A stretch of 64,000 nucleotides of DNA from positions 124,001 through 188,000 of the forward strand of contig JALMLS010000179.1 in NCBI GenBank assembly GCA_038496445.1, in the 5' to 3' direction. This document shows positions 1 through 64,000 of the stretch, one piece after another (position 1 is the first letter of the stretch; the number at the start of each line of letters is the position of its first letter). The notes beneath the pieces are model-generated. The model was given only the letters and a program-made list of their open reading frames with translations, had not been told where the DNA came from and did not search any database. The translations under genes were made by a program, and so were the position numbers. Source of the DNA: Trichosphaerium sp. ATCC 40318. Taxonomy: Eukaryota; Protista; Tubulinea.

Positions 1-74
1 TAGACTAAGTAGTTATGTTCTACGATTTAAGAAATATGTTTATTCAAGCAACGAGTGTTGAGCTGAAAGGGATT

Positions 75-1762
75 TCAAAAGAATCCAATCCACAAGTGGA
101 AAATAACAGCTCGTGTTGGTCCTATCCATGCAAAAGGTGTGTAACCTTGACAATAATTACTAAAGGCTTTATCAGTTCTGTTGTCTGTTTCAGCATCAAA
201 GAAATATTGAGGGTGCGGGTTTGCAAACTTCCATTCAACACTATTAGATAGGAACGCTTGCAAATAGTGATCGCCAATATCCTCATTCTTGAAGGGATCT
301 ACTTCAGCTATTGCGGCATCAACTAATTCTTTGAATTGATCTTCAATCTTAGATATAAGATGATTGTATTCTTCTTCGTTTTCTTCTTTTTTGTTTTTAC
401 GTAATATATCATGTACTGTGTAACTTTCAAGAGGTATGAGCTTTCTAAGGGTTCTCAAGGGAAAAGAATCAAATCCTTTAGAGCGAATAGAGTTGTACTC
501 TTTCCACTCGAAGAACCCTTTTTCTGGAGGTGAAAAATTTATCTTTGAAACTTCATCTGTATCATCAAGACTAGGTTCAATAGAGTCGTCGTTATCTTCC
601 TCTTCATCATTTTCTTTTGGGTCATAAGGGGTATCACCAGGATACTCAAGGCTTTTCCAGAGGTGGCCGTACTTCTCCAACAACTTTTCTCGGATATCTT
701 TTGGTGACTTAAGGTATTCGTCATATTTGCACCACATCCTTTCTTTTCTGGGTGTATTTTGTGGTTCAGGTGGGAAATCAGGATATTTCAAATCATGTAG
801 ATGCGATGGATCCCTTGGCTTGGAGTTGATCTCTACTAATAGTTTTCTTTCTGATATACAATGATTGTACTCATGAATGCGTTGTTCAATATTAAAAGCA
901 TCAACAAAATCAACTTCATTAATATTATCAAATGCATCATCACCGTGAAAATAGCCAAGCTGTTTAAGATTATCTAAAAACGCTTCATTTTAGCAAGGTG
1001 AAGTGGTGTTTTTTGAGCGAGATTTAATCGAAATGTTTTCTTGTTTTTTTCTTTTTTAAATGTTCAGTTGACTATTCCAAAAATGTGAACATACCTTGAG
1101 TAAATATATCTTCAATATTTTCAATGTTAATATTGTTATACTCATACACTGCAGTGTCTATCAAGTAAAGCGGTCCTTGATCGTTTCCTTTCCCGTACGC
1201 TTTAAAAAGAAAGAAATTAGAACTTTTTTCGAAATGAAATTGAGTGTTCTTAGAAACGTGCAGTGAAGTGTTCTGTACAAATCATGAACAAGCATATGTA
1301 TACGTGGTGTGTAAACTCTGTTCCATACTTTACCATCTTTGAACAATATGGGGCCTTGTTTTTTCAATTTAATCTGAGTATCGAGGTATTTCAGTTTTTT
1401 TGCGAAACTGAGATACCAAGGTTCCTTTTCATCGGTTCTGATTGCTGTAAATAGACATTAGATACACTAGGTATTCCGTTGAAGTACGTTTATCTCCATA
1501 AAGCGCTTTTGTAAGCGGTTTCCATATAGAGTCATCCAAAGCGAGCTTAACTGCCTTTAGCCTTTCTGATATGATTAAAGGATGTACAGTAACGTACTGA
1601 AGCGTATTCTTTACATGTAAGCGCGAAATTACCAACTTCATTTGCTCTAAGATAAGAGAGGACGTTCATCATAGGTAAAGAAGGTACATGCTGTACAGAA
1701 GTGGGCTGGTTATTTGTAATGACAACCGTAGTCTTTATTCGCTTCTCTGGAGCTCCTTGCAT
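75..1762 (-). CDS. F-box protein, spliced, with an acidic C-terminal region of unknown family
   Basis: ATG at 1762. Splicing gtacgt...taag gives LPMMNVLSYLRANEVGNFALTCKEYAS|LALDDSIWKPL (F-box pattern). A later in-phase gtatgt...gaag junction (TQ|AFLD) joins the long terminal exon containing ORF 75..791. Confidence 0.7.
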
Positions 1763-2269
1763 TGTTTGTCACTGCTACTTGGCTCAGTCAAAACTATTCT
1801 TTAACCAATCACCTGGTGAGAGACTAGTTTAATTATTTCTATTTCTGCTAAAAAAAGTGTATACACAAAATAAAAAGCCATCGGGAGCAGTTAGAACTTC
1901 TAAACACCATGTGGTGCCATTGTAAAAACAGCGAAAAAACAAGGTATCAACTGGCCATTCTTAAAATTGTCTTACCTCAATCCAACTACCAAGTGTGGTG
2001 AGGACATTGTAGTTAATTGGTTTACATTAGAAGTTGGGCGCTAAGGCGTTTGCCATTCCTTCTGGCCTTTATATTATGACAAGTTATCATGAAAGACAAT
2101 ACCGTGGAGTGTTACCTCTAACAAAATTAAACGCCGTATAGTTCCACCTCACTCCAACAGCGAGTGTGTTATTTCTGTTGTAAGATGATACACATAAGTT
2201 CACAAAAGGGAAAAAGAAATGTTTTTTTTTGAAACAATAAATAAGGATTTTTACAGCAGCTTTCTTTTT

Positions 2270-3183
2270 CATTATGACGATATTCTGAGGACATCAAAGT
2301 CATTTCGTTGCGTCAGTTGATCTATACTGATTGGTATTGCCCTCGGAGATGAAGTGATGTTTCTAGGATATGATTCTATTGTTGAGTTGTATGTAGTTGA
2401 CTGTCGAGTATTGAAAAAAAAGAGTTCGAATCGCTCTTCGCTTCTGCTTCAACTTTTCCTGGGATAAAAAGTGGTTGTGGTTTTACAACACCTGACCGTG
2501 ATAGACGCGCACGTTTGCGTTTGTGTATATGTGCCTTGATGTCACTATTCTTTTGGATGTCAGATGACTCTGGTGGAGTTGGTTTTTTTCGTTTAAAGTT
2601 AAAGTTTGTACAGAACTTTGGCACTTCGATTTGTTGGTGATGAAGTGGTGAACATTGTGTAGGATGTCTCATACGATCTTTCAATAATACCAGAGAGTTT
2701 CTTAACACACTTATCGTTTTCTAAACAATAATAAGGTGAGGATCTATTCAGTTTTTTTTGTTTTTTTCAGATAACATAGTTTGATGTCTTGTGAAGAACA
2801 TGTGATTAATTACCTGTTGTTCAGATATCGTTTTTTGGTGTGATGCGATATTTTTTTCAAGTTGATGTCTTTTGGATTCGCTCACAATCGCACGTGCTCT
2901 CCATAGATCAACGTTCTTTGTTATCTTTGATACTTCATGTTTGCTGTATTGTTTTTTTGTTTTTGTCATCTTGTTTTGATTTTCTAGGAGTAGTCAGTTT
3001 TGTCTCGGTGGTATTGGGTTTTAAAATAATACCTATGCTCACTGCAAGCTTATACAGGCTCTCAGGGATATCAAAATCTAAACCTGAGGTTGGGTCTGTC
3101 AGTACAATAATGTCGTCGTTTCTTTGAGCGTTCTAAATAGATAGAGTTAGTATTATAACGAGTTTACGTGGAGTTCTTGCCAT
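2270..3183 (-). CDS. Hypothetical coiled-coil/basic protein, spliced, both ends uncertain
   Basis: In-phase exons NAQRNDDIIVLTDPTSGLDFDIPESLYKLAVSI|ENQNKMTKTKK...EQQ|KTISVLRNSL link ORFs 2748..2969 and 2376..2708. No recognisable domain. Confidence 0.4.
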
Positions 3184-4590
3184 TGTATTGGGTTTTGTTG
3201 TTAGTATGAACCTAGGGCACTCGTCACATCAAATAAAGGAACTTCCACAAATTTGCTTTGTGATGCAGTGACTCACATGCACTGAATCCGTGCTATCCCA
3301 GAACCATTGTTTCAGTTGTCTCCGCTTTGTGAGTTTTTACCTTGATGAAATAAAGTGGTACGATTATAAGTATGCCTTCATCGCAATAAACTCTTTTACT
3401 TGTTTAAAGCTTCGAGGTTTTTCACGACGGTCTCATTTCACTTAACTTTCCTTAAAGATAGTCACTGTTTTAATGATCTATAAAACAACATAGAGATACT
3501 AATGTTCTTTGGTTATGAATACAAGCAATATTCATATTCATTGCCCCGTAAGCCATATTCATTAATATTCATTCGTGAATATTCATGGGCCTTCGGTGAG
3601 TCAGGATTTTGAGGAGCTTTTTGGATTGTAGCACCTAGCGATGTTCCAGATGGATAGATTTAACAAGTTGTATTTGAAAAAAAAAATTCTCAATTTTCTC
3701 AAGCTTTTATGATGGTGAGACAAAACGGCACAAATTAGTACTGTCCTAAAACCATTTCTTTACATCCTCACATCGTCTGAGACTTTTTTTTTTTATAGCG
3801 ATAGAACGAACTACAAAATTATGTTAAAATATGTTTTACCTCGAGCGCTGGCTATTTCTACGCATGGAAAGTACTAAAAAGTGTTTTTTTTTGCAAAACA
3901 ATAGAGCTAGCTTTTTATATTGAAACTTCAAAAATAACAGTACTTGGTTGCAATGTCAAGTCAGGTGTTGTAGATACAGGCTTGGCATTGTTGGTTCACC
4001 CTCATCTGATGTATCACTGGCTATTGAACATAAAAGAATAATATGTAACACAAATGAATCAACCAAACCGCATTTTAGACGTTGAACAGTTGTCATAGTC
4101 TTATTCCTCAATCAGGTATTGATCACTACAGTACCCACAACAGCGTTCACCGACAGAATTTGTCAGTATTGGAATCAAGATACACTCTTTAAAACGTACT
4201 GAATAGTATATAGGATTAACTGGCTACTTATATAGCGTTGGCGGTCTTTTGGGGCGTGTAGCTGAGTGATCTAGGACGCTGTAATTTTCTCGCAAGGACC
4301 TAGTCAGATCTTTTTGGTGTTGTGAGTTTGTTTGCTAGGAATCAACGAAGTAATAGTTGCGAAAGCCAAGCACTCATAAGCAAGGGATTAGGCCTGAAAT
4401 AACGCTATTTGAGTTAGCGATTCGCCTGATTTTTAGAGACGGCTAGTGAACAGTAGACCTAGTGCAACTCTGCAAGCTATCCATTAGTATCCTTTATGGA
4501 GCACTTTACGTGAGCATAAGAGCAGAATGTCACGTGCGCGGTACAATTGGGAGTGGCCTTTCAAAAGTAGGCTTAACGTAAAATTAAATA

Positions 4591-4956
4591 GTGTTATTCA
4601 TGAGTGAAGAGAATATGAACAACCTTAGAGTGGTCCAGAGTGGTAGATCTCATGGACGTATGTCGTCCATTGTTAGAGCGGAAGAAATGGCTGCAGTATG
4701 GGGAGTTAGCGAAGGTAATAAAGGTAATATGGAGTTTCGTACATCACAGGGATGGGTGATGAAAGGTATGGAGACGAAGGTTAAAAATATACTTGGACTG
4801 TCGGATGCAAAGGCAAAATCAGCGACAGGCATGATCAATGTAGCATACATCACGTTGTTATATCGTAAGTACAAGGCTAGATGTAGCAAAGAGGCAAAAA
4901 TACGTAGCGAAAGGGGAAGATCAGTTGGCAGAGGGTATTGGCGTAAATCTATGTAG
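4591..4956 (+). mobile_element. Possible 3' remnant of a non-LTR retrotransposon ORF2
   Basis: Intronless, G-rich ORF unlike host genes, ending in a LLYRKYKARC motif reminiscent of LINE C-terminal domains. It is followed by a UTR-like tract with an AAGGAGG/CCTCCTT hairpin. No RT motifs are present. Confidence 0.3.
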
Positions 4957-5202
4957 ACTGGGAGGCACATGGTTAAACAATCAGTCAAGGATGTGAATGG
5001 ATGCGGAGACTATGTAAGAGGCGTCAGGTTTTTATGCCAGGGGGCTTTTCCTGAGAAGGAGGTTTTCGGTTGTTTCCTCCTTATTTCACTACTTTCTTTT
5101 ATTTTTTATTTTTATTTTGTGAGTTTTGGCTCTAGTAGCCGTGTCGGGTGGTTTGGCGCTTTTCTCATAGCGGCGTTTTCTGCGCCCTGAAAGTCAACCC
5201 GT

Positions 5203-5411
5203 GGGCCAGCACAGTTTTTGCACAAAGCTTACAATTTGTCAAAATTGTAGAAATTGCAGAAATTGTTAATTCAGTGGTGAGAAAAGGTATTGCCAGTGCT
5301 GCCAATTTATTTTCTACCTTGTAATTTTAGGTATTTTCGCAATTTCTCTAATTTTAGGCAATTCGGCAAATTGTACAAATTGTACAAATTACACAAAAAC
5401 TGTGCTGCCCC
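5203..5411. mobile_element. MITE-like element of about 200 bp with terminal inverted repeats
   Basis: CAGCACAGTTTTTG (5207-5220) and its exact reverse complement CAAAAACTGTGCTG (5394-5407), flanked by GGG/CCC. The interior is non-coding with repeated AAATTG units. No clear TSD. Confidence 0.55.
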
Positions 5412-5545
5412 AGACAATAAACAATAACAAACAAACAAACAATAAATAGTGTTATTCAGGTCAAATCCGAGCTAGCAAGCACAGAAAAAATATGACGATT
5501 ATGACTATCAAAAATAGTCAGATTCTCTTGTTGTGAGTACATCTC

Positions 5546-8500
5546 ATGGGAAATGTACATACCAACTAGCACGTTAACGCTAATTACTGTGTAATAGTCG
5601 CACCACAAGCCTAATGCGAGTAAGAAATACCAGTTTGTACGCATGGAAGGTATTGTTACTCCTGAAATGCAAAAAACTCTTCTAAACGGTACGTTGATGC
5701 GATTTATTGTTATATTCAAGGTTAATAAGCCCCACGTAATATTCAACGCTTGAATGGCTTAAACTATTTATAAAAGGCATCTCTTACACTGCAAAAAGCT
5801 ACCCAAAAACGAAAAAAGTGGCTAACAAGACTTCTAACTACAAAAAATTATTTGTACGGGATTTTACCCAAAAGCGTATCCCAGAGTCCTTTAAGGACGT
5901 AATAAGCCCTATTTCATGGGAAGCGCATCAACAAGAACGTACGCTACCAGTTCAGGAGTCAAAAACGGTTTCAATGAATAAATATCAGATTAACTGTGCT
6001 TAAAAAAAACCGGTCTTTGCTTCCTTTTGATGCCTCTTTAGGAGCTATACCTAAAAATTATAATGCTATATGTACTACTTGTTATAGCTATGGTGATGGA
6101 GGTAAGCTTGGTGGTCATGTAGACTTTATACAGTGCGTACACAATCAAGTTTGTTACATTATTTTTTTGTAAAATTGTACTTTACTTGGAGGCCAGTAGT
6201 TCTTGCTTCCTTTTTTTTAATTGACTCTTCTGTGTTTTTTAGAGGATGGATTATGGTTATTTCGTTGGGTCGTAGTGCCGAGTTTTGGTACAAAGAGCCA
6301 GGTTGTGAGAAAGTCAGTAAGTGATGATTGATGAACACTCTTTTGGTTTTTTTTGGGTTTCGGCCTTCCTTTACACTTGTCTAACAATATCTTTAAGCGT
6401 TTACTGTAAAAAGTGGTGATGCTGTTATGTTCAATGGAAGTGCTGCTTGTGGTATTAAGCATGGTACATAGAAAGAAGACAAAGATATCTTTTTTTTGTT
6501 CAACTTTCTCTTTAGGTGTTTCATCAATCGGACCCAAGGATACATACCCAGATTACCTACCAGAGGAATTTTCATCTAAGAGGATTAGCTTACAATTTCG
6601 TAATGGCCCTAACAACGAAACCCCCGAACCGTCAGATGATGATGAGTGGTTTTATGACTTTCATTCGACTCGTGTTTGGAACATTTCAGCTGAGAGATTT
6701 GAAGCTGATAGTGAGTATACTTTACTCTTTTTTTTTCAAAGAATACTATATTCTAATCACGTGGTTTTAGTTTCTCCATCACATGATATCTCATTAGCAC
6801 TAGAACAATGTCATTTTTCAAAACTGGCACCAGAAATTTTGGAGTATTTTTGGGAGTATTCTTCGCTTACTTCTCTTCATTCTTGTGCTGCTACTTGTCA
6901 TAAATTAAGACATTCCATGTACGCTTTGAGATACTTGCCAAAGTGATTGTGTAATGGATTGTAGTTTGAGTATCAAGGAGTATGTTAAAGTCAGTGATAA
7001 GTTCTATCACTGCTTTCAAACGCTAGACTATTTGAGGTATCAGCCATGGACAGCATTTAAAGGGTAAGTTTTAGTGGCTTTATAGATTAATTTCTAACAC
7101 AATATAGGTGTGATTTAAAAGACAAGTGTGTAACAGTAGACATTGGGACAAACCAAGTGAGGTAAAGTTGTTTTTGAACCAAGGGAAAATCAGTTTATTT
7201 TATCATTGTTGCTAACTTGGCTTTGAAGGTTTGGTATGAACTTAAAGGATCAAAATAAACCTCCAAGGATAGTTACAATACCTTGTTTGGTTGGTAAGGA
7301 CCCTGAGACATCGGAAATTTACTATGGAGACAATGTAATCCTTAGGTAAGATAACTTCTTTGTTTGGTATCATCTAATATCTTTTCAAGAAGAAAAGAAC
7401 TTGAACTGTCAAGACCAGTTGTGAGTTGTGTGATAGAAGATTGGGATGCTATAACCCATCTATTAAAACAAGGGTTTCTCAAGCTAGGGATTATCACTGT
7501 TGATTGTGCAATAATGGTATCACTGCCTGATATGTCTTCGTGCGTGCTTTAATAAGCTCTGGTTTTTGTTACTAATTCATATCAGCAAGGAATCGCGATG
7601 TCGCATATGTGAAATCCTGTTTGATGAGTTCCAAGCTTTATCTATGTATGTAGCTAATTCCTCCTTATTGTCGTTAATAAAGTGTGGTACGTAATGCATG
7701 TTTATTGAAGTGTCTTAAAAGCTTTGTTTTTTTTTTCATTTGTTTTGGTTGCTTGGACAACCCTTTCAGCTAATGTAATTTGTCTTTAGAGGAGTCGACA
7801 GGGTTTATCACACATATAGGGGCCGATTTTAGTTACTCAGTATTAATTTATGAAGGGCGTCCGGAAAGAAAACCACTTGTCTATCCTGTTGGAGGAAATC
7901 ATATCTTTGATAAGTTTCTGTCTTTCCTCGACGAGGGAGATAAGGTATAAGTCATTCTTATGAACTTAGCTGTATTTTAATACTGTATAGGCAATAGTTG
8001 AAGAAGATCGGTTCATGCTTGAGCCTTGGTTCTTTGAAAACAAGTTTTCTGTTTCTCCTGAACCAAAAACAAGTGTTAACAAAAGTGTAAAGTCAACAGT
8101 TTCTCTTCCAAATGGAAAGAGTATAAGTGTTCCTGAAGGAGCTTTCGAAGCATGTTTTGATGTTTTATTTGAAGATGGAGAGTTTGCAAAGGTACATATT
8201 ACATTATGGTAGTTATAGCCATTGTTAACTAGATTTACTTAGATAGTCATAAAAAGTGGGCAACCGGTAATGTATGATCAAAACCATTTCAATCACTTTG
8301 TAGTAGGTGCGTTGTCTTTACCTTTAATGTAATAGTATTATGTTATCTAATGGAGATAATAAGGAGCTACTGCGGGTGTTGATGGAATGAAAGTAAGACT
8401 TGAAAGAGAAGTTGAAGCAGCTGGTAAAAAGGTGTGTTTTCTGCGGTTTTTTTTGTTGGAGCTAATGCAGTTTTAGATTAAAACTGTAGGATACGATACT

Positions 8501-8750
8501 AAGTCGAATTTATGGAATCTGGAAGGAGGAATAATGTTATCTTCTTTATCTACTTTTCAAAAAATGTGGTATGTCACAAATCTAAAATGAAAGACTTTCG
8601 TATTTTTTTCTTATTTTTTATTCCTTGACCCGACTTTATATTACATATTGCGTTGTGCGCACTTTGTTAATCTATTAATGTTTGTGTAGGGTATTTATAG
8701 AAGAATATAAAGACAGTGGACCAAAAATAGTAAACAGAAAATGTTTCTAA
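5546..8750 (+). CDS. Tri-domain protein: AlkB-like 2OG-Fe(II) dioxygenase + F-box + actin-related (ARP) domain, about 19 exons
   Basis: Spliced product: MGN|SHHK...YSYGDGGKLGGHVD...MVISLGRSAEF...VKSGDAVMFNG...HGV...RISLQFR (AlkB HxD/H/R motifs); LAPEILEYFWEYSSLTSLHSCAATCHKLR (F-box); VTVDIGTNQVRFG, IEDWD, EILFDEF, VLIYEG, GGIMLSSLSTFQKMW|VFIEEYKDSGPKIVNRKCF* (actin fold). All junctions are phase-consistent. Confidence 0.85.
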
Positions 8751-10958
8751 AAGCATTACTAGTAAACGGATCATCATTCGTTGTGTTGTTGTTGCTTGGC
8801 ACGCTGTCACTTGGGCTAGTGGTACTTGGTGCATCACCGCTTGGCTCATTGTCAGATGGCACATTAGTGCTTGGCACAGTGTCAGTTGGTACAGTATCAC
8901 TAGGCACAATGTTCTCCAATTCAAGAAAAGGACCCCAATATCCTCCATTTTCTATGGCCTTTTCACAAGCTTTAGGATCAGCTTCCTCGTAAGTTACTAT
9001 AAAAACATCCTGTGCTAGTTCCATAGATCGAGACATCATGCTTGTATGAATATCGGGTAGAGCTTGAGATAAGTCTTGGTGTTCTGTTGGGTCATCAAAG
9101 ATATTGTAAAGACAACCGTCTCTACAGGTTTGAGAGTCTTCTCTTTCGAGGTATTTCTCAGTGGCATTAGGGTATTGAGGTCCTGTCCAGCCTTTTATGT
9201 GTTAGAAGTTACAGTTGAGGGTTGTTGTTTAACAACAAAGCAAGATTTTGACTACATACCTGCGTAAGGCATATTTCCTAGAACGATTTTGTACTCTCCT
9301 GATATTAGGTTCACATGAGTAGGAGATCCTCCACCTCCAATAGTAACACTTGACAGCGGTATTTCTCCACGTGGGGAAGTAGTTGTTTCGCCTGAAATCA
9401 AACTAAAGGAAACTATGGGTAAAGTGTTTTCGTCTTCATGATTTTAATTTGGGTGTTCACGTACGGCCACATGTTAATACTGTCCACTGGAGGTAGACCC
9501 TCCTCGTTACCCTCGTGATCTATTGGATCAGCACCGCTTAGGTAGCAGAATGTAGCATACCAATCGCAAACGTGAATCAATCCTTCTTGTGTTGTTCCTC
9601 TCATTGTGTCGGGTAAAAATCCTCCTGAAACAATAGCTGTTGCTCTTATACCACCTTCCCAGTCGCTTCCTTTTGATCCTTTTAGAGGATAGTTATTACC
9701 TCCTCCGTCTGTTGTACTACCCCATGGTTCTTGCTGAGTTGGACTGTAGTTGTAAGATAAATAACAAGAGATTCATTCAACAACATACCCTCCGTTGTCA
9801 GCAGCGAAAATAAATACAGTGTTATCCCACAACCCATTATCTTTCAGAGCATCCGTTATGTTTCCAACGGATTCATCAAGGAATGTTACCATTCCTTGGT
9901 AGTACTTCCGTCTGTCATTATCAGGAGGGTTTGGATATCTATCAATGTATTCTTGAGGAACTTGAAGAGGTGCTAGAATAGTAGTAAGAACAAGTCACCA
10001 CAATTGAAAGCGTTACCATGAGGATTTTGTAGTGCAACATACATAAATAACGGGTCGTTGGGGTCATGGGCCTTTATAGTATCTATGGCAGCATTTGCAA
10101 ACGTGTACTCACTGTAAGTTCCGTTTAAACCGTAAGCAGGCTTATCAGTCTTAAGACGTTTGTTAAACAATGATGTGACATAGTATAAAGTACCTCCCAA
10201 AAGTCTACAAAGCTATCAGTGCATGCCAGAGATCTGATTTTCTGCGTATAATAATCAATAGCACCACTAAAATATCCAATAGAAGTATCAAAACCTCTTC
10301 CAGTAGGCGTGACGTCAGGGTAAGCCTAGCACACATTTAGAAAAAAAAAGAAAAAAAAACGTTTGGCTTGAACCAAAAATATCACGTGCCATCCCAATGT
10401 GCCACTTCCCTGCGTTTTACGTTATTTACAAGACAGTTGAAAATAAACATATTTAGAAGGTAGTTCAATAAAAGAATAAACTGTTTTCTTCTTACCATAA
10501 AAGTGAGTTGAATAGCCAACATCCTTGAGCTTCCGTGATATCATTGTCATATTCCTTGGTACACCTCCATTTGGAATAGTTATTGCAGTATTCTTTTCAT
10601 TCACGTGTATAGGTAGGCGACCAGACATTAGAGAAGAGCGTGTAGGAGAGCAAACCTGGTACATTACTTAAATTAACAAAATCTCTGTTTATCTTGGCAC
10701 TTGATACCTTATAGGCGTAGTGTCGTGATAATTCGACGCCATTATCTTTTAAGTCATTCAGAGCAGGTGAAATTATTCTCGAGTTGTGATAGCCTACATT
10801 ATACCAACCAAGGTCCTAGCAATTATAATTATAACTTGTAGCTAGCATAAGGGTTGTTTTTGTACATCAGCAAGAACGAGAACAATGTTGGGTTTAGACG
10901 ATTGGCAATAAACAGTGACACTTATTAACAGAACAAACAGGGAGCACAGCAGTTGCAT
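8695..10958 (-). CDS. Arylsulfatase (ARSB-like), secreted, probably GPI- or membrane-anchored
   Basis: Signal peptide MQLLCSLFVLLISVTVYC, then KPNIVLVLAD, CSPTRSSLMSGR (formylglycine motif), GKWHIG, DNGG, PLKGSKGSDWEGGIR. Ends in a Ser/Thr/Pro linker and a hydrophobic C-terminus. Confidence 0.92.
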
Positions 10959-11622
10959 TTATGGTATGGGTTTTAAACAATGACGTCATTTTATTCTGAA
11001 AAAAAAAGGCCGATATATTCGGGCATAATCAAGCGCACGTGATTCAAAAACACTTTATAGTCACGTGACAAAGTGAGTTTCGTAAACCTACCTCAATGCA
11101 AAATACTGACTACTTAAAACCCTACGGTGATTCGTATGAGTACTGTTACCAAAGAATTTTCCTTCTCTTAGTCTTTTCTGCTGTGGACTGGCCAGTATTG
11201 CTAAGAGCGTTTTTGTGACCTATGAAATTAAAAAGTTTTGGCCGAAACTGTCGGTACAGACAAGTTGTACACAATTGAGTTCCATTTGTTGTCGAAACTG
11301 TTCCCAATCGATGACTAAGCAGAAAGTCGACTCAATTGGTTTTAGCGCTAGTAAGTAATCTTTATTATTACAAAATGTGACTTAACTTACTGATTAATTG
11401 CACTTAAACCGCAATTATGGACTTTTGTTCTCAAATCAATAGTTTTATTGAACAGCTTTACTAAAGTACTGGATTAATACCTAGCCCAATCATTCTACTT
11501 GATAAAGTACTTACAAAAGAATGTGCTAACGTCTTTTTTACAATTTTATTTCTGTACAAGTTAGTCATTTCTTCTGTCTGTATAGGTGTTTTTACTTCGT
11601 TTGTCCTCTTAAATATACACTA

Positions 11623-13826
11623 TTATGATCCTTGCATTGGATTATCTGATAACTCAGATACTATGCGTATAGGTAGACTGATTTTAATATTTTTATGCCA
11701 GGAGGACGAAATAAAAACGAAAACAAGTTCATGTTCACGTGCAAAACTGGTTGAATTATCAGTATCAGAAAGTTCAACTTCTTCAGGAACTTGATAAGCA
11801 ACCACTCCAGTATATTTACTCCTAGAAAGCGGAAAACCCTAATAGTTATGTAAGATAGAATGCGTTAAAAAACACGTGAAACAATTGTTAATAATGTACC
11901 TTTGTGTAAAAGACGTTTTGTATGTACTTTACATCACGTTTATATTGTCTTTTAACATTTGAATCCATATAAGATGATGTCTCTGTTTCTTGTAGACATA
12001 TTCGTAATTGATTAATAGATACACCCGTCATGTTATTTATAGTCAATTCAATCTCAAAAATGTCTCCAGGAAAAGTTATGTTCTTTCCAATATTTACTTT
12101 AACATCACACTGTGTTGAGCTAAACACACCAAGTTAGTAAATAACGTAAGAGTTGAGTTGTGTAAATTACAAAGCAAGGTAACTATAAATGTCATGCACT
12201 GCGCAATGAGAAAAATGGAAAATAAAGTACCTGAACATAAAGCTTGTACCAACTTCTCTTTGTATAGGACCTATTCTTTTATCCATATGAGCTGTGTTCC
12301 CTTCTATAAAATTATGGCGTTCTATAATAACACGTCTCTCCTGTTTGGGTAGTTCTATAGTTGACTCAGACTCTGGAGGAGCTTGCCCAATGTCCTGAAG
12401 ATACTCCTAAAACCCGAATTAATCAACCAATGAAAAATTCTGTTCTGGCTTGTCAAAATAGCGAACTGGGACATGGAGTGTTGAATTTGTTTCAGTTAAG
12501 TAGCGACTTTACAATAAGGTAGTAATTGAATAAAATACTTTGAACAACTTCAACAAAGCCAAGTCTCAGTACCATTATTGATTTTTCAAACTACAAAATG
12601 ATAAAAAATTATTGTACCTTTATCTTCTCTGCTCGTTGAACATACACCTGCATCGTTTTGTGGAGTGACGCTTTTATACGCTGACTTGTTTCCTCTACAA
12701 TAAATTGTTAATAATACAATGAGCAAGAAGGAAATACACAGGCCATGGACTAACCTTCAAAAGCTTGCTTGAATAAGTCCAAAGATTGTTTATAAGTTTG
12801 GAACGCTTCAAAGTACTGTTGTTTTTGATCTAATTCTTTTGCTTGTTCTGATAAATCAAGAGCCTGTTGCAAAGGTCTAACTTGAAGTTTTTGCCTGAAA
12901 CAATAAATAAGAAAACACGTGGACAACCACGGCCAAAAAAAACCGACAACAAAAAACACTGCGCATACTTGTCTGGTAACCACCCATCGTTTCCTTTTTC
13001 CATCGTTACAGTTGTATCAACCTCTTCATTACCAACAGAAGACATTGTAGGAACATCAATCGTAGCCTGTTCCAATTCACGCAAAATTGCTAAATCAGAA
13101 GGTGATAAATTACTCATACTCATAGGATCGTTGTCACGAGAAATCACAACTATTGGACCGTCCCTAATATCTTGCTAAAGAACTAAAATTAGCCCAATAC
13201 ACCCTGATAAAATCGAAAACACTGAGTCGTCGCGCTAGGCAGCAAAAAAGCAGTGAAAGCGCGCTTGGTTAAGAAAGTTTTGATTTCGCGTCAGTTAAAC
13301 ACGTGCCTGTGCTGGTTGTTCTTGTAAAACAACTGCATCATCGAATTGTGGGCCGTCCGGGATGTTTGAAGGGTATTCTTCAAAATTAGGGAACGTATGC
13401 GGGATTTGCGTTTGTGTTGATGAAGGCGCTATCTCTGGAGCAACTATAGTATGTTTAGACGCGTAACAGAGGGTTTAAGGTACCTTCAGGCACCGTTGGA
13501 AATTCCAGCTCTGGCTGTTTGGTTTTGGTTACCTACGCTCTTTCAACGTTAATTATATGCGCTGTTGCTTACCACTGATTCTATTTGTCTTAGTCTCTGA
13601 CTGTATTCGTTCATTTTGGCTGTCATTTGTTGTGGATAAGGTTGCTTCGCTATGCGTTATTAAATACACCGTCTACCTATTTTTTTGGTGGCGTACAATC
13701 AATTATCGCCTGAAATTTTGCTAATGCGCTTCTATATTGCTCTATAGCTCTACCATAGTCTTGAGCGGCATCTGCAGTAACGGCAGCTTTAGCAAAGCTC
13801 AAACCTTCACTCAACAAGCTAGACAT
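11623..13826 (-). CDS. Protein with two MIT domains and an arrestin C-terminal-like domain
   Basis: MSSLLSEGLSFAKAAVTADAAQDYGRAIEQYRSALAKF (MIT); LQQALDLSEQAKELDQKQQYFEAFQTYKQSLDLF...YVQRAEKIK (MIT); FPGDIFEIELTINNMTGVSINQLRICLQE...ISLPIRIV (arrestin-C). Confidence 0.75.
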
Positions 13827-14716
13827 TTGTATTATTTTAAGTTACCAATGAAGTAGTTTACACTAACAGTAACGTTATGTTTCTTTGATCGGCAAAAGTC
13901 AGCACAAGTATTTAGTGAAAGAAAAAGAGACACATGAAATTAAGAACAAACATATTTTATAGGCCAAATGTACAAGTCAATGATTGTGAGGGTTGAAGTT
14001 GTATGTAAGAAAATTGAGGTATGTATTTGTTAAGTAACGTGCGCCTCTCAGAGGCTATTTATTCATTATGTCTCCGTCTTCAACCCAGTTTCTTAAATGT
14101 TAAGGTTAGTTTTAACATCTCAATAAACTTTTGTAAACTAAACAATTTTGGCCCTGCAGGTGTTGACCACGGATGTCCTTAATTATGTATAGTTTATACC
14201 AATAAATCAAGTTTGTGTAGTGGAAACAAACAGTCCTAAAGGCGGTCTTCTGTTTTGGATAATATGAGAGGCTCGTAAAACTTTCCTTTCCCGTCATACG
14301 CCTTTCTAGAAAAACAGTGTTAATAACCGAGTTTCTTTAAAGGTATTAATACGAAAGGTTTAGTTTCTCATATTTTTCTTTTATCAATAGCTTTTTTTTT
14401 CTTTGTTAAACGTTAGGTCATACACAACTTGTTAAATTGTCTAAGTGCTTATCATGGCGTGACGACGAACAACAACGCTGTTTAGCACAACTTGTATTAA
14501 TTAGGGTATCAAATATGTGACTGTTAGGGGTAAGGTAACATACGATGATGGAGCTGTAATACATGCTGGAAATGGTAACTTGTTGAACAATAAACGGCCA
14601 AAGAAATAATTCAGTGTCACCTAAAACTAAAGTTACCAGACTGGTTTTGACTTCTTGGCAACAAGGTCACCCACATGTTTCCTCGTAGACGTCAACTCTG
14701 ACTGCCATTGTATGAA

Positions 14717-15640
14717 ATGTCAGTCAACAGCGCAATCATTGGCAACATATTTTCATTGCCTGTTGAGATACTTTTAAACGTTATCGTCTGTAACAACATG
14801 ACATGGCAAGATTTAGCGTCATTACAACAATCAAACTATTTTCTATGCGAATTGATACAAAATGAATCAGATTACATTTATCGACATTTATACCACCGGA
14901 AATGGGGTCGTGACTCTGAAGAAATAGAGTCTGCTATCCACCAAAGCATTACTGTTAATTTAAAAAATCAACATGCAGTAACGCCAACAGTACCAATACC
15001 AACGACTTTATATAATTTCAATGCAGTCACGTGGAAAGAAAAGTATCGAAACAGATTGCGTTCAAATATCATCTCAGAGTTGAGTTGTGACACGAACAAT
15101 GTTCACCAAGGACAGACAGTCACATTCACACTCACACTCGAGAATATTGGTAAAACACCAGAGACAGTCTACCTTGGTTTTGGATCGAGGCTTGCAGAAT
15201 GTCATGTTATTAAAGGTGGTAGTGCAGTATATATTTGGAAGCCTGAAGTCAAGGATCCTAATGCATTTCTCAACAATTATAGGTGCTTTTATAGAACTAC
15301 ACCACGCATGAAACCCCGTCAGGAGTTTAACGTCATAATTAACCCAGGAGATATATGTACATACAAGATTCCATTACATTTTAGAAAGGTGGTATGTAGG
15401 ACACGTTTTCACGCAATGAAGTCACGTTTTCCACATGTTGATACACTTTCTCTCCAAGGCATAATCTCTCAAGTATGTGTTGCTGGCCCTAAAACGCCGG
15501 ATGTATTTCCTCTTCAGGTATTCGTCAAAGTCAATACTTTAAAAGAAAAATATCAAGGGCTTTATATTACTGTTTTTGGACATTGTTCAGTTGTTACAAG
15601 CAATGTTGTTAATCTTACAATGTACAAAACATGTCAATAA
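14717..15640 (+). CDS. Intronless F-box protein with an Ig-like C-terminal region
   Basis: FSLPVEILLNVI...WQDLASLQQSNYFL...IYRHLYHRKW, then WKEKYRNR and VHQGQTVTFTLTLENIG (beta-sandwich pattern). First ATG at 14717. Confidence 0.75.
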   Translation: MSVNSAIIGNIFSLPVEILLNVIVCNNMTWQDLASLQQSNYFLCELIQNESDYIYRHLYHRKWGRDSEEIESAIHQSITVNLKNQHAVTPTVPIPTTLYNFNAVTWKEKYRNRLRSNIISELSCDTNNVHQGQTVTFTLTLENIGKTPETVYLGFGSRLAECHVIKGGSAVYIWKPEVKDPNAFLNNYRCFYRTTPRMKPRQEFNVIINPGDICTYKIPLHFRKVVCRTRFHAMKSRFPHVDTLSLQGIISQVCVAGPKTPDVFPLQVFVKVNTLKEKYQGLYITVFGHCSVVTSNVVNLTMYKTCQ

Positions 15641-15673
15641 AGCATTTCATAATAGTGTTTACTTATTTCAATA

Positions 15674-16101
15674 GCTGCGAGTGGTATTAAACTTGTTCGA
15701 CAAGCTTATGTCAAGCGAAGCTCTTGCTAAGCTCGCATTAGCTGAAGCAACTCTACTCATTTGGAGGAATCATGTTACGCCTGACAACTATTGGTTCTAA
15801 CATAGGATTTCTGCCAACACTGACAATAGTGTAACAAGCGTGTAGAGCTTTATTAATCATGAAGGTTTATTGAGTAATTGTGGTCAAGTACGGCATTCTG
15901 GAAGACCCTTCTTTTCTCTGTACCAGTTGGGTAATACCATATGTGCTCTTACCCCTAAAAGTTGGTCTTACAACTCAAGCTCCTTCAAACACTGCTGTTG
16001 TTCCTACAACTGATGCTCCTACCGTTTCACCAGCAAGTGGTTCTTCAAACGTTTAAAGCAGACTTGACATCAGTAATGCTTTCTTTGTGACAGCTTTCTA
16101 A
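15674..16101 (+). pseudogene. Degraded 3' fragment of a cell-surface protein gene
   Basis: Reads TTQAPSNTAVVPTTDAPTVSPASGSS followed by hydrophobic residues, but is broken by stops and frameshifts. Confidence 0.25.
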
Positions 16102-16264
16102 TAAAACAGTTTTTCGCTGCGTTTGATTACACATGTCAAACAGTATAAGGATTTACATATAGTGTCATACCTGCTCAGATAATGACATGACCAACTCTTA
16201 ACTTGACAAATTTGCCATTTACACAGAACAAAAGGAAATGAGAAAAAAATTTTACTTAGACTTT

Positions 16265-17345
16265 CTACAAGTTTTCATTACAAGGAAACGCTTGATTCGT
16301 CAGCGGCCAAAAGAGGGTCAATAAGTTTTCTCCACTCTGGTAATCCCCATTCAGAAGTTGAAGCATCAATAACTACGCCATTGATATGAAATGTTGGTGT
16401 ACCGTGATTACCTCTAAAAAATACTGTTTAATATCAAATGCTTCTTAAGGGATCCTCTATACCTTAAGGCAGCGAAACCAAACTCATCACGTGCTGGGCC
16501 ATCTGCTTTACCTTCTGGGCTGTTCTCTGTCATCCAATCACTAAGAGAAATACCAAACGGACTAGCAACTTTCTTCCACATGTCTTCAATAACCTAAACA
16601 ACGAGTAAGAAAAAAAAGTGCATAAAAAGATTGTTTCTTTGAACGTACAGCACGTGCTGTCATGTTGATGGTAGGCGTGTTGAAGAAAAATGGTTGTTGG
16701 ATGTACATGTTCGTTATCCAGTCCCTAAGAGACAACATGCGTTAGTAGTAACACTAGTAAGTACAGTTCTTACCATAAGTGATCTGGAGCTAAATTCTTT
16801 ACTACATGTGTTGCTCTTGCTGCAAAGAAAGAGTTGTGGTGATAAGGTAAAGGTAGTTGATGGTAAACAAAGTAAATCTACACCAGCCATTAGCACCCAA
16901 ATAAGTAAGGTTTTAACAAGTGTTTTCTGTCAATCAGTACGTACTTTATCTGGACCGTAGAAATCTAATACTTTGAATACCGTAGGGATCTCTAAAGCGC
17001 AGTATGGACATGTCAAATCGGCGAATACCTACCACGTGGGTGAATTAGTGTAAAACGAAAAATAATTGCCCGCAAACGGTTTTATGTATGCGTCAGAGTT
17101 GTCTAAGACGACAAGCGGAGAATTATATAAAAGTGGGAGGAAAATTCTATTAAGCTCCTAATATGCCTTTTACATACCTCGAGAAGTATTGGAGCGCTAG
17201 GATTACCCTTTGGGAAACCTATTAAACCATTAATTCGGTTTTTGAAGCGTGGCTTCGTTAATGTACCTGGGTATCGCGAACCAGGGCTAAGGCAGACACA
17301 AGCGCCAATTATGCATGCGATTAAAAGTACAGCTGATGAATTCAT
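16265..17345 (-). CDS. Secreted DsbA/thioredoxin-fold protein
   Basis: Signal peptide, GNPSAPILLE|VFADLTCPYC (CxxC), and the cis-Pro loop GNHGTPTFHING. Confidence 0.85.
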
Positions 17346-17549
17346 AGTGTTTTAGGCAGCCTGTAATGTCAGATTCTGTACCTTAAACAAACTTACTTAA
17401 GTCGAACTCAATACCAACTTTAACGGTTTGCTAATCATGACGAATAAATATTTCGTAATGTAGTACGTCTAATTGAATGTTGATCCTTTATAGACAGTAC
17501 AATAGTATTATGGTACAAGTTTTTTTTGTGTAAGATTGTAAGGTATGTA

Positions 17550-19133
17550 TCACCGTCGAAGCTTTCTATCGCCATCACGATCTCTGGTATCTACGCGTCT
17601 CTCTCTATGACTATCTCGTCTATCATTTCTTCTATCTTCTTTGTCATAATCCCTTCTATCACGCCTATTATCTCTATCTCTGGTATGTCTATCATCCCTA
17701 TAATCTCTTCTATCTTCTCTTTCATGTTTTCTTTCTCTTCTTCCTTCATCTCGGTCTCTATCTCTTCTAGATTCTGATTCACGTCTACTGTCTCTTTCTC
17801 CTCTATCCCTCTCACGACGTTTTGCACGTGGTTCTTGGTCATCATCGCGATCGGCATCGCTTGGATCACGTTTTCTTTTTCTTGATTTATCTTTATGTTT
17901 ACGTCTCTTCTCTTTTCTGCTCTTCTTATCTTTTTTTTCAGATTCCTTCTTCAATTGCCTTTAACATAAAAACATGAGCAAACAGCAAATAGATACAAAA
18001 TAGAAAACAAAACCAAGGCGACAAAAGAATACGTACTTCAACAATATTTTTTTTTCTTTTTTAGTCAACGTTTTAAGAAACTTTTCTTCTGGATCTTCTT
18101 CTACCTCTTCAAGTAATTCCTACCAAATAAACGTAAGACATATATATCAACACTTTCATAACGCAAATAACTTACATATCCACCAATATTTCTGTTCAAA
18201 TTTGATCGTAGAACCAAGTTATCATCTAAATCATTACCAAGAAATTGTTTTTGTGCCATTGGATCTTCAGATATTTTACGGGATACATCTATACAAGAAT
18301 CATTAATAAACTATAATTAAAATAGAACATACCATTCGGATTATGATTCACAAGTCGACACTCAGAATCACCTATGGAGGTGTCAAAGTCAGCAAAAAAA
18401 AAAACACTTCAAAACAAAGCCTTACCAGAGAAATGACCCCATTCACCACAACGTGCACATCTGATGTTTACTGTTGTTTTACCAAGAGGTCTATGATTAA
18501 CATATTCACCTAGACCTCTTACGAAGCTATTCTCAACAGGTGCATTCTTCAAAACGCGGAATTTCTCACCAAGACCAAAATAAGTGTCCTACAAGGGTAA
18601 AAAACGTTATTCTTCACGTACAATAATTTTAGACGCTTATAAAGTATTCTATACGTACCTTTGGACGCTCAGTGTTACAATGTTTGCACGACATGTTCTT
18701 TAAAAAATTAACAAACCCACATTCAGGCTTAGGACACTTCCAGTCGCCTGGTGGAAGGTCCGGTGCGTTGTTTTTGTTTTCTTCTCTTGCTTTAGCCATT
18801 TCTAATCCTGGTGGTGGTTTGTACATGAATCCAAGCTGTTTTGATCTGACTTCCCTGTATTGTAGTCGTTTAGTACTTTTTAAAAATACAATGGCTGTAA
18901 ATTAGCGCATTTACGTCTCATTATCAATTTCGAACTCCTCCAGGGCTTGTTCGTTGCGTTTTGCAATTTTTGCCCTGTGGACCTTTGTTTGTTCTTTCAC
19001 CCATCTGTCCTTTTGATTGGCAAGGTTTTGAGGATGCCAGTACTGTTTATAATTAATACTAGCGAATTACAGTGTAAGACGAATGAAAGCGTACCTTATT
19101 ACGTAAAAACGAGAGACCCTTGCCTGATGACAT
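17550..19133 (-). CDS. CIR1: CIR1-like splicing factor/corepressor (CIR N-terminus, RanBP2 zinc finger, zinc knuckle, RD/RE-rich tail)
   Basis: WHPQNLANQKDRWVKEQ, LGFMYKPPPG, KNAP...HRPLG...NIRCARCGEWGH.SGDSEC, and a basic/acidic low-complexity tail. Confidence 0.75.
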
Positions 19134-19497
19134 TGGAATTGCTTTTGCCTTGCAGTATAACTTAAAACACCGTTTTCTGACTTAGAAAAACGTATAAAAA
19201 TGTTCTGTCGTGCAGGAGCGCTTCGAGCGCGCTCGAATTACCGTCAACGGCATCACAGATACAAAACTAAACAAAAAATACGTACTAACAGAAGGAGAAC
19301 CTATGTGACAGATAAGACTGGTACTACTAGCCAGGCTACACGCCTGTTTATCGCAGCATTACCAGCAGTGTGCATTGGTGCCAGTACGTTACCTCAATAA
19401 CATAAAGTTCATTATAACACTACTAAATACACTAGTGGCGCTATTATTTATAAAACCAGGCGAACAAGACATAAAGAAACAAGAGAGGAAGGTCAAA

Positions 19498-22336
19498 ATG
19501 AAAAAATTGATCAACGACCCAGATAACGTTCTCCCAGAAATGCTTGTGCGTGCTCTTTTCTTTACATACACATCCCCGTTTTGTTGTATTACGTCCAACT
19601 GTATTGCATTATTTTACACTCGTTCAGGAAGGGATTGCGTCAACGCAACCTAACGTCCGTTACGCAAAAGAACACGATGTGCTTATTCGTGCCGATGTTG
19701 AAGAAATCAAACAGCATCAAGTAACAATTATTAGGTGCGCTTTTCTTACCTGATATCAACCTTTTTTGTACCTCCTTACAGCCAAAAACCATTATTTTGG
19801 TCCATTACCATCCTTATTTTTTCAAAATTGTGACATGTGGTTTGACACTTTGCCTCCATAACTAACATTCTTAAAACCTTATTTATGTTGTATGTTTTTT
19901 TTGGGTTGCTTTTTCTTTCGAACTTTTTGGGCTAATGAGGCTAAATTTTTTGGTGTTCTTATATTTTTTGTAGTGGCGGTGGTAGTGGTCACGAACCAGG
20001 CACGTGATATTTCAAAACCACGTGATCTGATGAAGAAAATTACGAAGAAAATTAGAACGACATTTTTTTGCTCGAATAATTTTCCTTGTTGGCTACAATG
20101 GATTTTAACAATTTATCAGCACACGGGGGATATATTGGAAAGGGCATGCTCACCGCTGCTGTATGTGGTAAGTCATTTAAACATCATAAAGTCTTATTTT
20201 GACGAAAACCTTTTTTGTTTTCAGGTGGCGTATTTCGATCTCCTACTCAAGGTAACATTCTGGCAACCATCCGAGAATGTGCTGGTCCTATGGGAGTTTT
20301 GCTTGTTGTAAAAAATTATGGAGGTACAAGGCATTATAAAATGCAGGAATGATTAGAAAGCTCATTCTAACACAGGCGATCGCATGAACTTTGGACATGC
20401 TGCTGAGATGGCAAGGTGCGCCCAAAGTTCACTGCACTACTTGAATCTTAACAACAATATATAGAGCTGAAGGAATAGATGTTGAGATGGTTGTAGTCGC
20501 GGATGATGCTGCACTTATTGGCGTCACAGAAATAGGAGCAAGGTAAAGAAGCCTTCTACGATTTTTATTTAACCACCTTTTGTAGAGGTATAGCTGGTAC
20601 TGTATTTGTCCATAAAGTAGCTGGTGCACTTGCAGAGGCAGGTGAAGATCTTAAAACAGTCGCAAAGGCTGCAAAAAATGCTGCAAAGGCAACCCTCAGT
20701 ATGGGAGTTGGTTTGACTCCTTGTATAATACCGAGTGATGGTAAACCTGGTTTTAAACTTCGAAATACAGAGGTTGAAATGGGTCTTGGTACATACATAA
20801 ACCAAAATTATTACGTCGTAATTTATTCATTGACAATCAAAAGGTATTCATGGAGAGAAAGGTCTTGAGCGCAAAAAGCTGCAGCCTGTAGATCTTATTG
20901 TTGAAGAACTACTTGACCAGATTCTGTCCAATCATTCTTCAGTTGGAAGACGTGTTGGTCTGATGATTAACAACTTGGGTAAGAAAACTATAACGTTAGC
21001 TCATCCTCGGTTCTTACTAAATCAAACGAAAGGAGCTACACCTACAATGGAACTTCAGATTACAGCAAGAGCTGCAATAAATTATTTGGGTACAAAAAAG
21101 ATTGTTCCGATTTTGGTGCTTAAAAGATTATTTTCTAGAGACAAAAGGTATCACTGTTGAGCGAGTGTATACTGGCTCATTTATGACTTCTTTGGAAATG
21201 GCGGGTGTATCTCTTTCAGTTATTGCACTTGATGATAGTAGAGTAAAAGCGTAAGTCTCTTTGGCGTAAAAGTAGTTTATTGCGAAATTAGAAAAGTTTT
21301 TCAATTCATACCTCTTACTTAACTCGGCTTTAAGACTTGATGCGCCTACTGAAGCACCTGCGTGGCGGTCTAGCCCTTTAGAAGTAGTAACTGGTAACAA
21401 ACGATTCACACAGTTTAAAACACATGGAATAGAGAAACCTAAAATATTAAGAGCGGAAGATATTGGTGTTACTGGTGAGGCTATCGAGAAGGGCATTTTA
21501 GCGCTACACGATAAGCTCTTGGAAAACAAAAACGCTCTAAATGATCTCGATAAGGTCTGTGGAGACGGTGATATTGGCGTACGATAATATTCTAGCAAAT
21601 CCTTGCATAGCCTCAGAAAAAAACTCACAAAAGATTTATTTTCTTTGCCTTTCAATTTTGCCTTACCCAATCTTAGACGAACCTCTGTGATGCTGTTATC
21701 GCACTCAAAGAAGCTTTGCCAGGTATACCACTACAAGATATACCAGCAGCATTTAGAGAAATCGCTGCTGTAATGCAAAAAGCATGTGGCGGTACTTCAG
21801 GCCCTCTCTATAGCGTCTTCTGTTTAGTGGTCGCAAATACCTTGGAAGAAACTGGGTATAAATATCCACAAAACTGGGCTTTCGCATTAACGAAAGGCGC
21901 AAAAGCTATTGGTAAATTAGGAGACAGCAAAGTAGGAGATAGGTACGAGAAAGCGCGCACGTGCGCCGAAAAGGTTTTTAGCAAAAAACCAAGAAACTTC
22001 CGGTTTCGTTGTCCTAAAACTCCGTTTTTCCGTTTTAGGACAATGCTTGATGCGTTGATACCAGCTACAGATAAACTAGAGCTCGCAGTCGGTCAGGGGT
22101 CCTCTTTTGATAACGCGTTATTTTATGCCGCTGTAGCGGCGAAAGAAGGCGCTGAGGCTACAAAAGATATGAAACCCAAGCGTGGTAGAGCTAGCTACAT
22201 GCCAGACAGAGTTAAAGGTAAAAGTTCACTTCGCATGAATTCTTTTTTCTCAATTCTATTGTGTATAGGTTACCCTGACCCAGGGGCAGCGGCTGTACAA
22301 CTTATTTTCGAAACATTAGCAGAAGGAGAAGAATGA
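19498..22336 (+). CDS. DAK: Dihydroxyacetone/triose kinase (DhaK-DhaL fusion)
   Basis: MKKLINDP, SGGGSGHEP|AHGGYIGKGMLTAAVCG, KNYGGDRMNFG, GIAGTVFVHKVAGA, EMGLGIHGE, GDGDIG, GGTSGPLY, TMLDAL, GRASY, DPGA. Confidence 0.95.
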
Positions 22337-22503
22337 AGAGAAAAAACTCCAACAAAACTACACGGCTGACAAAAAAAAAATTAAATCATCAACGCTGCGC
22401 TTAGCATACATAATACAAAACCAAGAAACATTTATTGTACACAAGCTCAATATAGAAAGCAACCCATCCACTCCGTAAAAAAATAAAAATACACAAGAGA
22501 GAA

Positions 22504-23479
22504 CTACAAGGCTCCTTCTTCTTGAAATGATGGTTCTTGTTTGATGGCTTTTGTTTTAATTTGTGCGTTCAGAGGTATCACAGATTCTCTTGTTGTAGTA
22601 TGTATCTGTATAGGTGCGCTAGTATATACGCTACATTCCGCGCGTGGCCGTGGCCTTTTATTTATCCTTGTGATTTTTGTTGTGCTAGATATATCCCTCT
22701 TTCTCTTTTTCGCTGTTGTTGTGGTCACGTGACCATTTATTCTTTCATTTGTTTTTTCGTATTTATCTTTTACGCTCCCCAAATTGTTATTTATATCGCT
22801 TATCTGATCTCCTATATTATGGCTGACCCTCTGTAATGTATTATAAAGAGACTCTATAAGTTTCTAAAGAGATAGGGTAATCAGTAAGGGAGAAAAAAGC
22901 CAAGTCAAAAAAATGTTTTTTGAAGGTTTTTTTTTCAAAAGTTCTCGCTTGCTCGTATTGGTTTCTTACGTTTTGTGATGCTATTTGCTCATCTCTCTCT
23001 TGTATTGTTGTTAACAGTTGATTCTCTCTTTGTTTTGTGTTTAAAGTATTTTGGTCCCAAGCCAACAACAGATTAGCCAGCGTAAGCTTGCGTCTCGCAT
23101 GCGTTGAGTTCCGGCATGCTAATTCTCAGTTTTAGTCCCAGGTTCGGCGTTTTTGGGCCTTGTTTTTTGAAGAACTTGACTTTTTTCACCAAAAAAAGAT
23201 TTTGAATACACCACATACCATTTGGAATGGGTATTGATCCCATCGTAAACATCTGCGCTAAAGAGTAGTTTATATACCCTTCGTTGTTTGTTTGGTTATT
23301 CTGCTCAATCTTTATGTTACTCTAGAATGGTCAAGTTAGTGTAGTCCGAGCGTAGCGACAGTCTATTTTGGAGTAATTTGTAAATAGAGCGCGGGTTTTT
23401 TTTTGTCTTTTTTTCAGAATTCACGTGCCATGCTTGGGTCAATTTTATAGTTGGTTGATGAGAAGGTGTTGTGCTCCAT
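22504..23479 (-). CDS. Hypothetical coiled-coil protein with an NLS-like KKRKR; start may extend to about 23767
   Basis: Four phase-consistent exons (MEHN...PSM|SNIKIE...PN|ACRN...SQN|KLIESL...GAL*). The first intron is GC-AG. Confidence 0.5.
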
Positions 23480-23782
23480 GTTTTGTGATGTAAAGTGTAA
23501 ACTAAATTCAACGGACAAAGGAGTAAAGTTCACAATAAAGTCAGAAAAGGTTCTCTTGGTAAAAAAAACAATACCAAAAATTACAGGTTTGTGAAACAGA
23601 TACACCAAAGGCGTACCTTCCGCTTTCCCGCAAGATTGTACCTAATAGTAAGCACTAATAACGCAATACTAGCGTCTTGGGCTTACACGCCGAAAATTAC
23701 CTGGATTTATCACGTGGCGAAAAGGCACAAACCCATAATGTTTCTCTTCGAAATCTCGAATTCTCATCGAACCGTGGCTTGG

Positions 23783-24610
23783 TTATTGTTTGTTGCCTCC
23801 CTTCTTGATGTAGCGATGATTTAGACTCGTTTTCTTTTCGTCTTCTTCTTTAGCTTTATAGTCCTCCTCGTCTTTATCTAGAATGTAGTGAGTAGATAAT
23901 TCTCCCCTCCTATAGTCGTCAAAGGTTGCGCACAGACGGCATCGTAGTAACCATTACTCTTGACGCAAGGTAATTACTTTGAGTTGGGGTGGAAATAATC
24001 AAGTAGAAGCAGACTGTTAAGCGATTGACTCTGATTCAGACGCATCCGGAAACTATGGAGTACCATTGTCGTGAAGGTTGCCACCATACTCGTTTACAAA
24101 GAAAAGCGTAAGGTTTCTAAGGATTTCTTCCTCTTTAATGTCGAGGCATCTGTTTACATCTTCTGCCATCATTTCACGCATGAAGGAAGTCTGTGTAGCT
24201 GATCGGATAGTTGCTGGATCACATGAAGCCAAAGACGAATAAGATTCTGTTGTTAGGTTGGATTTCTCGAGAGAGCGATGGAACTATATTGTGATGCACG
24301 TCTTTTTCCATTTCTAGTATTACGTTACAGCGGACCGTCAAACCCACTGGGTTTCTTCCACAAAACGAAAGACTCTGAGCTATCAACTGGGGTGTGCCTA
24401 ATAGTTATTCAACACAATCCTTGTTGTACGAGCATGGGTTATTTTGAATTACTATCAGGCACCATCAGGCTGATACCGGTTCTTTACTGGAATCTTTTTT
24501 GGATTTTCGTTCTGGTTCTTGAAGTTGACTTTCAGTTTGAAACTGGTGTGGTTCTCAGGTATAATATATTGTTAAAGGTAAAATTGTACTTGATCTGACA
24601 GTCTTGACAA
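23783..24610 (-). pseudogene. Decayed gene remnant of unknown family, with a diverged partial copy at about 26130-26420
   Basis: Coding-like stretches (EEILRNLTLFFVNEYGG; CATFDDYRRGELSTHYILDKDEEDY) interrupted by stops. 24310-24610 aligns by eye to 26130-26420. Confidence 0.3.
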
Positions 24611-24741
24611 AATAAATTTTCAACAAAATGACAGTTTCTAGAATGTGCGATTTGACACTGTTTAGAAGCATACCATTCATACCTTTATTTAAAGTAACAA
24701 AATGATTTTGTTTCGAAAATTACAGCACCGGGATTAATTGT

Positions 24742-25473
24742 TTATTGCTTGCTTTGCAAGTTTGGAGAACATATAAACGTGGCACCACCGTTGTAGTTTG
24801 AAATACAATCGGTGGCTTTTGTCGTTGTTCCAAAATCCCCAAAAAGCTTGACTGTCAATGGTGGGTTGGGAAGGGCAGTTATAAGCGGGCAATAAAAGTT
24901 TGAAGGTCCCTGACTTTTGTCACAAATGGTCACGATTTTGGAACCCTTGTACAAGTGCACACTATTAACATTACCCCAACCTGATACATTTTCCATGTGG
25001 AATCCATACCACCACTTGCTAGTGCCAGCCTTGTTCCTGATTATGAAGCCTCCAGGGATGTCGCACTGTACGCGTTCAAACGTGATACCCACCACCCCAC
25101 AAGCTGCAGCCGCTTGTAAAGAGCCTACTACAGCCACTGCAGTGTCCCTATTCAAATCAAAGTGTATCGAAGAGCATTCTGCACATTGATCGATGATTTG
25201 GACTATTTGAGGGCTACCGCCTGCACAAACGCAGAGGGGGCTTATTTTAGAGGGTCCTGCACATGTTATCCTGTAACAACGACCACATCCATAGCCATCG
25301 TCGAATATTGTACTACCAGCTGCTGCGTAGTGACCGTTGATAGGGTGACCAGTGTATGGGCCGTTAGCGCCACAACTGTTTCCAAATGGGTTCCCACCAT
25401 AATATGTGGCTATACCTGACGCTGCGTATGTGCTAGTTATAACCAATGTAAGAAAAACAGTAACCGATTTCAT
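24742..25473 (-). CDS. Expansin-like protein 1 (DPBB + CBM63-like), intronless
   Basis: Signal peptide, ATYYG..CG, AAAG..FDDGYGCGRCYRITC, IDQC.EC...HFDL, FERVQC, TSKWWYG. Confidence 0.92.
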   Translation of the reverse strand: MKSVTVFLTLVITSTYAASGIATYYGGNPFGNSCGANGPYTGHPINGHYAAAGSTIFDDGYGCGRCYRITCAGPSKISPLCVCAGGSPQIVQIIDQCAECSSIHFDLNRDTAVAVVGSLQAAAACGVVGITFERVQCDIPGGFIIRNKAGTSKWWYGFHMENVSGWGNVNSVHLYKGSKIVTICDKSQGPSNFYCPLITALPNPPLTVKLFGDFGTTTKATDCISNYNGGATFICSPNLQSKQ

Positions 25474-26023
25474 GGTTTACTGCGTGGGCTAGGTGACTAT
25501 TGAGTTTTGTGCGTCAGTTTAACTTAATAATAATTAACACGTGTTGTCATGTATTGTTTGTATGCCAACCCTACATAAGCTCAAAAGGCATTTTGGTGTG
25601 AAGTTGTTTTCTGTAAATACAAGTTTCTCTTCGCTATCGTAATTTTACCCATGTTAGTTCGTGTTGATGCTTGCTGTTTCTTTTTTAACGCATGTTCAAC
25701 ACCACCAAACACACAAGCAATCAAAACATCCTACTATAGCGTATGTAGTGGAGCCCAAAAGATTAAAACCTACACGTTGTTTAGCCAAACAAACGTGTTT
25801 CGGTTCTGTAGCAACAGTGCGTGAAATAAGGGTTTAAGTTCGTTGCCTCACGCCATTCACGCAGCTACGACAAGGTTCGCTAGCAGCCATTAAAAGATAC
25901 AACACGTGATTTATTATCACTTTTGATAAATTTACAATGCTAAGGCTCCAATATTGGAACTTCAATTATTGGACAAAGCTTGGCAAAAGACGTTGTATGT
26001 TGCACATCCGAGATGCAGTTGTT

Positions 26024-26132
26024 TTCTCTTGGTAAAAAAAACAATACCAAAAATTACAGGTTTGTGAAACAGATACACCAAAGGTGTACCTTCCGCTTTC
26101 CCGCAAGATTGTACCTAATAGTAAGCACTAAT
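26024..26132 (+). repeat. Near-identical 109-bp direct repeat of 23551-23659
   Basis: TTCTCTTGGTAAAAAAAACAATACC...AGTAAGCACTAAT occurs twice, with one visible mismatch (ggcgta vs ggtgta). Confidence 0.9.
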
Positions 26133-26622
26133 TTCTAGTATCACGTTCTAGCGGACTATTTTGATTACTGGTTTCTATCAACCCACAAAACCAAAGACTC
26201 AGAGCTATCAATGGGTGGGCGTAAGTGTTATTAAACAATTCTTGGGAAATTATAAGGGTTAGAGAATACAATTAGCTACCATCCTGCTGATACTGGTTAT
26301 TTGCAATCTTTTTTCGAACTAGAATCTTTACTGGATTTGGTTCCAGGTCTTGATGTTGACTTTTGTTCAGGTTTACCTATTACACTTTCAGTTTGATCTG
26401 ACATCTTGTTAAATAAATTAGTTTCGAACATGTACAATTTGTGTGTTTGGTAGCCAAAACGACAGTGCCACGAATTCATTGCGAAATGCCCTCTTTCTGG
26501 TGATTTTCATGGATTTTGTTGGATCCCACTAAACTTATGGGTAAGAAAGTACAGTATAGCTTGACCAAGTAGCAAGGATTGTTTTGAAAACACCAGCGGG
26601 TAATTTGATGTTTATTGCAGTT

Positions 26623-27342
26623 TTACAAGTTTGGAGAACAAGTAAACGTAGCGCCACCGATGTAGCTTGAAATACAATCGGTGGCTGTTGTCGTTGTTCC
26701 AAAATCCCCAAAAAGCTTGACTGTCAATGGTGGGTTGGGAAGAACCGTTATAAGCGGGCAATAAAAGAATGATGTTCCCTGACTTTTGTCGCACGTGGCA
26801 ACGAGGGTGGAACCCTTGAATAAGTGCACACTATTAACATTACCCCAACCTGATACATTTTCCATGTGGAATCCATACCACCACTTGCTAGTGCCGCCCT
26901 TGTTCCTGATTATGAAGCCTCCAGGGATGTCGCACTGTACGCGTTCGAACGTGATACCTATCACACCACATGCTAAAGCCGCCCTTGGAGAGCCTACTAT
27001 AGCGGCTCCAGTGTCCAAATCCAAATCAAAATGAGTGGAGGAGCATTCTGGGCATTTATCGATGATTTGGACTATTTGAGGACTACCACCTGTACAATCG
27101 CAGAAAGGGTTTATTTGCGAGGGTCCTGTACACTTTATCCTGTAACAACGACCACATCCATAGCCATCGTTGAATATTGTACCACCAGCTGCTGCGTAGT
27201 GACCATTGATAGGGTGACCAGTGTACGGGCCGTTAGCGCCACAACTGTTTCCAAATGGGTTTCCACCATAAAACGTGGCTTGGCCAGACGCTGCGTATGT
27301 GGTCGTTATCACCAATGTAAGAAAAACAACAACCGATTTCAT
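26623..27342 (-). CDS. Expansin-like protein 2, tandem paralogue, intronless
   Basis: Same motifs as 24742..25473 with high identity. About 250 bp of upstream sequence is also homologous. Confidence 0.92.
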   Translation of the reverse strand: MKSVVVFLTLVITTTYAASGQATFYGGNPFGNSCGANGPYTGHPINGHYAAAGGTIFNDGYGCGRCYRIKCTGPSQINPFCDCTGGSPQIVQIIDKCPECSSTHFDLDLDTGAAIVGSPRAALACGVIGITFERVQCDIPGGFIIRNKGGTSKWWYGFHMENVSGWGNVNSVHLFKGSTLVATCDKSQGTSFFYCPLITVLPNPPLTVKLFGDFGTTTTATDCISSYIGGATFTCSPNL

Positions 27343-27752
27343 GTTTTACTGCGAGCTTGATAGTGACTATTGAGTTTTGTGCGTCGGTTAACTTAAAATA
27401 AAAATAAACACGCCTTGTTTGTATACGCCTACATAAGCTCAAAAAGTATTTATGGATAGCTATTTTCTGTAAATACAACCACGAAGTTTGTCTGGTTTTC
27501 GCGAACGTATGGCCAGAGTGCTTGTTCTTTTTGGTGCTTGTCGTTTTATTTTAGCACGTGTTCAGCACTACCACACACGAACAATCAAAAATCCATAAGC
27601 AACTGTGTACACGGATTTTGTTATTGAACAGCAATCAAACCATAACAAATCTGAATTTACCAAAAAACACTAAAATGCTATTTCAAGATTCAAAATTATA
27701 ATTTATGATACTAGTTGTGGTTACAAGTATTCTTATGTGTCGTATAGAAGCT

Positions 27753-30700
27753 TCAGCTGACTACAGTAAAGTGAATTTCTACAGCTAGTCCAGCATTGCC
27801 AGTCGGCAATTGCCCACCTGAACCGTCATTGTTAAATGGCACCGCACGAAGAACATAGTCTCCTGGTGTAATATTCCACATATTTGGATCTGTACCACTT
27901 CTTCCAGCAATAAAGTAACCAGCATCATTTTCAATTTTCTCTACAGCACCACCAAGGTAGAATACAACAGAGTCAACACTCGCTAATTACGTGTAAGTAC
28001 AAACTCTATACTTTCCAAGTTTTTTCCGGAAAAAATTGCGTACGCGTCACAAGTGCTTCAATTGATACTTCGGGATTAACACTGAGGTCAATCACTGCAC
28101 CATCGCATATTGGACCAAGGTCTGTGTTGCTGTCAGTATCCCATAGACGTAAACCAGTCACTGCAAAGCTTTGGTTGCCAACAAGTGTAATTGGAATGGT
28201 TACAGGGAACTTCTCATCTCCTGTCGCGTCTGAACCTGTGAATGGTGTCGCTACTATTGTCACACATTGAGGGTGTGCAAACGCTTGGCATCCACTTGAA
28301 GGACTAATTGCTGATACCGGGAAGCTATAAGGAGCACTATTGTCGATACTAAAGTACCAGTAAGCATCAACGAATAACAACAACAACATTGTAGTTTAGC
28401 TCGTTTTTGAACAGACGTACACTTCAAATGTTGGGAAAGGCCCAGATATTGTAAACTTAACAGAACTAACAGTGCCAATCGTTTGAGCAACTATCTGGTC
28501 ACCTTCACGCAGTGGGTCTGCTCTCAAGTCAATTTCATTACCAGATGACAAAATGTCATCAAGCGTGTTTCCGTCCTTATCTACCAGAGACAGTCTTGTA
28601 GTTGCTGCACAATTGTCGAAAATATCATCATCTGGTGCCGCAGCCATGAAAGGTGTACCAGCCAAGTTGTATCCTGGAAAATGTGTGCGTACTAAGCCCT
28701 CAAGGGTCACTGTTTTGATTTGATCAACTTCCGCTTGAGATAGAGGAAGCTCTCCAAGAAGTGTTGATACACCCAAATTAGGTTGATTTTCGAACCAGAA
28801 TCGGTCACCATCACGTGATCTTCTATATTGATCAAGTATTACACGTGCTGCAGTACGTCCAAGATTAGATCCAGGGGCTTTTTTTTCACTCATAAAACCC
28901 ATCCAAGCATCGATGTGGATAAGTTTTTGATATGCCTGTATATAAGGTTAATTTTCAACAATTAGGACCAGTTTTGTGTACACTTCTTGTTTCGTCTGCA
29001 AGACTATCGTTTGATATCCATGTGTCCCAACATCCTAGACTGTCAAGTCCAGGAGATGAAGGGCTTGAAGAACATCCGTTGCGACTGTACAAACGACCAG
29101 GTTCAGGCATTAGACCATTCCAACTGTCGTAAACAGTATTGAAGTCTGGTACACCCTCGTGACGTGCACGTTGCATATTAAGTGTCAAGACATCTAATAA
29201 AATGATTAATTTGCTAATAGTTGGCTGTCAAAAACGTACCTTGGCCAATAAGTACCGGTCCAAAATTGATATTTCTCAAAGTGTTATGTACAAGGTGGTC
29301 GAATTCTTCGAGTTGAGTGTACGACATTGTTCTAGCAACATCAGTGTGTCCACCTGCGCCCATAATCTAAACAAAGTTAAGGTATTTTTTAATAATAAGT
29401 AGGAGCGTACAGCACGAAGAGGAAAGACTGTACGAAGACCAATAATGCCGTTGAATCCTTTTTTTAAATCCTTGTTTCTGCAATCATCGAACAGCGAGAT
29501 ACTATCAAACACGGTAGAGTGACCGTATCTTCCAGCAGCAAATGAGAAAAGTGGTGACATGCGTCCATCTACGCCAGACTTATAACCGTTCCACCTTCTA
29601 CAACACAGGGTCAACAGCACATATGAAGAAAAAAAGCATACCCTAAATATCGAGCTATTTGCAAGTCTCCCATTAACAGAGGCAAGTACTCATTGTATAC
29701 AATATGTTGATATTGTGCAGTGTTGATAATTCTAGCCTTTTGGAATAGCTGCTCATCATTCCACTGTGGATGCTAACGAAAGGTTAGATTAAAAGGAAGA
29801 AGTAAAGTAATGTTAAACTACGAACCTGCGCTTTTAGATTCTTTGCTATCCTGTTATGTTCTTGATGAAACATGGTATGTATAGTAAGCAATCCCATATT
29901 TTCACCTGCTCGTCTATCTCCAGATACCAATATAACGTCATCGGGTTCATTAAAGGCATCTGATGGAGTATCTAGAAGAGATGTAAACCAACACTGTATG
30001 GTAAAGACTCAATACCAAAAAAACAATCGTACTAATTTGAGACTTTAGAGGAAGTACACCTAATAGTTTTCTCGTTTCAGGATCTGAAGTCAGGTCGCTT
30101 AAATCGTTGGGATTCCATGTGGAGGTATACTTATGATCAGAGAGGAGCAAGAGCCCATCAGAAACTATGTTCAGAAAATTTTAGATAAGGAGCACGTGTA
30201 CATTTAACTGAGATGTTAAAAAAAAATGCGTAATCAATACACGCGAGTATTGGAGTACGCGTTGATTTGGTTTTTACGTACAGGTGCGCTGCTTGTTGAG
30301 GAATTCAATATCATTCCAGTAAATATTAGACATATCCATCCAGTGGGTTTGCATATTCAGAGGTTGTCTCACGCCATTACTATCATTAGTGGCCACGGTG
30401 ACGCCAGTACGAAGAAACTTTCCAATGAATGGAAGGATGGTTTTAGGTTGCCCAACTAATAAAGTTCTTAGCTTTGGAAGGACACGAAACATTTCTGATT
30501 TCTAAGAAACGTGGCCTTCTTCACAGGCGTACAAAAGAATAGAAGTGGATCGTCATCGGCCACAGGGATCAGTATGTTATTAACTGGATCTGGTGGCCCA
30601 GCAGGGTTGGTAGGAAGGGACTCTGTCTACGACAAAAAGTAGGTCAAAGTGAACTATAAATTATTGGGATAAAATCTGAGAAAAGAACTTCTGTTGTACT

Positions 30701-31101
30701 CTCTGATTTTCTAAACTTCCAGACTTTTTCGTATAAATTAAAGGACGTACCAACGCCATGTCGTGAGAGATAAACTGACCGAAGAAGGTATGAAAGAGCG
30801 ATAGTCCTTTAGCAGTCTTTGCGCTTTTTGGAGTCGTTTCAATGGTGGACAAGCGATTTGACGCTTCTCTTGTTGTAATTGGTGATACACGCGGTGTATC
30901 AAAGCCATTCTCGTAAAAAGCTCCCTCCTTCGTCCTGTAGTACGGCGTGTGTGGTGTACCACGATCAACATCAGCTTGGTGATTACAACTGCCGTCAAAA
31001 GTGCGTATGGTATCAGTCTCAGGACCACATGTAGTTTGGGATGCTACTAGCAGTGCTAGGCACGTGAATATTACATAATGACACGTGAGAAATGTTGCCA
31101 T
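27753..31101 (-). CDS. Secreted haem peroxidase (peroxidase-cyclooxygenase family) with two C-terminal beta-sandwich repeats
   Basis: Signal peptide, RTFDGSCN, FFGQFISHD (distal His), THWMDMSNIY, GDRRAGEN, EHNRIA, AAGRYGHS (proximal His), NMQRARHEG, RDGDRFWFEN. Confidence 0.92.
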
Positions 31102-31455
31102 CTTGCGTGGCAGGTGTAATCTATCTGTTTTGGTTTGTGCGGTGTTCACCACAAATAATTTAGCCGCTAGCGATTTTTGGGATGTTCCACGCGTAGCACG
31201 ATACTCATTGTAGAACTACGCATAAGAAAGCTCTATTTGTGCACCAAAACGTCTTCAATGAATAAACTTTTGAGATTGTGGTGCTTTATTGTATGAGTAA
31301 CAGCTACAGTAACTACTTTGAACTCAAGTTCACAACAACATGGAAATGCGTCAACATTTACACTGGTAATGTTTCAGTGATTACAACCTTTAATTTATGT
31401 AAACGCAAGATTTGGGATTTTCTATTTATCACGTGGCTTTTCCTAGGTTTTATCG

Positions 31456-32056
31456 CTACATCCATTGCCACCGTGGTTGAAATACCTTGCACGCGTTAAC
31501 TAAACCTGTACCATGAAAAAAAGTAAAGTATCCATAAAAACAGAGAGCTCACCATGTATTCGTGTCCATCTTGTTGCAGGGTTGCAGAATACATCAGCGC
31601 TCGTTTCCTATTCTGCCACTCTGTCTTTGAAATAAAGCCTTCCTTATGAAGTACAGACAGTGCATTGATTTCGTGAGATATCTGGTCAGCATCGACAATA
31701 AGCATAGCACTCATTCTAGAAGAAAAAATCAGCTACTGGTGTTTGACCTAAACCTTCTTGGTTACTTGAATAAGCGGGCTTACTTGGATATCATTTGATA
31801 ACTCGGTGGTTGTTCTTTGACGTCCTTTGATTCTGTTGGAGACGCCGGCGTCCTGTTTTATTGGGTTAGTTACATGAAATTCGGTTAAGTACAACAAATC
31901 GGTTAAAAAAGCCACGAACGGCAGATTTCTATGATGTTGACGCGTTATAAGCACAGGATTTTATCTTTTAACGCACTGTTGGGAACGTGTGTTAAAAGTT
32001 GGTGTTCTTTGCATTCTGGCAACATCTAACCCAGCGGATGCTCTTTTGCGCGACAT
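31456..32056 (-). CDS. Small protein with a SHOCT-like domain
   Basis: Four phase-consistent exons. EINALSVLHKEGFISKTEWQNRKRALM fits the SHOCT pattern. Confidence 0.5.
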
Positions 32057-32278
32057 GACAGCTATGACACTAATTATTTGTACAAAAGGGACTTAACATC
32101 CCAGTCAGATTTTGACTAAAATTGTGACACGCGCACTTGCCATACTTTGTAAAATAATGCTTGATTCAAACTATCACAATCACTGCTTACATCTAGTGCG
32201 TATGGAACGATAAACAGTGACAATATGATCGAATAAACAAACCAGTTATGTATTACTGAAAAATTGCTTTTATTTTAT

Positions 32279-34864
32279 TTATTGTTTCAAGGTATCCAAA
32301 AGCTTTAGTAAATCATCTTCTTTCTCATTTACAACAGACACCAGGAATGAGTTATTTTGGAATGTATCTAATAATTTGTATGAAGCAGAGTCAGCTTCAA
32401 ATAGTGATTTCCAGTCATTCCATAAAGCGAAAGCTTCGTTCTAAAGGGAAAAAAAATGTCAGAATTTTTTTGTTGTTGAACAAAGGAGTTGGTTTGTACC
32501 TTCCATGTGGTCTTAAAGACATCGGCATCTACTACAATAGGCTCGCGTACACCGTTTTCGAATTTTCCTGAAGCAATAACTGAGACATCTGTCAAGTTAC
32601 CGTCACATTCTCCCTTTGAAAAAAATGGTTAGAATAAAAAAACTCAAAACGTCAATTCACTGATTACCTTTGCATTTACAGTTTGGTAGCTTACTCCTTT
32701 ACTCTTCAATAGAGTCTTTACAGCCTCAATTTTATCTGCAGGGACGAAAAACTCGATATACTCCTGTTAAAAACAACAAGTAAGGAAATGCTTCGATTCG
32801 AAAAAAAAGGTATAACATACTTTTTGTGAGACAGTTCCCTTGTCTACACCCCAACCACCAACAACTTGAGAGTCCAAGTCTGATAATTTTGGAAGGTAAT
32901 TAATAACATAAACACCCTTTTCGCTTAAACCAGCCAAGTTGTTTTGAGCAACAGGTTCTACAGCTGGCAAATCAATCCTGCAAAAAAAAAAGTAAATCAA
33001 GGTGTTCTCCTCTTTGTTGTTCTTATAGATCCGTACCATGGCAAGTATGCGATAGAGTTCTTCCAGTATTTATCAAATACTCCTGCGATATCGGCTTGTG
33101 TCTCTGGAGTTCCCCATTTGGCCAAACGAGTCTTCTTTGTTGGTCCATGAAGAGATTCAATAAGAGCATCAGATACAGGTACAATAGCTTGAGTGTTTGC
33201 GATCCATTCTTTCTTGTTAGTTGGGTATGTAGTCCATTCCTCAGTACGTGCAATATAAGACTTTGCGCGACCTTGCCAGTATACTAAAACGCACAATAAG
33301 TAAAACACCAATACAAACCAAAATTAAAAAAAAGAGTTTAACAAAGATTTCACTCCGTGGCAATTTTTGGAGAGTTTTAGTACCTGGTCTAACACCTTCA
33401 TTGACACGTTTCTCAACAAGAGACTAAATAGGCGTTAAAAAAGAAGAACCTTTTATATGCAAGAAATATGGTTAACACGTACTCTGACAAAAGGTACAGG
33501 ACGGAAGCTGTCTCTTGTTTTTAACAAACCGAGGTTTTTCAAGATTTCCATTGTAGAATATTCGGTATTTAATGTGTAAAAATGTAATCCTCTAACACCA
33601 TTTGCAATCAACTTCTTGCACATATCGGTACATTGCTTAATACCGTATTGAACTACAGCAGCTTCGTCATCCTTAAGAGAACATGTGAGACGCCTATTGT
33701 AACAAGTGCTGGCCGTTTTGGTTCAGTTAAGACTTACCTTGACTTTCTCTAGTTCTGCCAAAACGTCATCTGGAATTGTAGACTTGCAAAGGCCGCAAAT
33801 ACGTTTAATGCTATCTAGAGCAGTATAAGATTATGTTGGGTGTCTTTGTATATTATTTACCGTATTTGACGATTGGCATGAGACCAGGTAGGATAGGTAC
33901 AGTGATACCAATATCACGGCAATCTTTTTGGAATTTAAGAAAGAAATCAGCATCAAAAAAGAGCTGTGTAATGATGACATCTGCTCCAGCGTCAACTTTT
34001 GCTTTAAGGTTTTTAAGATCTTCTTCATAGCTTGGAGCATCTGAGTGCTTTTCAGGGTATCCTTAAGAAAGCGTCAACATAAAGTACAAGCTTGTTTAAA
34101 AAAAGACTTTAAAAGACCAGTCCAAATTGCAAAGTTTTTTTTGACACGTAAACAAATATGGGAACAAAAAGCAGTCCAAGGCTGATATTTTTTCGTTTTA
34201 TCTTGTCTATACTCTACGTACCAGCTACTGAAATGTTAAAATAGTCTCCATAGTTTTTTCTGATGTATTTGACGAGATCAGCTGCGTATGCGAAGCCACC
34301 TTCAATTTCTTTCCATTCTTCGCCTTTAGGAGGGTCTAGAAACAGGTTAAAGATATATTAACGAACACGGACAAATTAAAGCTTTAAATATTTTTTGTAC
34401 CTCCGCGCAAAGCGACAATATTGCAAATACCAACTTCCTTACACTTATCCAAAGCAGCTTTTAGTGTTGCTACCTCCATATTTGTGCATCTAGGGTCGTA
34501 ATTAATTATTTTCTTACGTGCTTTACATTAAATGTTACGCAAGAAGAATACGTATGCGTACGTGATATGCATGTTGGTTTCTAAGCCGCAGTATGTTTGA
34601 GCGTTTATGCACATTGCAGTTGTAAGAGTGCTTGTGCTTCCGCCAGCACCCCATGTTACATCACAGAATTGAGGTTGTAGTTGAGAAAGGAGATCAAATT
34701 TGCGATAAACAGTTTTCAGCTCTATTTCTCAGTGAGGATGGTTTCTTATAGCGGTAATAAGTCTACGTACGGGATCTAGGAGGATAAAACTCAAAGGAGT
34801 AAAACACTTTATCTTCAGCTGTGAGAGCTTTTATACGTGGTGCAATCTTTCTTGTATCTGTCAT
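32279..34864 (-). CDS. MTHFR: Methylenetetrahydrofolate reductase, eukaryotic two-domain form
   Basis: [72 protein letters not shown], then the regulatory domain ([23 protein letters not shown]). Confidence 0.95.
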
Positions 34865-35072
34865 GGTGTTTGTTTTGAGTGTAAATAGACCAAGTGATAA
34901 GTGTCGAAGTTTCCTCCTTTTTCAGAGTTCTCTGAAACTAGAAGTTTATGCCATTGGTGTTTAAACTTCTCTTGATTAACGCAACGTCATTAGGTATCGC
35001 AACGCGCGCTGAACGAGAATCACCTGAGTCTTAAAGTAACTGTTAAGCACTTATTACTCATTTGTCTCAGTA
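34865..35072. promoter_or_regulatory. Probable bidirectional promoter between MTHFR and MtnB/APIP
   Basis: Divergent ATGs at 34864 (-) and 35073 (+), 208 nt apart. Confidence 0.55.
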
Positions 35073-35983
35073 ATGGCAGAATCACCTGATAGCCCACGCG
35101 TCGTTATACCAGCACTATGTAAACTCGGTTATGAGCGAAACTGGGGATTTGAAGGCACAGGTGGCAGTGTCAGTATGCTACATGAGTACTACAAGCGTTA
35201 GGGTATTTTTTAATAACGCTTGAACAGGGGTTTGGTGTATGTAGCGCCAAGTGGCGTAGAAAAGGAAAAAATGTCAGGAGACGAGCTTTTTGTTGTTGAC
35301 AAGGACGGTAAAAGTACGTATTAGTTTCGTATTTCTCAATTACATTCTAACGCCGCCAAGTTGTTGGTGAACGCCCTAAAACCGCTAAAGCAAAGAAGCC
35401 AAGTGCTTCTACAGGCCTTTTCTTGCTTTCCCATTTTATGAGCGGTGCAGGCTGTTGTATCCATACTCATTCCCAAGACTCAGTACTATGCTCTCTAATG
35501 GGCGATACAGAGTTTAGAATGACAAACATAGAAATGATTAAAGGTAATTATTTAAAACGTTTGAACAGAAATCTCAATGACTGACTTGAGTTAAGGTATA
35601 AAGAAGGGTTGTGGTCCTAGCGCAGGCCGTCATCAAAACTACGATATATTGACTATACCTATCATTGAAAATAAGCCTACAGAACCAGATTTGGAAGAAT
35701 CCTTTGAAGAAACTTTGAAACGGTTTGTTTTTTACAAGTGTCAAACTCTCAATGTCTTACTTTTGTTTTCAGATACCCACAAACTAACGCTATACTTGTG
35801 CGGTACGAAACGCTCTTATCAACATAGTCTAATCTTACATTTAGTGGTCATGGCGTCTATACATGGGGCGACAACTGGAAGCACGCAAAGGCTCAGTATG
35901 AGTGCTACAATTTTCTATTTTCTCTCGCTGTAAAGATGCGCAGCATGGGTCTTCCGCTTGTACCAGAGACCGCGACAAAATAA
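35073..35983 (+). CDS. APIP: Methylthioribulose-1-phosphate dehydratase (methionine salvage)
   Basis: [43 protein letters not shown]|[15 protein letters not shown]. Confidence 0.92.
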
Positions 35984-36097
35984 AATGTAAAAACCCACTA
36001 AAGTCTCCTTGTACTTGATGTAGTCACATCACGTGTTGCAATGTGTCACGCGAAATTTGCTGTTAGGGTAAATTTGCTGACTCATCATAAACTCCAA

Positions 36098-37889
36098 ATG
36101 GAAGAAGCAGCTGATGTAGTGGTCCAAGAGGGTTCAAAAACCCTCTTGTATACCTTTTCTATGGGTACGTAGCTTGATAATTAATTCTACGCGTGTTATT
36201 GCCTAAAATTACGTCTACGATAAGCATATGTACTAACAGTACTACTTAGGTTTCATTTTATTCGTTTATGTACTAGAAGCGTATTTAGACCATAGACAAC
36301 ACAGATTGTACTCAGTTAAAGAGATGCCAGCGGATTTAAAGCCATTAGTTGATCTCAAACTAGTAACTACTGAAAAATTCGCTAAATCGCAAGCATACAA
36401 CAAAGAAAAGAGGTATGCGCAACTTAGTACCTCGATAGTTTATTAACTGATTTTTTTTTGACTATAGCACTTTTGGCTTCTACAAAGGTATAATCGATAC
36501 AATATGGGACCTAGTAATCTTTGTCAACCTTGCATACTTCTGGGAAGGGTCATTGACACTTGCACAAATGGCTATGCCATGGTTGACGCATGAAAATGAA
36601 GTAAGTATTTCAGACGTCCAAAAAAAAAGTTATTGTCACATGTTTATCTTACTCCTTTTTTTTTCAGATTATACATGCTCTTTCTTTCGTTGGGTGCTTT
36701 ATTATTGTTAGTACTATATGGAAGATACCATTTAGTTTATACTCCAGCTTTGTTATCGAAGAGAGGCATGGATTTAACAAACAGACTCTTGGTTTATTTT
36801 TTACTGATTTGATCAAAGGACTAGTGCTTTCAATGGTGAGTTAGAAGACTACTAGACTACTTATAAGGGTTTAATAATTTTATCATCTAACACCGGTTTA
36901 AGGTCATTGGATTACCAATACTCGCTGCTTTGCTTTGGATAATACTATGGGCTGGTGACTTGTTTTACATTTGTATCCTCTTTTCAACCTTTAACTTTTA
37001 TTGTTCATTCGAATTGGTCATTTCAGACCTTTAACTCTTGAAGATGTTTGGGCTTTTACATTTGTTGTAACAATGGTAATGATGACTATCTACCCAAACT
37101 ACATTGCTCCACTATTCAACAAGTTCGACCCACTAGAAGAAGGTACTTTTTTTTCACGTGACTCAAGATCAAAAAATACTGAAACTTGATCTTTAGGCTC
37201 TCTTAAAGATAAGATATACGCTCTTGCTGATAGAGTAAGTTTCCCACTTACTAAGCTATTTATTGTCGATGGTTCTCGTCGCTCAGCACACAGCAATGCG
37301 TATTTTTACGGATTTTTCAAAAACAAGAGAATCGTCTTGTATGATACTTTGATCGAACAACTACCTGAAGATGGCGTATTGAGCGTTCTAGCACATGAAA
37401 TTGGACATTGGTTCTATGCTCACACCCTTAAACTACTTGCTATACAACAAGTACAGATGTTTATATTTTTTTTCCTTTTCGGGAAAATGATCAAAATGCC
37501 AAGCATGTATTCTGACTTTGGAATCAAAAACCCATCTACTTTTATTGGATTATTCATATTCTCTTTGATATACTCTCCTCTAAGTCACGTGACTGGATTA
37601 ATGTTGAATATCTTGACACGTACTTTTGAGTATCAGGCTGATAGTTATGCGATAAAATTGGGATTTGACCTCAGAGAACCTCTGATAAAGATTCACACTG
37701 AAAATCTGGGTAAGATTTTTTAATTCTTTTTTGAATTTTTATGTCCGAACAAGATCTTTTTTCATTCATTGACGAACACCTCTAGGTGATATGGTAATAG
37801 ATCCTTGGTATTCTGCGTACCACTTTAGCCACCCTCCTTTGCTTATGAGACTCTCGGCGATGGAAAAACAACTGGAGAAGAAACAGTGA
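36098..37889 (+). CDS. STE24: CAAX prenyl protease 1 (M48 zinc metalloprotease)
   Basis: [66 protein letters not shown]. Confidence 0.95.
36973..37043 (+). other. U12-type (minor) intron in STE24
   Basis: GTATCCTCT donor, ACCTTTAAC branch just upstream of an AAG acceptor. Removal restores FYI-Y-VWAF. Confidence 0.75.
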
Positions 37890-38048
37890 AAAAAACAAGA
37901 CGTACATTCTCTCGTTATTATTTTTTGTACCGATCATTTCGTGTATACGTCATGCTCATGTCATACACACAATTAATAAAGTATCGCAAATTGAATACTG
38001 ATTTTAGTCGTTATTATTCATCGGAGTAGATAGTAAACAACTTACACC

Positions 38049-39093
38049 ATGACAGACGACCATACAGTAGATTTAGACGGATTTAACGGCGGTTCTGATG
38101 TAATCTATGAGGGTAGCCCTGAGTGCGTTATTATGTGACGTTCTACCTTCTCACATGTTGTGTGGTGTAGATGCTATACATCTTGTTCAGATTGGTGTCG
38201 TTGTACCCACTGGAGAATAACCCGTACCTACATTGAGTACGAGCAAGGTAGGGCAACCTTACTGCGCATACCACCCAAGATTTGCTAACGGGTGGTTATT
38301 TTTTTTTGTTTTTCTATTTTTTTTGTGATACTGAAGATCGAGACGCTAAGAATTGCTCCTAGGTTGTTGCTGCCAAAAATTGAACACTCTACAACTTCTC
38401 CGCGTTAAAGTACGTACTGATAACTCTAACATTGACTAATGAGCGTAGGATATAAGCTACAAAGTGCGTTAAAGAACTAAACTGCCATTTCATAGAGGTT
38501 TAAACACGAACCCTTAAATTTTGGGTGTCGGCGTTTCTACTACCAACGCGTCTCATGCCTGCGATTATTAACAACGCAGCTTTAGGGCTGTCGCTATCAC
38601 TTTTTTTTTCCTATTTTTTGAGGTAATCCAATTCTCTAACAACTACCACAGGAGGCTTGCTGTTGTTGCGGTGCTTGTGGCGAAATTGTCATTTACAGGT
38701 AACGTTAACTTGTCCTATTTCGTTTTTTGTGGTTGACGTCAACCTGTCAAACACACAAAGGTCGCAGAGACGCGAAAGAGTTTCAGCGTCAAGTTGCTTA
38801 TTATTTAATTCGTGATTTTACGGTTTGTAACGTTTTTCTTAGTTCTGACACTACTGATGCTGAGCTTCATATCCGTGGTATCCCAAACGGAAAGAAGGTT
38901 TACAAGGTAACGATTCGATAACATTTTCAAAACAAAACGTGCAAAACAATTTTTGGAGGCTGTTGCCTCTTTTCTTTGTTGTGTACAGACTATTTTCTTT
39001 GCTCTATTAATCGCGTGTCTAATATTGTATTAGGCTTTACGTACTATCCTATCTCAAATTCACGCCAATGCCAAACTAGAACTTGACGTGTAA
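38049..39093 (+). CDS. Small Cys-rich protein with a bacterial-PH (YdbS/bPH_2)-like domain
   Basis: Seven tiny exons giving VIYEGSPE|CY...THWRITRTYIEYEQG|CCCQKLNTLQLLRVK|DISYK|EACCCCGACGEIVIYS|SDTTDAELHIRGIPNGKKVYK|ALR. Confidence 0.65.
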
Positions 39094-39328
39094 AAAAAAC
39101 AAAACCTTGTCTCAAAACAAACAAAGTAAACACCCCTTTTTATAGTTTGAATGAAGAATTCTTCCGCGTGAATAGTGCGCGAAAAAAAAAAACAGATTTA
39201 TTTTGAGGTTTGATACAACATATCTCAACTCAATGCAGCTGTACACTTGTACCTGGTTGAGTTGTTTTATCACATAAAACAAACTCTGAGTATTTTATTT
39301 TGTTTTTTATTTCGAAGGGTACAAAAGA

Positions 39329-40719
39329 CTATGATGATTTTGGTGATGAGACAAGACCTATCTCAATCATGCCTTTTACCATATCAACCATTGTTTCTTT
39401 GTAAGAACGGAATTTTATCCCTAAAATATTCCTAGCTTGTGAGTTATCGCATGAAACATCCAGGAGTTCCTTTTCGCGTTTAATGTCTTCCTTCATTAGA
39501 CTAAATTCAGGGAAAGCAGATTTGATAGCTTCAGACTTGAGAAATTGAGACACCTAGAGAAGGCAATGACATTTTAGTTCTTTCAAATTAGATATCTTTT
39601 TTTTTTCTTGTTCAAGCACCTGTTGTGTAACGCTAAGTAAAAATCTTTTCCCTTTTGCTTCTTCTACCTCTACTGCTTTTAGGTGTGCTTCAGATACATC
39701 TCTTACATCAACCATGGACAGCTCGTCACTGTTCTTACCTATTGTAAAATATTTAATCGTGGTGACATCAGAAATAGGCAACCTTCTTTTGTGTTTCCAC
39801 GGAGAATACTCAAAACATTGTCTACAGATATACCATGACGTTTGATCAGAGGAGGCCCCATGACTGATAAATTTAGTACATACTCATTTAATGTACATTG
39901 TACCGAATCCTGGATTAATTACCACTAGTTCAAGTTCTGGATGCTTCTCAACAAAGTCCCAAGCAGCTGAAAGTATCGTCAAATGGATTTAGCATTTAGG
40001 TTTGTACCTTTCTCTGCTAGAGTCTTGCCATAGGCATAAGCGTCATGTCCATAAACATCTGAACTCGTTGCTTGGTTGTTCCAGTCTTTTTCATTCCATA
40101 CATGGTTCAAATCTGACTCCCTGGAATGATATGATGAATTACATTGGGAAAAAAAGAAATTTCAAGAATCTAACTCATGACTTCCTTACCGTTGGTTGCC
40201 ACGTATTGCAGCAATGGACGAAGTTAGCACAACGCGCTTTACTTTAGCCTTTAGAGCCGCTTTGAGAACGTTCAGTGTGCCATTGATTGCCGGTGCGAAC
40301 GCCTTGAACATTTTTGAGAAAAATCACAATCAGCAAATTTCAAACCTCGTCGCCTTTTCCAGCTTCAGGAAAGATAAACGGTGACGCTGTGTGGACAACA
40401 TACTTACAACCATCAAAAGCCTTATCGAAACTATCCTATAGAACTGTTAAAGGAACCTACAAAGCAAAAATGCGCTAGTTACCTCTTTAAGCAAATCAGC
40501 CTCAAAAAGCTCTAAACTTGGCGAAAACTTGCGCAAAGGTTCAACTGTTTCAGTTTTTTTGATAGAACGAACAGTTCCACGCACCTATGCACTTGTTGTT
40601 ATTCAAACAGTTGAGAGCGTTTGGCGTGCTTTGTAAGTATTCTTCTTCAAAAAGTCATTAACCACGTGCGCAGCAACATATCCTCCTGCTCCTGTGATAC
40701 ATACGATGGATTCGCTCAT
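39329..40719 (-). CDS. NAD(P)-dependent reductase, extended SDR (dihydroflavonol reductase/GRE2-like)
   Basis: CITGAGGYVAAH, VRGTVR, VVHTASP, PAINGTLNVL, TSSIAA, YAYGKTLAE (YxxxK), INPG, VDVRDVSEAH. Confidence 0.92.
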
Positions 40720-41841
40720 TTATTGCAATGTTGGGCTGTTTCTAGGTTCTTTAGAACGTAACGAATTCGTGTTGTTGTGAAAGTACGAATTCGTGAGATT
40801 TCTTCAAGGCATTGGGGACCAACTAGTTGGTAAATAGTGCTTACCTCGCATGGTAGAAATTTCCGTTGGGATTTGACCCAAGCAATGTTACGCCTGTCTT
40901 CGAATCACGTGTAGTTTTAAATTAGCATCACTCAAAATACGCAATACTGGTGCCTTGCACCTTGGTGGGAACTTAAAGAAAACTCATTGCTTAGTTGTTT
41001 GTACAAGTGAGTTTTTTATACTGTTGGGTGATAATTAAAGCTAGATATGATAAATATAGCTTCAGGGATTCCTTTATTGGGCGTAATTTTTACAATTTAA
41101 TGTCTTATTATTGGGATTTTTGGATAGCTCAAACATTAAAATATTATTTTCTGGCAACATCGCGAGACTCTTTTTTGTTACTTGTACTGTAAGGACGTCT
41201 AGCACACAGCTACTCCAAAAGGTGGTCAATACCACCTACAATACTAGTATACTTAGACTGTGGAGTTTGGTTGAACAGGTATTTCATGCACCAACGAAGA
41301 GCGACTGGAACAAAAAACGCTCCTGTTGTACCACACGCAAAAGTACTTTTGAATCACTTATGATCAAGTCCTCCAAGCTTATTTACTACTTTACTCGTAA
41401 TAAAGAAAACTGTTAGACAAACTGAGATGGATTGTGGTAGATGCATCAAAAACTGCCTGAATAACAAAATTTATCGTCTATGAAGCCTAAACAGTATCGC
41501 TTTTAGCCGTACTTTCCGTTCCTGCCAGTCCACACGTGATAACCGCGGGTTGGTTTTCTGAAAATACAATAAACTCCTAGGATCATAAAGAGGTTTCTGA
41601 GACCATGTAGAATACTTTACTGTTTAAAACGAGACAGTTCGGGTTTATCGGCGTGCAGTAACTTTTTGTAACGGACCGCAGTTAAACTTTCCGATACAGT
41701 AGATCCAATCGTAAAAATAGCGTCATCACGCAATATAATCACTCGCATGTTAACTCCGTGCGTTAATATGTAGTTAATGTGAACGCTGGCCTCAGTCAAA
41801 AACGCCACAAAAACATACCAAAGAAAGCACGTGCTCCATAA

Positions 41842-44800
41842 ATGACTAATACAAGTAGTCTGCTTGTATATTTAGCAGGTAAGCCTTCCCGTTTTGAAAT
41901 AGCCTATAAACATTCTTTTTTTACATGGATGAATAATATAAATACCTCCACGTGCTTGCAGGCAACAAACATAGCCTTGGTTTGCTGATTTTTTTGAACT
42001 AAAGTTTTTTAGTTCTTTTCATCTACCTCAGCGCTATTGATCGCCATGGTGTTGCCGCTATAAGAGATGGCAATAAAATTGTAGTAGGATGTAGTTTTAC
42101 GCGTCAAAAATTACCTCTAGACCATGTATTTGTACGTAAACGCGTCAAAGCGACTTGCTTGTTGATCGTCAAAAAAAAACTCCAGAAATTAGTTAATTAT
42201 TAATTATTACCCAGAACTCCTATGGATATGGATTACAAGTAGGGCTACAATTCTGGAGAGATGATGTAAACGCCAGAGGCCTTAATATTAATGGAACCAA
42301 CTACGAAGTACATCAACAGAAAAACTGAAAATAACAATTTATCATCATAAAAAAATGACTTGTTTTACTGATACAAGTTGAACGTAGATTGAGCTTGAAA
42401 TTCTCGAAGATGATGGCGAAACTAACACTACTTTCGCACTTTACAGAAACCTATTAGCTGATGACACTGTAGATTTTCTTTTAGGTATACTCCGCGAGAA
42501 ACTTTTTTTCTACTCTGTTCTTACCTGTTATCTTGTTAGGCACATCCAGCAGTCGTACAACTATTCCGCTTGCAGAGGAGGTGTTTGATAAAGAGGCTCC
42601 AGATAGATTGCTTATTGGCACTGTGACAACTTCTGGTCCCTTTAATGAGGACAGAAAGGCTGCATTTACAGTACTACCGGATTTGGCACGGTACGAGAAC
42701 TAGCTCTTTTTTTTACAAAGCCAGCGTTCTATCTTACGTGACCGTTAGGTTGGGCCACGTTGCCATGCCTTTCCTGAGAACAGCAGGAGTTTCTAGTATT
42801 ACTTATGTGATCCAAAGCGGACTCCGTACCGCCTTACCTTGTGATGGATTGTTAGACTTGGTACGACTGACAATAAGTTAAAAAACTTCATCTGGTTTAA
42901 CTCTATTTATTACTAGGCAAATGAAAATGGTGTTACTAAATCTGTAACTTACAATACAGCTGGCATAGATGATCCTAATCATATTCAAAACTGGACTGAT
43001 ATCTACAACGTAACATACTAGCATTACTTTTTGTTGCTTATGTCTTTTTGTCAGGGTATCTTAGAGCATAACTACGATGTTCTGATAGTATGTGGTTCTA
43101 CTGATCCAGGAGAGTCATCATTAGAATGGATGCTACCACAGATGAAAGAGGTCAATTGGACACCGAAAATGATTTTGGCTTTGCCTATCTCAAGCTGGAA
43201 TCGTTTTGACCCAGAACTACGACAATACGTAACAGGTGTAAACTCTGTAAGTATTTTTAGAGCTAGAATATCAAATCAACATTGAGTACTCATAAACGCT
43301 ACAATAGATTAATGAGAATTCATTCAGAAAAGGAGACTTCTACGGGAGAATAAGTGATTACGTAGAGCTTCTTTTAAAACAATATCCAGACTTGGAAACA
43401 TTCTTACATGTTTGGGCTTCCGTTGGTACAATGGGTGGTGTTATGCTCGAAACAGCCATAACAGTGCGTATTATGGTTGAGTTAAGATGGCCTTAACGAG
43501 AGTTTAGAATGCCCAAAGTCTCGAAAATGCACAAGTAGTGAGTGCGATGAAGACAATCGATATCAATACTTTCTTGGGTCGCCTAAGATTTTCAGCAAAA
43601 AATGGTCAACTTGTTGAAGGTGTCATGAGCCAATTTCTTTCTCTTTCACATGCTGACGTTGTTGGTCCGCTATTGAGTGCTTCAGACCAATTGTTAATAC
43701 CAATGCCAACATGGAAAGAAAGAGTATTTAAAAACGAGTTTGGCACGTGACTCATTTTTCTTTTTTACCTATCACGTGATTTTTACATTGAATCCTTTAC
43801 TAACTGTTTCTTAGGTGATAGTGTATACGAATGGATAGTTCTAGCTACCGTTGTTTCAGCCTTAGTAATGAATGTTGTATTCGCAGTCTATATTGTTCTT
43901 AATAAGCACTTCCTCAGATGTATGACTTCTTATTTTCACTTCGTTACTTACTATGTATTCTTACTTTTTTCTTAGACTCATCTCCTTTATTCATGGTTGG
44001 CATCTTGGTTGGCGCAACACTGATATACGTCAGTACACTGTTTAACACACCGAATAATGGAACAACTTATGCTTGTCATTTACACAACTGGTTGTTATTC
44101 TTGGGTGTCAGCATCATGTTTGGGTGCGTGTTAAATACAACCCAAATACGTGTAACTTAACTAACATACTGGTCAAGGTGTTTGTTCTCCAAGTCTTGGC
44201 GAGTGTACCTTATCTATCGAAAAGTTAAATCGCTCGAACCTATCAAAGTATCAGATGTTCAAGTTGGTATGTATGTTGCGATATTCTGCACAGTGTCAAC
44301 AGTATCCTTTCGAGAAAAGCTTCTCTTTTCTAAAGCAAACTTTGTTGTGTATTTTTTTCTTAACATCCGAGATTCTTTGTATTGCTTTTAGTGCTGTCAT
44401 GAAAGAGTCTGAAATATTCATTGTGGACCAGTATCGAGTATCTAAGAACTATTATAAATGCACTTTGACAGCAGCTTCTAATGTGATTCTTGCCCTACAA
44501 TACGGCTCAATTGTGCGTCACGACCTTCTTCTGTTATTGCAGCTAACGAAACTATTTTAGGTTGTGACTATGCTTGTTGGATCAGTAACAGCTGTTTTGA
44601 TTCGAAATGTACCTTCAAGAATATTCGCTGAGAGAAAGGTATGACAAATTAATCTCTTTGTTGTAAAGTAGCGAGATTATGAACTTACTTTCTATTTTTA
44701 GATCATCGCTTTTGCCATCTACAACATGACATTATTCATGTCTATTGCTATGCTTGTACGATTTACCATAACACAGAGTAATACCAGAGAACAACAATAC

Positions 44801-45084
44801 ATTATTCACTCTTTATGTGTGATACTTAGCGCAGGTACCATGACATGCATTAAACTACAACATAGCTCACAAATAATCAAGGATTGACAGTTGTTGCAAT
44901 GGTTTTACTGTCGAACAAGGTTGACGCTAAACCTGAATCTCTTCACACAAGCACTTCAGTTGACTCTCAGCTTGAAGGTATTGAGAAAGACAAGGAAATA
45001 GCTGATCTAAAGAAAGAGGTTGAGATCCTTAATAGGAGAATTGCAAGCTTGCAGTCAATTACAACTGCAACTAGCTCTTCTTGA
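41842..45084 (+). CDS. Class C (GABA-B/Grl-like) GPCR with an N-terminal periplasmic-binding-protein fold, copy 1
   Basis: Signal peptide, VNARGLNINGTNYE|IELEILEDD, VDFLLG, TFLGRLRF, PMPTWKER, SSPLFM, C..HNWLLFLG..IMFG.LFSKSWRVY, IRNVPSRIFAERK|IIAFAIYN, and a coiled-coil tail. Confidence 0.85.
44302..44371 (+). other. U12-type intron in GPCR copy 1
   Basis: Consensus GTATCCTTT donor and TTTCTTAAC branch 7 nt before the end (GAG acceptor). Removal restores TVST|ILCIAF. Confidence 0.85.
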
Positions 45085-46101
45085 AAATCACCATTGTAAT
45101 TTTGTAACGTTAGATGTAGTGCCATAAATAAGCCTTTGCGTACCTCGTTTTGTTCCATGTCCTTTACCATGTGTTTAATGACTCATTATCTGTTGCAGTA
45201 TCGATAACAATGTTGTAAAAATCTCGTAAGTGATTTGAATGTGAGTTCTCCACTGAATGGCGTAAGTACGGGAGCAATTTGTGGTATCATAGAAATAGAG
45301 ATGATCCTTGGTTTAGATCGTATGTAGGAGGAGGTAAGAAGACAGTAATCTCGTGGTCCATAGCTAGTAGTGCTCTAATTCATGAGTATAATATCTCTTT
45401 GTTTATTGTTGTTATGCTTGTACAGATTTTTTGCTTACCTTTGCCTGCCGGCAGACTTGGAAAAATCTAACAGCTGGTGCTAGATTGCTTAAAGGTCCAA
45501 GGGTCACTGGAGTTACAAAGCTTAACGTTAAAACACCATAAACCTATTAGCAATCACATGTGACATAAACAGCCAAGCTAATACCTAGAAGACTCAAAAT
45601 TGTAGTAGATAATTCAAATACACGTGAATTTTCTTGATACTGTTCTTGAATATTCATGATTAAACACCCATGCGAGCCAGTACTCATGATAGCTAGCTTG
45701 GAATAATTGTGGTATACATTATATTATCACAAAAACACTAACTTTCGTGATAATAATTTTGCTGCGTATTGGAATTATTCCGCATGCCGATTTGTTTTCT
45801 GACATTATGAATATCAGTTTACAGTGTTCATAACCTACGAGAGCAAACTACTGGCAAAGTTTTCTAGTTTTTGTACGAAGGTATGTTTGGGTTTCATCAC
45901 GCGTTTTTTTTTTGAAAAAATGCGTTGTGTACAATTACTTGAGTTATAGCGTTGTACTTGATAGTGTATTAGCCGGCTGTAGTATTTCTATGTTTTAATA
46001 TAACTCCGTAGAGGTTTGTATTATGTAGTAAAGGTGCACTTGTTGGCTCAAACACCCCAAAAAGCGCATCAAAGAACGCACATTGTTTTCCGACATCCAT
46101 T

Positions 46102-49100
46102 ATGATTACAACAAGCACCTCATTTGTTTTCTTAGCCGGTACTACTTTTTACAAACATTTCTGTGTTATCCACGCCGTTTCGTTTATAAAAACAACAGCC
46201 ACGTGTAGTCTGAAACAAGATACCCAAAAATATTTTTTTGGGCTTATTCTAACCAAAAGTTTAGTTACTACACTCGTACTTCTCAGCACTATTGATCACC
46301 ATGGTGTTATCGCTATAAGAGATGGAAATAAAATTGTAGTAGGATGTAGTCTTACGCGCAATAAGACACCTCTGGACCATGTATTTGTGCGTATACGGCA
46401 AAGCTTCAAAATAACTTATTATTTAATATCTTTTATCAATTGATTATTTTTGTCAGAACTCCAATGGTAAAGGTCTACAAGTTGGCTTGCAATTTTGGAG
46501 CAAAGACCTAAACGATAGAGGAGGTATCAACATTAATGGAACCAACTATGCAGTACGTCAATACAACCATGACAAACAAGCATTTTTATACGATCTGACG
46601 AGATCTGCAGGTTGAACTTGAAATACTTGAAGATGATGGTACCCTTAACGTGACCAGCGAAAATTACAGAACCCTTTTAGCTGATGATACTGTTGACTTT
46701 CTTCTTGGTAATTTTAAAGCTTTACGCTCCATTTTCTTACATATCCTCACGTGTAGGATCTTCCGACTTTGGAACAACTCTTTCAGTAGCAGAGAATGTA
46801 ATGGATATCGAAGCCAAAGACAGATTGTTTTTAGGGTTAATAACTACTTCTGGTTCGTTTAATGAAAATAGACAATCGGCATTTACAGTTCTACCGGACT
46901 CTGCAACGTGCGCAAAAGAGAAAAAAGAAACTCTGAAAACATTTTTTGGTATATCAATATAAATGATGTCTCACGTGACTGTAAGGTTGGGTCACGTGGC
47001 CATGCCTTTTCTGAGAACAGCAGGAGTTTCTAGTATTACTTATGTCATCCAAATTGGCCCTTTAAGCACATCTTGTGATGGATTGATAGACCTAGTAAGA
47101 AGTTAGTTATGCTTTAAAATTCTTATTGTTTAGGCAAGTGAGAATGGTGTCACCGAGTATGCACGCTATACTGTCACTAACATTAATGATCTGAATCATA
47201 TTCAAAACTGGACTGACGTCTACAACGTATGCGCTTGTATTGATTTTGCTGCTCATGTCTTTGTCAAAGGGTATCTTAGAGCATAACTACGATGTTCTGG
47301 TAGTGTGTGGTTTAAGTAATCCAGGCGATTCGGCGCTAGAGTGGATGCTACCAAGGATGAAAGAGGTCAATTGGACACCGAAAATGATTTTGGCTTTACC
47401 TATTTCGAGCTGGTTTAATTTTGATCCTGAAATGCGACACTATGTCACAGGTGTAAACTCAGTACGTCTTGAGATGTACCCATGCAACTCATTGATAAAA
47501 CACATTAGATTAATGAGAATTCATTCAGAAAAGGAGACTTCTACGGAAGAATAAGTGACTACGTAGAGCTTGTTTTAAAACAATATCCAGACTTGGAAAC
47601 ATTCTTACATGTTTGGGCTGCCATTGGTACAATGGGTGGTGTTATGCTCGAGACAGCCATAACAGTACGTATTATGGTTGAGTTAAGAGCCTTAACGGGT
47701 GTTTAGAATGCCCAAAGTCTCGAAAATGCACAAGTAGTGAGTGCGATGAAAATAATAGATATCAACACTTTCTTGGGTCGCCTAAGATTTTCAGCAAAAA
47801 ATGGTCAACTTGTTGAAGGTGTCATGAGCCAATTTCTTTCTCTTTCACATGCCGACGTTGTTGGTCCGCTATTGAGTGCTTCAAGTACACTAGTAATACC
47901 AATGCCAACATGGAAAGAAAGAGTATTTAAAAACGAGTTTGGCACGTGACAACTCATTTTTCTTTTTTACCTATCACGTGATTTTTTACATTGAATCCTT
48001 TACTAACTGTTTCTTAGGTGATAGTGTATACGAATGGATAGTTCTAGCTGCTGTTGTTGGATCATTATTTGTGACTGGTTTATTAGCAGTCTATATTGTT
48101 GTAAATAAGCGCCTCCTCCGTTGTATGCGTGTTTTTTCGTTTGCTCCTTTCGATTAAGTACTATTTATTCTTATATTTTTCTTAGACTCATCGCCTTTAT
48201 TCATGGTTGGCATCTTAGTTGGCGCGACAATGATATACGTCAGTACACTGTTTAACACACCGAATAATGGAACAACATATGCTTGTCATTTACACAACTG
48301 GTTGCTATTCTTGGGTGTCAGCATCATGTTTGGGTGCGTGTTAATTACAAATACGTGTAACTAACATACTGGTCAAGGTGTTTGTTCTCCAAGTCTTGGC
48401 GAGTGTACCTTATCTATAAAAAAGCTAAGACTCTAGAACCTATCAAAGTATCAGATGTTCAAGTTGGTGTGTACGTTGCAATATTCTGTACAGTGTCGAC
48501 GGTATCCTTTCAAGAGAAGCTTCTCTTTTCTAAAACAAACTTTTTGGTTTTTGTTGTATTTTTCTTAATATCCGAGATTCTTTGTATTGCTTTTAGTGCT
48601 GTCATGAAAGAGTCTGAGGTATTCATTGTGGACCAGTATCGAGTATCTAAAAACTATTATAAATGTACTTTGACAGCAGCTTCTAATGTGATTCTTGCCC
48701 TACAATACGGCTTTATTGTATGTCAATATGTTTTATTAAACTGTTATTGCAGCTAACAATGCCTATTTCATAGCTAGTGACTATGCTTGTTGGATCAGTA
48801 ACAGCTGTTTTGATTCGAAATGTACCTTCAAGAATATTCGCTGAGAGAAAGGTATGACAAATTAATCTCTTTGTTGTAAAGTAGTGAGACTATGAACTTA
48901 CTTTCTATTTTTAGATCATCGCTTTTGCCATCTACAACATGACATTATTCATGTCTATTGCTATGCTTGTACGATTTACCATAACACAGAGTAATACCAG
49001 AGAACAACAATACATCATTCATTCTTTATGTGTGATACTTAGCGCAGGTACCATGACTTGCATTAAACTACAACATAGCTCACAAATAATCAAGGATTGA

Positions 49101-49291
49101 CAGTTGTTGCAATGGTTTTACTGTCGAACAAGATAGAAGATAAGGCTGACACTGTTCACGGAAGCTCTTCCGTTGATTCTCAACTCCAGACCATAGATCA
49201 CAGCAAGCAACTATCTGATTTAAGGAAAGAGATTAAAAATCTGAATAAGACAATCGCAAACCTGCAATCAATAGTTAGTAAGTCGTCTTGA
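46102..49291 (+). CDS. Class C GPCR, tandem paralogue (copy 2)
   Basis: Same exon structure and motifs as 41842..45084. Confidence 0.85.
48502..48576 (+). other. U12-type intron in GPCR copy 2
   Basis: GTATCCTTT donor, TTTCTTAAT branch, GAG acceptor, at the position homologous to copy 1. Confidence 0.8.
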
Positions 49292-49963
49292 GACCACTTA
49301 GAAGAGATCGTTTAGTGTATAAACGTATAGCATTATAAGTTTGTTTGGGTCCACTTTAAGTGCTCGTTTTATTCTTGAAGTATGGCACAACGCAAAAAAT
49401 AAATATGTCCTCACACCTGTTCTTTGCATCATTAATACTTTTCTTATTTTCCCTTTAAAACTTCACCGACAATATACCTACTACACACAAAGTCACATAC
49501 TGTGGTATATGGTTATGTCTAATTACTCAGTAAAGGGATTGATACGGATTTACTTTTACTTGTACACAAGTATCAATTTTCAGCATACTTCACAATGAAT
49601 CTGTAGATTCAAACAACAGTGTATTGAATGAATGAATAAATGAACGATTTTTCAACCAAATAACATATTTATTATACAAACACCAACAAGATCAAAGATA
49701 CGAATGAACAAAGCTGAAAACCTAGGAGATTTCTGTTACGACCAAAACGAAGAAAAAAAAAAGACAAAAGAAATCTGAGACTTTCAAAAAATGAGAATGT
49801 CTGCAGTCTACCAAGTGCCAAGGACGCACACAAAGAGTTACGCTTAGCAAGATTCAAGAAAGAGCTAATCCTCTTTTTAAGTCATCCAATGAAGGAATCG
49901 AAAAAAAGAAAAAAAACTCTTCAAGAAAAATAAAGGCAAGACAATAGCAGTGGTATTTTCTTT

Positions 49964-50128
49964 CCCAAGGAGTTGACTCAACTTCTCCAGTTAATCCACC
50001 GATTGGGAGGTACCGCTATTAGCGCCAAGCATAGAAGACTCTCGCTTAAAACAAGAAAGAGAACATCCGGCTTGGACAACGGCCGTGGAGAAGGCTCAAG
50101 GTGACCGTGGGGTTTTATGGTTTTTTTT
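49964..50128 (+). ncRNA. Candidate structured RNA, unidentified
   Basis: GC-richer island with nested complementary segments, followed by a T8 run. Family not recognised and strand uncertain. Confidence 0.25.
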
Positions 50129-50178
50129 CAAAAAATTTGTTTTCACTAGGATAGTCAAGTCATCGTACCAATACAGGT

Positions 50179-51821
50179 TTAAGTCTTCACACCATATAAG
50201 TAATATCTGAGTTCTTTTCAGGGTCTACAAGGTCTTCTAGATTGTAAACAAGATCACCTCCGACACCCTTAAAGGTAGATAAGTAAAAACAACTAAATTT
50301 GAAAAAAAATTCAAGAATAAGCGTACCTTTGGATTAGGGAATGATAGCGAGGCGCAACATAACGCAAAGTGATTGTTCTTCTGGTAAGATGTACCATAGA
50401 GCCAATCATTAACAATATGTAAGCCCTCACAACGAAGTTGAGCTCGTATTTGGTGAGTCTTTCCAGTGATCAACTCAATAGTAAGCTCTTTCAATTCCTC
50501 CTTGAGGAACTCATCTATCAAAGGCTTCTCAAAACCCATTTGAGTAAGCGTAGAAGCTCTATAAATAATAAGAAGAAGCTCAACAAACACAAAGAAGCAA
50601 AAGAAAGAAAAAAAAACTTTTCAAGCCTTTTTAACTAATATACTCGTGCTCGTACCTTGCTGATTCTACCTTGTGAATAATCAGTGTTACTGCAACATCA
50701 TTCGTTTCTGATTTTTCTCGTTCGCATGATTTTCTCATTGTTTTTAATCTTTCTTCAAGAGGCATCTCCTCTTGTTTTACGTGTCCTTCTGTTTCAGTAT
50801 TCTTGAAGTACGTTTCAGGAGAGACACACATTTGTGGTGACTCTCCAGTAAGAAACCCAGCGTTATTATGGACACGCTCGTAGTAATGCTAAAAGGAATC
50901 GTTAGACTACAAGTCCAAAAGTATTTGACGCTGTAGAGACATACAGTGATTGTTTTAGGTAGTTTCCAATCGTTATCGGCTTTCCACCCAGATACAACGG
51001 CTCTGTATATCTTTGTTACGCGTTTATCACTTATTGCTTGATTATAGAACCGTTGAAAGGTTCTATTTGTTGCAAAAGTGAGCAAACCACTTGTACCAAC
51101 GTCTAAGAGCGCGTGAGAACGCAAGAAGAGAAACATAGGCTCAAAAAGTGATCACGTACCAAGTCTGGTTGTAACGCGCAAGTGGCTACCTGCTTGTCGT
51201 GGTAGCGTCCTCCTTAGATATTCTGTAAGGCAATCTACACCATTTGTTAGATATTGCCGTGCCAATAAAAATAAACTCACCGAGATAGTTGTCATAGACA
51301 GGAATGGTTGGTAATCCTCCTGGCTTATGAACAAGAACATAGCCTTCCTCTTGCTTTAAAATCAGCGGCCACGGTTTTGGCACTGCTTCCTTTCAATTTC
51401 TCAGTGACATACGCTTCAATATGTACCGCATGGTTGATATCTCTGCGGTCTAGGTGTTATCTGTATGAACAATAAGCAAAGAGATACCTCCTAATACTAT
51501 CGCGAGCGTTTTGCGTACGTTTATTTGCGTATTCTTCTGTATGAACTGATCAACGATAATACGCCTTTTCTTGATACGAACAGCGCCCAATTTAACTAGA
51601 CTACGCACTTTCTCTTCTTCCATACCGATAGCACTTTGTACAATATCTACAAGCCATCCTTCTTTCTCGGCGTTAAAATGAATCCTAGCACTCCTCAGAT
51701 TCTGCCAAGCAAGCCGCTCTAACATAATGAAAGGTTTATCTTCCTTTCGATGCTTTACTCGAGTAGCTGACGGTTTTTTGTTGAAACGCGAAGACAATTG
51801 AAAAAAGCTTTGAGCGTACAT
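50179..51821 (-). CDS. RluA/RluD-family RNA pseudouridine synthase; start at 51821 or 51725
   Basis: S4-like LVKLGAV, VHKPGGLP, TTRL|DVGTSGLL (catalytic Asp), KIYRAVV, ELITGKTHQIRAQL, IVNDWLYG. Confidence 0.88.
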
Positions 51822-51873
51822 ACAGGCGCTTAGTGCGTTTCGTACATGCTGCAACGGATTTACAGGTTTATTG

Positions 51874-53261
51874 ATGGAGCCTGAAACGTACAGAGATATT
51901 TACAATCTATTAAACGTAAAAGATGATGTAGCATCCATTTGTGATAAGTTTTGGTACTTGTCATGTCAACCCGCCAAAATCAAACATTTTTTAACGTCCA
52001 ATAGCATTGCACATGAAACAGCATTGTCTATATACTCCCAAAAGCTCCAAAACAACTTGAAGAAAGACGTTCCGTATCATTACAAGCCGCAAAACGCTTC
52101 ATCATATTTTAAACGGTACTGGCATATCAACGCCGCTGTTTTAATTCTTAAACGACCTATATCAGGTGGAAATCAGGAGAATCAATATATAATATTTCAC
52201 AGAGCCTTGATTTCCCTCCTGTACCTCTAGCACGTATAATACTTGCTCAGTGGCTCCGCGCATCGTTTCGAACTCGTATGTAATACACTTTCAACAAAGA
52301 AATCGTCGAAAACTTCAATTGGAGAAATGACACTTGACACATTTTTGTTTTTCGTGTCACTATTTAATTTGATCTTAATTTAACCCTATTTTGTTTTAAG
52401 GTGGGCGTAAAGCGGATAATGATAATAATGGTGCGAAGGAGTTAACGTATAATGCAGCAAAGAAAAAAGCAAAACAGCTAATAAGAATGACGGATGATAT
52501 AACAGACAAAAGACTTCAAGAAGAGGTCATAGAAGCTATACAACGAGATGATTGTTGTTCCCCTCATGTAGAGCAATTACGACAGTATCCTTATTACATA
52601 ATTTCACTGACTACCAAAAGGGATTGGAGCTCAATATTGTTTAATTTGTAGTTGTCGTTCTTTTTTTTAACTGAACAAAAAAGTTGGACAGGCAAAGAGT
52701 ATGAGTTCCTACTAGAGGAGAAGCTTGCAAGTGTAGGTATATCATTTAAATCAGAAGAAACACTAAGAGAGATGGGTTACCCCAAAACGCCAGATGTATT
52801 TTTACCAGTGCCCATCGGTAAGCAAAATAATAATAATTTAGTTTTTGTTTATGTTAAACTTTTTTGTTTGTTTAGTTGTTAAAGGATTTGTTGTGAATTG
52901 GATAGAAAGTAAAGCTTTATTTGGAGACGCTGAAATACATAAATCATACTTGAAAGATCAGTTACGCGGTTATAGAAATCGGTATGGTCCAGGCACGTGA
53001 TCATTTTGTTGCTTTATGTCAAACCTACGTTGACACTTGCCAAGTTATCATATCAACATGTTACTAACAATAAGATATTACATAGGTCTTGTCATCTACT
53101 GGTTTGGATTTGAGCTATCACCGGATTTGAATAAAGATAAAGATATTTTGGTACTTAGTGAATCTTTCACACCGAGAAATGTTTTCGCTTACTGTTTTTT
53201 TTAGGTACTTGACCACTTTCCAAGACCAGAAGATATTGTAACAATAAACTTTGGACAGTAG
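51874..53261 (+). CDS. CDIN1: CDIN1/C15orf41-like (TPD-domain, PD-(D/E)xK-like) protein
   Basis: [42 protein letters not shown]|GLVIYWFGF. Confidence 0.9.
52585..52683 (+). other. U12-type intron in CDIN1
   Basis: GTATCCTTA donor, TTTTTTAAC branch, AAG acceptor. Removal restores QLR-H-WTGKEYE. Confidence 0.8.
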
Positions 53262-53694
53262 TATTAAAAGGGCTGCGTTTTGTTTCCAATTTTCGAGAAC
53301 AAGTGATACAGGGTGTCTAGAAAAAGAAGTTCCGCATTTTTGTCTTTTTTCTGTATTCAGTTTTGCAATTTTTCACTAAGTTAACCTTGTTTGTTTGGTA
53401 TGATAATGGCAAAGCAACGCTCTTACATTAAGACCAAAATTGAAGGAAATTACAAGGTGTGGCATAATATTCTCTCGAATGCTTATTACCAACCATATTT
53501 CTCTACAACATGGCAAACACAGAGAATACAATGGCAAGCATCCAATATGTTAAGTATTCTAACAGGTTCCTTACTTGCATGCTTGGTTCCTAACCTGCAA
53601 GGTTATCTACAGATAAAGAAAAAAGACATATGATGCAAAGAATCACCCAGTGATCTAATACATCCGTTTGTGGACAAATGCAGTTGATTGTACT

Positions 53695-55359
53695 TTATTT
53701 GTACAGCGATGCTACCGCTTTTTTATTGGCTTTAAGGATATCCAGTACTTTACTGATAAAAGACAAATGAACCTTTGATAATCCGTAACGAGAGTTCAAA
53801 TCCATTCCCCATGACATTCTTTTAATAAGATCATCTACATCACTTGATAACTTTTTGTATATTTTTCCCAGCTTCTTATTAGTAATATTATTTGCAATAT
53901 TGACTATGCCATCGCATAATCCTTTACGAAATAGAGTCATACCTACACAACACGTGAGCGAATTTATTATTGGCAAAAAAACTACAGACAAACTCCAACG
54001 AACCCTCGCTTGTTATTGTTATGCCTGTCTGTGCTTTAATTGTTGATGCGCATTTAGTGAGTAATGTACCAGGATCATTCACATTTATAAGTTCTTTTAT
54101 AAGAGTTGATACCTATGGCAGTGTAAACACAGAGTTGGAAGAAAACAATTGATTGTATTTTTCCTAGTTTTTTCTTTGTTTCGTTTTGGCGCACTTACCT
54201 TCCCAAGATACTCGTCACAGCTCTTTTGGTTTTTTGTTGGATCTATACATGTTGTAGTATTATCAAGGCCAACGATTGGTCTTTTTATATCCTTCATAAA
54301 GAAGAAATTTGTAAGGTTTCCCTCATTCTTCCTACATTGTCGAGTTAGCTGACTTTGACAATGAAGAGGGTTACAACTACCGCGTACCAAATCAACGGAA
54401 TTCTATCCCAATTGTTAAGTAACATATCGAACATTACAACATGACCCAAAGCGCTACAAGAAGAAGTAAGTTAGCTTTACTACAAAACTCTGAATTCTAC
54501 TCGGTGATGTCTAAGTCCATACCGAAGTGATGCTGCACCTAATGGTGTTTTATCATCTAGTGGATTAACACCGATATTGCAATGATGATAAAAATCGCTT
54601 CCTGGTTCGTAAGCCTGTTTATGGTAAGCACGAATTGTCTTTTTTTTTTTCAATGATTTATAGTACCATTACTACGATGATAGGTAAATACATAAGTTTA
54701 CCATGTTTTCCGCGATTCCTTGGAATCTTGAGCTTATCTAACCTGCCAAACGCGTTCCCAATGTCATTGAATTCTGGTCCAAACTTATACCTGACGTATC
54801 GCACAGCTGGCACTAATCATAGTTGCATGAGTAATTGTTAAATAATTCACTTTATGTACCTGCTATATTAGCGCACTTGGCAACTTCTTGAGCAAAGATG
54901 TCGGCCATAACTTAAACAGGTGTCAAATAACTGATTAAGTCATCAAGTTTTCGGACGTTGCGGAACAAAAATGACTTTTCTTACCTGTAGAAGATCCTTT
55001 AATCACTACTACACCGCCATAATTCCAACCAAAGAAGAAAGCACCCTCGGCACCTAAAAAAAGAAATGTTAACAATTGTTCGTATCAAACAAGCAAAGAA
55101 ATGTACCTGACGCCGAAGCAGAGAACCCTATAGCCTTTGACCAGTCTATTGAATTAATATCCTTTCGCTTAGCTTTCTTTGCGTCAAACTGCCAACTGGT
55201 GTCTTTCTCGTCTGCTGTAGCTATCCAAGACTTCTTCTTACCCTTACCAGATGGTGGTAAAGGTGCTGTAGGTGCATTTGGTGGAGTAACCACCTTGCCT
55301 TGTTTCTTTTTAGCTTTAGCTTGTGGAACTGGAGGAGGTGGAGGAGGTGGAGCTAACAT
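53695..55359 (-). CDS. Actin-fragmin kinase-like atypical kinase with an N-terminal polyproline tract
   Basis: IDWSK...S.SG|AEGAFF...GVVVIKGS, VPAVR, VVM|AYEPG, LGHVVMFDMLLNNWDRIPLIW, NEGNLTNF, IVGLDN. Confidence 0.8.
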
Positions 55360-55507
55360 GTTTTTAAATTAATACTGCAATGAACCAAAAATACGTGAAA
55401 TTCGTCAAAAAAACGTAAAGAAATTTCGCAATATTTTATTTACACTTTCACTTGACATCCTTGTCTTCACATACATACAAAAAAATATCGTTAAATCATG
55501 AACAATA

Positions 55508-56360
55508 TTAAACTTCAACGTGTAGTGATACTCTCACAATCAACCGAAATCCTTGGTCATCATAAGGGTACCCATCAAATCCTTTGTATCTTTTTCTTAC
55601 TTTTTCAACTGTACAATCCAAACCATACAACCTCTTTATCCAATTTGCAACATCATAAAAACTATTATCTAGTCAATGGTTGTTCACTTACTTTAGTACG
55701 TACTTGACATTTTGAGGTACTGATGTGTCAACTTTATTTTCACGTGCAGGGTAGTAGCATTCCGTAGCCCAACTAAACAGCCATATAAACGACGTACACT
55801 CCATTCTCTTTCTTAAGTTCTCTGCTACTATTGCGCTCATTGTAGGCCAAACACTTACAAGCCATTCTCTAGACTTTACTACATTCGCGGAGTGCCAATA
55901 TTGTTCACGTGCTTCCCGTAATGAAGATATTATTGCTACAAAAAGCGAAATAAAAAATCAATACCCAAACAAAAAAACGAACCAAAAACGCCATCACTGT
56001 GATGCTCTCTGCGTGACGTGACGTACCTTGTTTAGCCGGAAACACGTGATGTGTTGGAGCTTGGATTTGATAATAATCAAGCTCTGTGAGTATCTGTTCG
56101 CGTGTAAAAGGCGGTATTGGTTCAAATACGCCAGTTCGTAAGTACTCCAATACAGCTTCAAATTTTCTTCCATTACGGTCTATAAAAATGTATCCTTTCT
56201 TATCTGTTACTATTTTGAGAGTTTCTGTACGCTTGTGTTCCAAAATACGCGTTAATAAGTTTTCTCCCCGAGCTGCCAGTGTAGACTGTGTTGTCAAGAA
56301 CTTTATACCACCTACATTAAGCTTTATAATAGGTTCGTCTACTTTTAAGGATGGAAACAT
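55508..56360 (-). CDS. KCTD-type BTB/POZ (T1) domain protein
   Basis: IIKLNVGGIKFLTTQSTL...GYIFIDRNGRKFEAVLEYLRTG...ELDYYQI, plus two further exons. Confidence 0.88.
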
Positions 56361-56695
56361 TTACAGTTGTTATCTAAAATAAACAGAATTGCTAGGACTA
56401 AAATTGGCACGTGATTTTCATGACTATGTTTACTGGTGAATGCGACTTTGGTTTGTATGACCTGCAACTAGATTAACCACTTTTCAAGAGGGTCACACGC
56501 CACCAGAGCTGCAATAGTAGTAGGTTGATAGTGTTCTCTTTTTCGTTTATTTTGGTAAACGTTGAAAAATTCTTTTATTTTTTTTCAAGATCTTCTTTAT
56601 CCTGTACTACATCTTGATTCGAATGGAGTATAAGATACTAATAACTAACTATAAGTACACAAACATAAGGATTTCTGAGTTCTGGTTCTGTTTTT

Positions 56696-58506
56696 TTAGA
56701 TACTAAACCTTCCATAGCCAACATTCTCAAGAAAATTTACTCTTTCGAATGTAGCTTCTCTTCCTCTCTTTTTGATAATCTCTCTTGTACCCATAATATC
56801 TTTTTTCATGAGAATATCATCCTCATCAACATTCCAAGGCTTTATACGTAAACCAGAAACAGCTAAAAAGTCAAGTAAGTCAAGACTGCAAAAGAACCAG
56901 AGTTTATGGAAAAAAATTTACCTCCTTTTGCTAACAAATACTCTCTTGCTGGATTAACGTTCCCAGAGTAGACTACCAATGCGTATAGTACAATTTCCAT
57001 CTTAAATCTATACATCAATAACATTAGAATAAAACCTCGTTTCTCAAATCTTCAAGGCATATAATGCCTACATACCCAGTCTCAGTTTGAAGATCGTCAA
57101 TAACCCTTTATAAGAAATAGTCAAAAATCTGCTTATTTGTACAAGCGATGTTGGAAAACTTTTTCAACATACTTTTTTATGTACTCATCTCTAGCAACTA
57201 AAGGGAATCTAAAACATACCCATGCTTAGTACACCAACCAAAATAATTGTTTTAAAATAATACAATGCATTACTTACGGACTTCTTTGCCGTTTTGGGTC
57301 AGGAAGGTTGCTGTCGGAGTCTTTTCTTTTCCTTTTTAGCTTCGAGAAAAAGTAAGAAAATAATAGGAAAAAAGAAGTATGAAAAAGGACTCTTGACGTA
57401 CTGGTGTACTGGTCTCATCAACTTCACTGATAGGTATATCTGGTTTAGATGTTACTATGCGCTTATATCTTGCCATTAAACTCTGAGCTGTTCTCTTGCC
57501 CTTGCAGACCCTTTTTTTTGCAATTACCCAAAAGTTTAAATGCTAGATAACATTAGTCAGTGGCAATCGTATTTCTTTCATTTATCATTAAAAATATTCT
57601 GAAAATATGTGAATATCTTAGACAGGTACATCAAGTCATAAACATCATCAAGATAATTTAGCAAAGTCAGCAAAATAATAATTGGCGTTTGGAAAAAGTT
57701 TTTTTTAGCGTAAATATCTGTCTCCCTCATACAGCTTGGTATCTTTATAATATTTAATTCAGAAACACATAACCTTATCACTAACCACCGAGATAAGTAG
57801 AACTTGGAAATGATCTGGTGCGTGAGGGAGACAAACGTTTACGTTCTTTCCAACAAATATGAAAAAAAAACAGTCACGTGCATTTGTTTCAAACGGAATG
57901 CCAGCAGCATAGTTTTTTACATAGCGTATAATAGCATCGTCATCTGTTTTAGAGTAATGCTCCAGGTTCGTCTTTTTTACAGGTGAAAGAATTTGTGACC
58001 GAGAAATGGCATATTTTGCTACTGACTACAAAGAGGAATAAGTGACAAGAAAAAAAAAAACAAGTGTTATTTATGGAAATAGCTCGCTTTTTATTGTTTT
58101 AGTGAGCTAGCGTTGCGTGTATGCTTTTAGTTGCCTTTGTTTGGTTTTATTAGAAAAACGCGCTGTTGCGTACCAAAAACCGTTTGTGTTTGATACAGTT
58201 GGGTATAAACTCTTCTTTAACCGCGTTTACTCCTGGTGGTGCGTATTCACCGTCTAGGACTATATGAAGCACGTTACATGCCTCTGGAGACTCTGATACA
58301 ACACCTCCATGCTCCTAGTTGCCAATTAAACTCGTTTAATAATTAAAAAAAAAGTCATTTTGGCGGTATTTAAAACGTACTCTTATTTGCTCTGCTATTT
58401 CTTTGCCTTCATCAGAATCTTCGTGTACATAGAATTGTCTCGATTGTATTTCGCCTTCAAGAAGAAATTCAAATACGCGAGGCTTTGTGACAGGTTGCTT
58501 GCTCAT
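56696..58506 (-). CDS. RAP1: RAP1/TERF2IP-like telomere protein (BRCT - Myb - RCT); last exon uncertain
   Basis: BRCT: FYV...IAEQIR|EHGGVV...VKEEFIPNCIK. Myb: YSKTDDDAIIRYVKNY...N|HLNFW...RTAQSLMARY. RCT: VLYALVVYSGNVNPAREYL...PWNVDEDDIL...IIKKRGREATFERVNFL. Confidence 0.78.
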
Positions 58507-58681
58507 AGTTGCTGAAATATATTGTTTTAACTTAACCACAGTGTCAAAAGTTAACAAAACGTTACTCAAGTACAGGTTATACTATTGTATATGCCTAGGG
58601 AGTGTTCAAGATACAAAGTTGTTGAAAACGTGCTGATAGTTTAAGTTAGACGTTGTGTTTGGATTACTGTTGCCATACGTT

Positions 58682-61600
58682 ATGCAACGCTTGGTGGGCC
58701 TCAATTCCGCGCGTCTAACGCGACAACAGAGACTTCCAAGTGCGAAAACTCGTGTACAGACTAGCAAGTGAGTTCACTCTTTTAACGCCGTGACACGCTA
58801 CCATAGACTCACTTGATATTAACTACGAAAAATTAGCGCCAAATTACGTGTATTACTACCACAACACCACAAACCAGTTTTCCAAGCGCGTCAATACCGT
58901 ACATCTGTCTTAAATCATGAAGCAGCAAAAGATGCTAGTAAGAGCGAGCCAATATGGGAGGAAGTATATCAGAAGAAGAGCCCAATACAGCACATCCTAT
59001 TGCGTCCAGACAGCTACGTAGGCAAGAACGCGTACATTTTTATCAAAACGCCGTTAAAATAGCTTTGACGCATACAATGTATTATGCAGCGATCGTTTAT
59101 GCTGTTTCTTGCTTTTGTTCCTAACATCAAAAAATAATACTTATTCTGTACGCGTAGGAAGCATAAAAGAAGCCAATGAAAAGCGTTGGATCATGAATGA
59201 GGAAAAATTTCGCTTATTGTAAGCAGCACAAAGCGTTTTTTTTTGACATATTTTTATTTTATTTTAACGTCTTTTTCTTAATCTTCACCTAGGGATTGTT
59301 CTTTTGTACCTGGACTTGTAAAAATATTCGATGAGATACTAGTGAATGCAGCTGATAATATACAGCGTCATAACAATACTGTACGATTGATTACATACGA
59401 ACTTAAAACAAAACTTTTTTTTTTCAATCTTTTTTTTCCCTTTTTTTTTGCTGCTTCAGTTGAGTGTCTGTGGCGTTTTTATTTACATTTACGCTGTAGA
59501 AAGAAATAAGAGTATGGATTAACGAAGAAGATAATCTCATATCAGTCTACAATGACGGTTATTGTATACCAGTAGTGTTGCATAAAGGAGAGGGTATGTC
59601 GTACTTTTATGATAGTTTTTAACGCATCACGTTATTGATAATTCACTATAAATGATGTATATGTGTTTATGTGAATCTAAAGATGTATTTTAGGCATTTA
59701 CATACCTCAACTTGTTCTTGGACAGTTATTGACAGGTTCAAATTTTAATGATCAAGTTTCCAAAGTTACAGGTGGTAGAAATGGTATGTTTATTCAAATA
59801 GGAATACACGTGTATTTTATATCGGCTATTATTCTATATACCCTTTAAAAGGTTTTAAGTTTAAACTAAGTGAACTCTGTGCGTAGGTTATGGTGCAAAG
59901 TTAACGAATATTTTTTCGACACATTTTCAAGTAGAAATTGTTGATGGAAGACGTGGACTCAAATACACTCAAGTATGGCTTTCAGATCGCTTTGAATATC
60001 AATGCAACCCTTTTACATATTCTAACGATCATTGAACAATAGACGTGGAGTGGAAACATGCAAAAGTCTGATCCTGTCATTGAAAAAATCGAAAAAGGAG
60101 CTGCAGATTATACTCAAGTAAAAGCTTTTTTTTTTGACTTTCGGCATTTGTCTTACCATGATCTTTTTAGGTAACGTTTCAACCTGATCTTGAAAAATTT
60201 GGTATTAAAACATTGGGCGCAGACAATAGTGTTGATTTGATGAAACGGCGTGTTTATGATATTGCTGCATGTAATGAGGTAAGATTTTCAAAAAACTCGC
60301 CCGAATTGATTTAACACTTATGTCAGTTTTTTTTTCTTTCTATTTCGTGCTTTCTTGCACCAATGTAATTTTGTTTTTCGCGTATCATAATGTTTTTTTT
60401 AATCTCTGTAACACACTATCAAATACTTAAGCCTTGTGTTTGTTGGTTTTCCAATAGAGTATAATAAGTCAAACTTTTATTTGACTGGGAATTTTTTTTC
60501 AGCGGTGTTTATAACGCTAGCTCGCCTTAGCTTTCTGTTGAGCGAATGTCGCAATTGTATTCCCAATATTTTATAAGTTTAATATGATTTGAATGCTGTT
60601 TCATGTGAGTTCAGTGTGTTAACTCTTGTACAGGGTGTTGATATTTATTTGAATGATCAGAAATTATCAAGTTCTTTTGAAGGATTCTTCAACCTCTTCA
60701 ACCTAGACAGCGGCGGTGGTATGATTTTAAAACTAACTGATTGTATTCCCTTACTAATTGTAATTAGGTGTGTTTAAACGTATTCACAAGCGTTGGGAGA
60801 TAGGCGTGGGTGTTGCAAAGGATTCTTCGTTTGCTCAAGTTTCATTTGTAAACTCAATCAACACAGTTCGAGGTATACACTGTTTCGTTCATCTCTCTTT
60901 TGCTAACAAAATGTTTTCTAGGTGGTACACATGTTACAGCTGTAGTTGATCAAATTGTAAATCACATAATGACTTTCTTGGCCAAGAAGCATAAAGACAC
61001 AACTGTAAATAAGGCTACTGTAAGAAACAACCTAGTTGTTTTTGTAAATTGGTACGCAAGCAGCCCAAGACATTATAACAACCTCAACAATAACTATATA
61101 CCACTAATTATTTTAATTTAGCTTAGTAGAGAACCCTTCATTCGATGCACAGACGAAGGAAACTCTAACAACTCCTCCAAAGGACTTTGGATCAAAACCA
61201 AAAGTTCCGCCTGAGTTTATTCAAGGTTTTATTGAAAATACTCCAATCATAGATGTTATACTAGCTCAAACACAGGCTAGAGTATGTTACTTTCATTATA
61301 TCGTAGTTTGTTCTCATACGTATCATTAGGAACGTGCAGCCTTGATCCGTAGTTCTAAGTCTTCTGGTCGTTTTGCGATCCTTGACGTTCCAAAATTGGA
61401 AGATGCAGGTTAGTGTCTTTGTGTTAAGTATTGATGATGACTCACTGCTCGTTAGGTTTGGCTGGATCCAAGAAAGCAAGGGAATGTACTCTCATTTTGA
61501 CAGAGGGTGACTCTGCAAAGGCTATGGCAGTTGCTGGTCTTGCTAATTTGAACCGCGAATATTATGGAGTATTTCCACTAAGAGGTAAAATTACACAAAC

Positions 61601-64000
61601 CTGTTTATTCTAACAAAACCTTTTGAATAGGTAAAATGCTCAATGTAAGAGATGCTAGTGATAAGCAAGTTGCAAATAACGCTGAAATTAGCAATATTCA
61701 GACGATATTAGGTATGTTGTTTGTTTTGTGCGCTTTGGTTTTTTAAGACAGTTGTATTAATTATGCTTTTCTAAAATACAGGCTTGAACCATAAATATGA
61801 TTATACTCAAGAGAATCATTTCAAGAAATTACGTTATGGTAAAGTAATGCTCATGACTGATCAAGATACTGATGGTTCACATATCAAGGTAATTAAGCAC
61901 TCAAGCAATTCAACCGTTTTTAACATTTTGTTAGGGTTTATTCCTTAATTACTTGCAAAATTTCTGGCCTGCATTGGTTGAAAGTGGCGAATTTATTGAA
62001 GAGTTTATCACGCCTATTGTTAAAGTATTCAGAGGAAGTAAAGCAGTCCAGCAGTTCTTTAGATTGGCTGAATACAATAAATGGAAATTAACACTTGATG
62101 AAGGAAGTCTTTCAAAGTACCGTATTAAGTACTACAAAGGTTTAGGTACGTGTTTTTAATTTTCATCTGTCCGCGTGTAAATAGTCACATGGGTTTTCTA
62201 AATGTTTTGGCAAATCACGTGATATTTTGGTTGCAAAGATACAAGAGTTTAATTTCTTTTTTTTTAGGTACAAATACTGCAGATGAAGCAAAGGCTTACT
62301 TTAAAAACCTTAAAAAACATCGTATTGGAATAAAATGGGATGACCGTGGTAAAGAGTCTATTGAACTAGCGTTCCAAAAGGACTTGGCTGATGACCGTAA
62401 GGTACTGTATTACAAAGAGATCTTCAAAACTAGGCTGTTTTTCTTATTTTTTTCTTAGACTTGGTTATCTTCTAAACCAATGGAAAAAGAAGACGAAATT
62501 CGTGACGGCGGTGTTGTATCTGTATCGAATTTTATTGATTCTGATATTCGTGAATATTCTCATTCTAATAATATTCGGTCGATTCCAAGCGTTATTGACG
62601 GACTCAAGCCCTCACAAAGAAAAGTTTTGTTTTCTTGTTTCAAGAGAAACTTGACGAAAGAGATAAAGGTACTTAATTTCTTTCGCTCTTTTTTCAATTG
62701 TTGTTGCTTTGTTATTGTGTATTTATTCTATTAGGTCGCTCAACTTGCTGGATATGTTTCAGAGCATGCTGCATACCATCATGGGTACGTTAGAGCAAAA
62801 ATTTTAAAAACATTTTGAAGTATTGAGTGATTTTTTATTTGTTTATTTTTTTGCTTTTAGTGAAATGTCATTGCAAGCAACAATTATTGGTATGGCGCAA
62901 GATTATGTTGGTGCAAATAATATGCCGTTACTTTATCCTTCAGGTCAATTTGGTACACGTTCAATGGTACGTCTTCACTCTGAGTTAAAATGCAATTAAA
63001 CAACAATCCACTAAATTATACACTGAAACTAATGTACTGAAAAGGGCGGTAAAGATGCTGCATCAGCGCGTTACATATTCACCCGAATGGCCAAGTACAC
63101 AAGAGATCTTTTCCCAGACGCAGATGACAATATCTTGAATTATTTAGACGATGATGGTTTCTCAATTGGTACGCTTCAACAAAACCATCAGAAAGGGTTA
63201 TCGCAGCCTTACTTATTTTTAATATAGAACCGGAATATTATGTACCTATTATACCTACAGTACTTGTAAATGGTACAGCTGGTATTGGTACAGGATGGAG
63301 CACAACAGTTCCAATGTATAATCCAAAAGAAATTATAGATAATCTTCGTCTTAAGTTAGAGAACAAACCAATGAATGATATGTTACCTTGGTACAAGGGT
63401 TTCACAGGAACAATAGAAAGAGAACCAGAAGTACGTATAAAGAATCTCTAGAGAGTAGAAAAATCGCGCTAATCTCTTGACACTTAGAGCGAGCATAAAA
63501 TCATTACAACAGGTGTTGCAATGCCTGCAGGAGAAGATACTATGGAGATTTCTGAACTTCCTATTAATAAGTGGACAAGCGACTACAAGGCATTGCTTGT
63601 TAAACTGGCAAAACAGGAGACAAAGACGGACGATTATTACAAACCAGCTTTAGTTCAAGGATTCTCAGAGTTGCATACTAACAATAAAGTTTGCTTCAGA
63701 GTTGGTGTTACAGACATCAAAATGAACAGAATGGTGAAAGCTAAAGGTACGTCTTAAACACTCATTGGTATTTAGACTTAATGCAAGCACTCAAAAATAA
63801 CATCAAAGCAGTGCGCCAGCGGTGATGGCAAAAACCTGTTTTCCACTTTTTCTTATTTTTTTCTTAAGACGTATCTTGTTGTGTTTTGACTCTCTTTCTT
63901 AGGTGGCCTTGAGAAGCGTTTTAACTTGAAAACAAATCTATCTACAGCTAACATGCATCTATTCGATGCTAAAGGACAACTAAAACATTATCAGTCTCCT
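58682..64000 (+). CDS. TOP2: DNA topoisomerase II (type IIA), probably mitochondrial; runs off the window end
   Basis: [18 protein letters not shown]|[20 protein letters not shown]|[24 protein letters not shown]|[45 protein letters not shown] (catalytic Tyr). Confidence 0.97.

Follow-up and report, generated by a model that had tools for sequence, protein, structure and literature searches.

Predicted AlkB-type dioxygenase, F-box-like and degenerate actin modules in a single gene model of Trichosphaerium

Can one protist gene join an AlkB-type dioxygenase, an F-box and an actin fold, and what could such a product do? The question is raised by a Trichosphaerium locus at positions 5546-8750 of the window (the whole 64-kb stretch of DNA analysed). 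To our knowledge, dioxygenase-F-box proteins are found only with JmjC enzymes, F-box-actin proteins are known only from plants, and the one established AlkB-actin link, that of ALKBH4, concerns separate proteins. A protein with all three domains was not found described in the literature searched, in agreement with the preliminary description of the locus. On balance, the data favour one plus-strand gene encoding a 665-aa protein made of an AlkB-type dioxygenase, an F-box-like segment and a degenerate actin fold, which may be a receptor of the SCF type or else a Skp1-tethered enzyme. Support for a three-part gene, which tips the scales slightly in its favour, comes from 19 exons in phase, five RNA-confirmed introns, AlkB alignments, ESM-Atlas assignment of the F-box, assignment of actin by Pfam, PDB and ESM-Atlas, and codon differences.

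Gene model and transcript evidence

The model comprises 19 exons on the plus strand (5546-8750), all in phase and without internal stop, giving the 665-aa protein. Introns are mostly 43-121 nt long; most short ones measure 44-46 nt, and the commonest length is 46 nt. The features are as follows.

Putative exon 1, 5546..5554, plus strand: ATG GGA AAT (MGN); GTACAT donor, then a 43-nt intron with a CTAAT branch-like motif; no RNA.
Exon 2, 5598..5688, plus strand: N-terminal strand of the AlkB-like domain (KYQFVRMEGIV...); phase-consistent; paired with the AlkB N-terminus by hhalign; no RNA; alternative start at ATG 5643.
Exon 3, 5777..5938, plus strand: AlkB-like N-terminal region; final 52 nt joined to exon 4 in a spliced RNA contig.
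Exon 4, 6042..6132, plus strand: CYSYGDGGKLGGHVD; Fe(II)-binding HxD at 6116-6124; RNA joints on both sides; ungapped against E. coli AlkB L118-D133.
Exon 5, 6243..6316, plus strand: IMVISLGRSAEF, SLG strand; RNA joints, including one near-identical contig; pairs with AlkB VSVSLGLPA.
Exon 6, 6398..6463, plus strand: SGDAVMF...IKHG with the distal His; RNA joints in two contigs; pairs with AlkB HGDVVVW...YHG.
Exon 7, 6516..6710, plus strand: RISLQFR (2OG-binding Arg pair) and an acidic linker; RNA joints; RISLQFR pairs with AlkB RYNLTFR.
Exon 8, 6771..6918, plus strand: F-box-like segment (FSKLAPEILEYFWEYSSLTSLHSCAATCHKLRHS); joined to exon 7 by an RNA contig ~93% identical to the window.
Putative linking intron, 6919..6964, plus strand: 46 nt; GTACGC..TAAT..TGTAG; holds the in-frame TGA 6944-6946; no RNA.
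Exon 9, 6965..7063, plus strand: linker (LSIKEYVKVSDKFYHCFQTLDYLRYQPWTAFKG); includes ATG 6954 only with upstream extension.
Exon 10, 7108..7161, plus strand: phosphate-1 loop (VTVDIGTNQVR); phase-consistent; motif recognised by eye.
Exon 11, 7229..7345, plus strand: subdomain 2 with shortened D-loop; phase-consistent; no PDB match.
Exon 12, 7390..7539, plus strand: actin residues ~62-112 (IEDWD...); Pfam Actin E 0.013, profile 55-86; Arp2 63-111, E 0.05.
Exon 13, 7586..7686, plus strand: actin 113-145, in which Ser replaces Q137; Pfam Actin E 0.014, profile 107-136; matched at 114-143 by dozens of actin chains.
Exon 14, 7790..7944, plus strand: phosphate-2 region (ITHIGAD), His at the D154 position, IYEG; Actin by ESM-Atlas.
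Exon 15, 7991..8191, plus strand: subdomain 4 (LPNGKSISV...); phase-consistent.
Exon 16, 8243..8306, plus strand: shortened plug and subdomain 3; phase-consistent.
Exon 17, 8364..8431, plus strand: adenosine loop (VVGGATAG); phase-consistent; motif recognised by eye.
Exon 18, 8477..8568, plus strand: IKTVG...GGIMLSSLSTFQKMW; phase-consistent.
Exon 19, 8690..8750, plus strand: VFIEEYKDSGPKIVNRKCF and TAA; Pfam Actin profile 395-410 of 410.

The observation first made is confirmed in part. The GT..AG introns lead in phase to the terminal KIVNRKCF and its stop codon at 8750; exon 4 is exact, with RNA joints on both sides, and the last exon coincides with the proposed one, as a model-derived exon without RNA cover. 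Exon 1 is dispensable unless the part of exon 2 before ATG 5643 is coding, and MGN is a possible start of the protein. The suggestion that MGN forms a myristoylation site is weak: the predicted MGNSHHK has Gly2 but carries His at residue 6, where the usual N-myristoylation pattern (PROSITE PS00008) wants S/T/A/G/C/N, and exon 1 itself is putative. Farther on, the open frame of exon 9 (6930-7064) closes at GTAAGT, a strong donor that opens an intron of 44 nt. At its two ends, the gene has a MITE-like inverted repeat immediately upstream, and its exon 19 overlaps the last ORF of a convergent sulfatase gene.

Five introns (5939-6041, 6133-6242, 6317-6397, 6464-6515 and 6711-6770) are removed in spliced RNA contigs, all from the single run containing the locus (share 0.06). 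The AlkB-like exons are thereby spliced to one another and, through the exon 7-exon 8 joint, to the F-box exon. Coverage by these contigs is zero over 6921-7388, i.e. the F-box-to-actin link, and none lies over exons 1-2. Compared with an expressed copy ~92% identical, 9 of 17 codon differences are synonymous. Within the 64-kb window, tblastn of the gene model found no paralogue, and Rfam gave no match.

Three modules of the predicted protein

The AlkB-like part (residues ~13-206) is collinear with bacterial AlkB across every catalytic motif (P ~0.002 in three related tests). Its Smith-Waterman score against E. coli AlkB is equalled by 1 of 500 shuffles, and it ranks 8 of 3001 with a home-made HMM profile from 77 bacterial AlkBs (GTDB genomes). 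In hhalign (P 0.002, 174 columns), it pairs with AlkB Y122, K127, H131xD133, SLG, GD, H187-G and R204x5R210, all of them shared in collinear order, which bears out the full catalytic set first described. The HVD read at 6116-6124 is confirmed in the sequence, and all three alignments (pairwise, HMM and hhalign) match the iron triad (H112-V-D114 and H163) to AlkB H131, D133 and H187. The RxxxxxR 2-oxoglutarate-binding pair is also present, RISLQFR standing opposite AlkB RYNLTFR in hhalign. Differences from the E. coli enzyme are large: identity is only ~24% over aligned columns, the spacer from the distal His to the Arg pair has 37 residues versus 17, AlkB N120 is replaced by Tyr, and the nucleotide-recognition lid has no recognisable conservation. 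A narrow enterobacterial HMM (seed E. coli AlkB, relatives all >=77% identical) did not recognise the domain, and Pfam on single AlkB-like exons gave no match. The similarity statistics are modest. As judged from these alignments, the N-terminal part is most likely an AlkB-type Fe(II)/2-oxoglutarate dioxygenase whose catalytic motifs are all in place, with predicted 2OG-dependent oxidative demethylase activity.

RISLQFR and the F-box-like stretch share one frame without a stop (ORF 6413-6946), as had been noted before. Exon 8 displays the pattern LxPEIL...CxKL (in full KLAPEILEYFWEY..LTSL..C..TCHKLR), and the spacing of LxPEIL ... L..L..C..TCHKLR agrees with the F-box consensus. In the ESM-Atlas features, derived from a protein language model, F-box families make up ~90 of the 100 named matches of exon 8 (top score 0.90); a control exon yields scattered families. 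The F-box reading found no echo in profile searches: no Pfam F-box or F-box-like family matches positions 6773-6943 of the window at E<=5. AlphaFold2 (AF2) folds a 57-aa F-box piece into three helices in a weak model (pLDDT 65), with which Foldseek finds no match. BLASTP shows no similarity between the exon-8 segment and the two other F-box-like segments of the window. Exhaustive phmmer of positions 6515-6943 (AlkB-C and F-box part) against 1.84 billion representative proteins gave zero matches. Exon 8 most likely encodes an F-box-like three-helix segment, for which Skp1 binding is predicted.

Among exons 10-19, four separate ones (12, 13, 14 and 19) are recognised as actin. Pfam, searched with 20 exon pieces, returned only weak Actin matches, each under the gathering score because the pieces are just 20-57 aa long; Actin is nonetheless the best or only match for exons 12, 13 and 19, whose matches fall in order along the profile (55-86, 107-136 and 395-410). 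PDB searches map exon 12 to Arp2 63-111 (E 0.05) and exon 13 to actin 114-143. Exon 14 has no Pfam or PDB match; in ESM-Atlas, Actin accounts for 74 of its 100 named matches and MreB/FtsA for the remainder (top score 0.91, 172 shared features). PDB phmmer with exons 4, 11, 14, 15 and 18 gave either nothing or spurious LRR, WD or CTCF matches; those of exon 15 are repetitive LRR designs only and were set aside. Exon 18 (IKTVG...GGIMLSSLSTFQKMW) is close to the actin motif IKIIAP...GGSILASLSTFQQMW.

The departures from conventional actin first described largely stand. The Ser at the Q137 position follows from the PDB mapping of exon 13. When this mapping is extended without gaps past the junction of exons 13 and 14, as far as the conserved IYEG, His falls at D154, the phosphate-2 Asp, and Tyr at H161. 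Residue counts agree with a shortening of the D-loop and plug (~8 and ~10 residues, respectively); they were made by hand against the actin sequence and numbering, not by a tool alignment. Conventional-actin features (Q137, D154, H161, full D-loop and hydrophobic plug) are not found. Most likely, judging from sequence, the actin fold retains its general architecture with the canonical C-terminus, while the residues on which ATP hydrolysis and polymerisation depend have been lost. It also carries His at the K84 position and is therefore presumably not itself an ALKBH4-type substrate.

One polypeptide or two products

A single ORF probably joins all three parts. The whole F-box-to-actin joint depends on a single putative intron of 46 nt (6919-6964); no other GT..AG pair among sites scoring at least as well is in frame. 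Its donor (1.6 bits) and acceptor (-0.2 bits) are low-average by position weight matrix, being equalled or exceeded by 20% of GT and 36% of AG sites in the window; the donor has GTACGCT in common with the RNA-confirmed donor at 5939. Other ways across the joint were discarded: a 22-nt intron (6943-6964) is too short, and skipping of exon 9 (6919 or 6943 to 7108), though it keeps the frame, would bypass the strong donor at 7064. The claim that one gene contains the three domains stands in part: the AlkB-like and F-box-like portions are joined in RNA and the actin exons follow in phase, but no RNA contig covers the F-box-to-actin link.

If intron 6919-6964 is retained, the TGA at 6944-6946 halts translation, and ATG 6954, 7 nt farther on, could open an actin-only ORF. 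The locus would then make a 288-aa AlkB-like/F-box-like protein and a 390-aa actin-related protein from ATG 6954, by an internal promoter, reinitiation or an alternative isoform. This is a rather doubtful reading, as is its corollary that the fusion is only apparent or one of two isoforms. The closure of ORF 6413-6946 by TGA with an in-frame ATG next at 6954, the just average splice signals of the linking intron, the missing RNA cover of the link and the coding score of exon 9 (the lowest of all, and the sole negative one in the leave-one-out score) speak for it. Several points weigh against it. The 7-nt gap is too small for a 3' end and a promoter, leaving no space for a separate promoter; the 46-nt in-frame intron has the commonest intron length of the gene; it would be unusual for a protein to end with its F-box; and in the plant precedent the F-box precedes actin (PMC7562919). 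Were the link unspliced, the locus would merely hold two adjacent lineage-specific genes.

Two further explanations concern the middle segment and the integrity of the locus. A plain helical linker in place of the F-box would make the protein an AlkB-type enzyme with an attached actin fold for targeting and no tie to ubiquitylation, e.g. ALKBH4-like and aimed at actin-binding partners. Such a linker is very unlikely, considering that ESM-Atlas features are overwhelmingly those of F-box families, unlike those of the control exon, and that the exon 8 spacing matches the F-box consensus. It would, on the other hand, account for the absence of a Pfam F-box match, of a Foldseek structural match and of BLASTP similarity to the two other F-box-like segments, and ALKBH4 works on actin without an F-box (PMC3674258). 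Least probable is a decaying or chimeric locus, in which exon shuffling or transposon capture set an AlkB-like module beside an F-box-actin gene that is transcribed and gives no functional three-domain protein. The MITE-like repeat directly upstream, the loss of catalytic residues from the actin fold and the lack of a homologue of the AlkB-C/F-box part in the exhaustive search fit this scenario. It is countered by 19 of 19 exons that are open and in phase, AlkB catalytic motifs that are all intact, spliced RNA, an excess of synonymous changes versus the ~92% identical copy and retention of the canonical actin C-terminus. Collectively, the evidence supports the three-part architecture as the most parsimonious reading.

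Known relatives and possible roles

Several known proteins resemble the three-part protein in part. Animal KDM2A/B (FBXL11/10) have the order dioxygenase, F-box and C-terminal repeat domain. JcdI/Fbxo13 of Dictyostelium and other protists combines an O2-dependent dioxygenase with an F-box through which it binds Skp1, and its O2 dependence is physiological (PMC9485057). Like the predicted Trichosphaerium protein, JcdI and KDM2A/B carry both an F-box and an Fe(II)/2OG dioxygenase in a single chain; they differ in having a JmjC-type instead of an AlkB-type enzyme and no actin fold, and the F-box of JcdI precedes its enzyme. Plant ARP8/SUSA2 (At5g56180) is one polypeptide in which an F-box precedes a divergent actin domain; SUSA2 binds ASK1 (Skp1), its actin domain is proposed as substrate-recognition module, and its nucleotide-binding residues are dispensable for function (PMC7562919). 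In the spliced Trichosphaerium model, removal of the putative joining intron would likewise place the F-box directly N-terminal to actin. However, ARP8 lacks a dioxygenase domain, and Trichosphaerium is a marine protist, not a plant. ARP8 is reported to be single-copy and restricted to the plant lineage, whereas the Trichosphaerium gene seems to be one of a multi-copy family. An independent origin is likely. Finally, ALKBH4 and C. elegans NMAD-1 are AlkB-family dioxygenases tied to actin, with demethylation of actin K84me1 (PMC3674258, PMC10278977). ALKBH4 works on conventional actin as a protein of its own, whereas the Trichosphaerium actin fold would be fused to the enzyme.

Removal of intron 6919-6964 would place the actin fold in the same polypeptide as the AlkB-like and F-box-like parts. 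Binding of Skp1 by the F-box-like segment would make the protein an SCF-type receptor or a Skp1-tethered enzyme. The actin fold could serve as partner-binding module, and the dioxygenase may oxidise or demethylate the bound partner, or be regulated through Skp1. The mechanism first suggested, in which an actin decoy would recruit substrates and oxygen/2OG-dependent modification would be coupled to ubiquitylation, is plausible because of the SUSA2/ARP8 (PMC7562919) and JcdI (PMC9485057) precedents. A bolder and unlikely extension is a lineage-specific protist family of SCF receptors that incorporate a 2OG oxygenase, of AlkB type in this gene, in an F-box-actin module; oxidation of the actin-held partner or of F-box-held Skp1 would then gate ubiquitylation within one polypeptide. 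Such a gated receptor, if real, would sense oxygen or metabolic state on its own, and its AlkB enzyme would have a protein as substrate.

If the single AlkB/F-box/actin polypeptide is true, F-box-actin receptors arose outside plants. The effect of an AlkB enzyme on proteins near actin folds could also be studied in a naturally tethered system, and the protein would add to the protist examples of oxygen-sensitive SCF regulation (PhyA/Skp1, JcdI).

Gene model and transcripts

The locus, on the forward strand at 5546-8750, combines an intact AlkB-type catalytic set, a transcript spliced from the AlkB part into an F-box-like exon, and an in-phase degenerate actin fold. Rebuilt from the three forward frames, its chain of 19 exons is translated into 665 residues without an internal stop, in keeping with the phase-consistent introns that the preliminary description had followed through to the actin fold. 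The positions proposed there for the HVD motif (6116-6124), exon 4 (6042-6132) and the last exon (8690-8750) are reproduced by frame translation, and in ORF 6413-6946 RISLQFR does continue into the F-box-like stretch in one frame. The gene is eukaryotic and intron-rich, with 18 introns of 43-121 nt (10 of them 43-52 nt), donors of the types GTAAGT, GTACGT and GTGCGT, and, in most introns, a TAAY/CTAAY motif 8-15 nt upstream of the AG. The case for N-myristoylation of the 665-residue protein, suggested earlier from its MGN start, is weak: at position 6 the consensus calls for a small or hydroxyl residue and the protein has His, and exon 1 is without RNA support. Directly upstream of the putative gene start, an inverted repeat (5202-5264 / 5350-5412, 63-nt arms, 71% complementary, 85 nt apart) lies alongside short tandem repeats and looks MITE-like.

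Words of the locus are present in one public RNA run only (share 0.06). Contigs from this run, placed on 5400-8900, gave the following joints:

5939-6041, forward strand, spliced RNA joint, from an RNA contig
6133-6242, forward strand, spliced RNA joint, from an RNA contig
6317-6397, forward strand, spliced RNA joint, from two RNA contigs
6464-6515, forward strand, spliced RNA joint, from two RNA contigs
6711-6770, forward strand, spliced RNA joint, from an RNA contig of the 93% copy only

The joint at 6711-6770, for which a 93%-identical copy is the sole source, connects the last AlkB exon with the F-box exon. Of these contigs, one is almost the same as the window in sequence; two further spliced contigs (exons 3-8, 5885-6894) are ~92-93% identical and therefore represent an expressed close paralogue, allele or sister strain. 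Nine of the 17 codons that differ between this ~92-93% RNA copy and the window are synonymous, which points to purifying selection.

AlkB-like and F-box-like parts

Pfam and PDB searches need more sequence than a single exon offers, and the spliced N-terminus was instead compared by script with E. coli alkB and 77 bacterial AlkB genes of 58-94% identity. The resulting statistics are modest. The Smith-Waterman score against E. coli AlkB (49) is equalled by 1 of 500 shuffles, an HMM from the 77 bacterial AlkBs ranks the real sequence eighth among 3000 shuffles, and hhalign gives P 0.002 over 174 columns; a narrow enterobacterial AlkB HMM leaves the spliced N-terminus undetected. All three alignments are collinear and pair CYSYGDGGKLGGHVD of the gene with INRYAPGAKLSLHQD of AlkB, ISLG with VSLG, SGDAVMF with HGDVVVW, KHGV with YHGI and RISLQFR with RYNLTFR, so that the full catalytic set read earlier by eye (HVD, SLG, SGD, HGV, RISLQFR) finds its counterparts. 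By these pairings the gene retains an intact iron triad and intact 2OG-binding arginines. On motifs and weak profile evidence the domain is called AlkB-type, and the enzyme is probably active.

Exon 8, FSKLAPEILEYFWEYSSLTSLHSCAATCHKLRHS, fits the F-box spacing, LPxEIL ... L..L..VCK.W. A single-sequence AlphaFold model of this piece has three helices (pLDDT 65). With ESM-Atlas features, ~90 of the best 100 named hits are F-box or F-box-like families (top score 0.90, recognition 2527), and the adjoining exon 7, used as a control, retrieves scattered unrelated families (recognition 1845). The F-box proposed earlier is backed by the LPxEIL-type pattern and by these families, but not by Pfam, where exon 8 matches no family at E<=5, nor by Foldseek, where the AlphaFold model finds no match. 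It is fairly probable that exon 8 is a true F-box. Elsewhere in the window, a single-exon ORF of 310 aa (14708-15640, forward strand), whose N-terminus matches Pfam F-box-like weakly (E 0.051) and is followed by weak Ig-like/DUF11-type matches, is a candidate second F-box protein; ORF 1547-1762, on the minus strand, shows an F-box-like motif, LPMMNVLSYLRANEVGNFALTCKEY, by eye only.

The actin part and its putative link to the F-box-like part

The actin part would be joined through a putative 46-nt intron, 6919-6964, between exons 8 and 9, and coverage in the one RNA run is zero over 6921-7388, i.e. across this link. If the intron is kept, the TGA at 6944-6946 ends a product of 288 aa, and the ATG at 6954 could open an actin-only protein of 390 aa. 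Two products would agree with the unremarkable PWM scores of the intron (1.6 and -0.2 bits, equalled or exceeded across the window by 20% of GT and 36% of AG sites) and with the leave-one-out coding score of exon 9, the sole negative one (-0.10 bits/codon; 0.13-0.67 in the other exons). The 7-nt gap, however, is too short to accommodate both a 3' end and a promoter, and among donors and acceptors scoring at least as well 6919-6964 is the sole in-frame pair. Its length is exactly that of three other introns of this gene, whose short introns are mostly of 44-46 nt; its donor, GTACGCT, is identical to the one at 5939 that RNA confirms, and a TAAT precedes its AG by 12 nt. Exon 9 itself has to be real because a strong GTAAGT donor stands at its end, followed by a textbook 44-nt intron. 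A single AlkB/F-box/actin ORF is fairly probable as the main product.

Exons 12 (profile 55-86, E 0.013), 13 (107-136, E 0.014) and 19 (395-410 of 410) each have Actin as their best or sole Pfam match. PDB searches align exon 12 with Arp2 63-111 and exon 13 with actin 114-143 in dozens of chains. Exon 14 retrieves nothing in Pfam or PDB searches; its ESM-Atlas features give Actin in 74 of 100 hits and otherwise MreB/FtsA. In conventional actin numbering, the exon 13 mapping sets Ser at Q137, and its ungapped extension past the junction of exons 13 and 14, as far as the conserved IYEG, sets His at D154, two substitutions already proposed, and Tyr at H161. The D-loop and plug, likewise described as shortened, have ~8 and ~10 residues fewer by our own count against the actin sequence, and His occupies the K84 position and Ser the H73 position. 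The C-terminus (SLSTFQKMW ... EYKDSGPKIVNRKCF, then the stop) is almost that of conventional actin. With Ser, His and Tyr at catalytic positions, a shorter D-loop and plug and this near-conventional end, the actin part is, as judged from its residues, an actin-derived, ARP-like fold, unlikely to hydrolyse ATP or to polymerise.

A weak RNA joint, 7539->7869, connects the donor of exon 12 with an AG within exon 14; it may come from a paralogue, given a shorter side of only 27 nt, and is at most evidence for the existence of actin-part RNA. Splicing there would keep the frame and remove the Q137/phosphate-2 region. A convergent sulfatase gene (8695-10664, minus strand; signature CSPTRSSLMSGR in ORF 10422-10664) has a hydrophobic tail at the end of its last ORF, 8695-9039, which overlaps the last actin exon by 56 nt on the opposite strand.

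Relatives and proposed function

When the AlkB-C/F-box ORF was searched exhaustively with phmmer against 1.84 billion cluster representatives, no hit reached E<=0.001; this part is without a detectable relative in public protein sets, from which the locus is absent. Further along the window, on the minus strand, are tandem genes for secreted expansin-like proteins (DPBB, PF03330; 24742-25473 and 26623-27342), the former with 98% identity to an MMETSP transcript, the only public relative found, and exon-sized ORFs (28396-31152) that by eye resemble an animal-type haem peroxidase (FGQFISHDM motif). The MMETSP match marks the genome as coming from a marine microbial eukaryote.

In the literature searched, no protein combining AlkB, F-box and actin parts came up, in line with the preliminary statement that none with all three domains is known. 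The order dioxygenase - F-box - repeat domain is shared by animal KDM2A/B. Plant ARP8/SUSA2, described as plant-specific, unites an F-box with an actin domain, binds ASK1 and can dispense with its nucleotide-binding residues (PMC7562919). The protist protein JcdI/Fbxo13, an O2-dependent JmjC dioxygenase, carries a Skp1-binding F-box and acts within a system in which PhyA prolyl-hydroxylates Skp1 itself (PMC9485057), and ALKBH4 demethylates actin K84me1 (PMC3674258). By the mechanism we propose, the F-box-like helices would bind Skp1, the actin fold would recruit a partner, and the tethered AlkB-type enzyme would oxidise this partner, or Skp1. The locus is best filed as one built from known kinds of parts, rather than as a new kind of system.

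Follow-up and report, generated by a model that had tools for sequence, protein, structure and literature searches.

Positions 8695–8750 of the stretch of DNA analysed (64,000 nucleotides from Trichosphaerium sp. ATCC 40318, referred to as the window) are probably a true convergent coding–coding overlap between an old + strand exon, part of an actin-like gene, and a younger, 76-residue extension of a sulfatase on the − strand, the latter with an anchor-like end. By direct reading, these 56 nt are common to two open frames on opposite strands when stop codons are counted; sense codons on both strands occupy 50 nt (8698–8747), and codon positions 1, 2 and 3 of the + strand lie opposite codon positions 1, 3 and 2 of the − strand. 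Both frames are open over the shared bases, and each is joined to a bona fide gene. An earlier note on this DNA had described the 56-nt overlap and had noted that both readings, actin-like exon and sulfatase tail, look functional; its coordinates and both translations matched exactly on re-reading, and both frames are real. The genome of the host amoeba is intron-rich.

The terminal exon of the actin-like gene (8690–8750, + strand) opens with the final base of a split Trp codon and continues with 19 codons for VFIEEYKDSGPKIVNRKCF and the stop codon TAA (8748–8750). It is preceded by an intron of 121 nt (8569–8689, + strand, GTATGT...TGTGTAG), the − strand of which would carry the sulfatase 3′ UTR. 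The donor GTATGT at 8569 scores inside the range of real donors, and the ag of the acceptor TGTGTAG is located at 8688–8689. The penultimate exon (8477–8568, + strand) encodes ...GGIMLSSLSTFQKM plus the TG of the Trp codon, terminates in ...TTTCAAAAAATGTG at 8568 and shows 67% amino acid identity to the paralog exon. The conserved actin C-terminus, ...EY.(D/E)SGP.IVHRKCF, is present up to the stop, and 12 of the 19 terminal residues are identical to the canonical actin end of this genome (ISKEEYDESGPAIVHRKCF, then stop), the ends being alike. In an exon-by-exon search, the PF00022 hits of single exons stayed under the cut-off of 27 bits (E=0.0061 and 0.038; 15.6 and 13 bits).

The whole actin-like gene, together with 102 nt of 3′ flank, forms a duplicated unit (5540–8852, + strand) sharing 78% identity with G000:C55 and C126. 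In this C55/C126 paralog the terminal exon reads VSVEEYEDSGPDIVQRKCF before its stop; donor, acceptor, frame and the ...SGP.IV.RKCF end up to the stop are all kept, which supports use of the acceptor at 8689, on which the earlier note had made its reading depend. Relative to the paralog, the last intron carries non-3n indels, and its identity is below that of the flanking exons. A candidate poly(A) signal of the actin-like mRNA (AGTAAA, 8761–8766, + strand) is situated 11 nt past the stop, and the 13-nt block in which it is contained (8755–8767) is identical in the paralog. Judged by its splice sites, its frame, its differences from the paralog and its match to canonical actin, the terminal exon is real and constrained. 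For neither this gene nor the sulfatase copy opposite did the libraries searched yield a transcript or a transcript-derived protein.

On the − strand, an arylsulfatase-B-like gene extends over positions 8695–10958, with a signal-peptide-like start (MQLLCSLFVLLISVTVYCQ), the formylglycine motif CSPTRSS and 10 introns of 44–86 nt each, including one GC–AG intron at 10389–10326. The N-terminus (MQLLCSLFVLLISVTVYCQSS) resembles an ER signal peptide by eye, and the C-x-P-x-R motif is located in the N-terminal part of the protein (VCSPTRSSLMSGR, exon 3). PF00884 was matched in an exon-by-exon scan with E=6.5e-11 (9776–9994), 1e-5 (10425–10667) and 0.011 (9976–10212), and tblastn with the paralog protein P0004 as query covered all sulfatase exons. 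The donors are of the same type as in six introns verified by P0004, which is transcript-derived and was mapped onto its own locus. All 11 exons are open, motifs are conserved and splice sites are good, and by these marks the gene is intact. Its last exon (8695–9191, − strand, including the stop codon TAA at 8697–8695) was delimited by positioning the intron 9259–9192 with the aid of P0004, splice sites being set by joining exons over single junctions, and its frame stays open between 9201 and 8698. Like arylsulfatase B (N-acetylgalactosamine-4-sulfatase; PDB 1fsu; PF00884), the protein has the catalytic domain, CSPTRSS and the C-terminal region; the last exon aligns with human ARSB to the final residues of the latter, at GGYWGPF. 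Unlike that family, it continues for 76 residues past the normal end, with zero stops in the sulfatase frame between 8926 and 8697.

The conserved C-terminal part (8927–9191, − strand) ends with GGYWGPF, and most relatives stop a few residues from there. The family ending ...G(Y/F)WGP(W/F) is present at 8944–8927, yet contrary to the family rule 76 residues stand beyond it. In the two sets of relatives, 76/106 and 62/80 end at most 10 residues past the motif, and the own-genome paralogs that were read end 2–10 residues past it. The tail is missing from every own-genome sulfatase paralog whose end was read and from approximately 186 relatives; one relative, P0040, instead has a true transmembrane helix anchor with a cytosolic tail. 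This polarity, with an old actin C-terminal exon and a young sulfatase tail, fits overprinting as the earlier note had proposed it. A word search with the last sulfatase exon returned one distant Logan protein and nothing else; a HMMER search of all libraries gave nothing above 47% identity and left the tail unmatched; this sulfatase copy was not returned in a search with P0004, from the same organism, for which, as P0004 shows, there is an MMETSP transcriptome; exact look-ups of the ORF gave no match; and metagenome contigs contained nothing close, whether queried with 38 nt for an exact match or under protein guidance.

The 76 residues comprise eight PS(D/T)-rich units of five residues, followed by an S-N-A site and, at the end, 15 hydrophobic residues. 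The stalk (8788–8907, − strand) is built from 8 × 15 nt (Tandem Repeats Finder period 15), encoding VPSDT, VPTDT, VPSTN, VPSDN, EPSGD, APSTT, SPSDS and VPSNN. Among its differing codon pairs, 32/100 are synonymous in the sulfatase frame, compared with 5/83 and 6/82 in the other two frames; one serine is encoded by TCT and the others by AGY. The stalk is, by this pattern, coding in the sulfatase frame, and such protein-level constraint implies that the extension is not young junk. ORF length was rejected as coding evidence: two − frames and one + frame pass through the 15-nt repeat without a stop, so length by itself means little. The tail end (8698–8787, − strand) encodes NTTNDDPFTSNAFRN and then the hydrophobic IFCLLFLVHCLYILL at 8742–8698, the frame terminating in ...TSNAFRNIFCLLFLVHCLYILL before the stop. 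Over the last 15 residues the Kyte–Doolittle (KD) value averages 2.81, a level reached by 0.14% of stop-terminated 15-mers in a six-frame translation of the window. A candidate poly(A) signal of the sulfatase mRNA (AATAAA, 8617–8622, − strand) lies inside the last intron of the actin-like gene and has no counterpart at the matching position of the paralog; its position is suggestive, because AATAAA follows only some of the sulfatase paralogs. No Rfam matches were obtained in 8000–9600.

The origin of the arrangement can be outlined as follows. The ancestral sulfatase stop would have been situated a few residues past GGYWGPF, as in the paralogs still. In this copy no stop is present there, which would be due to stop loss or repeat expansion, and translation would run on through three stretches: the 15-nt minisatellite, giving a Pro/Ser/Thr/Asp-rich stalk; the antisense of the 3′ flank of the actin-like gene (8751–8852, homologous to the paralog up to 8852), the − strand of which reads ...SGDAPSTTSPSDSVPSNNNTTNDDPFTSNA(F); and finally 18 codons antisense to the actin-like terminal exon. 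Both mRNAs would be transcribed through the overlap. In this frame each + third position faces a − second position, and A-ending codons of the exon therefore become NTN codons that spell IFCLLFLVHCLYILL, followed by the stop. The N-terminal signal peptide would direct the sulfatase to the ER, and S-N-A with the hydrophobic end would most likely act as a GPI-attachment signal, or else as a membrane-retaining hydrophobic end; either type of anchor would tether the sulfatase to the cell surface by way of a glycosylated stalk.

The C-terminal layout consists of S-N-A, a candidate GPI omega site read directly (8760–8752, − strand), followed by FRN and the 15-residue hydrophobic stretch, with nothing beyond. 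Alkaline phosphatase, 5′-nucleotidase and trypanosome VSG are examples of ectoenzymes that receive a GPI anchor by way of a cleavable C-terminal signal. The sulfatase resembles these in its signal-peptide-like start, Ser/Thr/Pro-rich stalk, small-residue triplet (S-N-A), terminal hydrophobic stretch and freedom from a charged cytosolic tail. It differs from them in that the spacer between omega+2 and the hydrophobic stretch is only about 3 residues long (FRN), shorter than usual, and that the candidate signal comprises only 20 residues past omega. Such values are near the short end of known GPI signals and are the weak feature of the GPI reading. GPI transamidase genes were detected above cut-off in the genome (PIG-T/Gpi16, PF04113; GAA1, PF04114; PIG-U, PF06728); together with the rule-of-thumb features, they make GPI anchoring of the sulfatase plausible. 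Since such an end is missing from the roughly 186 relatives, a lipid-anchored form would be without family precedent, and we know of no GPI-anchored sulfatase of the arylsulfatase-B family.

Codon choice in the actin-like exon was compared with the gene codon table, which was counted per exon with split codons carried across. A occupies 12/19 third positions, compared with 33.7% in the other exons of the gene (p=0.008). A-rich + codons give T-rich antisense codons, as + third positions are − second positions, and the route from A-rich exon to hydrophobic antisense codons suggested in the earlier note fits this count. When the exon was resampled synonymously, the antisense KD of 2.81 was reached in 0.016% of draws (95th percentile 1.86); the antisense frame remained open in about 30% of the synonymous versions, and an open antisense frame by itself is unremarkable. 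The antisense peptides of the canonical actin genes of this genome are polar and often contain stops; the canonical actin peptide used in the codon-choice and resampling runs is two residues off the genome's own canonical end. By these modest and post hoc statistics, the codon choice of the exon appears to favour the antisense peptide.

Between the window and the paralog, the exon differs at 10 positions. Five of the 10 are + third positions, and the reduced synonymous divergence that had been anticipated for the overlap was not seen. A is present in the window copy only at 7/10 differences and in the reverse direction at 1, compared with 154:167 in the rest of the gene (Fisher p=0.033), and this asymmetry exceeds that of 162/162 sliding windows. 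In the flank (8751–8852) the window is GC-richer than the paralog (15:5, p=0.038). These asymmetry tests are post hoc and are based on 10 and 20 differences, with p values of about 0.03–0.04. The sole outgroup, a very distant canonical actin, gives a weak indication that the window copy carries the derived state for S to F and for acidic to K. Coding-type patterns are seen on both strands, and the codon patterns suggest selection keeping both readings. We propose tentatively that a GPI-type anchor signal arose de novo from the backward-read actin-family exon and that both readings have since become co-adapted. The actin-like gene would then have taken on A-ending codons as well as replacements by Lys, Asn and Phe, which raised antisense hydrophobicity, and the sulfatase-free duplicate would have drifted back toward actin-like residues and gained antisense stops.

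The overlap might also be translated but be a tolerated accident, in which stop loss or repeat expansion led to read-through to the next stop and the hydrophobic end, a by-product of the A-rich exon, has no anchoring role and possibly causes ER retention or degradation, or is a plain membrane-embedded end. This is unlikely, although several observations suit it. The antisense frame survives in about 30% of synonymous exon versions and is open over the exon of the paralog as well, where A occupies 10/19 third positions and the antisense KD is 1.59. Antisense hydrophobicity is therefore partly intrinsic, and part of the bias predates the present arrangement or does not depend on it. The occurrence of such an end in none of the approximately 186 relatives and the short spacer past the candidate omega site point the same way. 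An accident does not, however, account readily for window-specific changes that all raise antisense hydrophobicity (HT to YI, YLD to FLV) and that cost the actin-like protein non-conservative swaps (E/D to K, S to F), nor for a KD value far above the resampling range, nor for a stalk constrained at the protein level. The tail is moreover still open, whereas the homologous − frame of the paralog has acquired 5 stops and a frameshift by a 5-nt indel; no sulfatase was found beside that actin-like copy, the next gene there being apparently on the + strand.

It is improbable that the hydrophobic tail is never made, that is, that the sulfatase mRNA is spliced in the tail, or cleaved and polyadenylated ahead of the overlap, and that the actin-like gene alone codes in 8695–8750. 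The end close to GYWGPF in all paralogs read and nearly all relatives would agree with such a truncation, as would the existence of GT...AG pairs of fitting length. Every GT...AG pair in the tail was scored with matrices from 15 real introns, and none was convincing. The candidate running from GTAATG at 8759 to TTAATAG at 8672 would remove the overlap and give ...DDPFTN followed by a stop, but its donor score (−2.2) is below those of 15/15 real donors and of 82% of exon decoy GTs, and its acceptor scores −0.8. For the second candidate (8892 to 8747) the donor score of 6.6 is within the real range and the acceptor scores 3.1; at 146 nt, however, it exceeds the 40–87 nt of sulfatase-family introns, it would remove the stalk, which has coding constraint, and splicing would still enter the actin exon, in another frame. 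Polyadenylation ahead of the stop would yield a non-stop mRNA, and AATAAA is absent from the tail coding stretch, one being found 73 nt past the stop at 8695. The sulfatase frame is stop-free before 8695 and without a credible intron in the tail, in support of the reading in the earlier note. An assembly error that made the long frame, or an unexpressed pseudogene with a fortuitously open tail, is very improbable: this copy and its nearest paralog are missing from transcript-derived protein sets that include P0004, and several frames run open through the repeat array, but none of the 11 exons is interrupted by a stop, motifs are conserved and splice sites are good, the actin frame and the paralog both back the overlap sequence, no long homopolymer able to mask an assembly frameshift occurs in 8751–8926, repeat copy-number errors are frame-neutral because the period is 15, and the stalk carries a coding pattern.

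In cellular eukaryotes it is rare for both strands to be coding; where such cases are catalogued, the role of the overlapped peptide and the identity of the first reading usually go unrecorded. The closest known system appears to be the bidirectional coding overlap of TRα2 (THRA) and Rev-erbα (NR1D1) in eutherian mammals, in which convergent last exons likewise overlap with both strands coding, a younger lineage-specific C-terminal extension is antisense to an older conserved terminal coding exon, and antisense stops are found where the second reading is missing, in marsupials there and in the C55/C126 paralog here (PMC4569393, PMC3047299). The overlap comprises 67 codons in that system (PMC4569393, PMC3047299) and 18 codons here. 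The mammalian overlap arises via alternative splicing, is backed by cDNA and functional work and encodes part of a nuclear-receptor variant, whereas the amoeba case is known from DNA and its overlap encodes the hydrophobic, anchor-like end of a secreted enzyme. Different-strand pairs with overlapping coding regions number 51 in human and 28 in mouse (Sanna et al. 2008, PMC2335118). As in that survey, the pair described here is convergent, the commonest type, and overlaps by 3′ extension into its neighbour; unlike it, most of the surveyed overlaps involve UTRs only, and the coding–coding cases were catalogued without an identified peptide role (PMC2335118). Overprinting of new frames on existing genes is best known in viruses (PMC8227390), and models of antisense ORF emergence have been described (PMC11266595). 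The amoeba overlap shares with overprinting a new reading over an old one, mutual codon constraint and a young peptide whose biased composition is dictated by the old frame; it differs in that no new gene is created and a cellular gene already in place is merely lengthened at its C-terminal end, and in being antisense and short. On our reading of the published description, its frame relation also differs from the one in which a sense ORF lowers antisense stop frequency.

The polarity is clear in this case, with an ancient actin C-terminus on one strand and, on the other, a tail missing from about 186 relatives and from the paralogs read, and the job proposed for the new peptide, membrane retention of a secreted sulfatase, is simple and testable. 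A paralogous copy of the older gene exists without the overlap, so that comparison shows directly what dual coding costs. Stop loss, a 3′-UTR minisatellite and the exon of a neighbour may together build a stalk and an anchor, and in compact protist genomes annotators should not trim overlapping convergent gene models. A co-adapted anchor, if true, would represent antisense overprinting in a cellular eukaryote with known polarity, a defined peptide function and a built-in paralog control.

Spliced models of the two converging genes were searched one exon at a time, and exons were joined only over single junctions for the placing of splice sites and, for P0004 (a transcript-derived sulfatase protein of the same organism), on its own locus. 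The genome (70 Mb, 37% GC) carries many short spliceosomal introns. On the + strand, the penultimate exon of the AlkB/F-box/actin-like gene (8477-8568) ends in ...STFQKM plus TG and is followed by a 121-nt last intron (GTATGT start, acceptor TGTGTAG) and the terminal exon (8690-8750), in which the Trp codon is completed and VFIEEYKDSGPKIVNRKCF and TAA follow. On the − strand, an arylsulfatase-B-like gene was read exon by exon, with PF00884 matches in three exons, from the ATG at 10958 to 8695; it starts with a signal-peptide-like N-terminus (MQLLCSLFVLLISVTVYCQ), contains the motif CSPTRSS and has ten introns of 44-86 nt, including one GC-AG intron (10326-10389, − strand, donor GCACGTGA) after ...WHIGM, where the paralog on contig C27 that encodes P0004 has a GT-AG intron. 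The last exon (9191-8695) was aligned with human ARSB (1fsu) to the very end of ARSB at GGYWGPF, past which the frame runs for 76 further codons in three parts: a stalk of eight 5-residue units (VPSDT, VPTDT, VPSTN, VPSDN, EPSGD, APSTT, SPSDS and VPSNN, a 15-nt tandem repeat), then NTTNDDPFTSNAFRN, and a C-terminal end IFCLLFLVHCLYILL up to the TAA at 8697-8695. Thus 56 nt (8695-8750) are common to the two frames, and on direct reading the overlap described in the earlier note was correct to the base. No human- or viral-looking sequence was noticed in the window.

The actin-like terminal exon is judged to be real from its conservation. Searched at the DNA level, the same genome gave two more copies of this region, one on contig C55 (L019, 2057-5415) and one on C126 (L020, 1613-4953). 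Both match window 5540-8852 (the whole gene plus 102 nt past its stop) with 78% identity. These are 96% alike over 7 kb and the C126 copy lies at a contig start, so they are haplotigs or a recent duplication. Between window and paralog, indel-free stretches of 82-93% identity alternate with indel-bearing stretches of 60-70%, as expected of exons and introns in a gene under constraint. The last intron differs by indels of 10, 2 and 4 nt; its donor (TGGTATGTC) and acceptor (TAG/GGTAT) are kept. The paralogous terminal exon, translated as VSVEEYEDSGPDIVQRKCF plus stop, differs at 10 nucleotides (five at + third positions), and the actin-like end agrees with canonical actins of the genome, which end in ISKEEYDESGPAIVHRKCF, at 12 of 19 residues and in the place of its stop. 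The exon on which the proposed overlap depends was thereby found genuine. The gene is named actin-like, not actin, because its per-exon Pfam Actin matches were below threshold. No F-box was found by Pfam in 6410-6943 at E≤1; LAPEILEYFWEYSSLTSL in this gene resembles one by eye. The actin family of the genome is very large (128 exon-level matches to PF00022 at E≤1e-10), with many near-identical canonical copies that share the ISKEEYDESGPAIVHRKCF end and C-rich third positions. Just 3' of the actin-like stop, the 78%-identical paralog shares a 13-nt block (CATTACTAGTAAA, 8755-8767, +) without any difference; within this block lies AGTAAA (8761-8766, +), which may be the poly(A) signal of the actin-like gene, and its − strand reads (F)TSNA, with the candidate omega site.

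That both strands are truly coding at the overlap is considered reasonably likely. No transcript of the sulfatase tail was found: the tail-exon query returned only distant proteins, P0004 mapped 100% to the C27 paralog (six introns) and, as a query, did not retrieve the window copy, and exact look-ups and metagenome scans were blank or gave distant relatives only; the case for a coding tail therefore rests on sequence. There is no in-frame stop in the sulfatase frame between 8926 and 8697, the actin frame confirms the overlap sequence, and no homopolymer run able to hide a frameshift occurs in 8751-8926. Differing codon pairs among stalk units are synonymous in 32 of 100 cases in the sulfatase frame, versus 5 of 83 and 6 of 82 in the other two (CCT/CCA, GTG/GTA, GAT/GAC and Ser AGY/TCT), so that the units diverge in a coding pattern. 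Splicing of the sulfatase mRNA before 8750, which would have undone the overlap, was checked by enumerating all GT...AG pairs in the tail and scoring each against matrices built on 15 real introns. Use of the stronger donor at 8892 would take out the constrained stalk, and translation would still run into the actin-like exon; the donor of the intron 8759-8672, which would remove the overlap, scores −2.2, lower than any of the real donors and than 82% of decoy GTs. No AATAAA occurs within the tail; one is found 73 nt past the sulfatase stop, inside the actin-like intron, and is absent there from the paralog.

In the overlap, + codon positions 1, 2 and 3 face − positions 1, 3 and 2, so that A at a + third position places T at a − second position and yields Phe, Leu, Ile or Val. 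When the codon table of the actin-like gene was counted exon by exon, third-position A was found in 12 of 19 codons of the terminal exon versus 33.7% of 386 codons in the other exons (binomial p=0.008, small-sample and post hoc). In synonymous redraws of the exon codons, weighted by codon usage within the gene, 30% left the antisense frame open; mean hydropathy over its 15 C-terminal residues averaged 0.75 (95th percentile 1.86), and 0.016% reached the observed 2.81. The suggestion that an A-rich exon supplies T-rich hydrophobic antisense codons fits this pattern. Of the stop-terminated 15-mers in the six frames of the window, 0.14% are as hydrophobic as the sulfatase end. In the canonical actin genes here, third positions are rich in C and the antisense peptides are polar and often interrupted.

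The extension is specific to the window sulfatase, as judged from the ends of paralogs and relatives. Own-genome paralogs whose ends were read all stop 2-10 residues past GYWGPF; the nearest (G000:C22:194459-194764, +; L002, L022), on the same contig 6.4 kb past the window end and 57% identical in the last exon, ends in GGYWGPFIDVDVVLSE plus stop, aligned to GGYWGPFLELENIVPSD... of the window, which places the ancestral stop about ten codons past GPF, near 8895. At least 24 own-genome matches to the last exon indicate a large arylsulfatase family. Among the 150 best library representatives, 106 had a recognisable end motif, 76 of these stopped within 10 residues after it, and none of 16 longer-ended relatives had hydrophobic last 15 residues; 80 full-length relatives gave the same outcome. 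P0040, a sulfatase of another organism, has a 132-residue extension past GYYGPF with a true transmembrane helix and cytosolic tail, so that membrane tethering arose elsewhere in this enzyme family by a different route. The window tail is made up of a minisatellite, found 3' of the paralogous actin-like gene too, and of the reverse-strand reading of the neighbouring gene's 3' flank and final exon.

No sulfatase adjoins the C55/C126 paralog, which thus serves as a control. Its matching − frame (...TTM, stop, QATDAPSVNILSGTVTSNNTSNDDIY, then three stops) contains five stops and is shifted just before the exon by a 5-nt indel. Seven of the 10 exon differences have A in the window and one the reverse, versus 154:167 elsewhere in the gene (Fisher p=0.033; small-sample and post hoc), an excess above all 162 sliding windows; they change the antisense from ...FFVLYLDHCLHTLLRIP to ...FCLLFLVHCLYILL before the stop and the actin-like protein from E to K, D to K, Q to N, S to F and V to I. 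The paralog, unlike the window, resembles canonical actin at two of the sites (identical Ser; acidic, E vs D). In the 102-nt flank, differences favour GC in the window by 15:5 (p=0.038, likewise post hoc on a small sample). The paralog exon is also A-rich at third positions (10 of 19) and open in antisense, so part of the bias is older or intrinsic. Two histories are possible. The overlap may be older than the duplication, the copy having then decayed; this is favoured because the stalk units diverge in a coding manner and some are common to the paralog flank. Alternatively, the tail may have arisen once the actin-like gene landed beside the sulfatase. Under either history, the − frame of the window copy would have been under selection. 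Where homology ends in C55 (L019 5400-5440, − strand), an acceptor-like TTATTTTGTTTTTTTACACTTGCAG is probably due to chance; no − strand gene is evident beyond.

A signal peptide would carry the sulfatase into the ER, the Pro/Ser/Thr-rich stalk would likely be an O-glycosylated spacer, and the C-terminus, with S-N-A ahead of a final 15-residue hydrophobic stretch and no charged tail, is arranged like a GPI-attachment signal. The genome has the GPI transamidase genes PIG-T, GAA1 and PIG-U; the FRN spacer is short, and the candidate omega site is followed by only 20 residues. GPI anchoring is proposed tentatively, at slightly below even chances, and some membrane-retaining role of the tail is somewhat favoured.

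The closest known case is TRα2/Rev-erbα, a bidirectional coding sequence in which the older terminal exon of one gene carries, on its antisense strand, the younger C-terminal extension of the other; antisense stops are seen in lineages without the second reading (PMC4569393, PMC3047299). Opposite-strand coding-coding overlaps have been catalogued in mammals (51 human and 28 mouse pairs; PMC2335118), and overprinting is well known in viruses (PMC8227390). If both genes are on together, their mRNAs would be complementary over roughly 8600-8790, as judged from the putative poly(A) signals, and could add mutual regulation. The sulfatase/actin-like pair would be a further case of bidirectional coding overlap, in which the polarity is unusually clear, a simple function can be proposed and a paralog offers a control.
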